A DNA stretch of 64,000 bases from Heterodontus francisci. Its lineage: Eukaryota. The stretch covers positions 37,026,694 through 37,090,693 of the forward strand of contig NC_090398.1 of NCBI RefSeq assembly GCF_036365525.1, written 5' to 3'. Below are positions 1 through 64,000 of the stretch, piece by piece. Below the pieces are notes generated by a model. It did not search any database and was not told where the DNA came from. It worked only from the letters and a program-made list of their open reading frames with translations. The position numbers and the translations under genes were made by a program. Positions within the stretch are counted from its first letter, which is position 1. Each line of letters starts with the position of its first letter.

Positions 1-400
1 ATTTGATGGGGTCTTTTCACTGTGGGATAATTATATGGCGTCTGTTCACAGGGGGTAATTAGATGTTCTGTGACAACGAAAGGGGTGGTAATTTGATGGG
101 GTGTGTTCTCAGGGGTAATTAGATGGGGTCTGTTCACGGGGAGGGGCTATTAGATGGGGGTCTGTTCAGGGGTATTAGAATGGAAGGTTTCTTCACAGGG
201 GAATTTGGATGGCGGCCTGGTCACAGGGCTATTTGAGGTGAGGATCTGTTCATGGGGTAATTAGCAGAGGGCAGAGTCACAGTGGGGGGATATTAATAGA
301 GGAGAGAAAATGTATGTGTGTGTGTGGGGCGGTGATTTTACGGATATTCATAGAGGAAATTAGTTAGTGTTTAAAATGGGAGGGGGTGTCATTTCCACAG
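1..400. repeat. Degenerate G-rich minisatellite (tgttcacagggg..taattagatgggg, ~30 bp unit)
   Basis: Recurrent 'tgttcac/tgttctc...gggg...attagatgggg' units visible from 1 to about 300, decaying to 400. Confidence 0.6.
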
Positions 401-414
401 GTTTCAAATTAGCG

Positions 415-800
415 CTACCTGTCGGAGGGTCAGTACTGAGGAGGCACACCACTGTCAGAGGGCCAAACTGAAGTAGCGCTGCACTGTCAGAGGCTGAATA
501 CTCATCGATAGCTGCACTGTCGACGGTTCGGTACTGAGCAAGAGGTTTGCTTTCGGAGGGGCAAAACTGAACGTGTGCAGCACTTTTGGAGGGACAATAC
601 TGAGGAGTGCTGTATTGTCAGATGTGCAGTACAGAGGGAGCGCTGCATTGTCAGACTGTCAGTCCTGGGGAATCACTGTACTGTTAAAAAGGCCCTGTTG
701 AGGGAATGCTTCGCTATTAGAGGTTCGATTCTGAGGAAGTACTGTCGTAATGGACGGGCGGTACTGAGGGAGCACTACACTGATGGATGTGCAGTTTTTT
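415..800. repeat. ~33-bp tandem repeat (gcactgtcggagggtcagtactgaggga-type)
   Basis: 'ctgtc(a/g)gaggg...tactgag' recurs every ~32-33 nt (e.g. 419, 452, 484, 517). Confidence 0.8.
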
Positions 801-949
801 TGGTGAGATGTAATACCGAGGTCATGTTTTCCCTGTCAGGTGAAGGTATAAAATTCAAGAGACCTTCCTCCCTGCTGTGAGACCCTCTGTCTCGTTGAAA
901 CTCTCATGTATTTTCCAATTCTCCCTTTCCCCCAACAACCTCCATCATT

Positions 950-1160
950 GGAAGGATCAGGTTCGAGGAAGATGAATGGCTTCCTCCTTTTGCAATGTAA
1001 CGGGATTCAGGGGCTGAACGGCCTCCTCCTGTCCTGTGTAACAGGCTCAATGGGGCACTGTCGCCTCCTCCAGTTCCTGCGTAAAAGGCTCAAAGTACTG
1101 AATGGCCTCCACCTGTTGCGCTGCTTTCTCTGACTTGTCAGGCATGGTATGGGGTAATTA
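950..1160. repeat. ~42-bp tandem repeat resembling an amplified CR1 3' end (tgtaacaggctc..gggctgaatggcctcctcctg)
   Basis: About five diverged copies of 'ggctgaatggcctcctcctgt.cctgtgtaacaggctc'; followed by (CT)n at 1163-1180. Confidence 0.65.
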
Positions 1161-1602
1161 ATCTCTCTCTCTCTCTCTCTGAATTACCATGTCCTTGTCC
1201 GTTTTTTCCTCCCCACTCTCCCCTCTGCAAGAACAGCTGAAGACTCTTGTCAATAGGATCGTGAAGGTTTCGCCAGAGTTTTACTGCCTGTATTCCCACT
1301 TCTCCATGCTTTACAATGTGACCCTGCAGCTCAAGCTCCTGTTGGACAATGGACCCATTCTGCTCTTCAACACACAAACTACAATCAAGTGAAGGACATA
1401 ACGGACAGAAAATTATATTGTAAACTTTTAGAGGAGCTTAAAGAAGGGAATAATCTGAACGATGTTGCAACGTTAATATCCCTGGTCTCATCCCTCACGG
1501 TAAAAATTAAAGGCTCTGGGAATATATGGGTGCAGAGGTGAATGCAAAAAGGTCGCCTGCAGAACGAATTTACATATCACGACACACAGAAAATGATTGG
1601 AA

Positions 1603-1653
1603 ATGGCTGAAACATTGTTCAATACCTGATCATTGCCATTGTTGGAGTTCCTG
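1603..1653 (+). pseudogene. Orphan/decayed first coding exon of a GPR139-like GPCR
   Basis: Reads YLIIAIVGVP then phase-1 donor cctg|gtaagt at 1654, the same exon end (ggagttcctg|gta) as 56003 and 21505. ATG at 1603 (MAETLF) is out of frame with it, and TGA 1608-1610 lies in its frame. Confidence 0.65.
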
Positions 1654-1984
1654 GTAAGTGACAAAAACCATTGAAGTTGTGTAAATCTGTGTGTTAGCTA
1701 TTTTCTGGTTCTAGTCTGCGATGGACAATGTTACATAGCCACTTAATTATTCCATTATACTGACACCGGATCAGTGATATCATTTATTTATGTCAATGTA
1801 GTGAACTAGTAGTCTGATTTTATTTTTTTCCTCAACTGATAATAAACCTCCATTTCTAACTGATAGGTTTACCGAATTAGCAAGGTATCAAATTCAATGG
1901 ACAATCGTGACATGTTCAATAGGACATCAATGAAGGCAACTTTATGAATGAAAGTATTAGGGAGTCTCAGTGAACGGAAAAATA

Positions 1985-2570
1985 AACTGAGTGTGGGACA
2001 CTCAGCAGAGTGAAGCATCTGACACAAGTGGCCATGTATTACTGGCACCATCTGTCACACTAAAATTGTACCAAGTGCGAGTCACAACCAGAGTGGAACC
2101 CCCGATCTCAGTGACCATGTATTGCTGGGTATATCTGTCACACTAAAATTGTAATCAGTATGGATCACTATCCGGAGAGGAGCACCTGACACCAGTGATC
2201 ATGTCTTACTGGGCGTATCTGTCACTATAGAATTGTATGGAGTGATGGTCACTAACTGAAGTCGAACACCTGCCACAGTGGCCACGTGCTACTGGGACTA
2301 TCTGTCCATGTAGAACTGAATTGAGCACAGGTCACTAACCGGAGTGGAACGCCTGACATGTACTACTGGGAGTATCTGTCACTGTAGAATTGCACAGAGT
2401 GTGGGTCACTAACTGGAATGGATCACCTGATCTCAGTGACCATTTATTACTGGCAGTATCTGTTACTGCAGAATTGCACTGAGTGTGGGTCACGGACAGG
2501 GTGTGGAAAACCAGTCCCCAGTATGCATGTATAATTGGGTGTAACTGTCACTGTAGAATTGTAATGAATA
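1985..2570. repeat. ~84-bp minisatellite, ~7 diverged copies
   Basis: 'tctgtcac...gaattg...gagtgtgggtcac...ggagtggaacacctga...cagtgaccatgtattactgg'; marker 'tctgtc' at 2051, 2134, 2218, 2301, 2375, 2459, 2544. Confidence 0.85.
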
Positions 2571-4077
2571 AAATTGACCAATCCAGTTCTATTATGAAAT
2601 CATTTTTTCAGGTGACTGAACTCTCCGTTCTATGGAGCTGCCTCTGTCCTTTATGAATGTAATTGACTGCCGGGGGAAGTTTTTGCTGATGTTTGATAAG
2701 AAGGGTATAAATTGACATGACTTGGTGTTGTTCTGTTTCCAATTGAAATCCTCCAACAGAAACCGATGTTAATTATTTACTGACTTACGTTTTTCTAATC
2801 CTTTGGATAATGACCTGTTTACTCTGAGTACAGTTTCTGTAATCAATATTTTTTTAGTGTTGATTATCCCCTTCTCCCAACATTGTCCTAAAAATTTGTA
2901 GGTCATGAGTGCTCAATTTTATTTTTCCGTTCCACTGCCTGATTATTGAACTGCGTTTCCTGAATAGTCCACTTCTGTAACTGATTAGCGTTTAATGGGT
3001 CAATTCTTATCTATGATTCAGAGCCTTTAACACATGAAACCTGCACCAATCCCTACCCTGAGCTCAGTGATTTGTGTCCCTTTGAGGAGAAACTGGGAAA
3101 CTTACACAACGGGCTTTCATAACAGAGATCTAACCAGGGGCAAAAATAATAACATTAGTAAAAAGTTAATGATGAATTGAATAACAAACGTCTCTCAGTT
3201 CTGGTAACAGCCTGGCTGAGATAATTGCACTTGCTCTCGAGCATCATTTGTTTTGTAATATGGGCACCAGAGTACTAAGTCCTGTCTAACCAAGGTTCTA
3301 TATTAGTTTAATATCAGCTCTTTGCCTTTTCAATTCCATTCCTCAAAATTAACTCCATTGCTTTGTTGCATATAACTTCACCTGTTAACCTGTGTTGCTG
3401 CTTAAATGATTTATGAATCTGTCCCCCTGAAGACCTTTTCTCCTCGACCCGTGCATGTTTGGGAAGATTATTCTTCCAACCAAAATTCAACACCCAACAC
3501 TTAGCTGTACGACAAATAATTTGCCATTGAAATGTTCAGTGTGCACGTTTATTCACAGTTATTTTAAATAATATCAGTTACTTTTTTGCGTTCTTCCTCC
3601 TGTCACACATACTAGAAGTGTGATGATACCAATTATGGAATAACTGAGAATTATGAAAAAGTAACGTTGTCTTTGACAAATGAACCTTTCCTTAAAAAAA
3701 AAGTAAACAATCTTCCAAAATAGCCGCTGACGTAAAAGAAGTTTGTGTATTCAAACTGTCTGACAAAGATAAACGACAAACCTTCAAAGCTCCTCTGTCT
3801 AATAAAAATGAAGCAAATCTCCAAAACGACTAAATAATTGAGAGAAAATGCTCGACGAAACCTCTCCTCCTTCCACTTTCAAAAACTGGCGCAGAAGCTC
3901 TGTGTCCAATACAACGCATTCCATAAACATTCCAGAATTGAATGGTTTCTTCTTAAACAAAGGAAGTGCCACCTTCTGGGACATTGTGTGATCACCATGG
4001 GGATGAGGTGAGAACGTCTCCGACCAGGAGGTGAGAAGGTAGAACAAATTTGCCATAAAATGACAGCCTACAGGCAG

Positions 4078-4089
4078 TTAGAGAGAGCC

Positions 4090-4128
<39 letters not shown>
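4078..4128. repeat. (GA)n microsatellite
   Basis: Direct reading. Confidence 0.95.
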
Positions 4129-4130
<2 letters not shown>

Positions 4131-5049
4131 ATCTAACAGCGTGTTTCCAGCAAGGTAGAAGGCATGTGCCATGCTCTAAAATACTACGTCTACATTATAC
4201 AGCAGTGCACTGGATGTGATCCACCGTCTTCAACTGAGCCTTCAATCAAGGGGAAAATATATAATCATCTCTGGTCTACAACTATTGGAAACGTGATTTG
4301 CAAGAGAATTGAACGGGTTGATCGTAACCTCCTCCACCCCACACGCCCTGCCCCCCCACCCCACACACATTCACATTTCCTTTTTCCCTCTGCACTTGTC
4401 TCTTCTTATGTGTGCATGTGAACGAATGGGTGACTGAATGTTGTTGCCATAAATTTGGGGTAAGGCATATCAATCAATCAATAAACAACAGACTTTTCTG
4501 TTTTTGTTTGAACCTACAAGAAAACCTCTTCCTGTCTGTTTATTTGCAAACAAAAGTGAAACAGCAATGGGGTTATACCCTAATAATGAGCTGAACAGTG
4601 GCAGTCACTCACATCGCACAACCTGGCCGTAACATTCTGCATTAACTGTATTGTCAATTTGGATTTAACTGCAAATGTGGAAATTGTATTTCTGCTTCCC
4701 GTGTCCGTATTGTTTATGCAAATAGTGAACCACTGCGTTGCCACTTGCCACCTTTTGCCAATCTGAGGAAATGACAAAATGCCTTTAACCTCTACTCCCT
4801 GCTTTCTGTTTCTATAGCCAACTTGTTGTCCATTCAGGCTTCTTGTTCCCTAACTGCACTTGATCTTAGATTAAACATGAGTCTGCTGTGTGGGACCTTA
4901 CCCAAGGCCTTTGGGAAATCGCTGTCTATTACATCTTCTGTATCAGTAGTACCTATTCTTTCTGATATTATTCAAAGAATAGAACAGATTTACCATAAAA
5001 TGACAGCCTAGAATAATATCAGATATTATTATTATATTATTATTATTAT

Positions 5050-5673
5050 CCTCAGAACCTTTCTCTATGGCAGTGAGGCCTGTGCAATGTATGTCAGCCA
5101 AGAGCGACTTCTCAATTCATTCCATCTTCGCTGCCTCCGGAGAATACTTGGCATCAGGTGGCAGGACCGTATCTCCAACACAGAAGTCCTCGAGGCGGCC
5201 AACATCCCCAGCTCATACACACTACTGAGTCAACGGCGCTTGAGATGGCTTGGCCATGTGAGCTGCGGAAAATGGCAGGATACCGAAAGACACATTATAC
5301 AGCGAGCTCGTCATTGGTATCAGACCCACCGGCCATCCATGTCTCCGCTTCAAAGACGTCTGCAAACGCGACATGAAGTCCTGTGACATTGATCACAAGC
5401 CGTGGGAGTCAGTTGCCAGCGTTCGCCAGAGCTGGCGGGCAGTCATAAATGCGGGGCTGAAGTGTGTGAGTCGAACAGACGTAGCAGTTGGCAGGAAAAA
5501 AGACAACTGTGTAATAGCCCCGACAAACATATTTTTCTGCAGCACCTGTGGAAGAGCCTGTCACTCTAGAATTGGCCTTTATAGCCACTGCAGGCGCTGC
5601 TCCACACACCACTGACCACCTCCAGGCGCTTACCCATTGTCTCTCGAGATAAGGAGGCCAAAGAAGAAGAAGA
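5050..5673 (+). mobile_element. RTE-clade LINE 3' fragment
   Basis: Translates to LLYGSE..LNSFHLRCLRRILGIRWQDRISNTEVL..RRLRWLGHV, C-terminal CSTCGRACHSRIGLYSH zinc motif and (AAG)n tail; lies in (ATT)n-rich sequence. Confidence 0.9.
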
Positions 5674-6243
5674 GATTATTATAATATTATTAAAAGAATA
5701 ATATTAGAGTGACGTTCATTTTGGAATATGCGTTGACTACTTATGTGCTCACTATGCTATTATTTTATGTGTTTCTCGTTTTTTTTTAACATCTTTGAAT
5801 AAGGATTCAATTATCTTTTTTTTGCCACGGATGTTATTTGTACTTGCTCTATCTTCTGTTTAATATACAATAATCACATTATCGGTGCTATTTTAAAACA
5901 AAATATATTTTATTTCTAAAACTTGTAAAGAAATCATCACAGAACAATTCAAAATGGACATTTCATAAAGCGCAATAAAGTTCATTTACTTTGAATACAG
6001 TGCTTGCGGTGTTTCACTAGCCTTGGCATTTCAGGTTATATTTACAATGTACATTAGCATTACATGCCACAGATCATTATCTGATGCATACAGCATTTTA
6101 CATGGGTTCCAGCCGCTTGGCATTCTATCGTGGGAAAGTTTGACACAGTGGCCTTCCACATTGAGCCTTTGTGGCGGCTGCACCAAGCTTTAGTGCCTCC
6201 CTCAGCATGTAGTCCTGGGCCTTGGAATGTTCCAGCATTCTAC

Positions 6244-6341
6244 AAAACCAAGAAATGCTGGAACCACTCAGCAGGTCTGGCAGCATCTGTGGAAAGAGAA
6301 GCAGAGTTAACATTTCGGGTCAGTGACCCTTCTTTGGAACA
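6244..6341 (-). mobile_element. Penelope-like element terminal-repeat fragment with degenerate hammerhead core
   Basis: aaaaccaagaaatgctggaaccactcagcaggtctggcagcatctgtggaaagagaagcagagttaacatttcgggtcagtgaccc, near identical to 11023-11110 and 34268-34343 (rc). Confidence 0.65.
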
Positions 6342-6344
6342 GTT

Positions 6345-7810
6345 CCCAGGAACCTTTTCTGAACTGCCTCCGATGCTAGCATATCCTTCCTTAAACATGG
6401 GTACCAAAACTGTACGCAGTACTCCAGGCGTGGCCTGACCAACACCCTATATAGTTGTAACAAGACTTCCCTATTTTTAAACTCTAAACCCCGAGCAATA
6501 AAAGTCAAAATTCAATTTGCCTTTCTAATTGCTTGCTGCACCTGCATGCTATTTTTGTTTTGTGTTTCATGTACAAGAACACCCAGATCCCTCTGTACTG
6601 CAGTATTTTGTAGTCTTTCTCCATCTAAATAATAATTTGCCTTTTTATTCTTCCTACCAAAGTGGATGACCTCAAACTTTCCCACATTGAACTTCATCTG
6701 CCAAGTCTTTTCTCACTTACTTAACCTATCTATATCCCTTTGCAGATTATTTGTGCCCTCAACACAACATGCCTTCCCACCTATTTTTGTATCGTCACCA
6801 AATTGGATACCCTCCAATATGTCACTTCCTCCAAGTCATTAATATAGACAGTAAATAGTTAAGCCCTTGTGGCACCCCACTAGTTATTACTTTCCAACCT
6901 GAGAAGACCCATTAATCCCGCCTCTCTGCCTTCTGTGTTAGCCAATCCTCAATACATGCCAACACATTAACCCTGGACTCTTATTTTTGAATGTACATAT
7001 TGGACCCACATTTCTCTCAGCCAAACGTATCCTTTACAAGTACCCGTAGAAGCTAATATAGTCATTTTAAAAATTGTTTTGCTAGCTTAAATTCATATTC
7101 TATTCTCCCTTTCTTTATCAGTTTCTTTGTCTTCCTTTTCTGTATTCTGAAATCCTCCCAATCTTCAAGTTTAATACTATTTCTGGCAACTTTAAAGGCC
7201 TTTTCTTTAAATCTTATACAATCCCTGACGTCCTTTTTATGCATAGTTATTTGCCTTTATTTTTGGGGTGTTTGAGCCTTGCAGGAATGCATAGTTGGTA
7301 CGCTATGTCACATTTCTTTAACGACTATCCATTGCATAGGTACCTGTCATACCTTTTAAAGTATTTTCCAAATCCACCTCAGCCAATTTTCCCCGCATAC
7401 CTTCATAATTTCCTTTATTCAAAATGAACACTCTGGCTTCAGATTGAACTACCTCACTTCAAACCATAATGTAAAATTCTGTCTGCGATCCTCCCTTCGT
7501 AATGTACTGATCCCATCCCCTATTATCAGCGCAACACTACCTTATTTCCCTTTTTTGCCGATGCTTCCTAAACGTCGAATATCCTTGAATATTCAGTTCC
7601 CAGTCTTGGTCACCCTGGAGCCACGTTTCCGTTATGGCAATTAGATCATAGCCATATAACTCTATTTGGAACTTAAAATCATCTACCTTGTGGCGAATGC
7701 TGCGTGCATTCAGGCAGAGCCCTTAACCGTGTCTTCTCGACATTCTACATTCCAAGCCTAGTTAATACTCGCCTTTGTTTCGCCTGCCTTCTAATGTCAC
7801 TTGCTACGAC
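6345..7810 (-). mobile_element. Old CR1 LINE ORF2 fragments
   Basis: Minus ORFs MKFNVGKFEVIHFGRKN, LLQLYRVLVRPRLEYCVQFW, KVARNSIKLEDWEDFR are homologous to the CR1 ORF2 at 47508-50318. Confidence 0.85.
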
Positions 7811-7814
7811 TCTA

Positions 7815-10070
7815 ATGTATATGCATGGGGTGACAATCAAGTGGGCTGCTTTGCCCTGGCTGGTGTAGAGCTTCTTGAGTGTTGGTGGACAGGCTTTAAG
7901 GAATCAGGAGGCCAGTCACTCGCTGCAGGATTCCTGGCCTCTGACCTGCTCTTGTAGCCATGGTATTTTTATGGGTACTCCACTTCGGTTTTTGCTCAAT
8001 GGTAACCTCCAGGATGTTAAAGTGGAGGGTTCAGCGACGGTAATTCCTTTGAATGTCAAAAGGAGATGGTTAGATTCTCTCTTGTTGGAGCTGGTCATTG
8101 CCTGGCACTTGTGTGGCGCAAATGTTATTTACCACTTTTCAGACCAAACTTGTATATTGTTCAGGTCTTGCCACATCTCTCTTTATCAGTTTATTCATCT
8201 TCCTTTTCAGTATTCTAAAATCCTGCTAATCATGAAGTTTAATGCTATTTCTGGCAACTTTATAGGCCTTTTCTTTAAATATTATACAATCCCTAACTTG
8301 CTTTTTTATGAATGGCTGTTTGCCTTTGCTTTTGGCGTGTCTGTGCCTTGAAGGAGTGTATTGTTGTTGTAAAATATGTCATATTTCTTTAAAGACTATC
8401 CATTGCCAATGTACTGTCATACTAGTCCACCATCTACAAGGCACAATTCAGGAGTGTGATGTAATGCTCTGCAGTTGCCTGGTTGGGTGCAGCTCCAACA
8501 ACACTCAAGAAGCTCGACACCAGCCAGAGCAAAGCAGCCTACTTGATTGTCAATATCTGAGGAGTCATGAGTGGTGCTGAAAATTGTGCAATCATCAGTG
8601 AGCATCCCTACTTCTGATATTATGATTCAAGAACGGTCATTGATGAAGCAGCCGAAGATGGATGGGCCTAGGACGCTACCATGAGGAAAACCTCCAACAA
8701 ACACAAACATTTTTCTTTGTGCTTGGTATTACTCCAACCAGCGAAGAGTTTCACCCTGATTCCCAATTTTGCTTGGATTAATTGATGCCATACTCGGACA
8801 AATGCTATCTTGATGTCAAGAGCAGTCACTCTTACCTCATCTTTTAAGATCAGTTCTTTAATCCACGTTTGAACCATATCTTTAATGAGGTCAGGAGCTA
8901 AATGGCCCTGGCATAACCCAAATTGAGCGTCGCTTAGCAGGTTATTGCAAAACAAGTTGCGCTTGAAAGTACTGTCGATGACACTTTCCATAACTTAACA
9001 GGTGATTGAGAGTAGACTGATTGGGAGGTAATTGACTAGGTTGGACTTATACTGCTTTTTGTGTCCAGGACACACCTGGGAAAATTTCCACATTGCCGGG
9101 TAGATGCCCGTGTTGTAGCTGTACTAGGTCAGCTGGGCTAAGCGTGTGGCAAGTTCTGGAGCACCGGTCCTCAGTGCAATTGGTGGAATCTGGTCAGGGC
9201 CCAAAGCCTTTGTAGCATCCAGCGCCTTCAGCCGTTCATTGCCAACACGTGGAATGAATCATATTACCTGAAGTCTGGCATCTGTGATGTTGAGACTTCA
9301 GGCTGAGACCAAGATGCATTATCCACTCAGCACTTCTGGCCGAAAATTAATGCTTCAGCCTTATCTTTTGCACTGTTCTGCTGGGCTCCTCGATTATTGA
9401 GGATATGGATATTTGTGGAGCTACCTCCTCTAGTTCGTTGTTTAATTGCCAAACAAAAGTCTCGACTCGATGCAGCAGAACTGCAGAGCTTATATCTGAT
9501 CAGTTGGTTCTGGGATCACTTAGCTCTGTCTGGCGAATGAAGCTTACACCGTTTGAAATGCAAGTAGTCCTGTGTTGTGGCTTTACCAGGTTGACATCTC
9601 ATTTTGAGGTATGCCTGATACAGATCCTGGCATGACCTACTACAGTCTTCATTGAACCAATGTTGTTCTCCCGGTTTCAAGCTCATGGCAGAGTGAGGTA
9701 TATGCCCAGCCATGAAGTTGAAAGTTGTGGTTGAGTGCAATTCGGTTACTGCTGATTTCCCACAGCACTTCATGGATGTGCAGTCTTGTATTGCCATATT
9801 TGTTCGAAAGCTATCCCACTTTGCATGATGGTAGTTCCAGACAGGGGAAGACAGGACTTGGTCACAACAAGTACTGTGCGGTCGTCACTCCCACCAATAC
9901 TGTCATGAATATATGCATCTTCAGCAGGTAGATTGGTGCAAATGATGTCAAGTACATTTTTCCCTCTTGCTGGTTCCCTGACCACCTGCCGCAGACCCAG
10001 TCTGGCAGTTATGTCCTATAGAACTCGGGCACCAGTGGTGTTGCCGAACCATTCTTGTAACCTGCCCCTC
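7815..10070 (-). mobile_element. CR1/L2-group LINE (second family) fragments, rearranged, with an interleaved CR1 piece (~8175-8415) and an inverted segment (~8420-8552)
   Basis: Minus ORFs LLSDAQFGLCQGHLAPDLI..VRVTALDIKIAFVRVWH (RT) and VREPARGKNVLDIICTN..IGGSDDRTV (APE); same family as 35210-36390. Confidence 0.75.
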
Positions 10071-10099
10071 ACTGCTTCCTCCACACGTCACATGGAAGC

Positions 10100-10335
10100 C
10101 AGGTCAGGTAAGAACAATAGATTTCCTTCCCGGAGGGTATTAGTGAATTAGGTGAGTTTTTACAACAATCGACAATGGTTTCATGGCCATCCATCGACTA
10201 GTTAAACAAAAAATTCACGCTTTATTAATTGAGTTCAAATTCCACCATTTGCTGTGGCGCGATTCGCACCAATGAGCCAAGAGCAATACCCTGGGTCTTT
10301 GGCTTACACATCCAGTGACGATACCACTATGACAC
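10100..10335 (-). mobile_element. tRNA-derived SINE (SacSINE1/Deu-like), decayed
   Basis: Reverse complement similar to 11685-12000 and close to 60800-61010 (tttacaacaatcgacaatggtttcatggccatc; ttcaaattccacc). Confidence 0.6.
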
Positions 10336-10986
10336 TAGTTCAAGGCATGTCGGGTTTAACAAACTTGATCGAGTTCTTCAATGAGCAAATGGTTAATTAA
10401 GTTACTCCAGTCAATGCTGTACATATCGACATTCATGAAGTCATTTTTGGAATTTCCAAGCATCGAGTCATTCGCAAATGTGAAATTAAATCGAAATGGC
10501 AGCATCAACACAAAATTTACCAAACGACAGGAAACAGATATCAGTTTAACCAGAGAGTTATTATTCAGAATGAGTCGCTGCGGCGATTGATTCATCTCCT
10601 GACACCCTTAGGTCTGTCCAATATCTACTAGTCACAAATCAGGAGTGTGATGATAGACTCTCCACTTGCCTGGATGAGTTCAGCTTCAAAAACATCCAAG
10701 AAGCAAGAAGCCATCGAAGATAAAGCACCTGTAATTGCCCTCTCCAACCTATGCATCCTCCTGACGTGGAAGTCTGTTGCATTTAATTCAACGTCACTGG
10801 GAACTTACACCAAAGGGGCAGCAGCGGCTCAAGAACATGGCTCATCAACACATACTCAAGGACAATTAGGGATAGGCAATATATTTTGTGTTGCCAGTGA
10901 CATTCACAACTGTGCCGGAATAAAAAATAAAGTTAAAATGTTTTGCTCGCAGATGTCGGTTTTAGGACAAATGCTCATTTTGATAT

Positions 10987-11345
10987 AAAAGCAAAATACT
11001 GCGGATGCTGGAAATCTGAAACAAAAACAAGAAATGTTGGATTCACTCAGCAGGTCTGGCAGCATCTGTGGAAAGAGAAGCAGAGTTAACTTTTCGGGTC
11101 AGTGACCCTTCTTCAGAACTGACAAATATTAGAAAGGTCACAGATTATAAACAAATGAGGTGGGGGTTGGGCAAGAGATAACAAAGGAGAAGGTGCAGAT
11201 TGGACCAGGCCACATAGCTGACCAAAAGGTCACGGTGCAAAGGCAAACAATATGTTAATGGTGCGTTGAAAGACAAAGCATTAGTACAGAATAGGTGTGA
11301 ATATACTGAATATTGAACAGTAGCAAGTGCAAACCTGAAGAAAAA
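10987..11345 (-). mobile_element. Penelope-like element terminal-repeat fragment
   Basis: aaaagcaaaatactgcggatgctggaaatctgaaacaaaaacaagaaatgttgg...cagcaggtctggcagcatctgtgg, shared with 19155, 34268-34378 and 16095; family linked to the PLE RT remnant at 16313-16618. Confidence 0.7.
11085..11120 (-). ncRNA. Minimal hammerhead ribozyme core within the Penelope repeat
   Basis: Minus strand: agtt CTGAAGA a gggtc act gaccc GAAA agtt aact = CUGANGA / stem II / GAAA, with helix I agtt:aact. Confidence 0.6.
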
Positions 11346-11684
11346 CAACCTTATATGTCTAAATGACCTGGATTTTGATCAGAATGTTCGAAGTTTTCTG
11401 ATGAAATAGAACTTGGAAATGGGGAACAAATCAAACAAGATACTGGCAGACTTCAAGAATACAGAGCTTGGTAAAATATTCAGACAGGTGGTAGATTGGG
11501 CACACCACATATGAAAAAGCCATCGGGTGTACAAAGGAGATAAATTTAAGATAATTGAAAACAAAAGTGTGTTTTTGATGCAGCTGGTTGTTACGTCCTG
11601 AAATGCACAGCCTGAAAGACTGGCAGAAGCAGATTTAATGGTAAATTACAGAGGACATAAAATCCATACTTGTAAAGGAAGTTC

Positions 11685-12005
11685 TGGTGGCGTAGTTGAA
11701 CTGATGGACCAAAAGCCACACTGATGCTCTAACGATACTGGTTCAAATCCCACCACGGTAGCTGGTAGAATTTAAATTCAATAAATGAAAATCTGGACTT
11801 AATTTCAATAATACTACCATTAAAAATAAGGTTTTGGTTCTGGTTCACTCATGTTCTTGAGGCTTATATGCGACTCCATACCCACAGCAATGTTGTTAAT
11901 GCTTTACTGCCCTCTGAAATGGCCCGGCAAGACACTTAGTCGTCAAGGGAAAATTCGGGATGGGCAACAAATGCTGGTATTTCCAGATGCCTTGAAGGAA
12001 TAAAA
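11685..12005 (+). mobile_element. tRNA-derived SINE (SacSINE1/Deu-like)
   Basis: A-box-like tggcgtagt, B-box ggttcaaatccc, central ttatatgcgactccatacccacagcaatg..gccctctgaaatggcc, 3' tail gggatgggcaacaaatgctgg like the LINE tail at 36320. Confidence 0.65.
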
Positions 12006-13139
12006 AATGAAGAATTGTGAAGAAACTGCAGAAGAGCGTCCTAATTTGATGATTCCTTCAGAGAACCATAGGTCAAATGGTTACTTTCTTTGCTGAAAGA
12101 TGATCGATTATGGAAGACTGCATGATTTTATGAAATTCTATGATGCACGTGTAATGAATAATAAGGTACAACGAAATAAAGTGAATAATTAAGAAATGGC
12201 TTCAGTAATAGTAATATATCGGAGTTCTATTGCACAATGCTGATAAATTGGCAGCACCACCTGATGAAGGAGTGTTCTGTTGTGATTTCGAGTTTAAAGC
12301 AGATGACTTCATGTTCTGTTAAGATATTAAAATTACGTTTTTTCCCAATTTGTAGTGTTAACCTTGTAGTGTTTTGCGTTATCTAGCTTTTATAGTGCAA
12401 AGTTTTTCGATTAAAGCATGAAATATTGGACGTAATGCTTTCAGTAGCAACTAGAAAATTGCATTATTTTCTTTTAAAAAGTGAACAGTTCCGAACGGAA
12501 TAGTAGCACTGTTCCCGAGAGGCGAGTGTATGATTGAAAGCTTCAGACTGTATTCAGAGAGATCAGTGCAGGAATTTCTCTGACAGTTCCTGAGAGGAGG
12601 ACAGTTGCAGGTTGTATACAGCGATATCAGTGCAGGAATTTAGCTGAATGTTTCTGGGAAGACAGGATGCGATTAACGGCCACAGAGTTCATGTCAAGAA
12701 AGCAGGGATTGGAACTGTTTTCAGTGGGAAATACTTGGGTAGTAGTGTCAGTCATGATTCCATCACTGATATTAAGCAGCAACTTTAGTTCTTTAAGCCT
12801 TATTTTGGTCTACCAAATGGAAACTCGTGAGGACCTACAGAAAAAACATCCCAATTAGAACCCCAACTCTTGGCAATGAATTTGACGACAGAAATATTTC
12901 ACCAGATGCTCGTTTCAGTAAATTATATGTCGTGGGAGAGATCGTTGCAAGACATCCGGAAGTAGCAACTAATCAGCATAAATCAAACAATTTGTGTCAA
13001 ATACACTCAAGACTGAGGCATGCTTTCTATACTTCATATAAAAAGTCTCTTAGGGAAAGAGCTGATCTGCATTTGACTCCAGTCACACACGGACTTAATG
13101 AGCTTTCAACAACATATGGATGGGCATTTCTGGGGCACC

Positions 13140-13450
13140 TTTCATGACTTTGGTGTGTTTCGGTGCTGTGATATGGGCGGAAACCTGATTGGAGGAATTG
13201 AAACATAGTGTTCCGCAAAAGATGCACATGGATTTGGGAAGTGACAACGTGGTCCAGGGAGTTAGAGAGGAAATGGAGATCGGGGTTGAGTTCGATGTTT
13301 TCCAGGATAGTGGGGCTAATAGTTACTCTTTCCCCGTGCAGAGGGAGTGATACCAGCAGATTTGAAGGATAGAGGGACAGATGATGAGAGGCAACTATTG
13401 ACCATATCATCAAATATTGGAGCCAGGAGGATACTCAGCCACATCCAACT
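13140..13450 (-). mobile_element. L2-clade LINE RT fragment
   Basis: Minus translation QIHVHLLRNTMFQFLQSGFRPYHSTET matches the L2 RT QSGFRxxHSTET motif. Confidence 0.7.
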
Positions 13451-13618
13451 GAGCATCTGCCAGGCTGAAGTATCGGGGCAGTCTGCACCTGTGCGCAGCT
13501 CAGCCTCACTCCAGCCCTGGATCAGGTCTCCCTGCCCAACAATCTCGGCAGGGCTTGTCCGGACATCAACTCCCCCTCCTGCCGCCCCCAGACCAACACT
13601 GTCAGCCTCGAAGAGAGT

Positions 13619-13649
<31 letters not shown>

Positions 13650-14381
13650 CTGAGAGGGCGTGGGAAACGACAGATGGGATGAAAATACTCAAAATTCAAT
13701 GCCAAGAACGGTGGTGGAGGTGGAAACACTCATCTCATTTAAAAGGTACCTGGACATGCACCTGAAATGCTGTAACCTGCAAGGATACGGACCAGATGCT
13801 TGAAGGTGTGATCAGAATTGGCAGCCAGGTTTTTCAGTCAGCGCTCTCACGTTGGGCTGAATGGCCTCTTATCCTGTCATACTTTCTCTATGGATCTATT
13901 TTTTTTTTACTTATCAACTGACAGGAGAAGATCTGGTGCATCTGCAACTTGTCCGGTTTTGTAAGAACAATTGTATTTCTTTCTGAGCAGATGCGAGGAG
14001 CTGAGAATTGAACCAGTGGATATGGAGGAGAGACTGTGGCTGTACTTTTCCATTCTGTCTTCCAGGGGCACTCTGACTTTCATCCTGCCCCCTTTTCTGT
14101 TCACCCTTCCAAATGTAACTTCTCTCCTGCTGCCTCAGTGTTCTTTGCCCTGTGTGACTTCCGCATACCCTTGCAAGTGTATCTCGAGTCATGTAACTAT
14201 TGGTCACGTCTTTCCCGCCGTCCTGCTGCTCTTTGCCTATGTGGCTCCACGTCCCCGCCCCCACTTCCCGCCAGTATATTTCAGTCATCCAACTGTCGGT
14301 CATCAATTGCCCATTCGGGATAAATATTAAATTAATGGACTGGAAACAGTGGGACAAGCCTCTCGGCTTCTCTCAGTTGTT

Positions 14382-15283
14382 TTATTTAATCATTAATTGA
14401 ATAATTGTTGTAAGCGTATATTTCACCATGCTCTTGAGTTGCTCTCTGAACCTGGACTGAGTCGCCCCATAAATAAATGTGTTTGTGCAGCAACTTAAGT
14501 TCATCAGCGTCCATCCAACCTCGAGGAATATATATTCAGAATCGTTGGCATCCCTGGGATCTTTTCCGACAATGAGATAATATGCTAATTGCATAGCATA
14601 CAACAACCATAGAAGTGTGAAACTGCCAGATATGCTGAAGAGTAAAATCACAGACTTCCTTCTGCTTTCCATCTCTGGATCATTGCGACTCACTCGCTTG
14701 CTCTGACCCCTCAGTCCCTTACGGACTTGACTGGCCACTAAAATGTGTCTGACTGTCAGAGTGTTGAGGAACAAAATTACAGTGAATGGCAGCAATGGGG
14801 TTAAAACGACATCAAACTGACCAAATACCACCCATCCTGGCCCAGTAAGGAAGCCTTTGCTTGGATAGCACAACCACGCCACATTGTCAGTTATCTGTCC
14901 AGGTTCATATACCAAGTAGAAGCGGACGTTTTCTAAACAGAGCAGGAGGCATGTTGCTATGAGAAGCACAGCTGCAGTTTTCTTGGTGCAATATGTTGTT
15001 TTCAGCTTCTGGCAACGAATGGCAACAAATCAATCAAATGTGAAAGTGACGGTGAACCAGACAGAACAATCGGAGGCTGCACGTCTCAGGGCAGCGATAA
15101 TACTGCACACAGGACCAATTTCCAAAAAAGATCCTGGGAAGTAATAGTAACTGATCTTAAATAGTATGACACCAGTGATAATGACTAGCAGATCCCCCAT
15201 TGCCATGGCCACCAGGTAGCGAGTGGTGCAGGTGGAGAGTCCACAGCTTCCCCAGGACAGGATCACAATCGCCACTAAATTAA
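14382..15283 (-). pseudogene. GPR139-like rhodopsin-class GPCR, exon 2 (TM1-TM7), single in-frame stop
   Basis: Acceptor tcttctctctcttacag|tt at 15283. Reads VNLVAIVILSWGSCGLSTCTTRYLVAMAMGDLLVII...CSVWFTVTFTFD*FVAIRCQKLK...SCCTNTFIYGATQSRFREQ. ORFs 15030-15275 and 14382-14969 are in one frame, split only by TGA at 15030-15032. Confidence 0.9.
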
Positions 15284-16094
15284 CTGTAAGAGAGAGAAGA
15301 GAAAGGATTGGGAACTACTTTTTAAATATTCTCTGCGTCTCATCCAGACAGTACGGGCAGGATTTTATCACCAGAAACAGGTACGCTTGGGGTGGGTCAG
15401 AGGATAACATTTTACACAGCTCAACGTCAACTCAGCAAATCTTCCATCCACTCACTTCCTTGCTTAAGGGATTCGGGACAGGAGACTGTAGACAACTGCT
15501 CCCAGCGGTTGGTTTCACAATAGAACTATTTTAGTGAAGTTGGAATTCTCTGATTTAATCTGTTTTACTTATTTAACTGTGACTTGCTGTGTTAACCAGT
15601 TATGCCCCACGCCACACACAGACACACCAGGGATTAGGATTTGGCGTTGCCCCCAGTTCTGGGATTCAACCATTGCCTTGGGATTGGATCTGCGCACCCT
15701 GGGATCATATCCCACCTTCCCCGCAGTAAGACACCATCACTCCCCGGGATTGGGCCACTACCCCTCTATCAGACCTCACCACCCCCCGGATTGGACCGCA
15801 CAACCCCTAGGACCAGACCCTACCCACCTCCCCGCCCCCCACCCCATGGATTGGACTGGCCAACAGTGTTTAAATCCCCTCCCATGATCAGACCACACTG
15901 CAAGGTCAGAACACTGGGGAGTCAGGTCCCATCATTATGTCTTGGATCAGATTGCAAGACAAGCTTGTCAATCAGGCTACTTTCAGGGTGGGGAACCTGT
16001 ATATTGAAGAAGAGGCAGTAAGTGGAGTTAAAACGCGAAAACCTCGCTCCCCGTCTATGTCATTCACTCCTGCTAGTATTAAGGCAAGTTAATT

Positions 16095-16650
16095 TTGCAA
16101 AAGACAAATACTGAAACAGATGCAAATCTGATAAAAACAAGAAAATAGGGTGGAAGGTGCGTACAAGGAGAAGTTTATCATTACTATAGCAGTGAAGCGG
16201 AGGTGAAGGCAATAAGGTGGGAGATGGAATGGACACGGTCGAGGGCCCTGTTAACTACCGTGCAATGAAATCATCAGTTGACGGTGGAATGAAATCATCG
16301 GTTGAGGAAAGATTAAGACATTTCAGAAGCCATAATTTGGTAGTCAGAATCCTTGGAAAAGATAGAATGGAAATGTCGAGACTGTGAGAATGCAACATAG
16401 CCTTTCCAAGACACGGGATGGAAGTAAGTATGATCATGACAGCTGTCGGAGTCGGGCAAATTATAATAGATATTGGTGCACAGCCAGTCCCCTGAAATGG
16501 AGTTAGAGAAATCGAGGAAGGAAAGGCAAGTGCCAGAAATGGACCACCAGAAACAAATAAAGCAAAGTGAGTAAGGATGAAACAAACAATGGTCATAGCT
16601 AGGGACCATGGAAGCCACCAGAATTTGAGCACGAAATATCCCAACGTTTA
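16095..16650 (-). mobile_element. Penelope-like element RT remnant
   Basis: Minus ORF 16313-16618 LSFLDFSNSISGDWLCTNIYYNLPDSDSCHDHTYFHPVSWKGYVAFSQ resembles the PLE RT-thumb motif FLD..I....L.T..Y.KPT....YL...S.HP. Confidence 0.7.
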
Positions 16651-16679
16651 CACCCTTGTATAGTTTACAACAGTATCAT

Positions 16680-16984
16680 ACAGCACTGAAATAGGCCCTT
16701 CGGCCCAACAAGTCTGGGCTGTTCATCAACTGTCCATTTAGCCGAATCCTACATTTATCCTCGCATATCCCCTCCCACCTACTTACACTAGAAGCAATTT
16801 TTTGTTTGACCAAGGCCGATTAGCCTATCAACCCATAAGTATTTGACATAGAGGAGGAAACCAGAGCACCTGGAGGAAAGCCACGTAGTCAGATCTTACA
16901 AATTCTACAAGCAACACCCAGAACCTAACCCGGGTCGATAGAGCTGTGAGGCTGTGGTGCTAACCACTGGGTCAATGTGCTGCC
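16680..16984 (-). mobile_element. HE1/V-SINE-like SINE, older copy
   Basis: Reverse complement matches 20406-20745 (gtggttagcaccacagcctcacagct..gacccgggtt; ggtgctctggtttcctc; gggccgaagggcct..tcagtgctgta). Confidence 0.75.
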
Positions 16985-18249
16985 TTCCACTGGGACCAGG
17001 ATCAGGATACTGTGATAGTTTTCATTCCTGAACCAGACACAGTCAGAAAGTGTAAAGTTACTGAAACAGTGAATGCAACAAAATGAAACAATTCCTAATG
17101 GGGATCTTGGAAAGCTCCAGCAGGAGATATTGGATGGAATCTTCTGGGGCAGATTCATGGGGCTGGATTTTCGGCAACGAGCTCAATAATGTCAGCCCAT
17201 CTGCCTGGACCGCATGCCAAAGCCTTGCTGTGATCTTAAGCTTGGTGGCTCATTTAAAAAGCCGGGGCATTCCACCCCCATCCCCCGCGCACATCATGTG
17301 GAGAGAGCAAGCTTTCTGTCCCCAGCAACGGCGTCAGCTGTCTGTGCACAGGTACTGATGCCATTTTGAAAGCACTGACTGCTTATTTAAATTTTGAATA
17401 AAATATCCACGCAAAATTAAATAAACATATTTCTCATTCCGCTTTCCCACACCCCCATAACACTTACAATAACTGTTTTCTCTTTTCCCCAAAAACATTC
17501 ACCTTTTACATTTGAACTTAAGGCCGTCCCCCCTCCCGCTCCTCCTTCCCACCACCAGCCAAAATTGCGCCAAGTTTAAGACTCAACCCATCTAATCATT
17601 TGACCTCGACTTCCCCCCTCCCCACCCCGCCTTCCCTACATGGCTAAAAGTACCCCCTACACCCTCCCAATCCGTGCGATGTCTCACTTCCCCAAACAAG
17701 TATCTGAAGGTACGGGAGTGCCGGTCACCATTCCAAATATAGAGATGGGCCCTCAGGATTTCAGGTATGTGTAGTTAAACTTAAGAATTTTATTGATTTC
17801 AATGTTTAGTTGTGGTTCCGTGGGCCAGCACCAGGGTGGCCGCCTCGGAGCCTCGCCCTACCAGAAGGATCAGACTGGGCCCTTACAGGATTGAGGTCCA
17901 TGGTGGGCATCATTCGGAGCTTCTTCAGCAGCAGCCCCACCAACACCACCACCCCCCCCCCACCCCCAACCTCGCCACGGATAACGACAGCAAGTCCTTC
18001 TTAAAATCCAGTGCTTGGTGTCTGTCAGGCAAGATCCCATCTACTGTACATATAAGGACAACTTGAATTTACCAGACACTGGATCAGAGAAGCGCAGTCT
18101 ACCGTGTACAGAATTATAGATCGACCTCTGGAGCGCAGATGTGACCACAGAAGGATGGAAGGACGTCTCGTGTGTTATGGGCAGTCATGCAGAATGAAGC
18201 AGTGGAACAGGATTCATAGACTGAAGAAGAATGTGAGATCTATTAGGAG

Positions 18250-19810
18250 ATGACATAAACTGCAAAATAATAGTGAAAGAATTCAAAGGAAAACTTTAAG
18301 GCATTAAGAAAGCGGGAAAACATTTGATAAATTAATTAGCAAGAGGGTGAAATCTGGCAAGGATGTATTGCATCCACACAGAGTTAAACAAAAAGGTTAG
18401 TACGGAGATAACTAAGGTACGCTTATCTGTTCATTAAAAATCATCAGAATAGAGTATAGTTCCAGAGGACTGATGGAATATTAAACTGATTCCTGCATAT
18501 AAAACAGAAGGTAGAAGTGCAAGGAACTATCAGGCAGTTTGCATAACATCAGTGGCAGGAACGATAGTGGGATCCTTATTTAAATAAGTAACAGAAAATA
18601 ATCCAGAAAAGCGAATTATAATATAGAGTAGTCAGCACATATTGCAAAAGGAAGGCCATACTTGACAAACTTATTGACTTCCTTGAATACGTATCAGAAA
18701 GATTCGATAAGACTCATACAGCAGATTTTATATAGGTTTACTTTCAAACAGTCTTTGATAAGTTACCGCACAACAAAATATTACTAATCTTAAAACAAGT
18801 GGAGTTAGGTGACAAGCAGCAGAATGGACAGTGAGTTGGCTGCAAAAACTGAAAGCAGGAATTAGGGGTTAAAGCTAATGAGCTAGATTTCAGAGAAGTG
18901 ATATTAACCAGGCACTGGTAGTGGAACCAATGCAATTCATCAATTAATTCATCAATTACATAATTGACAGAGCCTCTGGAAGTGGAAGCACATGTTACAA
19001 ATTTACAGAAAAATCCAAATTGAGAGTACCGTTAATACAGAGCGTTTAACAGACGACATGAATGCATTAATAAACTTGCACAATGAACATTTAAATGCTG
19101 CAATTGTGCAAAACTATGATAAGGCCATCCCACGAGTAGTATTTCAAGTAAGCATAAGCAAAATACAGCAGATGCTGGAAATTTGAAATAAAAGCAAAAA
19201 CTGCTGGATAATACTCAGCAAGCCTGGTAGCATCTGTGAAGAAAGAAGCAAAGTTTACGTTTCAGATCAATGATCTTTCATCTGTAGTGATTCAAATGTT
19301 GATCTCGTACACTATGAAAGATATACTTGCCTTAGAGGGGATGCAATAAAATGCTTCATGAAATACATTCCTGGGATGAGAGGATTGTTGCATGAGGAGA
19401 GATTGAGGAAAATGGTCTTATTTTCTCAGAGTTTAGAAGAATGAGAGGTGATTTCATTTAGATATACACGGTTCTGAGAGGGCTTGACAGAGTAAATGAG
19501 AAGCTATTTTCCTGGCCAGGGAATATAGAACGATCGAGCAAAATTTCGGAATAAAGAGTATGCAATTTCACATCGAGCTGAGGACAGATTTGTTTATTCA
19601 GAGATTTGAAATTGTCTACTTCAGAGTGCTGTGGATATTCAGTCGTTGATCATATGTAAGATAGAGGTCAATGGATCTTTGGACTTTGAGGGAATGTTGG
19701 GATAATTGTATTGTGCGTGAATTTGTAGTAGAGGTTGCAGATGAGTCCTGATTATAATTAATTACAGAGCAGTTTTAAGGGTCCAAATCGTATCATCCTA
19801 CTCTTATTTG
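18250..19810 (+). mobile_element. Highly decayed CR1 ORF2 remnants, with a Penelope repeat fragment at ~19155-19285
   Basis: gttccagaggactga..., aggaactatcaggcagtt, agtcagcac, tttgataagttacc, tttagaagaatgagaggtgat align by eye to the CR1 at 48960-50280. Confidence 0.6.
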
Positions 19811-20405
19811 TTATATTTCATTCTTATTGAGTTTATTGTCATGAATAAATCTCGTAATCTATCCTGTAAGTATATATAAGGGTAAAAAATAGCTTTCAGC
19901 TGAAGAGAATGAGGACCAGCTAGTGATAAACAATCTCGGACAGTGCAATTAAACTAAACAAAAACTGACAATATTCTAATGACACTTTCAATTCATATTT
20001 CCTAGGCAGAATTGTACTGGAGGTTTTATCAGTTCATTCTGAGGGCCTAGTCACACTGCTACCACATATTCTCACTCTTCGCACATTCCTTTTCCATCTG
20101 ATAGATTTTCTGCTCCATCTGGTTCTCTAAAACACCTCTCTCTATCTCTATTCACGGTCTCTTATTTTCTCGGTTTTCTTTTCCTCATCCAAATCAGTCT
20201 AAGTTCCTGCACCTGCATTTTGTGCACTATCCCTTGAACAGTAATCCTATTCCCATTGACATTTTGTTCAGTGCTGAAGTCTCTGTGATGATATTCATAT
20301 TTGTACAGGTCAGATAAGTCTCCTCCAGTCTACCTACTGTTCTTTGAATTTAAGAAGCATGGAATAAAAGAATCAAAAGTCTCTAGCAGACATATCATAA
20401 GTCAT

Positions 20406-20760
20406 CACAGTGGCGCAGTGGTTAGCACCGCAGCCTCATAACTCCAGCGACCCGGGTTCAATTCTGGGTACTGCCTGTGTGGAATTTGCAAGTTCTCCCT
20501 GTGTCTGCGTGGGTTTCCTCCGAGTGCTCTGGTTTCCTCCCACAGCCAAAAGACTTGCAGGTTGATAGGTAAATTGGCCATTATAAATTGTCACTAGTAT
20601 AGGTAGGTGGTAGGGAAATATAGGGACAGATGAGGATATGATAGGAATATGGGATTGGTGTAGGATTGGTATAAATGGGTGGTTAATGGTCGGCACAGAT
20701 CGGTGGGCCAAGGGGCCTGTTGCAGTGCTGTATCTCTAAATCTAAAAAAGAAATCTAAAA
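20406..20760 (+). mobile_element. HE1/V-SINE-like tRNA-derived SINE, well preserved
   Basis: A box tggcgcagtgg, B box gggttcaattc, V-like core gtgggtttcctccgagtgctctggtttcctcccac, CR1-like 3' tail ending (tctaaa)n. Confidence 0.85.
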
Positions 20761-21504
20761 ATCTCCTGGAATGATAAAGCACAGCGCTAAATTGTTCAAT
20801 TCACAGACACCAACATCACCACTGCAGTTTATTATGTACATTAAATAGAAGGACTTATGATTCCAACAGACATGGTGTAAGCTGATGCATCACAGCAATG
20901 CTTTCTATTTCAAGATGTAACACATCGAAAGTGAATTCAAGCACAGTGAAACAGAGAAGGAGACGTGAAAGGGTAAGCAGAAAACTCAGTTTAGCTGAAA
21001 GACATCTGATGCAGCTTCAGACATACGCAGAAAGAAATAACATTTTATAACAGCGATAATCATAAATAGAATAAAATCCTAGTTACACTGAACCATATTT
21101 TTGTGAAGGAAGGATATTGTGTTGCTCCTTGTATTACCAAGTCCTTGATCTGTCCCATTATTAATTAATGCACAAACATTCATGAAGATATTCCAGGACA
21201 GATCAGTCTCACAACATAAATGTTTTAACAGCTTCTGATTGCCTGATTTCTGTTCTTAGCCCAGACACAAGGCTCCAATACATTCAGTGCAGGGAAAAAT
21301 TCAAGAACATTTCCAGGTTTGGACATCATTATTGCAATAATGCCTCTGCTACAGGACTGCAAGTGCAGAGACTGAGTACATGTCATCATTCAACTGCTGC
21401 AAGAGAACAAGCAGCTTTGTAAAACGCACATTGAAAAATAATACCGAGTACAGCAGCACAGCTGGCACCGTTTTACACCATAAACAAACGAGATGACGGC
21501 ATAC

Positions 21505-21573
21505 CAGGAACTCCAACAGTGCAAGAATTGGATAGTAAATTTCTTCTGTCTGATGAAATACTGCACGTCCCAT
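21505..21573 (-). pseudogene. GPR139-like GPCR exon 1 with 1-nt deletion
   Basis: MGRAVFHQTEEIYYPILA then frameshifted gttggagttcctg|gtatg; 69 nt versus 70 nt for the paralogous exon 55934-56003. Confidence 0.8.
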
Positions 21574-21697
21574 TCTCTGAGAATCAGCAACTTCCGCTGG
21601 TCTAGAAGACACAGCATCAGCAAGCACTCACCGCTGATCTATTTCAGTGTCCTGACTTATTCAGCATATCGGTCTCCACTGTCACAGTTACACCCCT

Positions 21698-21722
21698 GAT
21701 CATTGCTATTAGTTACACTCAC
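21698..21722 (-). promoter_or_regulatory. Conserved upstream element of GPR139-like paralog
   Basis: Reverse complement gtgagtgtaactaatagcaatgatc is identical to 55801-55825. Confidence 0.6.
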
Positions 21723-22779
21723 TTGACAAACATATTATATCAGCAGCTATGATTCTGATCAAATTAATAAGGTGCATATAGATCTCAAAGTCCAGTATAT
21801 TACTTTAGTTCGACATCTCTCAGCTATGAAGCTGAAAGCTCGGCTTACTACACAAATAATCACATAGTGCTGAGTGGCTTCAGTTACACTTTCCATAAAT
21901 GATTGCATTGACCACCTTCACTCCTATCCATTCAGTTATAAATGTTACTGATTTCTTCGCGATGTACATTGAATCTGCAGCCACAAGCAAATCTGTTTTT
22001 CTGTTCCTGCACTTTCTCATTTGAAATATGAACTTTGATTTCATGACACAGGGCAGTTAAAGGTCACATTCAGCATTTCAGCCAAGAACTTATTGTGGGT
22101 GATAGTCGGGAAAGGATATTGAACGTGTCCCATGGATATTTTTCTCTCTGCTATTTTAATTTACACAGTTACCTTATGATTCTACATTGGTTAATGGCTT
22201 CAGTAATATCAGAATGGTGTCGCCTCCTTACCCCATTCCTCCAGATCACCCCTGATCAGCCACACAACTTCCACTTTCATCAATCCCAACTGGTGTAAAA
22301 CTCTGCTCTCCATGCCCAGCCCTCACAACGTCTCACTCTTCCATCACCTTCACTCTCATTGACCCACATTGGTTGCCGCCCCTCCAACACCTTCAATTTA
22401 AAATTCACACCCTGTGGTTAAAATCCGTTCTTGTCCTCACTCATCAGCATCTCCAGCATCTCCTTCAAAACTGCAGCCAACCCACATGTGATCTTCCCAT
22501 TCCTCTGACACTGCTCTCGTTCGGTGGGGCTGCCTTGCTTGGCTCCATTCTCACTGCTCTTCTTGTGGCAAGAGCATCACCAGTAGTGATGTCTCTCCCC
22601 ACAACAGCATTGTTACCTCCGGTGTCCCTGAAGTTTTCCTTCTTGTTCCCGACACTTCCTCTCGACAGTGTGCCCTCTGGCGGCATCATCGACAAACATG
22701 GTTTCAGTTTCCACATGTGTGTTGACAACACCCTGCTCCAGCTCTCCACTACCTCAGAGTTATCACACATTCCCATATT

Positions 22780-24480
22780 TTTCTTGGGATACGAGTATCG
22801 CAGGTAAGGCCAGCCTTAATTGCGCATCCCTCATTGCCTTTGTGAAGGTGATGTTGAGCTGCTTTCTTGAAACACTGTAGTCTGTGTGGTGCATATACAT
22901 GCTCTTTGCATTTAGGGAGGGAGAAGCAGAATTTTGGCCCGGCGACAATGAAGGTACAGGGACGTAGTGACATGCGAGGTTGTTTTGTGCCTTTGAAGGG
23001 AACCTGCAGGTTTTGGTGTTCCCATGTGTCTGTTGCCATTGTGTTTCTAGTGCATAGATTTTGTGAGTTTGGAAGGTGCTGTCAAAGCAGCCACAGGTGG
23101 GATACTACAGCACATCTTATAGATGGTACACATTGCTGCCACTGTCCACTTGTAGTGGAGGGTGCAAATGTTATGGTGATGGATGGGCTCCCTATAAAGC
23201 GGGCTGATGGTGTCGGTGTTCTTGAGTGTTCTGGACGTGCGCTGTAGATAGTGGACAGACAATGGGGAGTCCGGAGGTGAGACACAGGGCTCTGAACTGC
23301 TCTTGCAGACACAGTTCATATGTGGCTGTTCCAGGTACGTTTCCACCAGTGCTAACCACAAGGATGTCGAAGGTGGCTAATTCAGTAATGGTAATATGAT
23401 TGAATATCAAGGAAAGATGGTAGGACTTTCTCCTGTTGGAGGTCGCCATTACCTGCACTTTTGTGGCAATAAAGCTACTTGATTTATATCAGCCTCAGCC
23501 TGAATTTTGTCCAGGTCATTCTGCATGCGGGCGTGGACAGTGAAGTTCTTCATCACTGTGCAATCATCAGCGATCATCCCCACCTTTGGCCCTATATTGA
23601 ATGGAATGTCATTGATGGAGCAGCTAAGGAGTTTGGGCCTCAGAATCTACGCTGAGGAACTACTGATGCCCTGGGCTGACATGTTGGTCCTCCAACAACC
23701 ACAGCAATCGTCCTGTGTACTAGATATGACTCCAGCAAGTTGAAAGCTTGCCCCCGATTCTCACTGAATTTAATTTTGCTCAGGCTTCTCGCTTTCACAT
23801 TCGGTCTAATGCTGCATTGATGTTAAAGCCAAGTAATCTCACTTCCCCTACGGAATTCAACTCTTTCCTCGATGTTCACCCTCGAGATTAAGAGGTCTGG
23901 AGCGAAGAGGCCCTGGCAGATTCCAAACTGAACATCGTTGCTGAGTAAATATCGCTTGATCAAACAGTCCATCCCTTTGCTGATGTTTTGGAAGAGGCTG
24001 ATTGGATGGTAAGGCGCTCGATTGTATACATCCTGCTTTCGACAGGAAATACAGGTGCAATTTTCCATCGGTAGATGGCTTTGTTGTAGTTTTACTGGAA
24101 CAGCTTTTGCAAAAGGCACAGCTAGGTCTCACGTGCCTTCATCATTACTACCGGGATGTGGCTGTATCCAAGGTCTTGAACGGTTTCTTAATGTCACGTG
24201 GAACAAATTGGTTGAAGCCGGCATCTCTTTAGCTTGGGACCTCATGAGGAGGCTGATATGAATCATCCACTCCACATTTCTGGCTAAAGACGTTGCACAT
24301 GCTTCACCTTTTTCTTTTGCTCCTACATGCTGAGTCTCACAATATTAAAGATGTGGATGTTTTCGGAGGATCTTCCTCCAGTTACCTGCCACCATTCAAG
24401 AATGGATGGGGCATGACTGCAGGACTTTGCTCTGATCCCTTGGTTTTGGTATTGCTTATATCTGTTTAAAGCAGAATACA
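22780..24480 (-). mobile_element. CR1/L2-group LINE (second family), decayed, with 3' end at ~22790
   Basis: Reverse-complement tail gggatgcgcaattaaggctggcctt, KAAQHHLHKG, and RT remnant YHPISLFQNISKGM..QFGICQGLFAPDLL. Confidence 0.7.
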
Positions 24481-25849
24481 TTTTGCATAAGCTGCAATAT
24501 CCTCTAATTAAACATGGGGGAAGAGCGAATCCTTTGAACCCACCATAAACTAGATATCCTTTCTTCCAATTACAAGACCCCTTCAGACATTTGCCTCAGG
24601 CTGAATCTGATGTTTTGTAATCTCTGATCTCTGTTCACCCACGATCTGATCTACTCACCACATGTCCTCTCTATCACAAAAGGCACCTACGTCTGCATCC
24701 AAATATCACCAGATTATGCCCCTACTTCAGCTCATCAGGCACCAAAACCCTAAATTACACATTTGTCAGATTCATAATCTCCATGCTCTCCTTCAATCCA
24801 TTGCCTATTCATTCCTCTGACACTGCTCTCATGGTGGGAATTCGCTCACTTGTTCCCGTTCTTACCAATCTGATTGGAGCCAGAAAATCTCCAGCAATAT
24901 CTTCTCTTCTTCATTACCCGTATCAACTCTCAAGGATCTAACTTTCCCTTTCACTTCTTGCTCATCATAAGGCTTCCCATTGGCGCTCTCAGAGGAAGAA
25001 ATTGCATCAGCTTTTCCTTGTAGGCTGATGACACTCTTGACAACATATCTCAATCCTTCTCCTGTCTCTCTGTTGTCCACCCTCATTTTTAATCCCTTCA
25101 CACTATCTCCATCCCAACATGTGTAATGTCCTGAAGCCTTACAATTCCTCAACCCTCCCACCCTCTGTTATTTTACAATGACCTACAGCTGCCCTATTTG
25201 TGCCTTCAGTCCATGCTCCAGAGGTTTCTCCTTAAGCCCTCCAGCTTCCAACCATCTCAAATAATCCCCTTCTTTTAGACTGATCTAATGGACACTCCTC
25301 CTGATATCTCTTTTCTTGTGGCTACAGGTCGCTACATATCTGATGATAGCTCTGTTGGACTCCGTAGGATAATTTTCTATGTTAAATACACTATACAGAT
25401 GCACGTGGCAATTGTTGTGTTTTAGTATGCTTCACTCTCTTCGTCTCACAATTTGTAGCCATGTCTTTTGTTGACTGAGGCCTACTCTCCAAAATCATTC
25501 CTAGTCAGCCCATTTCCTTCCCCTCAGTAAACCCCACTCTCAGACGAAGCATTTGGTTCTTTCTCTAATGTTTCATCAGTTCCTTTGTGCCCGTTTTTCC
25601 TCATGTCCCTGTTATACCTCATGGCAAATGGCATTAAAACAAAGTCTCTCTGTCATTGCTACCATTTATTACAATGTGTCAAATAATAATCCTTTGTATG
25701 AGCGACAACATACGCTTCAAAAGGAATTATAGTGCTTGATAAACATCACCGAATTCTTTGTGGCAGTAGTGGACATGGTAGATGGGGAAGTGCAATGGAT
25801 GTAATGTACATTGACTTTCGAAATGCTTTTAACAAGCGACCACATTAAT

Positions 25850-28800
25850 GGGTATACAAGTAGATTGGAACATAGGAGCAGGAGAAGGCCATTCAGCCCA
25901 TCGAGACTGCTCCACCATTCAATACAATCATGGTTGATCAACTACTTCAATTCTTCTTTCCAACATTATCCTCAAATCCCGTTATGTCACTTGTATTTAG
26001 AAATCAGTCAATCCATGCTTTAAACACACTCCATGTTTGTGCTTCCACATCCTCTTGGGTGAAGAATTCCAAAGATTCATAACCCTCTGAGTAAAGACAT
26101 TTCTCCTCATCTCCGTCCTAAGTGGCTTTCCCCTTATTTTGAAAATGTGTCCGCTGGTTCTGGACTCCCCAACCAGACAAAACATCTTAGTTGCAACTAC
26201 GCTGTCTATCCCGTTAAGTATTTTGGAGGTTTCAATGAGATCACCTCTCATTCTTCAAAACTGTAGAGGATAGCAAATGTTGTCCCCTTGTTCAAGAAGG
26301 GGAGTAGAGACATCCCTGGTAATTATAGACCTGTGAGCCTCACTTCGGTTGTGGGTAAAATGCTGGAAAAGGTTATAAGAGACAGGATTTATAATCATCT
26401 TGAAAAGCATAAGTTCATTAGCGATAGTCAGCACGGTTTTGTGCCGTACGGTCGTGCCTCACAAACCTTATTGAGTTTTTCGAGAAGGTAACCAAACAGG
26501 TGGATGAGGGCAAAGCAGTGGATGTGGTGTATATGGATTTCAGTAAGGCGTTTGATAAGGTTCCCCATGGTAGGCTATTGCAGAAAATACGGAAGTATGG
26601 GGTTGAAGGTGATTTAGAGCTTTGGATCAGAAATTGGCTAGCTGAAAGAAGACAGAGGGTGGTGGTTGATGGCAAATGTTCAACTTGGAGTTTAGTTACT
26701 AGTGGTGTACCGCAAGGATCTGTTTTGGGGCAACTGCTGTTTGTCAGTTTTATAAATGACCTGGAAGAGGGTGTAGAAGGGTGGGTTAGTAAATTTGCGG
26801 ATGACACTAAGGTCGGTGGAGTTGTGGATAGTGCCAAAGGATGTTGTAGGGTACAGAGGGACAGAGATAGGCTGCAGAGCTGGGCTGAGAGATGGCAAAT
26901 GGAGTTTAATGCGGAAAAGTGCAGAGTACTGGGCGCATGGGAAGATTCTTGGTAGTGTCGATGAACAGAGAGATCTTGGTGTCCAGGTGCATAAATGACT
27001 GAAGGTTGATACCCAGGTTAATAGGGCTGTTAAGAAGGCATATGGTGTGTTAGCTTTTATTAGTAGGGGAATCGAGTTTCGGAGCCACGATGTCATGCTG
27101 CAGCTGTACAAAACTCTGGTGAGACCGCACCTGGAGTATTGCGTCCAGTTCTGGTCACCGCATTATAGGAAGGATGTGGAAGCTCTGGAAAGGGTGCAGA
27201 GGAGATTTACTGGGATGTTGCCTGGTATGGAGGGAAGGTCTTAAGAGGAAAGGCTGAGGGACTTGAGGTTGTTTTCGTTGGAGAGAAGGAGGAGGAGAGG
27301 TGACTTAATAGAGACATATAAGATAATCAGAGGGTTAGATAGGGTGGATAGTGAGATTATTTTTCCTCGGATGGTGATGGCAAACACGAGGGGACATAGC
27401 TTTAAGTTGAGGGGTGATAGATATAGGACAGATGTGAGAGGTAGTTTCTTTACTCAGAGAGTAGTAGGGGTGTGGAACGCGCTGCCTGCAACAGTAGTAG
27501 ACTCGCCAACGTTAAGGGCATTTCAGTGGTCATTGGATAGACATATGGATGAAAATGGAATAGTGTAGGTCAGATGGTTTCACAGGTCGGCGCAACATCG
27601 AGTGCCGAAGGGCCTGTACTGTGCTGTAATGTTCTAATTCTAATTCGAATTCTAACACAGTCCCAGTTTCCCGAATCGTTCTTCATAGGACAGTCACACA
27701 ATCCTGGAACCAAGTCCGGTGAACCTTCATTACCCTCCATCTATGGCAAAATTATCCTGACGAAAATAAGGGGTCCAATACTGCACACAGTACTGCTGGT
27801 GCGATCAAACCAATGTTCTCTACAATTAAAGCAAGATTTCACTAATCCTGTACTCAAATCCTCATGCAATAAAGGCTAACACACCATTAGCCTTCTTCAG
27901 TGCTTGCAGTACCTGTTCGTTAGCTTTCAGTGGCTTATTAGCAAGGACACCCAGCTCTCTTTGTATATCTACATTTTATAATCTCTTACCATTTCAGAAA
28001 TATTCTGCACAAATGATCCTCCGACCAACATGGATAACCTCACATTTTTCTGCATTATATTCCATCGGTCACGTTCTTGCCCATTCACCAAGTCTGTCCA
28101 AATCCCCTTGAAGCCACTTTGCATCTTCCTCAGAACATACTTTCCCACCTACCTTTGTGTCATCCGCGAACTTGGAAATACTACAATCGCCTCCGCATCC
28201 AAATCACTGTTATATATTTTGAACAACTGGGTCCCAAGCACTGATCCCTGGGGTACCCGACTAGTCACAGCCTACCAATGCCAGAATGACCCGTTTCTTC
28301 CTACTTTCAGCTTTCTGCCTGCAAACTGATCCTTAATCCATGCCAGTATATTACTTCCTATCCCGTGTGCTTTAATTTTGCTAACCAACCCCTTATGGGG
28401 TTCTTATCAAAGGTCTTTTGAAATTCCATATATTCCATATCCACTGACTCCCCTTGATTTGTATCTCTAAATAAAAATCTATAGAACCTTTGAAGATTAT
28501 CACTAATGCATCCACTATCTTCATAGCTACATCTTTCAACTCTCTGAGATGTAGAATATCAGGTGCTGGGGACGTATAAACCTTAAGCCCCATTAATGTC
28601 TGCAATACAATCTTCTTACTAACACTAATTTCCTTCAATTTACCATTCTCCTTAATCCCTTGGATCTCGAATTCTAGGAGATTTCTTGTATCTTCCTCAC
28701 TGTAACCAGACACAAAGTAATCATTTCGCGTCTCTGCCATTTCTCTATTCCTCATAGTAAATTCGCCCGTCTCTGCCACTGATGGACCGACATTTGTCTT

Positions 28801-29500
28801 AGCCAAAAGTTTCCTTTTTGGTACCGTTAGAAGATTTTACTGTTTTTATTTATTTATTTGCTAGTTGACATTCATATTCTATTCTCCATTTGATCGTCAG
28901 TTTCATCATCCTCCTTTACTCTATTCTAAAATAGTCCCAATCCTCAGGTTTCCGACTATTTCAGGCAACTGTATAGGGCTTTTATTTTAATATTATACAA
29001 TCCTTAGCTTCATTTTTTATCCACTGCCTTTACCTTTGATTTTATTTTGTTCCTTGGACGAATATAGAGTTGCTATAAGCTTTGTAGCATTTCTTTCAAG
29101 GTTTTCCTTGCTTATGTGTTATCATACCTTTTAATGTATTTTCACAATCCACCTCAGCCAATTTTCCCCTGATACCGTCATAACTCTTTGTTCAAAGTTA
29201 AATCCCTGCCTTCAAATTGAACTACCTTACTTTCAAACAGAATATAAAATGATATCATAGTATGGTCACTCGTCCCTAAATGATCTTTCCAAACCACAAC
29301 CCAAGTATTAATTAGCCCTTTCTCATTACATAATGTTGGATGTAAAATAGTCTGTTCTCTAGTCGGTTCCTCAACATACTGCTCTGGAAAACCATCCCTA
29401 ACACACTCAGGAAACCCGTCCTCCGCTGAATTAGTACTTATTATTTTTGGCCAGTCTATGTGCAGATTTGTGTCACCCATGATTACTGTATTACCCATGC
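25850..29500 (-). mobile_element. Old CR1 LINE interrupted by a younger CR1 insertion at 26266-27655
   Basis: MRGDLIETSKILNGID (26251), KTNVGPSVAETGEF..EMAETRNDYF (28806), VIMGDTNLHIDW..EQYVEEPTRE..LGTSDH (29498). Confidence 0.85.
26266..27655 (+). mobile_element. Young 5'-truncated CR1 copy (same subfamily as 45478-50411)
   Basis: Near-identical to 48978-50400 (YMDFSKAFDKVPH, SGVPQGSVLG, FADD); frameshifts, ~35-nt deletion near 26920, stops; tail (ttctaa)n. Confidence 0.95.
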
Positions 29501-29701
29501 TTTACCCATTACCCATATTACCCATTCAAAAGGAAATTGGATAGTGATATGAAAAGCAAAAATGTGCAGGGTTATGGGGACAAAGCAAGAGAATGGAATT
29601 GAGGGAGTTGCTCTTTCAGAGAGCAGGTGGGAACAGGATAGGCCGAATGGCCTTCTTCTTTGCTGTACGATTCTGTGATTTTATGATACACTGTATCTAA
29701 C

Positions 29702-32700
29702 TATTTATTCCATAACCTTTTTTTTCGTTATTTCTCTTACATGGCCTTTATCCTTCAGGTCCATTCTCTTTTTTTGAAGGACGTTTTATACCACAGGTCC
29801 CCTTTATAGGCATACTACATAAATAAATTTACGGAAAAAAACCACAAATAAAACAAAACCAAAATTAAGATATACTTCTCGTATCTATGGTACATCCCAG
29901 CCCCTGCAGTGGCCACTGCTTGTGGAAGGCCTCGAGCAAACCTGCAGACTCCGCATGCTCCTACTCCATGGATACCCTGGTGCAAACATAACCTCGGCAG
30001 AAGGGAAAGCAATCTTGCTGAAGGCCCTCTGTCTGGACCTGTGAACTGCCGCATTTATCAGGGCCAGGAGCAGGTGTGAAAATCCTCCTGTCGACACATC
30101 CGCCTTTGCACCAGGTGTCATATATCAGCAGCTTAGCCTAACGTGCAGCCAACACTTGAGGAGCAACCACCTTAAATATTCCAGCAGGGGTTGCAAACTC
30201 ACAAACTCTATTTAAACACGGCATAGAGACATATCCAGACCATAGAACTTTCAGGCCAGGGAGTCTGTAAACTTATCAAAAGACAATTGCACGGGACTGC
30301 CCTGTGCATACCTTTTCACCCAGGTTGCCGATGTAAATGCAGAGACCTCCTCTGAGGATTGTCCTTGCCACCAGATGGCAACATGGACCGCCAGAATGTG
30401 CCTGGATGTTGGATGATGTCGAGCAATTGGAAAGTGTACAAGAGCAGTCCATAAAGGAACCCCCTCCATGTAGTGAGGAATGACACAGAGGGAATTTCCA
30501 ATAAACTGCTCAGATTGTGTGGGACCAGCTCCTGAGGAGTGTTTCGGGGCCTAGTTCTCATGAGCTGTTCCAGCTAAGTGGGAATCTGCTCAGATGTGAA
30601 CTTTCAACATTCACAAGTCCCCTTAGCACACCTGTCAGTCTGTCCCCAGAGCAGGCCTCTCTTACGAACAGAGCCCTCTCCAGAAGCAGCGGGGGAGAAC
30701 ACTGAGTACAGGTGACCATGTTCCAGACTCTGAATAGACCCTGATAAAAGGTGAACAATTCCCTCAGAGAGGCACAGATAATGGCTATCACCGTCAGCTG
30801 TGTGTTGTCTTGAAGGTAAAACCCTGATGGAAAAAATACATCACCAGTGAACACCTCCTGGCAGGATGCTGAATATATAGGTACCTTTGCATACTCCAAG
30901 ATTGCAGAGTCGCAGCATGGGTGTGAATGCACACCAGAGACTGACCACTCTCTTCAATCAGGAGACTCGGGACCATGGCAGAGAAATAGCATTTCCTCTT
31001 GCTACAGAGGAAATCGACGAGCTTCATCTGAATCTAGGCAGCAAATGTAGGGGGCGGGATGAAAGTGACCAACCGGTCCAAGATCATCGAGGCCAGCAGT
31101 TGGTTTATGACCAGCACTCGGCCCCTGTAGGAAAGCATTCGGAGCAGTCCTGTCCAGTGCCCTCACTGAGTGCTGATTTTCGTCTCCAACATCGGCCGGA
31201 TTGCCAGCCAGGCTTCCTCAGCAGGGCTCAGGTAGACTCGCAGAAAAAGGAGGTGCATAATGCTCCACGCCAAAGGTGCCAGCTCCTTTGTCAGCGACTG
31301 CTACTGACCCACCAGGATTCTGGAACATTTCTTTCAAATGATCTGAATGGTGGACGTAACAGAAAATATCTGATGGCACTGGCATATCGTTTACACGATA
31401 TGTGATCAGTGACCACGAGGGGCACATCGACCGCATAAGCCGAGAGGATGACACACATCCCTGGCCCTTGCAGAGCCAAATCTGCCAGCCTTATGTGAAG
31501 CAGGCACAGGAATGGCTCCACTAGATGGAATTTAATTGGCCGGCATGGGGCATGCCTGATGTACTCCTCTCTCAAAACAAAGATGCACCATCAAAGGCCC
31601 ATTAACTTTTACCAGACACTGTGTGGTGGCGCACGAAAGTCGGACCCGGCCCACAAAATGCAGCCCGAGTCTGAAAACGCACAAAGCCTGGGAAATACAT
31701 TTGTAATCAACTCTGTCTAAAACCTTCTCCTGGACAAGAGGAAGAAAGTTGACCAACGGTCCAGTCCTCTGAGAAAAAAGGATTAGCTCACAGGCCAGGT
31801 GGATACTGTCCTGGATGGAGCGACCCAAGACTATGTCGAATTGGTCAGGATAAAAACTGTGGGCCACCACGGAGCCCAGATAGTTGGGCATAGCCTCGGC
31901 AAAATCTTATAATTGTCCGACGGAGATAGACTGAACGCCAGTACTTAAGCAAGCAGAGATTGCCCCTCTTTGGCAGCAGTATAACTGCCCTGGGACACAA
32001 ACCTGGCCTCTCTCCAGTTTCTAAGCTTTCTCCTGGACCCCTGCATAATCGACCACCACGATGTTCCAAAACATCCGAAGGATCTCCACTGCCAACCCGT
32101 CCGGAGCAGGAGACTTGTCCACCGAGGGCTGGAAGTGGATGCCTCTCAGCTCCGCCAACCTAACAGGAGCCTCCAGTTGATTGCTGCCTCCAGGCTGATC
32201 CTCAGTAGGTTCTCTCACAAATCTCTGCACGCATCCTCGGTGGACGAATCCAGAGAGAACAACTTGCATAATAGGAGATTGGACTCCAAGTCGAGCACCT
32301 CCCTTTCCAGATGCTCGACTTCGGCTAACCATTTCTAGCTCGATTTAATTGCGCACTTCTGACATAAGGCACAGACATGAATCTTGTTCATTTCCCACCA
32401 GGTGAAGGCACTGGAGTCAGGATGGAGATATTGCAGAACATCCACCAAGCTGAGAGAGCTGTTCAATTCCCTTAGCTTGTCCACCTTTTCTTAATCACGC
32501 TGGAGGCTGGAGAGAGTCCTCACTTCGAGGATACACCTGAAGATCCCCCACTTAGCCCCACCCCACCGCCACCCCCAGGCACTTATTTATCGAAGCGTGA
32601 TTGAAATGCACTTGGCCTGGGCGCATGCAAATTCATGTCACCCATATAAATGGCAAACTGCAACAAGCCACCTCGGACAAGATCTTTGACTTACAAGACC

Positions 32701-35040
32701 TGCAGTTGAAAGGTCAGGACCAACAAGATAGCCACTCCACTCAAAATAGGAGCAAATAGGGGTGAAGTGACTCATGCAGACCCCGCAATGCCACAACAGG
32801 AACCAGCTGGCTTCGTCGCCCAGACTGGTGCAGTTTTCCTGCAGAAAATTCACTGTATACCTCCCTTCCTGAGGACTGAGAGATTTTGAAATCTGTGGAG
32901 CCTTCCTCAGCAGCCCAGAGAGGAACACCTTGGATTGGTGCTACATGGCTGTTTCCACACCTGCGCCCTTCCCCATTATCTAAACAGCAGCATGGACGGA
33001 TCTAATGAGAAGCGCCAGATTCAAACACTGGTTGAGGGCCAACTGAACTTTACTGTGGAAACCCCTGCAGGTTGCAAGGAAATCCTGATGTTCCACAACT
33101 GGGATGAGATAAAACTAGGTAGGTGGCATGAGGGTGTCCACATCCTCACTGATGAATGATTTCAATTCTTCCTCTGTGCCCAACACCAAGTCCACATCTT
33201 CCTCTGAGTAGGCACCCCAGCGGCCGACACATCCATCATACACTGTGAGGCAGATGACCTGGCCACAGCAGCAGCTTCCGCCACTGTCACGATCGTACCC
33301 ACAAGATCGATGAAGAGGAACCCACTCTGAGGTCCTTTCGGTCAACTGGGCCTATGAGTGCCAGCAGCACAAAAACCTCTCTCCCTCTCCATCCCTCAGA
33401 TAGTGAGCGGACCAGGGGAGAAAGTTGCTACCGACCCTAGACATCCAGCTGGGGCTGGGACGAGAAGTGGAATGAGCAGGCCATTTCCTGCTCACAAGTG
33501 CCCAGTGGCTCAACAGGTGGGGCATTGTTTACATTAACAGCTGGATCGTGTGCATCCTGGGCGGGACCGTGCTTAACCTGGGAGGGCCGGCATTGTGAGG
33601 CCGCGCCCTCATTTCCACCCAGGGAATGCGAAATAGCAGCAGATGAAGAGACTTCTCCAGGAGCGTTCCCAGGCTCCCCCGCCACAAGTAGGTCTCCACT
33701 CACTCACCGAGCCAGGACTGAGGTTTATCCTGTCTTCACCTCCCCTAGATGCTGCAGGTGGTGGAGAACCAGCTCACCTGGTATGAAAGTCAAAATATCT
33801 GAAAAGGTGACCCACAATGCAGTGGTCTCCACTGGCATAAGAATCCAGTCCACCATGAGTCCCTTATTCAGGCCCAGATAAACCACTTGCTCACTCTTCA
33901 GGCAAAAATACAGACCTCCTGCACATTTTGGGGGAAGCGACAATGGCTGAAGTGCCGACAGCCTTGGCCACTGCTTTTACTGTTATCTGTCTTATAATGC
34001 TTGGTCTGACGTAGCTCATGGCCCAATGCTTTGGTACTTTTGTTTCTAATGGCGACAGTGCAACAGGAGCAGATGCAGCTTCTGTACTAACATGCGATAG
34101 ACGGTCCCCACTACAGAAGCAAAAGGGCTTGCCATGGGTTCGAAGAGCCACCCCAACCCCTAAAAAGATATAAAAACGAGAGATGCTGGAAATTCTCCGC
34201 AGGTCTGGCAGCATAGTGAAGAAAGACGCAGAGTGAACTTTTCAGGTCAGTGAACCTTCATCAGAAATGAAACGTTAACTCTGCTTCTCTCTCCACAGAT
34301 GTTGCCAGACCTGCTGAGTATTTCCAGCATTTCTTGTTTTTATTTCAGATTTCGAGCATGTGCAGTATTTTGCTTTTACCCTAAAAATATATGGTTTGGT
34401 AATGAGAGTAGAGGAGGATAGAGTTGGCAAGGAAAAGTGGAGAATGTGTCTGGGTGGTGGAAGGTAGAGAAAGGCTTGGAAGGACGTTCATTCAACGGGT
34501 TGTTGGTGCACCTCAATGCAGTTAGTACAAGGTTCAAAATGCCAGTTACCTTCCAGTTGGGGCGGTGTGGGGGATGGGTGATGGGGGGGCGTGGCTGTGT
34601 GGGGGCTTCACACTGGTCCGCTGGAGCCACCCGGTAATCTCTCCTTTAATGTCACACCAGGACTTTCTCCATACATGCAGCACTAGCTATCCCCATCATG
34701 GAAGTTGTGGTGGGGCAAGAGCTTCCTGTGTGCAAGATGGAAAAAGCACAGGACAGGTATCAGGGCTCACTCGAGATTTTGGCAACCCCACCCGTGATTC
34801 TTCTGGCCTCTCTCCCTCTTCCAATAGTCCAAACAAAGACTGCTCCAGGTGCTGAAAACCCGCCTATCCAAAAGGAATTGCAGCCTTCTTGCCTCCCCAG
34901 TAGATGCGAGCACCTGCACACTTAACAGATATCTCCACTCATCGATTATTGCTCCGCTGCAGTTGCTATTCCATTAGCTGCTACAAGTGCTGCTGCTTCA
35001 ATTGCTTGCAGTCAGGAAGAACTCCAAATGCACCAAACAA
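29702..35040 (-). mobile_element. Tx1-clade non-LTR retrotransposon A, decayed
   Basis: Minus ORFs DKSPAPDGLAVE, LLPKRGNLCLLKYWR, LDRVDYK, LVEPFLCLLHIRL..ILSAYAVDV; ORF1-like ILTFIPGELVLHHLQHLGEV (33725-33943); 3' UTR similar to element B. Confidence 0.8.
34172..34378. mobile_element. Inverted-repeat Penelope terminal fragment inserted in Tx1 element A, with 14-bp TSD
   Basis: Arms 34171-34244 and 34268-34343 are reverse complements; flanks ccctaaaaagatat (34158-34171) and ccctaaaaatatat (34379-34392). Confidence 0.75.
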
Positions 35041-35209
35041 TCAGAGCTGTAAATGCTCTGGGATTGTCTGATGAGAGAGTGTAGAGGGAGCTTTACTCTG
35101 TATCTAAGCCCGATTTTTTTTCTTTTGTTTTAGCTTTTCTCTGCATCGAACCCCGTGCTGTACTTGCCCTGGGAATGTTTGATGGGAAAGTGTAAATGGT
35201 GCAGCTAAT

Positions 35210-36390
35210 CCCCTGAGGTGAGACTGACTGCCCTTGACATCAAGGCAGCATTTGACCGAATATGGCATCAAGGAGCCCTAGCAAAACAGGAGACAATCGG
35301 AATCGGGGGAAAACTCACCGCTGGTTGGAGTCATACCTAGTGCAAAGGAAAATAGTTGTGGTTGTTGGCATTCAATCATCTGAGCTCCAGGACATCACTG
35401 CAGGAGTTCCTCAGGGTAGTTTCCTCGGCCTAACCATTTTCAACTGCTTCATCAATGATCTTCCTTCAATTATAAGGTTCAGAAGTGGGGATGTTCGCTG
35501 ATGATTGCACAATGTTCAGCACCATTCACTACTCCTCTGTGTTTAAAGCAGTCCGTGTCGAAATACAGCAAGGACTGGACAATATCCAGGCTTGGGCTGA
35601 CAGGTGACTATTAACATTTTTGCCACACAAATGCCAGGCAATGACCGTCTGAAACAAGAGAGATTCTAACTATCTCCCCTTGGCATTCAATGACATTATG
35701 ATCGATAAATCCACCACCATCGACATCCTGGGAGTTACCATTGGCCGGAAACTGAACTGCAGCAGCAATATAAATACAGCGGCTACAGGATCAGTTTGGA
35801 GGCTAGGGGTCCTGCGGTGAGTAACTCACCTCCTGACTGCTCAAGTCTGTCCACCATCCACAAGGACAGGGCAGGAGTGTGATGGAATACTCTCAACTTG
35901 CCTGGATGGGTGCAGCTCCAACAACACTCAAGAAGCTCAACATCATCCAGGATAAAGCAGCCGGCTTGATTACCACCCTATCTGCAAACATTCAATCCCT
36001 CCACCACCGCCGCACAGCGTCAGCAGTGTGTAGTATCAACAAGATTCACTGCAGCAACGCGCCAAGGCTCCTTAGCCAGCAACCTCCAAACCCGTGACCT
36101 CTACCAACAAGAAGGACAGATGCAGCAGGTGAACGGAGACACCACCACCTTCCACTTCCCCTCCAAGCCACACACAATCCTGACTTGGAACTACATCACC
36201 GTTCCTTCACCGTTGCTGTGCCAAAATGCTGGAACTCCCCTCCTAACAACACTGTAGCTTTATCTACAGCACGTGGAATGCAGCGGGTCAAGAAGGCAAC
36301 TCACCATCTATTTCTCAAGGGCAATTAGGGATGAGTAATAAAAGATCCAGCGACAACCACATCGCACGAACGAATATATATATAAAAAAA
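35210..36390 (+). mobile_element. CR1/L2-group LINE (second family) 3' portion
   Basis: ALDIKAAFDRIWH, AGVPQGSFLGLTIFNCFINDL, atgttcgctgatgat (MFADD), 3' tail gggcaattagggatgag...cgaatatata. Confidence 0.85.
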
Positions 36391-36462
36391 TGCCTTGCTG
36401 TTCCTTCCCTGGGAGTGTTTGATGGGGCAGTGCAGAGGGAGCGTTACTCAGCATCTCATTGC

Positions 36463-39400
36463 TGTCTTTCCTTTTCTTCATTTTTTGAAGCCTTTATGCA
36501 CCAGGCCCCTTTTAACTAATATGTCGCGGGGACCTTTAATCCTCAGGCCCCCTTTATATACATTTTATAAAATAACTTTATTGAAATCGAATAACTAAAA
36601 CAAAACTCAAATTAGAATGTCATTCTCAGCATCGATGCTGCAATCCAGTTCCTGTGGTGCCCACCGGTCATGGAAGGCCTCAGGAATACTGGTGGACACA
36701 GCATGGTCCTTCTCCAGGGACACCCGGACGCGAATGTAACCTCGGAAGAGGGGCAGGAATTCAGAGCGGACGGACCCCGTGATGGTCCGCAGCCTAGACC
36801 TGTGAAATGCCACCTTGGCCAAGCCCAGGAGCGCACCAATAAGCGGCTCTTACCAGCCCACCCCACTCTGCATTGGGTGCCCAAAGATCAGGTGCATGAG
36901 GCAGAGGTGCAGATAAAACTTGAGGAGCGTCCCATTTAAATACTTGAACAAAGGCTGTAACCTCGCACATATCATGTATACATGGAACACGGACTCGTCC
37001 AGGCCGCAGAAATTACAGGCAGCCTGGGAGTCCGTGAACCGACTTAAACGTCGACTACACGGGAGTGGCCTGTACAGTACCCGCCATCCCAGGTCCCCAA
37101 TGTAAAGGGGGAGGACTTACGCCTAGTCAGACCTCCACCGGGCTCTCCGCTCACTACCAATCGAAGCACGGATGTCCATGGTCTGTCTGGGTGGCAGAAG
37201 ATGGCAAGGAACTGCAGAGTGTGCAGGGGCAGCCGATACAGGAAACCCCTCTGCGCCGTGTGGCACGGAGGACATTTCCAAGAGGGAACTCAGGTTGCGT
37301 GGGAACGCCACCCGAGGAGGGATTCGGGGCCTGGGTTCAATTAGCAGTTCCAGCTGAGCGGGGTCAGCTCGGCCAGGAGTGCTCTGCAAACCAGTCTCTG
37401 CTCGGTACCCACAGTGAGGGGCAGCCCGGGGCTTCTGCTATTCCACTGCCCATTGGTCCGTACATGGAGCCAGAAGCACAGATTGCCAAGGTGCTCTCCT
37501 CCACCTGCGAGCAAGCGCCCTGACTGGAGGCGACCATGTTCCAGACTCAGAACTGATCCTGGTAAAACACAGGCAACTCCCTCAGAGAGGCACGGCTAAC
37601 ATTCTCTACCGGGAGCTCTGTGTCGTCTTGGAGGCAGTGCCCCAGTGCAAAATTACGTCTTCAGCCTACACCATCTGGGATGATTCCGGACATACAGGTA
37701 TCTCTGCAGGGACCGAAGGTGAAGGTTCGCAGCTCGAGAATCAGGACTGCAGCAGAGACTCAGTGGTTCCTCGTGCCCCAGAAGAAATCGACAAGCTTCT
37801 TCTGGATCTTGGTGGCGAATGCAGGTGGCAGAGCCAAAGTGACCAACCGGTACCTCAGCATCGAGGGTACCATTTGGTTTATCACCAGCGCTCAGCCCCC
37901 TGTAGGAAAGCAGTTTTAACAGTCCTGTTCAGCGCCTTAGCCAACTAGTGACTTTCAACTCCAACTCCTGCCAGTTTACCAGACAGGCATTCTTAGCGGA
38001 GCTAAGGTGGTCTCCAAGATGGAGGAGGCGCGTGGGGCTCCATGCAAAAGGTGTTATTTGCACCGGCAGGGGGTCCACCGCCTCTAACCCACCAGGAGTC
38101 CAGAATATTTCTCCCAATTGATCCTCATGGAGGACGCGGCAGAAAAGGGTCTGCTGGCACTCAAGCATCCTGCACACGTGAACGGGATCTGTGGCCATGA
38201 GGAGCACATCATCAATGTAAGCCGAGAGGACGACTCGTATGCCCAGCCCATGCAGAGCAAAACCCGTTAACCTGCCGCGAAGCAGGCACAGGAATGGCTC
38301 CAGCCAGATGGTATACAACTGGCTGGACATGGGGCATCTCTGACACACTCCTCTCCCAAAGCGAGGGGCCGCTGTCAAGGACCGATTAACTGACGAAACA
38401 CTTTGCGGTGGCATGTAAAAGTTGACCAGGACCACAAAGTTAGCCCGTTACTGAACGTGCGCAGAGTCTCAAAAAGGTATTCATGATCAACTCTGTCCAA
38501 AGCCAACTACTGATCGGGGGAGAGAAAGGCGACCGACAGACCAGTCCTCTGGGAAAGATGAATCAGGTCCCGGACCAGGTGTTTATTGTTCTGGATGGAC
38601 CGGCCCTGGACCGTGTTCGGGGTGGTTCATGTGGGCCAGCACGGAGCCCAGGTGGGGAAACATAGCCCGAGCAAAGATTTTATAATCCAGGCCGAGGAGG
38701 TCGATTGGACGCGAATTCTTAAGCAAGTGCATATCGCCCTTTTTCAGCAGCAGGACGATGCATCTCCTCGGTCGCCTGGCTTTCCCCCAGCTCCCGCACG
38801 TAATCATCCCCCAGGATATCCCAGAATGCCATGGGGAACTCAACGGTCATCTAATCCTTCCCCGGGTAATTGCCCCTCAAGAACTGGTGGAGGGCGCCGG
38901 TCAGCTCTGCCGACATAAGCAGAGCCTTCAATGTTTTGGCGCCCTCCAGGCTGAGCTTCATCAGGTCCTTCCACAAAACTCTGCACGGGTCCTCGCTGAA
39001 TTAATATGGAGAGAAAAACGGACTGTAATATGTACTGACCAGGAGGCCCATTCCATCCGGAACCGTAATGGAGCATCCCTCCTCGGCCAGCAGCTCAACG
39101 GTCTGTTTACAGGCACCCTACCTTTTTTTTCCAGGGAGTAGAAAAAGGGTGAGGCGCTCTCGAAATCGTCCATGATATGGATCTGTGATCTCATGTACGT
39201 GCCTCAGGATCCTACGAGCGGCAGGTTCTTCAGCGCGCCCTTCTCTTTGCCCGCAAAAGCATGACTGAGACAGGAATCCAAGTTGAACACGCCTCCAGGC
39301 GCCCGATCCCGGCTTGCTGCCTTTTGGTCGACCCCTTCGCATACTCCTGACAGAAGACATGGATGTGAGTCTTGCCCACATACCACCATAGCCTCAAGGA

Positions 39401-42400
39401 GGAGAACTCCCCCCCGCCCCGCTTTCTTTTCCACTAGGCGCAGAATCACTCATCATCCAGCAGGCGTTTGTTAAACAGCCACACCAGGTGATGGTCCAAT
39501 CACGACACCAAGCGCCTGGAGGCCATCAAGACACAGGAGACGTACGCTTGTGAAATGTAGAGGCAGTCGATTCGGGACCCTTTTCCTCCAGACCACCATG
39601 TGAAGGCGCTGGAGTCGGTATGGAGATTGCACCAGACGTGCACCTATTTGAAGAAGCTGATCTGATGCCTCAACATGTACACTGAACCTTGGCCGCACTG
39701 GGGACTGGAATGATCCCTCAGCTCGTGGGTACTGTTAAAATCCCCCCTGATGATGATGCACTCACCGATGTCAATAGAGTTCAAAAGAGCGGAGACTTCT
39801 TCAAAGAAACACGCTTGCAACACGCTGGGACTGTGCGCGTTCACGTTCAGAAATTGGAGTGGCATGCTACCCAGGTGAATGACGAGGTGGAGCAAACTGC
39901 CTCCTTGCCCCTTCGGATTTCTGCCTGAAAAGTCGAGGAGATTAAGATAGCCACCCTACTAGAAATAGGGGTAAGGTGACTCATGTCGACTCCATCCTGC
40001 CACTCCAGGAGCCAGATGGCTTCATTTCCCGGAATGGTGTCTCTTTTTCCTGCAGAAGGCTCACCGCAAATCTCCCTTTTCTGAGTACTGAGAGATTGTT
40101 TGATCTACAGAAGGACCCTCTACTGCCATTGATGCTGAGGCTGGCTAAGGTTTTGTTCCTGTCAAAAGTACTTAGAAACCGTCAACAAAATCTTACTGTG
40201 AGGAGGAAGCTGGAATGCATCTGGCCTTCCACTCCACCAGCAACCCATTGAGGAATGTTTTAAACCGGCGCCTCTCAACCAGTTTCATGCCCCGCCTTCT
40301 TGAGGGCGACAAAGACAGACTGGATCATTCGCGCCAGATTCGATGATCATCCAAGGGCCAGCTGAACTTTATTGCAGCAACTCCTGCATGCTCCGAAGAT
40401 GTCCCGGAGTTCCCTGATATGGATGATAGGAGACTCAGTTGAAGGCAAGAGGGAGTCCACCACCTCACTGACGATGCATTTAAGAATATCCGCCGTGCCC
40501 CACAACGGCTCCTCATCCTCCTCCAAGACTTCACCGCCAGTAGCCAACCCACGCACCACAGACTGAGGGGCTGGCTTCCCAACCGCGTCAGCTGGTCTCA
40601 CCACCAGCACAATCCCAGCCCCAGGATCGATGGCGGAGGAGTCCTCTGCCATATCCAGCCGAATATGCGACCGGAGGCAGAGAGAGGAGGCCATCCCCCG
40701 CTCCGCCAGCGCCCATAGACCCAGCTGATGGGAAATTACACAAATTGCCCTCTGGGTAAGGCACATCCCGGGCAGTAGCATCAGTCTCCCATGCAGGACA
40801 CCCGGCCCAGTGGCAGATAGAATATTTGCACCCATCGGGTCCACAGGCTCCCTCACCATGTGAGGGCACCCCCACCTCTGGAGTCGCTGTGATTAGAGGG
40901 GCATCCCCGGCAGCCCTTCCGTTGCGAGGAGCAGTCAGTTCCCGCCCAGGGCTCGAGGCCTTCATGGAGCCTCAGGACCCGCGCCAGCTGATGGGCCTTG
41001 CAACTCACTGACCTCGTCAGAGCATGGATGTCTCCTCCACTTATTTTGGTAGTGGTGCAGAGTCTCAGTGACCTTCATTTCAGCAGCGACCTCTGCTTCT
41101 CCCTTCGTGCTCCCTTGCCCAGTTTCTTGGGACCTAGCTCAGCCTTGGGGTAGGTGGCCTCCCCTGGTTCAATCGTAGCGCTGACGTCAGGCTCAGGTCC
41201 ATTTTTTGTGCCCGGGGGCACACCTTCGCGTGTTTTTTTTTGCGCCTTGCCTTCCATCCACAAGGGCGGGTCTCCACCTCCCCACAGGAAGCCTGGAAGT
41301 CTATGGCCTCTGGAACCGCCGATGTGGTGTCTGATGGAGGTGTGGTGTGAGCGGGAGGAGGTGCATCAGCGCCAACCTGGGCTCCTGAGGTGGAGTTGGA
41401 GGCCAGAAGGTTGCAGCAGTTATTATGAACGTGCCCCACCCCCTTACACTGCGCCCTGTCCGAAGTCCAGCAGACGAGGTAGGCTGGCCTCTGGAATTTC
41501 ACATTGAAATAGCCTTCTAAGACCTCTTCCCGCGCCAGCTGCATAAAGAGCTGGTGGCGGAAGGAGTAGACATGCCAGAGGCTGTTCTCCACAAGACCGA
41601 GCCGGCCTATGGGAGACACCTGAACTTACCTCCCCCCAGATTGTGCAGATGGGGGAGGAGTAGCTTCCTGGGAATGAAGCACGGGACGTTTGATAATATG
41701 ATCATATGTACACTATCCCCTGGAGTGTCCACCAGCAGGAAAGCCCTCACCACAGCGAGCCCCTTACTCTGTGCCAGAGTCATGGCCACTCGGACTTCAG
41801 GATGACACAGCCATCTTGTATATCTTCGAGGCTGCATCCATGGCCGAGGGGTCAACAACCTTGGTTATTGCCTTTATGAAGGCCTCAATGGACTTGTTGG
41901 GGTGGGATAACTCTTCACCCCAAGGAAGGATGTTATTAATTTAACGGGTAATGGGACTACATGGGCAGCCACAGAGGCTGCAGCTGCATGGTAGCGCCCC
42001 CCTCCCCCACGCCCCCCAACCCCCACCGGTGAAGGGCGTGCTGATGGTCTAAAAGCTAAACCCACTTTGAGTTCTCGGTTGCAAATCGAACAAACTGAAA
42101 GATTCACAAGGGATACTTAATTAAAAAAAAGCAGGTTCGGGGCGAGGCTTAGGATATCGAGGAGAGGAAGAGGCAGGCGGTAAGGGATGTCTTGCTCTCA
42201 GGAGGTGGTGCACACAGCACACTTAAAATAGTCTTTGCAAGTACTATTTGTTTTCTGGTCTTTTGATTAGGGTAGACGTCTTCAACTGGGTCAGCTGAAG
42301 CTGCTAATGCACGATTTATCCCCTTCCATCTCTTTAGCCGGGCAGCATCAGCTGACCAAGCCTTAACAATTGGGGTTGTTTGCGGGGGTTGGGAGTGAGT

Positions 42401-42717
42401 TTCCATGTGTGCTTGTTGCAGCAGCAGAGATGCCTACAGAATTGGCAGCTGCACCCCTTGTTGTTCCGGCCATTTGTTCCTCACCCAATGGTCCAAATCA
42501 GAACACAATTCCGGTGTTCGGTATCCACCTCCAAACAAAGCCTTGTTTCCAACAAATCTCAGTTTCTTCACTGCAAAGGTGATTATTGTTCAATCTTTCC
42601 CTCAGATTGATAGTTATTGCTCTCCCTCTGCTCTGTGTAGCTCCTCTCTCCAACCAGCTCTATCAGCTAGGCTCGTTGCTGCAATCAGCTCTCAGCACCT
42701 CCCATCAAGCAACAGCC
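36463..42717 (-). mobile_element. Tx1-clade non-LTR retrotransposon B, near full length but decayed (ORF1 ~40250-42000, ORF2 ~36620-40160)
   Basis: ORF1: IILSNVPCFIPRKLLLPHL, HVYSFRHQLFMQL, CKGVGHVHNNC zinc knuckle. ORF2: LASLSINGS, IIRGDFN, LLKNSRPIDLLGLDYKIFARA, GVCQRCPMSSQLYTIWLEPFL, LSAYIDDV, C-terminal CNFCGLDESVFH. Confidence 0.88.
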
Positions 42718-44269
42718 AACCCCGTGCGGTACCGGTCCTGGAAGTGTTTGATGGGGACAGTTACGCGGGAGCTTTGCTGTGTATCTAACATTGGCCAAGA
42801 GATAGAAGTCAGGGAATTGTTGTGAATGATTGTTTCTCAGACTGAGGGAAGATATACAGTGGTACCTCCAATTGTGCACCGCAAGCTCCCACAAACAGCA
42901 TTGAGATAAGGAGCATTACCTTGTTTTCGTGGTTTTGGTTGTGTGATAAATATTTCCCAGGACATCAGGGAGAACTTCATCAATCCCAAAAGGGCACGCT
43001 GAGCGACTGGTATATTTCTGTGCTGATACATTCTGTGATTTGGTGAGTTCATAGAGGACTGCCCGAAATCTCATTTAAAACCTGTTTCCTGATGTTTGTG
43101 ATTATCCTTCTTAGCTTAACCCTTGGAGTCCAAGTATTATTCTACTCAGTTTAAACCATCCAAGATTTCACAATCCTCCTCCTTACCCACAATGTCTGCA
43201 TAGCGCCCCCTCCCTTTTATGGAAATTTAATATAACTTCAAATTTTTCATATGACTCAAAACTTTGGAAATGTAGTAAAGAGGGAAGAGAATAGTCGCAG
43301 ACTTCAGGAGGCCATTGACAGTCTCGTGAATCGGGCAAACACAAGGCATGTTAATTTCAGCGCTGAGAAATGTGAAGTGATGGATTTTGGAAGGAAGAGG
43401 CAATATAAATTAAATGTTACAATGTAAAAACGGGTGCAGGAACAGAGAAACCTGAGGTTCTAGCCTGTCTACATTACATACAGGAGTTGGCAGTGTCTCT
43501 CTCGGATTGTCTCTCTATCTATCCTTTTCGTTCATTGTTTTTCTCTTTCAATACCTATCCTGACGGCTGTGTGTTTTTTTCTATTTTAAAGTTTCAATTT
43601 GTTATCAGGATGCTGTCAGATAAAAGTAGTTTTTCATCCTGAGATTTGTGAAGAATTTTCAGGGGAAATGTGTCAGAAGCTGTTTCCATTTAGATATTCC
43701 TGCATTGATGAACTGTCAGTTATCTGTGCAGACAGGATATAGGGGTGTTTGATTGGAACTGAAGATTTTGGTTGATTGAATAGGGTGTGAATTAGATTGT
43801 GGATTGCATTCCTGAAGGTCGTTGCAGTAGATGTCCTGAGAGAATTTTGTGGTTTAGAAATGTCTGACTAACATGATACATGACAGACAAGAATGGGGAC
43901 TGTGGTCAAAAGCTGAGACAGTCATGTGATACTGATTTACCTGCAAGTACCTTTTTCCATTCCACTTTTTCTGAATCGATTTCCACTGGCCCAGCTTTAT
44001 GCCCTGAAGCTAAGTGTAGAACTCACCCATTTCATGTTGGCCTTGCTATGTACAGGCATAAAAAAAGTTCTCCTGAATGCATTTGAAGAATTGTGCATCC
44101 TTGATACGTTTTACACTAGTCTCAGTTGTCAATGCAATGGTTGTGACTGCATTACACCCTTTCTTTATTTATATTGCACATGGCCCTGTCTCTGCTATAA
44201 AATGAGTGAGTTGTATGTCGGTCTGCCCTCTATTTTACGTACATAGAGAGAATATTCCATTTTGTACAC

Positions 44270-45477
44270 AAGATCATACTAAATAGGTGCTGGAGTTGGC
44301 TATTCAGCCCCTCGAGCCTGCTCTTCCTTTCAATATGTTCATGGCTGATCTGATCGTGAACTCAACTGCACATTCCTGCCTGCCCCCCATAACCCTTGAG
44401 TCCATTGTCGACCACAAATCTGTCTAACGCAGCCCTGAATATCTTCAATGAACCAACCTCCACTGCACTCTGGGGAAGATAATTCCAAAGTCTAACCAAC
44501 TGCTGGGAGAAAAGAAAAGTTCTTCTCATCTTTGTCATAAATGGGAGGCCATTAATGTTTACCTGCGCCCCCTAGTTCTAGACTCCCCCACAATGAGAAC
44601 ATCCTCCCAGCATCCACACTGTCAAGCCCCTCAAAATCTTATCTGTTTCAATAAGATCTCCTCTCATTCTTCTAAACTCCAATGAGTATAGGCCCAACTT
44701 GCTCAACCATCCCTCATAAGACAACACCTTCATCCCAGGAATCAGCCAAGTGAACTATCTCTGAACTGATTCCAATACATCCAGGCCTGACCATTTATCC
44801 ACTTTCAAAGATACCACACACCTTAATATTTCCCTCTCACTCTGTTTATCCCATCCAATATTTCATGCTCCTCTTTAACTACAATGTCTGCATCATTCCC
44901 TCCGCTTTTATGAGGACAGACACAAAGTATTCATGAAGTGCCATGCTCACATCTCCCACCTCCGCACACACGTTCCCTTTTTGGTCTCTTATACTCTATC
45001 CTTAATTATCCTCCTGCTCTTAATGCATTTATAAAACATTTTGCAGTTTCCTTGGTTTTACTTGACAATATTTTTTGCAGCCATCACTTTGCTTTCCTAA
45101 TTTGCATTTTAGTTTTACCCCTGGACTTTCGACACTCTTCTCGGATTTTTGTGGTATTAAACTCCCGGTATCTGACATAACCTTCCCGTTTGTGTCTTGT
45201 CCTATCCAGTTAGCTCCTTGATATCCAAGGGGCTCTATATTTGGGACTCTCAGCCTTTTTGGCTTTTTACGAACATATTTGTTCTCAACCCTCATTAACT
45301 CTCACTGCTCTGACACTGATTTACCTTTAGGTAGCTGTTTCCAATCCACTTTGCTTAACCCTCTCCTCCCTGGAACTACCATCTCACGTGCACCCGCTGA
45401 AGGGCCCTCACATCCATCCAAACGTGTAGTGACCAGAACTGGATGCAGTATTCCAGTTGTGGCCCAAACAGAGTTTT
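44270..45477 (-). mobile_element. Old CR1 fragments; the last one is the host of the young CR1 and resumes at 50412
   Basis: CR1 3'-end reverse complement (ggagttggctattcagcccctcgagcctg, cctctcattcttctaaactcc) and ccagaactggatgcagtattccag (rc of LEYCIQFW). Confidence 0.7.
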
Positions 45478-46318
45478 GGTGACTGCAGCGTGGATAGCAA
45501 CGGAGGTGCGTGAACGGGCTTACAGATTTGAAGTCAATTTCAGCGTAAGTTTAAAAGTGAATTCCCTTTTGTTTTCGGAGGACCAGGGGACTGCTGGGTA
45601 AGGAAAAAGGTATATATTTGTGTGGTTTAGAATCTCTTTCTTTTAGTTTCGGTGACTGCAGCGTGGATAGCAACGGAGGTGCGTGAACGGGCTGACAGCT
45701 GTGAAGTCAATTTCAGCGTAAGTTTAAAAGTGAATTCCCTTTTGTTTTCGGAGGACCAGGGGACTGCTGGGTAAGGAAAAAGGTATATATTTGTGTGGTT
45801 TAGAATCTCTTTCTTTTAGTTTCGGTGACTGCAGCGTGGATAGCAACGGAGGTGCGTGAACGGGCTTACAGCTGTGAAGTCAATTTCAGCGTAAGTTTAA
45901 AAGTGAATTCCCTTTTGTTTTCGGAGGACCAGGGGACTGCTGGGTAAGGAAAAAGGTATATATTTGTGTGGTTTAGAATCTCTTTCTTTTAGTTTCGGTG
46001 ACTGCAGCGTGGATAGCAACGGAGGTGCGTGAACGGGCTTACAGCTGTGAAGTCAATTTCAGCGTAAGTTTAAAAGTGAATTCCCTTTTGTTTTCGGAGG
46101 ACCAGGGGACTGCTGGGTAAGGAAAAAGGTATATATTTGTGTGGTTTAGAATCTCTTTCTTTTAGTTTCGGTGACTGCAGCGTGGATAGCAACGGAGGTG
46201 CGTGAACGGGCTTACAGCTGTGAAGTCAATTTCAGAGTAAGTTTAAAAGTGAATTCCCTTTTGTTTTCGGAGGACCAGGGGACTGCTGGGTAAGGAAAAA
46301 GGTATATATTTGTGTGGT
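45478..46318 (+). repeat. 173-bp tandem monomer array (~4.9 copies) in the CR1 5' UTR
   Basis: Unit ggtgactgcagcgtggatagc... starts at 45478, 45651, 45824, 45997, 46170; only a few substitutions between copies. Confidence 0.97.
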
Positions 46319-46328
46319 GGCTGTACCC

Positions 46329-46352
46329 GAGACACTACACGTGTAGTGTCTC
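46329..46352. promoter_or_regulatory. Perfect 24-bp palindrome centred on E-box CACGTG
   Basis: gagacactacac|gtgtagtgtctc. Confidence 0.7.
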
Positions 46353-46517
46353 CCACCCACCCTCCTCCTCTAACCATAAAAAAAGGACTCTGGTGTGTTG
46401 ATAAGGTAAGCTTTTTATTTAGGAAGTTCTGTCCGTTGGATTGCTAACCTAACAAGTTTTGACTTTTTGTTTTTTTTGGTTTTTCAGTAGATTTGTTGGG
46501 AATTTGGAATAGTGGGA

Positions 46518-47436
46518 ATGGAGGTTAAGGCAGTTGCATGTTCCTCCTTCAGAATGTGGGTCGCCAAGAGTGTCCCTGCTGACTGCATCTGTGGGAAGTG
46601 CACCCAACTCCAGCTCTTCGAGAACCGCGTCAGGGAACTGGAGCTGGAGCTGGATGAACTTCGGATCATTCGGGAGGCGGAGGAGGTTATTGAGAGTAGT
46701 TATGGGGAAGTAGTCACACCTCAGGTAAAAGAAGTAGGTAGATGGGTTACCGTCAGGGGAAGGAGAGGGAACCAGCAGGCAGTGCAGGGATCCCCTGTGG
46801 CCGTTTCCCTCAACAACAGGTATACCGTTTTGGATACTGTTGCGGGGGACGACTTACCAGGGGTAAGCAATGGGGTACAGATATCTGGCACAGAGTCTGT
46901 CCCTGTTGCTCAGAAGGGAAGGGGGAAGAGGAGCAGAACATTAGTCATTGGGGACTCCATAGTTAGGGGAACAGATAGGAGGTTCTGTGGGAACGAGAGA
47001 GACTCACGGTTGGTATGTTGCCTCCCAGGTTCGTGATGTCTCGGATCGTATTTTTGGGATCCTTAATGGGGAGGGGGAGCAGCCCCAAGTCGTGGTCCAT
47101 ATAGGCACCAACGACATAGGTAGGAAGAGAGATGGGGATTTAAGACAGAAATTTAGGGAGCTAGGGTGGAAGCTTAGAGCGAGAACAAACAGAGTTGTTA
47201 TCTCTGGGCTGTTGCCCGTGCCACGTGATAGCGAAGCGAGGAATAGGGAGAGAGAGGAGTTGAACACGTGGCTGCAGGGATGGTGCAGGAGGGAGGGTTT
47301 TGGTTTCCTGGATAATTGGGGCTCTTTCTGGGGTAGGTGGGACCTCTACAAACAGGATGGTCTTCACCTGAACCAGAGGGGTACCAATATCCTGGGGGGG
47401 AGGTTTGCTAGTGCTCTTCTGGGGGGTTTAAACTAA
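46518..47436 (+). pseudogene. CR1 ORF1 (zinc finger, coiled coil, SGNH esterase), frameshifted at ~47030
   Basis: CSSF..CGKC, LENRVRELELELDEL-like zipper, GDSIVRG (block I), HIGTND (block III), DGLHL (block V), split over ORFs 46512-47036 and 46987-47436. Confidence 0.88.
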
Positions 47437-47507
47437 TTCAGCAGGGGAATGGGAACCTAAATTGTAGTGCCAGTGTACAGGATGTTGAGAGTAGTGAGGT
47501 CAGGGAT

Positions 47508-50318
47508 ATGGTTACAAGGACGCAAGAGGGCACTGGCAAGCAAGAACCTGGTTTAAAGTGTGTCTATTTCAACGCCAGGAGCATCCGGAATAAGGTGGGT
47601 GAGCTTGAAGCATGGGTTGGTACCTGGGATCTCGATGTAGTGGCCATTTCGGAGACATGGGTAGAGCAGGGGCAGGAATGGATGTTGCAGATTCCGGGAT
47701 TTAGATGTTTCAGTAAGAACAGAGAAGATGGTAAAAGAGGGGGGTGGGGTGTGGCATTGTTAATCAAGGAGAGTATTACAGCGACAGAAAGGACGTTTGA
47801 GGACTCGGCTACTGAGGTAGTATGGGCTGAGGTTAGAAACAGGAGAGGTGAGGTTACCCTGTTGGGAGTCTTTTATAGACCTCCGAATAGTTCCAGAGAT
47901 GTAGAGGAAAGGATAGCGAAGATGATTCTCGACAGGGGTGAGAGTAACAGGGTAGTTGTTATGGGGGAGTTTAACTTTCCAAATATCGACTGGAAATACT
48001 ATAGTTCGAGTACTTTAGATGGGTCAGTTTTTGTCCAGTGTGTGCAGGAGGATTTTCTGACACAGTATGTAGACAGGCCAACCAGGGGCGATGCCACATT
48101 GGATTTGGTACTGGGAAATGAACAAGGCCAGGTGTTAGATTTAGATGTAGGTGAGCACTTTGGTGATAGTGATCACAATTCGGTTAGGTTTACCTTAGCG
48201 ATGGGCAGGGACAGGTATATACCGCAGGGCAAGAATTATAACTGGGGGAAAGGAAATTATGATGCGATTAGGCAAGATTTAGGATGCGTAGGATGGGGAA
48301 GGAAACTGCAGGGGATGGGAACAATCGAAATGTGGAGCTTATTCAAGGAGCAGCTACTGCGTGTCCTTGATAAGTATGTACCTGTGAGGCAGGGAGGAAG
48401 TTGTCGTGCGAGGGAGCCGTGGTTTACTAAAGAAGTTGAAGCGCTTGTCAAGAGGAAGAAGAAGGCTTATGTTAGGATGAGACGTGAAGGCTCAGTTAGG
48501 GCGCTTGAGAGCTACAAGCTAGCCAGGAAGGATCGAAAGGGAGAGCTAAGAAGAGCAAGGAGAGGACACGAGAAGTCATTGGTGGATCGGATCAGGGAAA
48601 ACCCTAAGGCTATCTATAGGTATATCAGGAATAAAGGAATGACTAGAGTTAGATTAGGGCCAATCAAGGATAGTAGTGGGAAGTTGTGTGTGGAATCAGA
48701 GGAGATAGGGGAAGTGTTAAATGAATATTTTGCGTCAGTATTTACAGTAGAGAATGAAAATGTTCTTGAGAATACTGAGATTCAGGCTACGAGGCTAGAT
48801 GGGATTGAGGTTCACAAGGAGGAGGTGTTAGCAATTTTGGAAAGTGTGAAAATAGATAAGTCGCCTGGGCCAGATGGGATTTATCCTAGGATTCTCTGGG
48901 AAGCTAGGGAGGAGATTGCAGAGCCTTTGTCCTTGATCTTTATGTCGTCATTGTCGACAGGAATAGTGCCGGAAGACTGGAGGATTGCAAATGTTGTCCC
49001 CTTGTTCAAGAAGGGGAGTAGAGACAGCCCTGGTAATTATAGACCTGTGAGCCTTACTTCGGTTGTGGGTAAAATGTTGGAAAAGGTTATAAGAGACAGG
49101 ATTTATAATCATCTTGAAAAGAATAAGTACATTAGAGATAGTCAGCACGGTTTTGTGACGGGTAGGTCGTGCCTCACAAACCTTATTGAGTTTTTCGAGA
49201 AGGTGACCAAACAGGTGGATGAGGGTAAAGCAGTGGATGTGGTGTATATGGATTTCAGTAAGGCGTTTGATAAGGTTCCCCACGGTAGGCTATTGCAGAA
49301 AATACGCAAGTATGGGGTTGAAGGTGATTTAGAGCTTTGGATCAGAAATTGGCTAGCTGAAAGAAGACAGAGGGTGGTGGTTGATGGCAAATGTTCATCC
49401 TGGAGTTTAGTTACTAGTAGTGTACCGCAAGGATCTGTTTTGGGGCCACTGCTGTTTGTCATTTTTATAAATGACCTGGAAGAGGGTGTAGAAGGGTGGG
49501 TTAGTAAATTTGCAGATGACACTAAGGTCGGTGGAGTTGTGGATAGTGCCGAAGGATGTTGTCGGGTACAGAGAGACATAGATAGGCTGCAGAGCTGGGC
49601 TGAGAGATGGCAAATGGAGTTTAATGCGGAAAAGTGTGAGGTGATTCACTTTGGAAGGAGTAACAGGAATGCAGAGTACTGGGCTAATGGGAAGATTCTT
49701 GGTAGTGTAGATGAACAGAGAGATCTTGGTGTCCAGGTGCATAAATCCCTGAAGGTTGCTAACCAGGTTAATAGGGCTGTTAAGAAGGCATATGGTGTGT
49801 TAGCTTTTATTAGTAGGGGGGTCGAGTTTCGGAGCCACGAGGTCATGCTGCAGCTGTACAAAACTCTGGTGAGACCGCACCTGGAGTATTGCGTGCAGTT
49901 CTGGTCACCGCATTCTAGGAAGGATGTGGAAGCTATGGAAAGGGTGCAGAGGAGATTTACTAGGATGTTGCCTGGTATGGAGGGAAGGTCTTACGAGGAA
50001 AGGCTGAGGGACTTGAGGTTGTTTTCGTTGGAGAGAAGGAGGAGGAGAGGTGACTTAATAGAGACATATAAGATAATCAGAGGGTTAGATAGGGTGGATA
50101 GTGAGCGTCTTTTTCCTCGGATGGTGATGGCAAACACGAGGGGACATAGCTTCAAGTTGAGGGGTGATAGATATCGGACAGATGTGAGAGGTAGTTTCTT
50201 TATTCAGAGCGTAGTAAGGGCGTGGAACGCCCTGCCTGCAGCAGTAGTAGATTCGCCAACTTTAAGGGCATTTAAGTGGACATTGGATAGACACATGGAT
50301 GAAAATGGAATAGTGTAG
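47508..50318 (+). CDS. CR1 ORF2: apurinic-like endonuclease plus reverse transcriptase, 936 aa open
   Basis: YFNARSI, ISETW, YRPP, GEFN, SDH; KSPGPDG, NYRPVSLTS, YMDFSKAFD, PQGSVLGP, FADD, LEYCVQFWSP. Confidence 0.95.
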   Translation: MVTRTQEGTGKQEPGLKCVYFNARSIRNKVGELEAWVGTWDLDVVAISETWVEQGQEWMLQIPGFRCFSKNREDGKRGGWGVALLIKESITATERTFEDSATEVVWAEVRNRRGEVTLLGVFYRPPNSSRDVEERIAKMILDRGESNRVVVMGEFNFPNIDWKYYSSSTLDGSVFVQCVQEDFLTQYVDRPTRGDATLDLVLGNEQGQVLDLDVGEHFGDSDHNSVRFTLAMGRDRYIPQGKNYNWGKGNYDAIRQDLGCVGWGRKLQGMGTIEMWSLFKEQLLRVLDKYVPVRQGGSCRAREPWFTKEVEALVKRKKKAYVRMRREGSVRALESYKLARKDRKGELRRARRGHEKSLVDRIRENPKAIYRYIRNKGMTRVRLGPIKDSSGKLCVESEEIGEVLNEYFASVFTVENENVLENTEIQATRLDGIEVHKEEVLAILESVKIDKSPGPDGIYPRILWEAREEIAEPLSLIFMSSLSTGIVPEDWRIANVVPLFKKGSRDSPGNYRPVSLTSVVGKMLEKVIRDRIYNHLEKNKYIRDSQHGFVTGRSCLTNLIEFFEKVTKQVDEGKAVDVVYMDFSKAFDKVPHGRLLQKIRKYGVEGDLELWIRNWLAERRQRVVVDGKCSSWSLVTSSVPQGSVLGPLLFVIFINDLEEGVEGWVSKFADDTKVGGVVDSAEGCCRVQRDIDRLQSWAERWQMEFNAEKCEVIHFGRSNRNAEYWANGKILGSVDEQRDLGVQVHKSLKVANQVNRAVKKAYGVLAFISRGVEFRSHEVMLQLYKTLVRPHLEYCVQFWSPHSRKDVEAMERVQRRFTRMLPGMEGRSYEERLRDLRLFSLERRRRRGDLIETYKIIRGLDRVDSERLFPRMVMANTRGHSFKLRGDRYRTDVRGSFFIQSVVRAWNALPAAVVDSPTLRAFKWTLDRHMDENGIV

Positions 50319-50411
50319 GTCAGATGGTTTCACAGGTCGGCGCAACATCGAGGGCCGAAGGGCCTGTACTGCGCTGTAATGTTCTAAATTCTAAATTCTA
50401 AAATTCTAAAT

Positions 50412-51650
50412 TAAAAAGGTTCAGCACAACTTCCATGTTTTGGTACACAACGCCTCTCTTCATGAAGCCTAAGATCCCATATGGTTTGCTGACTACTCTC
50501 TCAATATGACCTGCCACCTTCAAAGTTGTATGCACAAGCACGCCCTGCACACTTCAATGAGAATATATTGTCTCTCCCTATCTCTTCTGCCAAAATACAT
50601 CACCTCACAATTTCCCCGTATTAAATTGCATCTGAAACTTGTCTGCCCATTCTGCTCGCCTATCTATGTCATGTTGCATTCGATTGGTATCATCGTCGCT
50701 GTTTGTATCTCCTCCAAGTTTCGTATCATTGGCAAATATTGAAATTTTACTCTGTGTTCTGAAATCCAAGTCATTTATATATATCAGAAAAAAATGACAG
50801 TGGTTCTAGTACTGACTATTGGGGAACACCGCTGTCTGATATCTTCCAGTCTGTAAAACAACCATCTACCTCGATTCGCTGTTTTCTGTCCTTTTGCATT
50901 TTTCTTATTCAAGCTGACACTGGCCCTCCTATTCCGTGAGCCTCAGTTTTGTTAACCAGACTTTTATATTTTCCTTGGTCAAACATTTCTTAAAATCCAT
51001 TTAAATCCATTGCATTCCCTTAATCAACCTTCTCTGTTACTTCGTCAAACAATTCAATTAGATTAGTCAAGTACTTTCTGCCTTTTACAAATCTATGCTG
51101 GCTTTCCATCATTAACTCGAATACCTCCAAGTGCCTGTTAATTTTTTTTCTCTTCCAAGTATTTACTTAACTCTCCTTTTGAAATCGACTATTGAATCTG
51201 TATCGGCCACTATCATGCATTATATTTCAATCAGAAGCACTTGAGTAAAAGAAATCTTCATGTCTCCTCCGTTTTTTCTTTGCCAATCACCTTCAATTGG
51301 TGCTCCCTGGTTATCAATCCTTCAGCCATTGGAAACAGTTCCTCTTTATTCCCTCGATCTAAAGCTTCCATAATTTTAAACATCTCTATCAAATCTCCAT
51401 TTACGCTTCCCTGTTCTAAAGACAACAACCCCAGCTTCTCTATCAGCGTAACTGTAATCATCTCATCTCTGGAATCATTCCAGTAAATCTCTTCTGTGCA
51501 TTCACCAAAGCCTCAAAGTCCTTCATAAAGTGTGGTCCCAGAACTGGACACTATCTTCCAGCTGGGTAAAAAACTATTATCTAGCATCGCTTCCTGACAT
51601 TTATATTCTCGACCTCTGTTTATAAAGGCCAGGATCCCATCTGCTTTATA
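50412..51650 (-). mobile_element. Old CR1 fragments (host continuation and a further piece)
   Basis: Minus ORF EKLGLLSLEQGSVNGDLIEMFKIM; ccagaactggacactat. Confidence 0.7.
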
Positions 51651-52394
51651 AACCTGTCAGCAAAGAGAAAAATTCTACCAGAGCCATTGACCGGTTCCTT
51701 TAGACATGAATCCATGATTTGTTACAAGGCTGGCGGGAGGGTAAGTCACAACCCCTTTAAGGGAACACGCACTGCCAGAACTGCTCCTTAAGTTCAAAAC
51801 TTAGGATGAGTCAGTACGAGTTAAAACAAGGATAGGAACAACATGACATTTAATTCTTTCAATATTAATTAATTCTGTCATGAAAACAAACAGCAAATGT
51901 TTGTCAACTCCAAAAGCACACAAGTAATATTGTGAAGTAGTATCAGTAATTTGAAAGGAAAACCTATTGTTAATTAATTCCATTTTAATTTGCTCAAATC
52001 GATCATCACACTTTGGTTATTTCAGGGTGCAATAAAGCCCTTAAGAAGTCAGGAGTAGGCCGTTCGGCCCCTCGAGCCTGTACAATCCCATTCACTCATA
52101 TATCATATTTGATCTGTTCCTTATCCACATTGAACTGCTTTGACTCCATGTACATTAATACCCTTTCCTAACAAATCTTTACCAGCAATTAGGAATTAAT
52201 GTCACTGCCTGTTAACAATGGGGAATTCCCTGCCTAAACATCTCCGCCTCTCTACCTCTCATTCCTACTTTAAGACGTTGCTTAAAACTAATCTCTTTGA
52301 CCGGGATATTTGGTCATCAGCCCTAACTCGCCTGATGTAGTTTGGTGTCAGATTGTGTTTTACCATGGCCACTGTAGTGCCTTTGTGACTTTTT

Positions 52395-52945
52395 ATTCCT
52401 TGTCCTCTCCCTCAGCCTGTCTCTCTCTCACTCCCGCTCTCTCTCCCTCGCCCTGTCTTTCCCTCTCTGCCTCATCCCATCTATTTTTCTCTCTGCCTGT
52501 CTCCCTTACCCATTCGCTCTCTCTCAACCCCTCACTCCGTATCTCTCTCTGTCTGCCTCCCCCTGTCAATTTCTCTCTCTGTCTCGACCTCACACCGTCT
52601 CTCTCTTCTATGCTTCACTCAGTCTCTCTCTCCCTCTCTCCCCGCTTTACCCCATCTCTTTCTCACACTCTGCCTCGCCCCTCGCTCTCTCCCTCACTCC
52701 ATCTCTCTATCCCTAACTCCGTCTCTCTCTCTTTACTTCACCCCATCTCATTCTCTCTCCCTCAAGCTGCCTCTTCCTCGCCCCATCACTGTCTCTCTCT
52801 CTCTCTCTTTCCCTCACCCATCTCTCTTTCTTCCTCTCTCCCTCGCCCCATCTCTCTCTCACTCTCTCTCTTTCTCTCTGTCGCCTCGCCCCTCTCTTTC
52901 TCTGTCTCTCTGTCTCTCTGTCTCTCTCTCTCTCTCTCTCTCCAT
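52395..52945. repeat. CT-rich low-complexity tract
   Basis: Direct reading. Confidence 0.95.
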
Positions 52946-53089
52946 CGCCTTAATGCACCAGGTAAGGCTGTACCTGACCGTACTTAGAATCATAGAATCT
53001 TGGACCTCTGTTTGTATTATATTTATCCCTGTCTCCGGTATAAAAATGTTTCAAAAGAGGTTTAAAATAGGTGAGATGTCTTTGGTATC

Positions 53090-53398
53090 CCCCTCCATTT
53101 AATACGTAGCTGGGGAGCTTCCCCAATTTTGTACGTAGAGAACAGCTCTCTTCAGTTGATCCGTCGAGGGGAGCACCCTCTATTTCATATGTAAAGAGGG
53201 GGCACCCACCAGTTTACACGTAGAGGAGCAGCTCCCTCCATTTTATACGTAAAGGAGGAGCTCGCTCCATTTTATAAGTGGAGGGGGAGCACCCTTCATT
53301 TTATAAGTAGGGGGAGGGAGTTCCCGCCGTTTTATAAGTAGAGGCGGAACTCCCTCCATTTTGTACACAGAGGTGGAGCTCCCTCCATTTATACGTTG
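53090..53398. repeat. ~32-bp minisatellite (tccattttatacgtagaggggagctccc)
   Basis: About 9-10 diverged copies; a stray unit near 54110-54140. Confidence 0.8.
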
Positions 53399-54499
53399 GG
53401 AGGGAGAATGTTTGTCTCTGTTACGGTTCCCATAACGTTACCCCAGGATCCCCACGCAGACTATTTCCCCATTCCCCTGCTTCTCAAGTGTATCAGGGTC
53501 TCCTGGCACTTTCTATTTCTCTGCTTTGTCTCTATCCCTTCCTATCTCTCTGTTCTCTCTGTATTTCTATGTCTCCCGATCCCTATGTTACTCTGCCTCT
53601 GTTCCTCTCTCTCTTTCTCTCATTCTATCCCATCGCCTTGGCTATCACAAGGGGTCTAGTTAAAGCACTCACAAAATAAACACTTCACCTGTCTGCCACG
53701 CTTAAATAGCATTTTCTTTTTATGTATTATCTCTACATTAATACAATATAGACAGCAAAGCATATGAATTGCCGGGATACTGCAAATCTTTTTACTCTAA
53801 GTCCACACATTACCGTATTTTTGCAATAAGGTAATATTGATTCTATTCAAGGCTCTGGGACAACATTTCATTCGGTAAACATTCTCACCAAATACTAAAG
53901 CATTCCACAATGCAAGACTAACAAATTCAGCACAAGTTTCGTTTTTTGATTCGAGCTGGCCTGTTCTGATTCTCTGAGAGATCACTGATATTTATTCTCC
54001 ACATGAGCAGTCGTTCTCATCCTGTGTGCCTATCCTGCTCTGAAACCCAGCATCCGGTTACATTAAGACAAGTGACACAGGGGTGGCTCAGTAACTGAGG
54101 CACGTGAGTCTTTTCTACGGGGGAGTTCCCTTCATTTTATAGTTGGCTTGGCGGCATTTGATGGAGCCTTAGCATGTATGCCATGAATTTAGAATGAAAA
54201 GGGTTGATTTGATCAACGTTTGCAAAATAATACTGGAAACTGATGGGGTCTTTAAAGTGATACGTTTCTGATTGGTTGGGGGAGCTTCCCACTGGGGGCA
54301 AGGGTTGTCTCATTGTAAAATACAAGATTATGAAGGGACCTTACAGGGTAAACACTGAGAGGATGTTTCCGGCGGCTGGATAATGTAGAACAGGGGCCGT
54401 GTGGGGTGGAGGGTGGGGACAGACTCATTATAAGGGGCCAATTATTTAGAACTGAGATGAAACCTCTTATTCACGTATTTAAGTCTAAATCAATTCCCA

Positions 54500-55285
54500 A
54501 TCTTTCTTTCTCTCCCTGTCTCTGTCTGTCCCTCGCTCTCCCTCTCTCTGTCTTTAGCCCATCTCTGACTCTCGCATTGTCTTTCCCTAATAATGTCTCT
54601 GTCTCTTCCTCCATCTCTGTCTCTTTTTTTCTGTCTCTCTCTCTTGCTCTCTCTCACTCTCTCTATTTCTCGTTCTCTGTCTCTCCCTCTTTCTCTGTCT
54701 CTGTCTATAACTCTGTCTGTGTCATTCCCACACCATCTCTCAATGTCTCTCTGTCACCCTCCCTGACTCTGTCTCTGTCTCTGACTGTCTCTCTCTCTCT
54801 TTCTCGCTGTCTATCTCGCCCTCTGTTTCTTTCTTTCTCTTTGTCCCACTCTTTCTGACTCTCCATCTCTGTCTGCCACAGCCTCTCCATCTCTCTGTCT
54901 CTCCCACTCGCTCTTTCTCTGTCTCTCCCCCTCTTTTCTGTCTCTCCATCTTCCTCTATCTCTCCCTCTTTTTTGTCTGTCCCTATTTCTTTGTCTGCCC
55001 CTCTTCCTCTGTCTGCCCCTCTTTCTCTGGCTCTGCCTCTCCCTCTATGTCTCTCAATCTCTGTTCCTGTCGTCCCTCTCTTGTCTTTCCCTCTCTCTCT
55101 GTCTTTTGTTCTCTCTCTGTCTCTTTCTCCCGTCTCTCTGTCTCTGTCTCCACTCTCTCTGTCTCTGACTCTCCCTCTATCTCTGTCTCCCACTCTCTCT
55201 TTGTTCCTTTGTCTGTCTTTCCCTCTTTCTCTCTCTGTCCCTCCCTTTAGGTTTGTCACTGCCTCTCTCTCTCTCGCGCGCGCAG
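54500..55285. repeat. (CTCTGT/CT)n low-complexity tract
   Basis: Direct reading. Confidence 0.95.
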
Positions 55286-55933
55286 CCTTTCTCTCTGTAA
55301 TTATATACAGAGTAAATAAATGGCCCGTTGTACTATATACAGCGAAATGGTCTTGCGCAATACAAACTGAGACTCGGTGAAATGCAGCCTAAACGGAGCC
55401 CTGGCCTAGACTAACAAACCGAACTGTTGTCTAGTGCAGTAAAAATTCTGTCAGGGTCTAGTGTTTTATGAACAGAGACCGCATCCAGTGCAGTAATAAC
55501 TGAAACAGATTGTTGGCCTTAAATAGATCAATGCAAGGTCACTAATCGGAGGGCGTATTAATTGGGAGACGAAGGGATGCAGTGTAATGCATCCAGTTAG
55601 CTTACAACACAAATTGAGGTGAGACAGTAAGCTATGAGGAGGCAACAAAAGAGCATGGCGTAAGGAGTATGGACAGGTTAACTGAGTGGGAAAGACAGTG
55701 ACAGATGGAATATACTGTGAAGAAAGTCAGGTATTCACTTTGGCTGGAAGAAAATGGCATTGACATTTAAATGATTTTGTTTTATTCACCACATGTTCAG
55801 GTGAGTGTAACTAATAGCAATGATCGGCAGTATAGCCGTGTCAGTATAAATCAGGACACATTGGAATGGATCAGCTCAGAATGCCTGCTGGAGCTGTGGG
55901 CTCCAGGATAACAGAATTCTGCTTCTCACAGAA

Positions 55934-56003
55934 ATGGGATATCCAGTACTCTTTCAGATGGAAGGTGATTATTATCCTGTACTTGCAGCAATTGGAGTTC
56001 CTG
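55934..56003 (+). pseudogene. GPR139-like GPCR exon 1 (intact reading)
   Basis: ATG 55934 MGYPVLFQMEGDYYPVLAAIGVP, phase-1 donor g|gtaagc at 56004. Confidence 0.88.
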
Positions 56004-58323
56004 GTAAGCCTATATCTCAGCCTTTAATGGTATAATTCGATATAAACTGTGCTGCTGTACACGGCATTATTTCTCACTGTGTGTTTGACACAGCCACCTG
56101 TTCTTTTCCAGCAATTTACTGATTAAATCTCCTCATTGTCTACTCCTTCAGTAGGGGTTGTGGTATGTCATTAATGGTATTGGTTTAAGTAACCGTGGCA
56201 TTGTTACTGGAGTATTCTGTATATGGAATGTATTTGAATGAGAGGTCTTGGTCATCATCAAGAAGCAGACGATCGGGAGCTTTTAACAGTTTCATGATGT
56301 GGCTCTAACTGGTCCTGGAGCATTTGTTTAATGATTTTTCGCTGATTGATAATGAGACATCTCACGGTCTCAGTATTATAGTGTGACAAGGGTGACATTG
56401 TCTTCCCTCCCCAATAACATGGTTCAACCTAACTGGGATATCAATTTATTTCTTGGTTATTACTGTTATAAGACAGTATTTCATTCTGTGTGAGTCTGAT
56501 GCTGCTTCAGAGGTTTGGCTACTGTAATGAGTTTGCTGCTGACACTTTCACATTTCCTTCTCTGCTTCATTGTTGTGCCTTCACTGTCACTGGACTACAT
56601 TGTAAAATAGGAAGTATTTATGTGATGTTATATTGGTTTACACCCTATCAGTTGGAATCAAGAGTCTCCCATTTATCAGTAGATTATAAGCTGTAGCGCT
56701 GATGTTAGTATTTTATGAATTAAACTATACCACATTCTAATGGTGTACTTTATAATTCCAAGGGAAGGAATTTCAATGATTGTGAGGTTAGTCTGGATGA
56801 AGCTTTCGATTCTGTTCATTCCGTGCATTGTAGACGATGTGAAGAGTGTTGGAGAACAGGTGCAGATTTGGGTGTTCTGTAGATACATTAAATTATTCAC
56901 AGAGATTTCACCATTGAACAAATTGACTCTAAGAATGGAATCATTGAACACGGAGTGAAAAGAATACAGGTGCAGAATGTTACAAATTAATTGTATGCGA
57001 AATCTGGCATTAAGTAACACTTTGCAGGGTGTGAGTCCTCCAGAGAGACAGCGAAGGGGAAAAGGAGCAGGGTGAACGAAATCGAGGGAAAGAGATAAGC
57101 AGAAGTTAAGAGTAAGAGCACGAAACAGCAGTGTAAATATTTCACTATCTAAAAGTGTCGGAATGTGCAGAACAATTAGTGAGCGAGATGGTGAGTTGAA
57201 CCTGTCTGTTATCAGATTGTGTTCATTTTCCTGTTGAAACTTGAGCCTCTGTGTTTATTTCTGTCACGTCCTCATTTTGCTTTGTAGAAAGTTCCTAATG
57301 CTTACTTACTGACTGAATAAACATCATAGAACCAGTTCTTCACTGATGGTAATTCATTATTTAAATACTGCACTTTTAAATCTCTGCGACTGCTGAATTC
57401 AATCTAGAGCGAGGCTGAAATCTGAAATATTTAAATTAACATTTAATTGCCTGTAAACAGTAACTTTATTGACTATATTGTATAAACAATAAACTGTCCT
57501 CCAACACCAGTAACCACAGGGATTAATGTTTGAATGGATTAACGGAGTTGTGTTACTGAAATCTATAGCTTAGGTTTTCTCGAACACTTTTTTGCAGTCA
57601 CTCCCTGTGAATCTCAGCCTCTCCTCTCACTGGATTGAATCCTCAGCCGCATCATCCATTGCTTCAGTTTACCCACTTGCCCAAACCATTTACTGCAGTC
57701 TCAACTCCAGCTCCGACATGTCCTTTTCCTTCTTTCCTCCCCAATCTAACTCGCTGGCTCCTCCCCCAGCTGCCTCGTCCAACCAGATATTAATATAGGA
57801 ACTTAGATGCGGGATAAGACCATTCAGCCTTTCGAACCTGCTCTGCCATTTTAGATCATGGCTGATATGAGCACTCAAACTCAGCGCTGCAGTTTTCAGC
57901 CGTTTCCCATTTGGTAACTGTCCCTGTCGGTTCTCCGAACCCATAGCAACAAGCCAGCTGCACATCCCGCTCACCCCAAAACTTCCCCATCAACAGTCTG
58001 GAAACAAATTCTCGTTTAACGTATTAGATATCCACCTCTGTAAAAGCACCTCTCATTTCCACACCAGTACTGCATCCTCACTCTGTACTTCCAGTCGATC
58101 CGGTGCTGACTTTATTCACTTTCTGTATCAATTTCCCAATTCATTATTAATAACTGTGTTTCAAACAGTTCACTGTGGCAAATCACTGCCGAGGTCAATG
58201 CATCAGTCTTCACTGCTTGATGCAGCAACAAAGCTCGAAATTTCAGCCGAGATCCTGTCAAACTGCTGCTTTGTCTCCAGGTCTGATCAGTAATTTATCT
58301 GCTTCCTTTTCTTTCTATTCCAG

Positions 58324-59249
58324 CTAACTTGGTGGCGATTGTGATCCTGTCCCGAGGAAAATGCGGTCTCTCCAAATGTATCACACTCTACCTGGTGGGA
58401 ATGGCAGTGGTTGATCTCCTGGCCGTTATCTCTGATCCCATCTTGATTTGGATTGGTTCAATTTATTTCCCGGATTCGTTCCTGAACATTACTCTCGTAT
58501 GTTCTCTCATTATCGTTCTGCTTTCTGCAGCCGCAGTTATTTCTGTCTGGCTCATGATCACTTTCATCTTGAGTGATTTGCGACCATTTGTTGTGAGAAG
58601 CTGAAAACAAAATATTACACTGAGAAAACAGTGGCTGTGATTGCACGAACAGTGAGTGTGCTGGGCTGTCTCGAGTCACTCCCCTGGTACTTTACATATA
58701 AACAATGTTATATTTTTGATAATGTTCCTATGGGTTGTGTCTTTAAACCGAACTTCTATACTTCCCCCACATTGGGGGGGGGGGGGTATTTCTCTTGTTT
58801 AACCTCATTTTAACCCCTTGTGTCCTGGTGTTTCTGCTTTTGCTGTTCAATATTCTGACGTCAGACGTATTTTATTCTTCAGTAAAGTACGCAGGGGATT
58901 CCGGGGCCACAGGAATGGAGAGATGGAGAATCAGAGAAAATCAATTATTTTACTCTTCAGTATATCCGGCAGTTTTATACTGTTATGGGTGACCCGGGTT
59001 GTGTTTGACATTTATACACGAATTTCAGATTTTTGGCATTATCCCTCCTTCACTGATACTCCCTTCATCACACAAGAAACATCAATGATGCTTCAGATTC
59101 TCTGTTCCTGCACCAACACGTGTATGTACGCTGTGACCCAGACTAAATTCAGACAGCAGCTGAAGAAGGCGGTTAAATACCCTCTCAATCTCTTTGTTAA
59201 ATTAGTGAAATCACAGAAAGAGCTGAAGGGTTTCAAACAGTGGAACTAA
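58324..59249 (+). pseudogene. GPR139-like GPCR exon 2 with three frameshifts and a nonsense codon
   Basis: Acceptor ttctttctattccag|ct gives ANLVAIVILSRGKCGLSKCITLYLVGMAVVDLL. Frameshifts at ~58570, ~58780 (G13 run) and ~58860; TGA 58574-58576; ends SCTNTCMYAVTQTKFRQQLK..TAA. Confidence 0.9.
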
Positions 59250-59499
59250 ACGCAATTTCATATTCTATTCTGTACAGACCCCACAGGACAGTAAGTACTT
59301 TCTTATATTTACATCACTGAGCCCTGAAACTATTTAAAATCTGATTCTGAGATTATATTTTATTGATAATCTTACCTATTGAGGTGTGACTTACTTAACA
59401 GAAGATTTATGAATTGTTTCTCAAAAAGCCATCACTGTAACGCTCAGCTGGACTCTATTAAACCCACCCTTGACACACAGCAAAATGTACAAAGCTGCA

Positions 59500-59845
59500 T
59501 ATCACAGTGATTGGGAGATGTTGTGAGGGGCAGTAACTGCAGTGACACGGGGACACCAGCAGATGAAGATGATAAGAGGAGACCATAACTGACTGCAGTA
59601 AAACACAGACACCAGCAGATGGAGATGGTGAGAAAGGGCAGGAACTGAGTGCAGTGAGACAGGGACACCAGCAGCTGGAGAAGGTGGGAGGGGATGTAAA
59701 TGAGTGCAATGACAAAGAGACACCAGCAGATCGCGATAGTAAGAGGAGAACCGTTACTGCAGTGAGTCAGGGGCACCAGCAGATGGAGATGGGGAGAGGG
59801 GGCAGTAACTGCAATGAGAAAGGGACACCTGCAGATGGAAACACA
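59500..59845. repeat. ~55-bp minisatellite (gcagtgagacagggacaccagcagatggagatgg)
   Basis: 'acaccagcagatg' recurs six times. Confidence 0.8.
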
Positions 59846-59859
59846 GAAACATCGAAAAT

Positions 59860-60800
59860 AGGAGGGCTGGTAGGCTATTCGGTCCTTCGAGCATCCACCG
59901 CCATTCAATACAATGATGGCTGATCGTCCGAAATCAGTACCCTGTTCCTGCTTTCACCCCGTATCCCTTGATTTCTTTAGCCCTAAGAACTATATCTAAT
60001 TATTTTTTGAATATATTTACTGATTTGACCTCAACTGATTTCTGTGGTAGAAAATTCCACAGGTATACCACTCTCTTGGTGAAGAAATCCCTCCTCATCT
60101 CAGTCCTAATGGGCGACACAGTGGCGCACAGCTCCAGCGACCCGGGTTCAATTTTGGGTACTGCCTGTGTGGAGTTTGCAAGTTCTCCCTGTGTCTACGT
60201 TTGTTTACTCTGGGTGCTCCGGTTTCCTCCCACAGCCAAAAGACTTGCAGGTTAATAGGTAAATTGGCCATTATAAATTGCCCCGAGTGCAGGTAGGTGG
60301 GAGGAGAATATAGGGATGGGTGAGGATACAGTAGGAATATGGGATTAGTGTAGGATTAGTATAAATGTGTGGTTAATGGTCAGCACAGACTCGGTGGGCC
60401 GAAGGGCCTGTTTCAGTGCTGTATCTCTAAATCAAAAAAATCCAAATGTCTTTCCCATTATCCTCAGATTGTGACCCCTCGTCCTAGACTCACCCGCCAT
60501 CGAGAACTTCCTTCCTGCATCTAGTCTGTCATGTCCTGTTAGAATTTTGTAGGTTTCTATGAGATCGCCTCTCATTCTTATAAACTCTGGAGAATTCAAG
60601 CCTAATCGACCCAATCTCTCTTCATACGTCAGTCCTGCCATCCCAGGCATCACTCAGGTGAACCTTCGATGCTCAGATAAAGAGACCAAAACTGCACACA
60701 ATACTCCTGATGTGGTCTCACCAAGGCCTTGTATAATTGCAGTCAGACTCCCTTGCTCCTGTACTCGAATTATCCCGCTATGAAGGCCAACATACCAGAT
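59860..60800 (-). mobile_element. Old CR1 3' fragment containing a SINE
   Basis: Minus ORF MMPGMAGLTYEERLGRLGL..MRGDLIETYKILTG. Confidence 0.8.
60110..60440 (+). mobile_element. HE1/V-SINE-like SINE with a deletion after the A box
   Basis: Very similar to 20406-20745 but lacking gtggttagcaccgcagcctca. Confidence 0.85.
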
Positions 60801-61010
60801 TTCCTTCCCTAAAGAACAGGATTGTTCCAGATGTGTTTTTACAACAATCGACAATGGTTTCATGGCCATCATCAGACTAGCTTTTAATTCCATATTAACT
60901 GAATTCAAATTCCACCTTCTGCTCTGGTGGGATTCGAACCCATATCCCCAGAGAAATACCCTGTGTCTCTGGGTTACTTGTCCAGTGATAATACCACTAC
61001 ACCACCGCCT
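60800..61010 (-). mobile_element. tRNA-derived SINE (SacSINE1/Deu-like) 5' part
   Basis: rc ggcggtggtgtagtggtattatcactggac...gggttcgaatcccacc (A and B boxes). Confidence 0.7.
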
Positions 61011-61019
61011 ATCGCTAAA

Positions 61020-62480
61020 GTCCGCACTCACCCATCACTGACCCACAGTGGCGCTCAGTCCCCCAACACCTTAAACTTGAAATTCATATACCTGAGTTAA
61101 AAACCTCCCGTAGCCTAACTCCTCCCCATCTCCACCGCCTCCTGTAAACCTACCCGTGATCTAACCATACCTCTGACATTAGCCTCTTTTGGTGGCACTG
61201 TCCTCGCTTCGTTCCAGTCTTGTTAATCAGATTGTAGCCAGAATACCTCCTGCAATGGCTTCTACTCCCACACTAACACCATAACACCGTTACTGTTGGA
61301 GTGTCTGCACTTTCCATTCTCACTCCCTCCTCTTTCACACGTTGTCTACTGGCCACATCATCTACAGACATGGGGTCATCTTTCACATAATTGCTGACAA
61401 CACCTATCTCCAGCTCGCGACCATCTCTCTCGACCCTCCACTGCCTCTGTGCTACCAGACTGTAACAGTTTGTTTCCCAATAGCTGCAAGTTGCTTCAAT
61501 TACAAAGAGGAAGTGTAAAACCTCCAACTTTGGCCCCACCACAAACTCCTCACCCTTGTCACTTATTCCATCCACTCTTCTGGTTGTTGTCTCAGGCTGA
61601 GTATGATGTTTTGTAACCTCGGAACCCTATTCGCCCCAGTCCGGGGATACTGATCTCATATCCTCTCCGTCACACAAGACACCTATTTCTGCCTCCATTA
61701 CCTCATCAGCCTCCTCCCCTGCCCCATCCCATCAGGCATTGGAAACCTCAAACCTCCATTAGTTAACCGCAGACTCTCTGTCCTCTCCTCCAATTCATCG
61801 CCTCTTCATTCCCTGTCACTGGCCTCTTGGTGGGAATTTCCCGGCTTCTTTCCACTCTTACTCGTCTGATTGGAGGCAGAGAATATCAGCAATATCTTCT
61901 CCTCTTCATAATCTTTGGCAACTCCCAAGGATCTATACTGTTGCATCTCTTCCTGCTTATCTACAAGCTTCACATTGGATCTCTCACCTCCAGATGTGGG
62001 ATCAGCTGTTGTATGAACACTGACAACACCCACTTTACCCCTGCACACCATCTCTCCCGACAACTGCCAGTGTCTCAGTGTTATCCATCCACATATTTAA
62101 ATCCTTCCTGCCTTCCCCAACCCGATTTGTGTAACGTCCTCCAGCCCTACAATCCCTCCACCTCCAACCTCCAATTTTTCTATACCTTGGGCTGTGGCTG
62201 TTTTGCATCTTCCCCCCATATGCTCCAGAATTGTCAACTGTGCCTTCAGCCATCTAGGCCTGATGTTTGAGAATCCCTCCTTAATCCATCCACATACCAC
62301 CCCTCTCCTCCTTTCAGTCCATCCAAACATCTTCCTGACTGAGATGATGGTGACTCCTCTGAATAGCTCCTACCTTGGCTGAAGTGTATTTTCTGTCTGA
62401 TTATAGCTCCGTGATATGCTTAGAGATCTTTGCGATGTTAACGGCGTTATATAAATGCACCATGTTATTGTTGTACTTTA
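61020..62480 (+). mobile_element. Ancient L2-like remnants (similar pieces at 22330-22760 and 24600-25420)
   Basis: Recurrent gctgacaacacc.., ccctccagccctacaa, gctgtgccttcagcc..ctaggcc.., gctatataaatgca-like L2 3' motifs; very decayed. Confidence 0.45.
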
Positions 62481-63282
62481 CTATCCTCAACTTTCTTCAA
62501 CTCACATTTGTTCCTTCATACACGTGATCTTTGCGTCACTGGCATGGCCAGTATTTATTTCTCATCACTAATTTCCCTTGAGAAGGTGATAGTGCGGCAC
62601 CTTCTTAACAACTGGGTGTCTTGCTCGGCCATTTCAGAGGGGCAGCTGAGAGTCAGCCACACTCTCGTTGGTGTGGACTTATATGTAGGCCAGACTGGTC
62701 AAGGATGGCAGATTTCCTCCCCTTTAGGACATTAGTGAACTAAATCGGTTTTGCAACAGTCCTGTTGTTTCATGGTTACCATAGCTGCACGAGACTTTTA
62801 TTCCTGATTTATTTAATTTACTGAATTTAAATTTGTCAGCTATCATGGTTTGAACTCGTTTTTTTTTTTCTGGAGCATTAGGCCAGACCACTTGGTCACT
62901 AAACCAGAAACATAACGACCATGCTGCAATTAGCGGCCATGTCTTTAGCTGACTGAGGTCTACTCTCAGAAACCATTCCGAATGCTCCCCCCATCTCCCT
63001 CCCTCATGAAACCCTATTCTTTGACCTCGAGTTCGATCTCTTCTCCGAATGTACTGATTCTCACACTGGTGTCCTTGGACCCCTGTGTGTCTGCAGAGAC
63101 TCTCCACCAGGGGGTATGTGAAATACAGTCAGTAGCAGTCCGTTGGTGAGCTTGCATGTTAAAGTGTTATTGCAGTGACTGCCAACACTCCGATGAGTGT
63201 CTTCACACTTACACCTGTCAACGTATTCCTGCAGGAATGTTGGGAACGTGAAGCTAGTGACTGCATTAAAATCCCACACAGA

Positions 63283-64000
63283 AGATTTAACAACAGAATT
63301 GCGGCTGCCTGCAACGAATTTGGCCTAACCATCAGCCTCAAGAAACCGAACATCTTGGGACAGGACGTCAGAAATGCTCTATCCATCAATATCGGCAACC
63401 ACGCTCTGGAAGTAGTTCAAGAGTTCACCTACCTAGGCTCAACGATCACCACTAACCTGTTTCTCGAAGCAGAATTCAACAAGCGCATGGGCAAGGCGTC
63501 CGATGCTATGTCCAGACTGGCCAAGAGGATGTGGGAGAATGGCGCACTGACACAGAACACAAAAGTCGAGTGTTTCAAGCTTGTGCCCTCAGTACCTTGC
63601 TCTACGGCAGCAAGGCCTGGACATTGTATGTCAGCCAAGAGCGACGTCTCAACTCATTCCATCTTCGCTGCCTCTGGAGTATCCTTGGCATCGGGTGGCA
63701 GGACCGGATCTCCAACGCAGAAGTCCTCAAGGCTTCCAACATCCCCAGCATATACAGCCTACTGAATCAGTGGCGCTTGAGATGGCTTGGCCATGTGAGC
63801 AGCATGGAAGATGGTATGATCCTCAAGGACGCATTGTACAGTGAGCTCGTCACTGGTATCAGACCCACCGGCCATCCATGTCTCCGCTTTAAAGACGTCT
63901 GAAAACACGAATAAGGTACTGTGACATTGACTACAAGTCGTGGAGTCAGTTGCCAGTGATCGCCAGAGCTGGTGGATAGCCATAAAGGCGAAGTGGTTAG
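63283..64000 (+). mobile_element. RTE-clade LINE 3' fragment (runs off the window)
   Basis: AACNEFGLTISLKK, VQEFTYLGS, LSTLLYGSKAWTLY..FHLRCLWSILGIGWQDRISN..RLRWLGHV; same family as 5050-5673. Confidence 0.9.

Follow-up and report, generated by a model that had tools for sequence, protein, structure and literature searches.

Elements A and B are very probably old copies of a Tx1L-like family of LINEs that prefers the junction AACCCCG|TGCTG in a 69-bp minisatellite that is dispersed in the genome; the preference likely arises from a loosely specific nick combined with pairing of 7 to 8 nt at the 5' end. Both lie in a 64-kb stretch of the genome of Heterodontus francisci (64,000 nucleotides, referred to as the window, from whose first letter all positions are counted). 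The data considered were the anatomy of the junctions in the window, the flanks of related copies elsewhere in the genome, and the sequence of the endonuclease. The targeting was found to be real but leaky.

Elements and repeat units in the window

Element A (29702..35038, minus strand) and element B (36465..42717, minus strand) were each delimited by alignment and tblastn and were assigned to decayed full-length Tx1L-like LINEs, A having a double T-tract at its 3' end. The remnants of their reading frames were located on the minus strand at 34163-32908 (ORF1) and 32915-29880 (ORF2) for A and at 42074-40196 (ORF1) and 40181-36610 (ORF2) for B, with 27 stops over 11 tblastn pieces in A and 21 stops over 7 pieces in B. 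A palindromic short repeat without strand assignment (34167..34346) was inserted later in the 5' part of A, as seen by self-BLAST and by an alignment gap relative to intact copies. ORF2 was 73.5% (A) and 81.5% (B) identical to that of the young intact copy L167, and the two ORF2 remnants were 66.5% identical to each other; A and B are different old lineages and not near-identical copies.

The family was identified from an intact genomic copy, whose ORF2 contained the Exo_endo_phos (PF03372) and RVT_1 (PF00078) domains and to which A and B aligned along its length. Along 100% of its length, this ORF2 shared 50% identity with that of Xenopus Tx1L (UniRef YTX2 entry), the best named characterised match in pairwise comparison. 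Close partial matches to ORF2 were a Heterodontus francisci protein (93% over 28% of the query) and one from stingray. An ORF2 of 1,251-1,252 codons was present in 6 of the 20 long loci retrieved. Upstream of ORF2, the intact copy had an ORF1 of 694 open codons, decayed in A and B, in which the match to a zinc knuckle was weak (E=0.039, below the curated cut-off). A poly(A) tail, 5' truncation, and target site duplications (TSDs) were all present among the family copies. The family thus has each of the Tx1-clade features examined (AP endonuclease, reverse transcriptase, ORF1, tail, truncation, and TSD), and it is not Tx1L proper. The exact 3'-end pattern gave 592 reverse-strand matches in the 6.0-Gb genome, from which approximately 1,200 such 3' ends would be expected genome-wide, and several copies were 99% identical to L167.

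Four matches to the repeat were found in the window, at 35046-35112, 35132-35202, 36393-36456, and 42718-42789, and the search of the 64 kb gave no further significant match. They were 85-87.5% identical to a unit taken from an array outside the window. The unit length is 69 bp and not approximately 68 bp as originally predicted, and the insertion break is AACCCCG|TGCTG, 7 nt further right than the proposed break at tatct/aacccc; the poly(A) tail follows directly after AACCCCG. A word resembling AACCCCG was present on both sides of the insertions. The other structural claims of that prediction agreed with the sequence: the four stretches it quoted were checked and lie where it had placed them, two Tx1 elements interrupt the repeat at the same position, and both are antisense to the repeat, their ORFs being located on the minus strand.

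To the left of element B is a decayed repeat unit with the junction (36393..36464, plus strand, 86% identical to the array unit), and to its right are its 5' word AACCCCG and the next unit (42718..42789, plus strand, from sequence and repeat match). Element A is followed by a decayed 5' word (AATCAG) and the next unit (35039..35112, plus strand, from alignment and repeat match); A therefore keeps the AAT..CAG form of the word and B the AACCCCG form. The last 70 bases of A align to a known type of 5' end and then run into the decayed word and the unit, and A was deduced from this to be full-length.

The left side of A consists of a unit end (ctgtatctaac, 29691..29701, plus strand). This match of 11 nt had a score of 6, a value that 0.5% of 1,500 randomly drawn positions of the window also attain, and taken alone it is weak evidence. 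Five paralogues of the A insertion (L092-L096), 72-73% identical, share the left flank of A. Three of them were examined in detail, and each has the remainder of the unit upstream of a CR1-like fragment that splits it. Since these paralogues keep this remainder, the match was concluded to be a real, split unit, the other part of which was split off by a later CR1-like insertion. The missing part was not found inside the window itself.

The prediction of two elements at the target held for A and B and missed a third insertion at the target position (35114..35155, minus strand), consisting of a poly(A) tail and 24 nt of the unit with no LINE body. It was recognized by its repeat match and by a junction score of 32-34, compared with a background in which 0.13% reach 8. 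The interrupted unit continues at 35156..35202 (plus strand, repeat match).

The right flank of B was collinear over approximately 2.7 kb with the C45 locus, which has two younger copies inserted at that unit. The older of these was considered as a paralogue of B and was rejected, being 77.9% identical to B and 91.6% identical to the young copy; neither C45 copy is a paralogue of B. The collinearity together with non-paralogous copies fits repeated independent use of one site.

Frequency of the target among family copies

The exact filled junction (AACCCCR followed by seven T) gave 2,236 genomic matches and the exact empty junction gave 2,191, while the reversed control gave 0 in each case. 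The empty-junction matches listed are concentrated towards the ends of large contigs. Two initial searches of the genome had the unit in the query and were used for the anatomy of the junction only; they were kept out of the frequencies because such queries favour copies beside the unit. With a query that carried no repeat unit, 27 of 30 5' ends adjoined the target, in a set in which B itself and a probable pair of duplicates are counted. In these 27, an AAC or AAT word was followed either by the unit (16) or by the T-tract of another insertion (11). The remaining three were cut short by later insertions, and none of the 27 complete 5' ends adjoined unrelated DNA.

A positional census that was not selected for flanks gave 15 copies on target, 20 off target, and 4 unclear (n=39). 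It required an exact 26-mer, covered C1 and part of C2 only, and scored 39 of 40 regions (L304 was dropped, and two C1 places inside L282 and four C2 places were left out), the classes being assigned by script and by eye. Full-length copies made up 7 of the 15 on-target and 0 of the 20 off-target copies (Fisher p=0.001), so that all 7 clearly full-length census copies were on target; the other 8 on-target copies were truncated. The main confounder of this bias could be the chromosome zone. The repeat-rich ends held 15 on-target and 2 off-target copies and all other places 0 and 18, respectively, a split by which the excess of full-length copies on target could be due to chromatin or local abundance rather than to 5' pairing.

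Truncated copies had TSDs of 9-15 bp, and among those on target the TSDs were matched to the locus in L214, L220, L229, L269, L282, and L306. In some of them (L214 and L282) the TSD copies variants of the local unit, which shows insertion into pre-existing units. Three full-length copies (L316, L314, and L320) had only a degenerate target motif on the left, and a search beyond the 5' unit in L316, L314, L318, and L320 found no TSD there.

For a target-specific Tx1 family, the part of PMC4494074 consulted asks that a single type of sequence make up over 20% of the flanks, and both the census (15/39) and the 5' ends (27/30) lie above this value. These data support the repeat as the preferred target of the Tx1L-like family. 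The term "target-preferring" is more exact than "target-specific" because 20 of the 39 census copies miss. The proposal that the repeat is the target was consequently upheld for full-length 5' ends (27/30) and was not sustained as strict specificity. The original prediction had also named two findings that would speak against it. The first, unrelated flanks at most copies, was absent from full-length 5' ends (0/27) and was half borne out for truncated ones (20/39 census copies off target). The second, that the unit is part of the element's own termini, did not apply to the whole unit, because truncated copies have true TSDs within units, off-target copies lack the unit, and arrays without elements exist; it did apply to the 5' word of 7 to 8 nt.

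Probable origin of the 5' word and proposed aiming mechanism

The word at the 5' end began with AAT in 21 of 62 full-length 5' ends; among filled 3' junctions this start was seen in 3 of 154, and among array junctions in 14 of 254. It ended with CAG in 23 of 62 as compared to 3 of 154 and 6 of 254, respectively, counts that are not independent at the junctions owing to arrays and duplicated loci. The word AATCCCAG was present in 6 of 7 copies of one subfamily type, and in the youngest subfamily the word was AACCCCG, the same as the target, in 11 of 13. When 22 full-length copies with both ends were compared by eye, the 5' word matched no word on the 3' side in 11. The word of 7 to 8 nt follows the subfamily and not the local target, and it therefore likely travels with the element. 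It is not a true TSD and is likely part of the element, and the aim likely depends in part on this brief stretch of target sequence that the element carries at its 5' end.

The hairpin loop of the endonuclease had 7 residues, mostly glycine, in 31 of 31 genomic matches, and the same length was found in the Heterodontus protein and in element B; the loop was not legible in A. In Tx1L and 11 other homologues the loop had 11 residues. According to the part of PMC1950540 consulted, the 11-residue loop of Tx1L reads the DNA downstream of the nick, and the Tx1L endonuclease cuts almost solely its target site. The shortened loop of the shark family may loosen the specificity of its endonuclease.

TSDs of 9-15 bp were found at 18 of the 21 off-target sites tried by script (15 from the census and 3 others). 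In 16 of these 18, T(1-3)G followed directly after the nick, and a C was present at -3 in 11; little else was common to them.

The following mechanism is proposed, building on features that were seen directly, namely the fixed junction, the orientation, the TSDs, the misses, the transduction described below, the subfamily-bound 5' word, and the short loop. By analogy with target-primed reverse transcription as understood in other LINEs, the ORF2 protein would nick the plus strand immediately ahead of T(1-3)G, and the freed 3'-OH would prime on the poly(A) tail. A full-length cDNA would end in the word AAYCCCRG, and integration would be completed efficiently only where this word pairs with the target. 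Such a pairing requirement would leave full-length copies on target, while short ones could be joined anywhere. Every full-length 5' end would re-create the junction, which could be hit again to give head-to-tail stacks. Transcripts that read through and are polyadenylated in the repeat would export pieces of it or whole units, founding a minority of the arrays. The more elaborate form of this scheme, in which aiming has two tiers and the target renews itself, is put forward tentatively and is the less probable part of the interpretation: a weak, short-loop endonuclease would nick widely, the mimic of the target at the 5' end would let only on-target events finish at full length, and off-target events would carry the minisatellite elsewhere and create new landing pads there.

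The best of the alternatives, though an unlikely one, is that specificity for the repeat junction lies wholly in the endonuclease, as in Tx1L, with the misses being ordinary errors and the 5' word a mutated TSD. The almost exclusive nicking of its own target site by the Tx1L endonuclease (PMC1950540, in the part consulted) agrees with this, as do several misses that resemble the target (L234 and L290) and the identity of the 5' word to the target in most copies of the youngest subfamily (11/13). However, an endonuclease of that kind does not account for off-target sites that have little in common beyond T(1-3)G and, in 11 of 18, the C at -3, for a 5' word that tracks the subfamily (AATCCCAG in 6 of 7 of one type) and that, in 11 of 22 copies, is unlike the word on the 3' side, or for an aiming loop four residues shorter than that of Tx1L.

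Export of the repeat and comparison with known elements

Repeat sequence was found inside the TSD at 8 of the 15 TSD-confirmed census misses, and outside the TSD at none; it was also found inside the TSD at one of the three off-target sites from outside the census. The repeat lay between two T-tracts and ranged from approximately 11 nt to 292 nt (the longest in L302). At L190, a T-tract and approximately four units were enclosed by a 12-bp TSD with no LINE sequence. These pieces of repeat inside off-target TSDs are 3' transductions of the target to new places. Among 20 array starts, the array began from unique DNA in 13, a T-tract in 3, and an element junction in 3, with 1 unclear; 3' transduction is thus a minor source of arrays. 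The 20 arrays had no common flanks or termini, their edges being at varied phases and in unrelated flanks, and arrays without elements were present.

The same tandem repeat was found in five further organisms, in which the consensus after the junction continues as the unit. In organisms A and B, both of which hold the element, the consensus after the junction is T-rich. At 85% likeness the runs of organisms C-G gave no cover of the element, which is no evidence that it is absent there. No RNA holder was listed for the element. Since the repeat is found in arrays without elements and in five further organisms, it does not appear to depend on the family. No Rfam family came near threshold for the repeat (best E=0.63).

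Quite improbable on these data is the view that the element itself gives rise to most of the repeat, with units carried at both of its ends (5' and 3') and co-transport giving the appearance of targeting. The direct observation of 3' transduced units, the unit or stack that follows nearly all full-length 5' ends, and the unique left flanks of a few full-length copies speak for it. Against it, truncated copies interrupt units and their TSDs copy local variants (L214 and L282), the edges of most arrays lack both an element and a T-tract, the repeat of the five further organisms continues as the unit after the junction where that of organisms A and B is T-rich, and the C45 locus, collinear with the right flank of B, holds two younger unrelated copies at the same unit. 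Coincidence, that is, two LINEs beside a repeat that is abundant near chromosome ends, has a negligible probability given the one orientation, the single-base register, and the 2,236 exact filled junctions compared to 0 for the control, and it was refuted by this count together with the survey of 5' ends (27/30).

The preferred reading, a Tx1L-like family with a leaky preference for the minisatellite, can be set beside elements already described. Like Tx1L of Xenopus laevis, the shark family is a two-ORF LINE with an AP endonuclease and a reverse transcriptase that uses a fixed site in a repeated sequence, which for Tx1L is Tx1D (PMC4494074 and PMC1950540, in the parts consulted). Unlike for Tx1L, the target is a dispersed 69-bp minisatellite rather than a DNA transposon with fixed termini, the loop has 7 rather than 11 residues, and about half of the short copies miss. 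Target-specific families of the Tx1 clade named in the part of PMC4494074 consulted include Keno (U2), Kibi and Koshi (microsatellites), Tx1-Mar (Mariner), and satellite-targeting ones, satellites being given as a target class in the legend to its Fig. 3. The shark family resembles these in preferring one multicopy sequence and in tandem stacking, and some of them are leaky as well (PMC4494074, same part). Neither the family nor the 69-bp unit was present in the text of PMC4494074 examined, where "shark" had 0 occurrences.

Transduction of 3' sequence is described in the part of PMC7265360 consulted for the site-specific R7Ag and R1Bm and for L1, and here too read-through RNA takes downstream target DNA into new insertions. 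Unlike R7Ag and R1Bm, the shark family also inserts off target, so that the transduced repeat reaches places formerly without it. The family shows a LINE that moves its own target repeat, which is a route for the spread of minisatellites.

The endonuclease of R2 is restriction-like, its target is rDNA, and integration involves a 5' annealing mechanism. As in R2, a target-like sequence at the 5' end of the RNA likely guides the 5' junction; unlike in R2, the homology in the shark family spans no more than 7-8 nt and has diverged between subfamilies. For R2, co-transcription with the target strengthens site-specific integration, according to the part of PMC4494074 consulted.

A description of the pairing of this family with this unit was not found in the literature searched, which included a search with a 16-mer of the unit and did not cover Repbase; the part seen of a preprint on the zebra shark makes only general mention of tandem repeats at chromosome ends. 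The minisatellite is a new target for a known class of element, and what distinguishes the case is the combination of leaky aim, a 5' mimic, and target export. Target choice in the Tx1 clade is usually credited to the endonuclease. The family offers a natural test of the enzyme against 5' RNA-DNA pairing because its young copies are numerous, on-target and off-target insertions are both available, the loop is short, and Tx1L is a close relative that has been studied biochemically. The window adds time depth, as the base was used alike by two lineages whose divergence from the young copies is 18% and 27%. If the two-tier arrangement is true, A and B suggest that it lasted through approximately 27% sequence divergence.

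Duplicated copies of insertion A and of sequence beside element B

The sequence directly following element B (36465-42717) was found to belong to an old segmental duplication, shared at about 70-80% identity between window positions 42718-45478 and a second contig of the same genome (G000:C45; loci L167 and L206). The shared segment starts with a unit of the dispersed 69-bp repeat, and in the C45 duplicate two younger elements occupy this unit in place of B. For insertion A (29702-35038), a block containing its 3' part was present in five near-identical copies on separate contigs (loci L092-L096 on C21, C863, C572, C1129 and C28, respectively), with 72-73% identity to the window copy. These five loci represent a single ancient insertion that was first duplicated, the amplification being recent.

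Unusual sequence at the target position and in stacks

At three loci (L122, L127 and L316), T-tracts at the target position were followed by unrelated, non-LINE sequence, located past the 5' end of an element or past the first unit; this sequence possibly represents copies of host mRNA. At L063, L065, L066 and L324, short pieces were observed stacked ahead of a 3' end; each joins a T-tract to the outermost 5' sequence of a different element, and these pieces likely arose from read-through of head-to-tail arrays.

The 69-bp repeat and other repeats in the window

The 69-bp repeat is tandem in each of five further organisms, C-G (sequence runs X8 and X10-X13), and is strongly conserved across organisms, with most of the aligned contigs at least 95% alike. 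Within the window, an 84-bp tandem repeat (2019-2567; 6.7 copies) had no clean reading frame on its minus strand. A 180-bp palindromic repeat is inserted in element A at 34167-34346 and has relatives at 6242, 10986 and 19156. The plus strand also carries a young LINE (45472-50412) with a GDSL esterase domain in its ORF1 region, an EN-RT frame of 968 codons and a (TTCTAAA)n tail; at its 5' end a 173-bp unit is repeated 4.9 times with 99% matches, and these monomers resemble tandem promoter units.

Follow-up and report, generated by a model that had tools for sequence, protein, structure and literature searches.

Does the tandem array at the 5' end of a CR1-type LINE in the shark Heterodontus francisci work as a renewable promoter, or did it expand by accident at one locus? 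We analyzed a stretch of 64,000 nucleotides from this shark (the window), and we compared the element in it to other copies across the genome (6.0 Gb searched). A young family of CR1-type LINEs carries this array as its 5' end, which varies in length between copies, and each unit of the array includes an intron that is exactly absent from some retrocopies. We think it probable, given the sequence patterns described below, that the array would act as a stack of promoters that can be renewed, with each exon-plus-intron unit having its own start site, as in the monomers of rodent L1.

A young CR1 element within an older one

The element is 4.9 kb long, belongs to a young CR1-type family, and is nested within an older CR1. 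All of its parts are on the + strand: the array (45472..46318); a unique 5' UTR of 199 bases between the array and ORF1, which we call the tether (46319..46517); ORF1 (46518..47436, with its ATG at 46518); ORF2 (47412..50318); and a short 3' UTR that ends with a TTCTAAA microsatellite tail (50319..50412). ORF1 contains an SGNH/GDSL esterase domain (PF13472 in Pfam, E = 2e-13) and is similar to the ORF1 protein of PDB 4c1b (E = 6e-21). ORF2 has 968 open codons and encodes an AP endonuclease and a reverse transcriptase (PF03372 and PF00078). The reading frame of ORF1 is broken in the window by a short deletion near 47030. Across 76 copies whose ORFs we parsed (18 more were missed by the start motif and left out), ORF1 is 311 amino acids long in 45, and both frames are open in about 25.

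The older CR1 is on the - strand. Its left part (44399..45477, the 3' part of its ORF2) ends at 2449 and its right part (50413..51151) begins at 2448, in coordinates on the element's ORF2 (from tblastx). This confirms, to the base, an earlier reading of the window from its sequence alone, which had the host CR1 continuous across the insertion. At the 5' junction, AGTTT is common to the element and the host (5 bases of microhomology). No target-site duplication is visible at this insertion, and by eye, we saw no clear ones in the other copies of the family.

Canonical CR1 LINEs encode an esterase-type ORF1, and their ORF2 combines an AP endonuclease and a reverse transcriptase; this element has both ORFs. 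A short 3' UTR with a microsatellite tail and little or no target duplication are also hallmarks of CR1, and they are found in this family, whose tails are TTCTAA(A) repeats (short A-runs terminate some copies). Our use of the name CR1 is based on these predicted domains and 3' end features. The L1 clade is instead marked by an L1-type ORF1 and a poly(A) tail, in place of which this family has the esterase and the microsatellite. The likeness to rodent L1 is one of design, not of descent. According to the available text of PMC13343379, an esterase ORF1 is encoded by canonical CR1s or by elements that they cluster with, and Zenon, Rex1, and chondrichthyan L2 elements lack ORF1.

The window also includes a 5'-truncated relative of the same element (26266-27655, 93% identity over the last 1.4 kb) and another decayed LINE-like element on the - strand (37929-41625), with a weak match to reverse transcriptase (E = 8e-4) in one of the four frames scanned. 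Diverged tandem arrays are found at 2006-2567 (84 bp), 53091-53403 (29 bp), and 59536-59799 (56 bp).

Each unit comprises an exon and an intron

Tandem Repeats Finder (TRF) reported a period of 173, 4.9 copies, and 99% matches, so the description of the array as nearly five nearly identical units was accurate. There are just five single-unit differences across the five units of the window. The array was also said to lie directly upstream of ORF1, which is incorrect, as the tether intervenes.

Each 173-bp unit consists of a 71-base exon and a 102-base GT-AG intron (GTAAGT...TTTTAG). For instance, one exon is at 45647..45717; it is the part that is retained in spliced retrocopies, it contains CpGs, and its G+C content is 54% (44% for the whole unit). 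The intron that follows is at 45718..45819, and the introns of the other units begin at 45545, 45891, 46064, and 46237. A second donor is found 53 bases into each intron (45598, 45771, 45944, 46117, and 46290). The acceptor is part of the motif CTTTTAG (45640..45646, and again at 45813, 45986, and 46159), which is also the commonest 5' end of the copies and the inferred start site. Each intron contains a TATA-like box, TATATATT, at 45611..45618 and also at 45784, 45957, 46130, and 46303. The tether has a third donor (46406), which was used by one copy, and the last acceptor (46487, with an alternative AG 3 bases on), which was used by 23 copies. It also has a perfect 24-bp palindrome (46329-46352), where the contigs of one public run (X4) are far deeper than alongside.

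Arrays are widespread and vary in length

Genome-wide, we found 618 exact matches to the junction between the array and the UTR, 1,022 to the junction between two units, and 2,046 matches to a motif in the tether. From the first 100 junction matches, we sampled 90 loci, including one tandem-duplicate pair. (The other 10 matches were three multi-unit copies that are also in another set and seven others.) One locus has at least 17 units and overran its stretch, so we excluded it, which left 89. Three of these have no unit, 36 have one, 17 have two, 12 have three, 11 have four, and four have five; the longer arrays have seven units (two loci), eight (two loci), 14, or 16 (one locus each).

A second set of 34 other loci, which were picked for their best matches to the unit, added arrays of 34 units (5.9 kb, L096+L097) and 63 units (10.9 kb, L093+L094+L095), each followed by a full element. 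In these two cases, the 5' end of a LINE is turning into a satellite-like block. Overall, sampled copies have 1 to 63 units. The third sample was the first 100 tether matches, which were chosen by a motif outside the array; no part of the exon was recognized in 19 of these. A DNA search with the start of ORF1 served as an array-independent sample.

One concern was that other copies might carry a single unit, so that the array would have expanded at this locus alone, or that the array is an assembly artefact. The units are 99% alike, as such an origin might lead one to expect. But at least two units are present in 50 of the 89 junction-sampled copies and in 40 of the 100 tether-sampled copies; unit number varies across many copies, with the tether linking array to ORF1, as in a monomer array; and the five single-unit mutations in the window match the copy's age. 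Also, the joint between units was seen in all four of the public runs examined (from 2 samples). Given this and the 1,022 exact junctions, an assembly artefact is unlikely. The genome-wide junctions and the sampled arrays rule out local expansion and assembly error.

The family is young: bodies mostly have 0.1-0.6% private change. The tether sample also includes sister subfamilies with units of 172 bp or 163 bp, both of which form arrays. Divergence between unit types (compared for the window, L093, and L215) is 11-21% for the exon and 6-13% for the intron, versus 3-5% for the ORF1 region. In the sister subfamilies, the body is likewise 3-5% away from the element in the window, and the exon about 20%. 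This divergence may reflect rapid change at the presumed promoter. In L223 and L224, the last unit runs through the spacer and meets the tether about 108 bases in; the two joints are alike.

Copies begin at a fixed point in the unit

In mouse L1, the clustering of 5' ends at one point of the monomer is a signature of monomer promoters, and start sites were placed by this kind of profile and checked with CAGE (available text of PMC6454616). In the shark family, the 5' ends of 72 out of 89 copies fall in a single 15-base interval of the 173-base unit, as do those of 45 out of 50 multi-unit copies. In CTTTTAG, the C is the start of 23 of the 89 copies, the T that follows it is the start of 19, and the A is the start of 10. 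The upstream edge is sharp, with only two copies beginning further upstream within the interval. For the 163-bp type, 18 of 29 copies begin at the matching T-run. Because no AG follows that T-run, the fixed start is not an effect of the splice acceptor. Even among copies that lost the last intron, 14 of 20 begin at the common unit boundary.

The C of the next unit lies 29 bases downstream of the first base of each intron's TATA-like box. At 30 bases upstream of the start, the 163-bp unit has TATTTATT, and TATATATT is found there in a more distant relative. TATA boxes are usually found at about -30. RNA polymerase II likely starts at the CTTTTAG in each unit.

The fixed 5' ends could instead be stops of the reverse transcriptase or joins by microhomology at T-runs, with transcription from flanking promoters and with the units being mainly splice modules. 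Another CTTTT, within the intron, has a smaller cluster of starts (four of the 29 copies with 163-bp units, and also L074 and L281), which suggests that T-runs may attract truncation. T-runs are lengthened at the junction in some copies, and the microhomology at the junction in the window would also fit. But the main cluster is far larger than the one at the other T-run, its edge is sharp at a single C, and the pyrimidines upstream are almost never included. Truncation would not account for the TATA-like boxes at the usual distance in both the 173-bp and 163-bp types, nor for the splicing of the first intron in particular (see below). We consider this explanation to be improbable.

Three other ideas about the starts were set aside. 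First, an extra G, as might be added with a cap, was seen at 13 of 27 starts versus 7.7 expected (p = 0.024), which is weak, and the enrichment vanished upon pooling of all starts between -7 and -2 (24/75 versus 21.1 expected), so we dropped it. Second, reverse transcription could stop at the branch point of a lariat, but no A adjoins the start in the 173-bp unit. Third, the TATA-like box of the last unit might drive starts in the tether. Of the seven copies that begin in its first 29 bases, four begin at bases 17-20, which is near the predicted place, but the 24-bp palindrome is at the same place.

Spliced retrocopies

Introns are retained in most copies. Nevertheless, we counted 39 exact intron-less joints between exons, spread over 24 loci; among them is a stretch of 14 exons in a row. 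In 23 copies, the exon is joined directly to the acceptor that precedes the ATG by 30 bases; 20 of these use the first AG and three use the AG three bases on. There is no microhomology at the main splice joint. The second donor was used in four copies whose first donor reads GG, and two of these four joints show some microhomology. These deletions are exact GT-AG losses at donor and acceptor sites, like the spliced integrated retrotransposed elements (SpIREs) of human L1.

A spliced joint is present in 9 of 51 multi-unit copies. These copies show that multi-unit RNA was made, spliced, and retrotransposed, which points to transcripts of polymerase II. Five copies of the 173-bp type are partly spliced, and in all five, it is the 5'-most intron that was lost. 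Loss of the 5'-most intron is expected next to the cap. The contigs of 8 public runs (24 runs in total, one of which is recorded as RNA) contained neither a splice joint nor a start, so they are uninformative.

We also considered that arrays arise as rolling copies of a back-spliced circle. This predicts intron-less joints at regular steps, but the 1,022 unit-unit junctions keep the intron.

Units are gained and lost

In arrays of up to eight units, the ratios of observed to expected single-unit mutations were 1.0-1.3. For instance, arrays of 5-8 units have 36 such mutations versus 35.8 expected from the bodies, and the window has 5 versus 4.2 expected, where the rate from the bodies is an upper bound on age, as it counts changes inherited from unsampled parents. 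This fits with these arrays, including the window's, being inserted at their present length. In contrast, arrays of nine or more units have just 27 single-unit mutations versus 74.4 expected, and private mutations are repeated in blocks of 6-15 units, which would fit with growth in place. L230 has a duplicated block that includes a spliced joint. Unit number can also change after insertion: L199 and L200 are duplicates of one insertion, with 99.3% identity across the 5' flank and array, and they differ by one unit. Deletion between units after insertion, of which this pair is an instance, would also give variable counts with a fixed start.

A tree of the bodies from 93 loci includes an 11-copy clade with 1 to 8 units. 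We looked in this tree for a parent and daughter whose arrays would reveal an internal start, and for a variant that separates internal starts from deletions, and found neither.

These results bear on the alternative that only the 5'-most unit has a promoter and that the other units are a neutral passenger minisatellite. The change between L199 and L200, the growth of the longest arrays in blocks, and the spread of subfamily variants to all of the units of an array are as expected for a minisatellite, and the phase lock needs no internal start: the lock and the variable counts are explained equally well. On the other hand, the units are nearly identical, so each should contain the same internal signals. 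Also, a 13-base spacer is missing from single-unit copies and is kept in all three unit types. Neutrality does not predict this, and as single-unit copies cannot rebuild the spacer, it suggests that the source elements had more than one unit throughout. Very young single-unit copies (L099, L129, and L133, with 0.2% private change) also weigh against this alternative. Overall, we think that a passenger minisatellite is unlikely, though less so than truncation at T-runs.

If the promoter stack is correct, then transcripts would start at a unit boundary and carry the downstream units onward. 5' truncation, splicing, and deletion would take units away, and unequal exchange or slippage in the DNA would restore them; template jumping by the reverse transcriptase may be another way to add units. 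Unspliced RNA would found most new copies, and spliced RNA would be used to translate ORF1, with any copies made from it being weaker or dead. The 36 of 89 copies with a single unit weigh against the promoter stack.

Comparison to known systems

Mouse L1Md A, Tf, and Gf have the same layout, with ORF1 preceded by a unique tether and, upstream of the tether, by tandem units of about 200 bp; they also have variable unit numbers, a common start point in the unit, and several unit types (available text of PMC6454616, PMC9022269, and PMC5381506). The same sources report a need for two monomers and predict cryptic splice sites; for mouse Tf monomers, the predicted sites may explain 22 genomic copies (PMC9022269). 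The shark element differs in being of CR1 type, in its much tighter start phase, and in that its unit is a full exon-intron module, with the spliced joints described above. Its unit has a G+C content of 44% and includes a TATA-like box, and the word TATA is absent from the available text of PMC9022269. Promoter activity was demonstrated for the mouse monomers; for the shark CR1, we infer it. The L1-like design proposed by the sequence-only reading is upheld as to variable arrays across the family and the locked start phase, but that reading overlooked the intron and the TATA-like box.

Arrays at the 5' end have been described before in the CR1 group: Stuart et al. 2026 (PMC13343379) report subunits of 100-500 bp near the 5' UTR. 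As given in the legend of their Fig 4, these are 1-5 subunits in some ORF1-less elements, and the legend does not give a function, a start phase, or an intron. In the shark family, an esterase ORF1 is present, and arrays reach 63 units. SpIREs of human L1 are also retrocopies of RNAs spliced in the 5' UTR and recognized as exact deletions, but that splice removes part of a single promoter (available text of PMC5860796), while in the shark CR1, every unit has an intron, which is conserved across subfamilies. Penelope has a short 5' UTR intron, 46 bases after the start and within the promoter region, that is kept in copies, and in the composite promoter of HeT-A, an upstream repeat serves the downstream copy (both from the available text of PMC2377424). 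These are other classes of elements, and the upstream repeat of HeT-A is the 3' end of a neighbor instead of a dedicated array.

In the literature that we searched, we did not find a CR1 that has both ORF1 and an array with phase-locked starts and introns; one may be present in subscription papers, Repbase, Dfam, or supplements. The design of the array is known from rodent L1 and was likely reached separately in another group of retrotransposons. How LINEs maintain a promoter despite 5' loss is best known from rodent L1, and the shark CR1 would be an independent case, as well as a concrete candidate for the promoter of a vertebrate CR1. How mouse L1 monomers duplicate is still described as unclear (available text of PMC6454616). 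In the shark family, very young copies number in the hundreds, the start phase is sharp to a few bases, and there are three unit types; with the record of splicing that is built into the copies, it is possible to count the units gained and lost.

A possible relay between units

A copy that begins at CTTTTAG lacks a TATA-like box for its first unit. Unit n+1 may rely on the box of unit n for its start. This leads to a special case of the promoter stack, in which the promoter of each unit is the box in the preceding unit's intron, the first unit of a new copy has no promoter, and the array regrows in the DNA like a minisatellite. We offer this relay tentatively, as something less likely than not. 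At the level of sequence, the intron is conserved as a whole, and this conservation is not specific to the box.

If the relay is correct, then at least one unit would be lost in each round of retrotransposition, and splicing would erase boxes. The family would survive solely by regrowth of the array in the DNA, and copies with one unit, as well as those that are fully spliced, would leave no progeny.

Two distant relatives (the 5' ends of L274 and L276) have a much shorter head, which retains the start at the T-run, the second donor, and TATATATT. This short head is perhaps the core module.

Follow-up and report, generated by a model that had tools for sequence, protein, structure and literature searches.

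Known systems

Human L1 SpIREs are the closest described parallel. In the account of Larson et al. (2018, PMC5860796), about 2% of full-length L1 elements carry a spliced 5' UTR. The CR1-type element of Heterodontus francisci considered here resembles them in the GT-AG splicing of LINE RNA within the 5' UTR and its copying into the genome, as well as in the loss of promoter parts, the apparent dead-end fate of the copies, and the way that changes in the UTR shift splice use. The spliced share of 3–4% for its monomer donors is likewise close to that in human L1. Unlike the L1 SpIREs, the element belongs to the CR1 clade and has several donors in tandem monomers with one main acceptor, where L1 has one donor and several acceptors; the part lost is a TATA-like box of a predicted promoter, and the monomer arrays are spliced unit by unit.

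The non-LTR element TART of Drosophila also has spliced transcripts, its introns being in antisense transcripts (Maxwell et al. 2006, PMC1636488). In SVA_F1 (MAST2) and STK40-SVA, as presented by Damert (2018, PMC6139936), a new 5' end was joined by splicing, as in four chimeric copies described below. There a host exon was joined to a non-autonomous SVA, whereas here a LINE promoter module is joined to the UTR of another LINE family, in only 4 copies. Vertebrate canonical CR1 elements have the same esterase ORF1 and endonuclease-RT ORF2, according to the CR1-group survey of Stuart et al. (2026, PMC13343379), which describes 5' repeat arrays of 100–500 bp for some elements of the group that lack ORF1, and in the main text of which neither "splic" nor "promoter" occurs.

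No report of spliced CR1 copies was found in the literature searched, which lay mostly outside the subscription journals. The splicing described here is real and is known in kind; what is new is the clade and the architecture. A zebrafish LINE, reportedly ZfL2 of the L2 clade, is by title the subject of a 2007 paper on functional splice sites by Tamura, Kajikawa and Okada; the likeness, by that title, is in the presence of splice sites in a fish LINE, and the clade differs. Spliced retrocopies are hereby extended from human L1 to a CR1-type element, a moderate surprise given that the basic phenomenon is known.

The element in the window

The window is the whole 64,000-nucleotide stretch of H. 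francisci DNA that was analysed, and copies of its element were sought in the 6.0 Gb assembly of the species. The element (Table 1) has an ORF2 with endonuclease and reverse transcriptase and an ORF1 with an esterase domain, as do LINEs of the CR1 group, and its proteins match PF03372, PF14529, PF00078, and PF13472. It is labelled canonical CR1 as opposed to L2 because of its ORF1 type, the L2 elements of cartilaginous fish being without an ORF1, and because of its tail. Compared with a sister copy, the ORF1 of the window copy has a 9-nt gap after 46557 and a frame-shifting 8-nt gap after 47027.

Table 1. Features of the CR1-type element, in window coordinates
Feature	Position	Strand	Copies or loci
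CR1-type LINE copy: monomer array, unique 5' UTR, esterase ORF1, endonuclease-RT ORF2, TTCTAAA tail	45472..50412	+	
5' UTR monomers, tandem, 173 nt, 4.9 units (about five), 99% alike	45472..46318	+	
CTTTTAG, monomer start; commonest 5' end of copies (predicted start site); its AG is the monomer acceptor, from the joints	46159..46165 (also 45640, 45813, 45986)	+	
TATA-like box in monomer tail, 29 nt upstream of the C of CTTTTAG; putative promoter role	46130..46138 (also 45611, 45784, 45957; orphan copy 46303)	+	
Donor D1, GTAAGT, one per monomer	46237..46242 (also 45545, 45718, 45891, 46064)	+	35 loci joined to ORF1-side acceptor
Donor D2, GTAAGG, one per monomer; GTAAGT in older subfamilies	46290..46295	+	28 loci joined to ORF1-side acceptor
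Weak donor D3, GTATAT	46302..46307	+	2 loci, one duplicated insertion
82-nt intron proposed from sequence, donor D4 to acceptor A1	46406..46487	+	removed at 1 locus; 1 further locus to 46490
Tandem CTAAC branch-like motifs, CTAACCTAAC	46444..46453	+	kept in only 51/105 copies
TTGAC, branch-point candidate (A at 46462) of better position and conservation than the tandem CTAAC	46459..46463	+	95/105 copies
Tandem acceptor CAG|TAG|	46485..46490	+	60 loci join at 46488, 8 at 46491
ORF1, GDSL/SGNH esterase domain, frame-shifted in window copy (sister: 311 aa)	46518..47436	+	
ORF2 (endonuclease and reverse transcriptase), 968 aa from stop to stop	47412..50318	+	

D2 opens the monomer tail, and the monomer acceptor closes it. 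From D1 the intron is 102 nt to the next monomer acceptor; where it starts in the last monomer and ends at 46487, it measures 251 nt. From D2 to the ORF1-side acceptor it is 198 or 201 nt. The tandem acceptor is of what we take to be the NAGNAG type, and U1 and TATA are likewise used here as textbook labels.

An earlier sequence-only reading had proposed a canonical-looking spliceosomal intron of 82 nt in the 5' UTR. Its signals are all in place, with AAG|GTAAGC at 46406, CTAACCTAAC at 46444–46453, and TTTCAG ending at 46487, and the ORF1 ATG does lie 30 nt past the acceptor, this being the sole ATG within 45460–46530. Judged by its letters, the predicted intron has the complete U2-type set of GT donor, branch point, pyrimidine tract, and AG acceptor. 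Its length in family A, the family of the window copy, is 76–85 nt in 82 copies and 68 nt in one. Conservation of the signals, proposed as a check on the intron, is found at its two ends, the donor being common to several families and the acceptor CAG present in 81 of 83 family-A copies, which suggests that the acceptor itself may be under selection. It does not extend to the tandem CTAAC motif, which is not a family trait; the TTGAC at -26, with its A 26 nt before the acceptor, had gone unnoted. Conservation of the donor exceeds that of the intron taken as a whole, in line with a candidate role as a U1 site.

Spliced copies in the genome

At 68 loci in the assembly an upstream point is joined directly to the ORF1-side acceptor, at 46488 or at 46491, and 67 of these joints begin at a GT donor (D1 in 35, D2 in 28, D3 in 2, and D4 in only 2). 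Of the 68, 63 were read in detail and 5 only listed. In exact-word searches of the same genome, 2,234 unspliced copies carry the acceptor word and 1,628 the exon-donor word. Several copies (G000 C21, C25, C1:11.21-11.26 Mb) have identical flanks and are segmental or tandem duplications, so that the locus counts are slightly inflated.

Exact GT-AG removal in an RNA-derived product is thus seen in 2 retrocopies for the proposed D4 intron and in 65 for the upstream donors. Genomic copies precisely without the 82 nt had been suggested as evidence to look for, and one copy does lack exactly 46406–46487 (1/1 match in a search allowing gaps of 3 to 12). A second lacks 46406–46490, 85 nt, through use of the second AG of CAG|TAG. 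Both D4-spliced copies are short at the 5' end, starting at 46322 and 46337. The proposal of a spliceable intron therefore stands, since copies without it exist, but its donor is the least used and contributes a minor part of the splicing; the donors and acceptor of each monomer, which had not been noticed, account for most of it.

Among 100 acceptor-holding copies sampled without bias, 68 extend to a monomer and 13 more to about D4. The spliced share is about 0.1% of copies reaching D4, as against about 3–4% for the monomer donors. Both rates derive from searches with exact words and from a small set of copies in one genome, drawn from a single contig within its first 209 Mb. Monomer-to-monomer joints are commoner, a D1-to-monomer joint being carried by 7/36 multi-monomer copies (among 142 copies). 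In L108 and L117 four successive monomers are joined, with a spacing of 123 nt and 103 nt; these arrays reflect either introns of 48–59 nt, which would be very short for a vertebrate, or the skipping of whole monomers.

No live donor remains upstream of the joint in 55 of 63 spliced copies. D1 is dead in 22 of 28 copies spliced from D2, against 4 of the 57 that are unspliced (Fisher p 3e-11), and D2 takes over where D1 is dead.

Loss of the predicted promoter

The 5' ends of 17 of 30 copies fall at the C or the first T of CTTTTAG. Of the 14 tail types most often found, 13 have a TATA-like box 29–30 nt upstream of the C of CTTTT; this holds across monomer families, though the intervening sequence differs. 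From this spacing and from the copy ends we infer a TATA function for the box and a start site at CTTTTAG. With its C and four subsequent T, the predicted start at 46159–46165 is similar to a pyrimidine start of the TCT/TOP type. A second start site, driven by the last TATA-like box (46303), was considered and rejected: 23 of 111 copies end within 46300–46389, spread out and with no pile at 46333.

Since the tail spans D2 to the monomer acceptor, every joint from D1 or D2 deletes the TATA-like tail. Indeed, it is absent from 61 of 63 spliced copies, while 2 keep one. Splicing thus takes away the predicted TATA core promoter, and for that reason the resulting copies are probably dead ends.

The explanation that we consider probable is that the 5' UTR of this CR1 LINE holds a real but rarely removed intron system, with several GT donors and a common acceptor at 46487, from which spliced RNAs are copied back into the genome as likely dead ends for want of the predicted core promoter. 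Each monomer tail, with its D2, TATA-like box, and pyrimidine run, would supply the core promoter of the monomer that follows, with RNA starting at CTTTTAG, as the piled 5' ends suggest. Once transcribed, the pyrimidine run and its AG serve as a 3' splice site, as the joints record. The joints also record that the spliceosome occasionally pairs the first live donor with the acceptor of a monomer or with the one on the ORF1 side. The ORFs being left intact, a spliced RNA could insert once, as the copies demonstrate, and a copy without the TATA tail would not be transcribed again. The strong donors would probably be retained as promoter-proximal U1 sites, not for intron removal; transcription can be increased by a 5' splice site on its own, as described in PMC10228655. 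That the intron and a TATA-type core promoter overlap would explain in concrete terms why LINEs retain promoter monomers in tandem and yet are mostly unspliced.

Fate of the spliced copies and alternative explanations

All 18 spliced copies that were read end to end are complete and reach the TTCTAA tail, and they lie at separate sites except for one duplicated pair. In an ORF1 tree of 176 rows the 61 spliced rows require 39 changes (shuffled mean 50.5), and in a tree of 114 rows the spliced copies require 14; the larger tree took in 61 of the 68 spliced loci, and 4 rows with short ORF1 cover were omitted from each. In the 176-row tree no all-spliced clade other than the duplicated pair has both support and branch length. 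The fact that the spliced rows are otherwise scattered, with no supported clade, argues that splicing has been recurrent and has founded no lineage. A spliced master lineage had appeared as a 10-copy spliced clade in the 114-row tree, which dissolved among unspliced copies in the 176-row tree after subfamily sampling. The copies share with SpIREs an exact 5' UTR junction, the hallmarks of retrotransposition, and the absence of further rounds on the trees. They are not SpIREs as first defined, that is, L1-derived, the esterase ORF1 and the microsatellite tail being traits of the CR1 group.

These copies bear directly on the division of labour suggested by the sequence-only reading, in which most element RNA would be spliced and serve as mRNA, unspliced RNA would be the preferred template, and spliced copies would be leakage. 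The strong splice signals conserved across subfamilies, the presence of only 0.1–4% of copies in spliced form, and the acceptor 30 nt upstream of the first ATG are as such a division would predict. Against this, spliced RNAs have been reverse-transcribed in at least 67 insertions, complete in all that were examined, which leaves the split unsupported. There is also no upstream ATG for splicing to remove, for which reason such removal was rejected as the purpose of splicing, and family B seems to be without a usable ORF1-side acceptor. Contigs from 8 of 23 runs of relatives, which share no more than 0.35 of words and cover the intron, gave no RNA joint between any donor and 46488, a weak test in that contigs drop rare forms; the RNA status was guessed for 7 of the 8 runs. 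In run X9 a contig of depth 2 reaches D2 and then passes into monomer-head-like sequence, which is too weak to count. Taken together, this makes the division of labour unlikely. Retention of the intron would require no special mechanism if splicing is merely rare, by analogy with human L1.

It is also rather improbable that splicing acts as a tuned brake or host control, pruning promoter arrays and limiting the subfamilies that over-splice. The frequency of D1-to-monomer joints would be consistent with this, as would the D1-dead group, which is estimated to be about 20% spliced (9–47%) compared with about 3.5% of D1-live copies, and which is rare. These figures come, however, from one genome and a small sample (the first 209 Mb of one contig), and the rarity of a subfamily has many possible causes.

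Deletions in DNA, or template switches by the reverse transcriptase on short shared letters, do occur, as at L039 and L088, where the joint has no GT or no AG and falls on short shared letters, and the D3 and D4 joints have two letters (AG) common to both sides of the break. For D1 and D2 this explanation is refuted. D2 joints share one letter and D1 joints, with the D1 sequence of the window, share none. Splicing has made use of each AG in the tandem acceptor, and several donors and several acceptors in three element families follow the GT-AG rule. Searches blind to the breakpoint found almost no others: with flanking anchors and a free gap of 0–12, 35 of 35 matches join D1 to 46488 (32) or 46491 (3), and in a second such search the right break is at 46488 in 8 of 8. 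On the D2 side, 67 matches comprise 7 decayed donors, 59 joints to an AG acceptor (23 ORF1-side and 36 at monomer heads; a single letter is altered in 3 of the 59), and 1 deletion on shared letters, while 6 of 6 D4 joints are to an AG acceptor. Exact GT-AG joints with so little shared sequence leave splicing followed by reverse transcription as the only explanation, and an origin of the joints without splicing is very improbable.

Least credible of all is that the intron-like sequence is kept unremoved as a shield from HUSH-like surveillance of intronless RNA, since, although introns are described as counteracting HUSH even when unspliced, the same source has protection rising with intron length and spliced stuffer sequences not being protective (PMC8770142), and the introns here are of 49–251 nt.

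Families, chimeras, and a possible promoter exchange

Family B (17 of 100 sampled copies; e.g. L119, L142, L177) shares the 5' UTR exon and donor D4 with family A, with a different intron body and an ORF1 starting MAGQVMC, a pattern that by sequence comparison is one of ORF1/UTR module exchange between families. Family C also shares the exon and the donor, with another intron body and ORF1 start. Monomer joints are present in family B; joints from D2 or D4 to its ORF1 side numbered 0 in genome joint searches, in one of which 21/21 matches were decayed donors and to which exons beginning with G are invisible.

In four chimeras (L265, L266, L267, L268; G000 C13, C5, C10, C37), which are separate insertions, D4 is joined exactly after the AG of a family-C monomer. 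Upstream of the joint they have a monomer module of another type and the unique exon; their ORF1 starts MAGDLRP or MAEDLRP, and one keeps a TATA tail. They could descend from one master that was itself spliced, or come from a single parent locus whose RNA was spliced repeatedly. That the chimeras keep upstream monomers means that the products of splicing are not all dead ends.

Under the explanation preferred above, of a rarely removed intron system, the monomer might tentatively be seen as a self-relaying unit of U1 site, TATA box, and initiator doubling as 3' splice site, so that the spliceosome would both prune promoter arrays and swap promoters between LINE families. The four chimeras would then be cases of promoter exchange by splicing, a possible route to 5' UTR replacement in LINE evolution, and they render splice-mediated promoter swapping testable. 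The genome itself keeps a record of splice-site choice and frequency in each subfamily, and is in this respect a rare natural read-out of germline LINE splicing.

Seven copies (L274, L277, L285, L295, L298, L304, L310) have a family-A ORF1 with yet another upstream UTR type, which also bears a GTAAGT donor.

Other features of the window

A second RT fragment at 26428–26955 (+) is nearly identical to ORF2 of the CR1-type family of the window. The region 30881–41625 is GC-richer, and its minus strand carries interrupted RT-like frames that probably belong to another LINE family. At 14382–15029 (-) there is a frame of 215 aa that, by eye, is like the C-terminal part of a seven-helix receptor.
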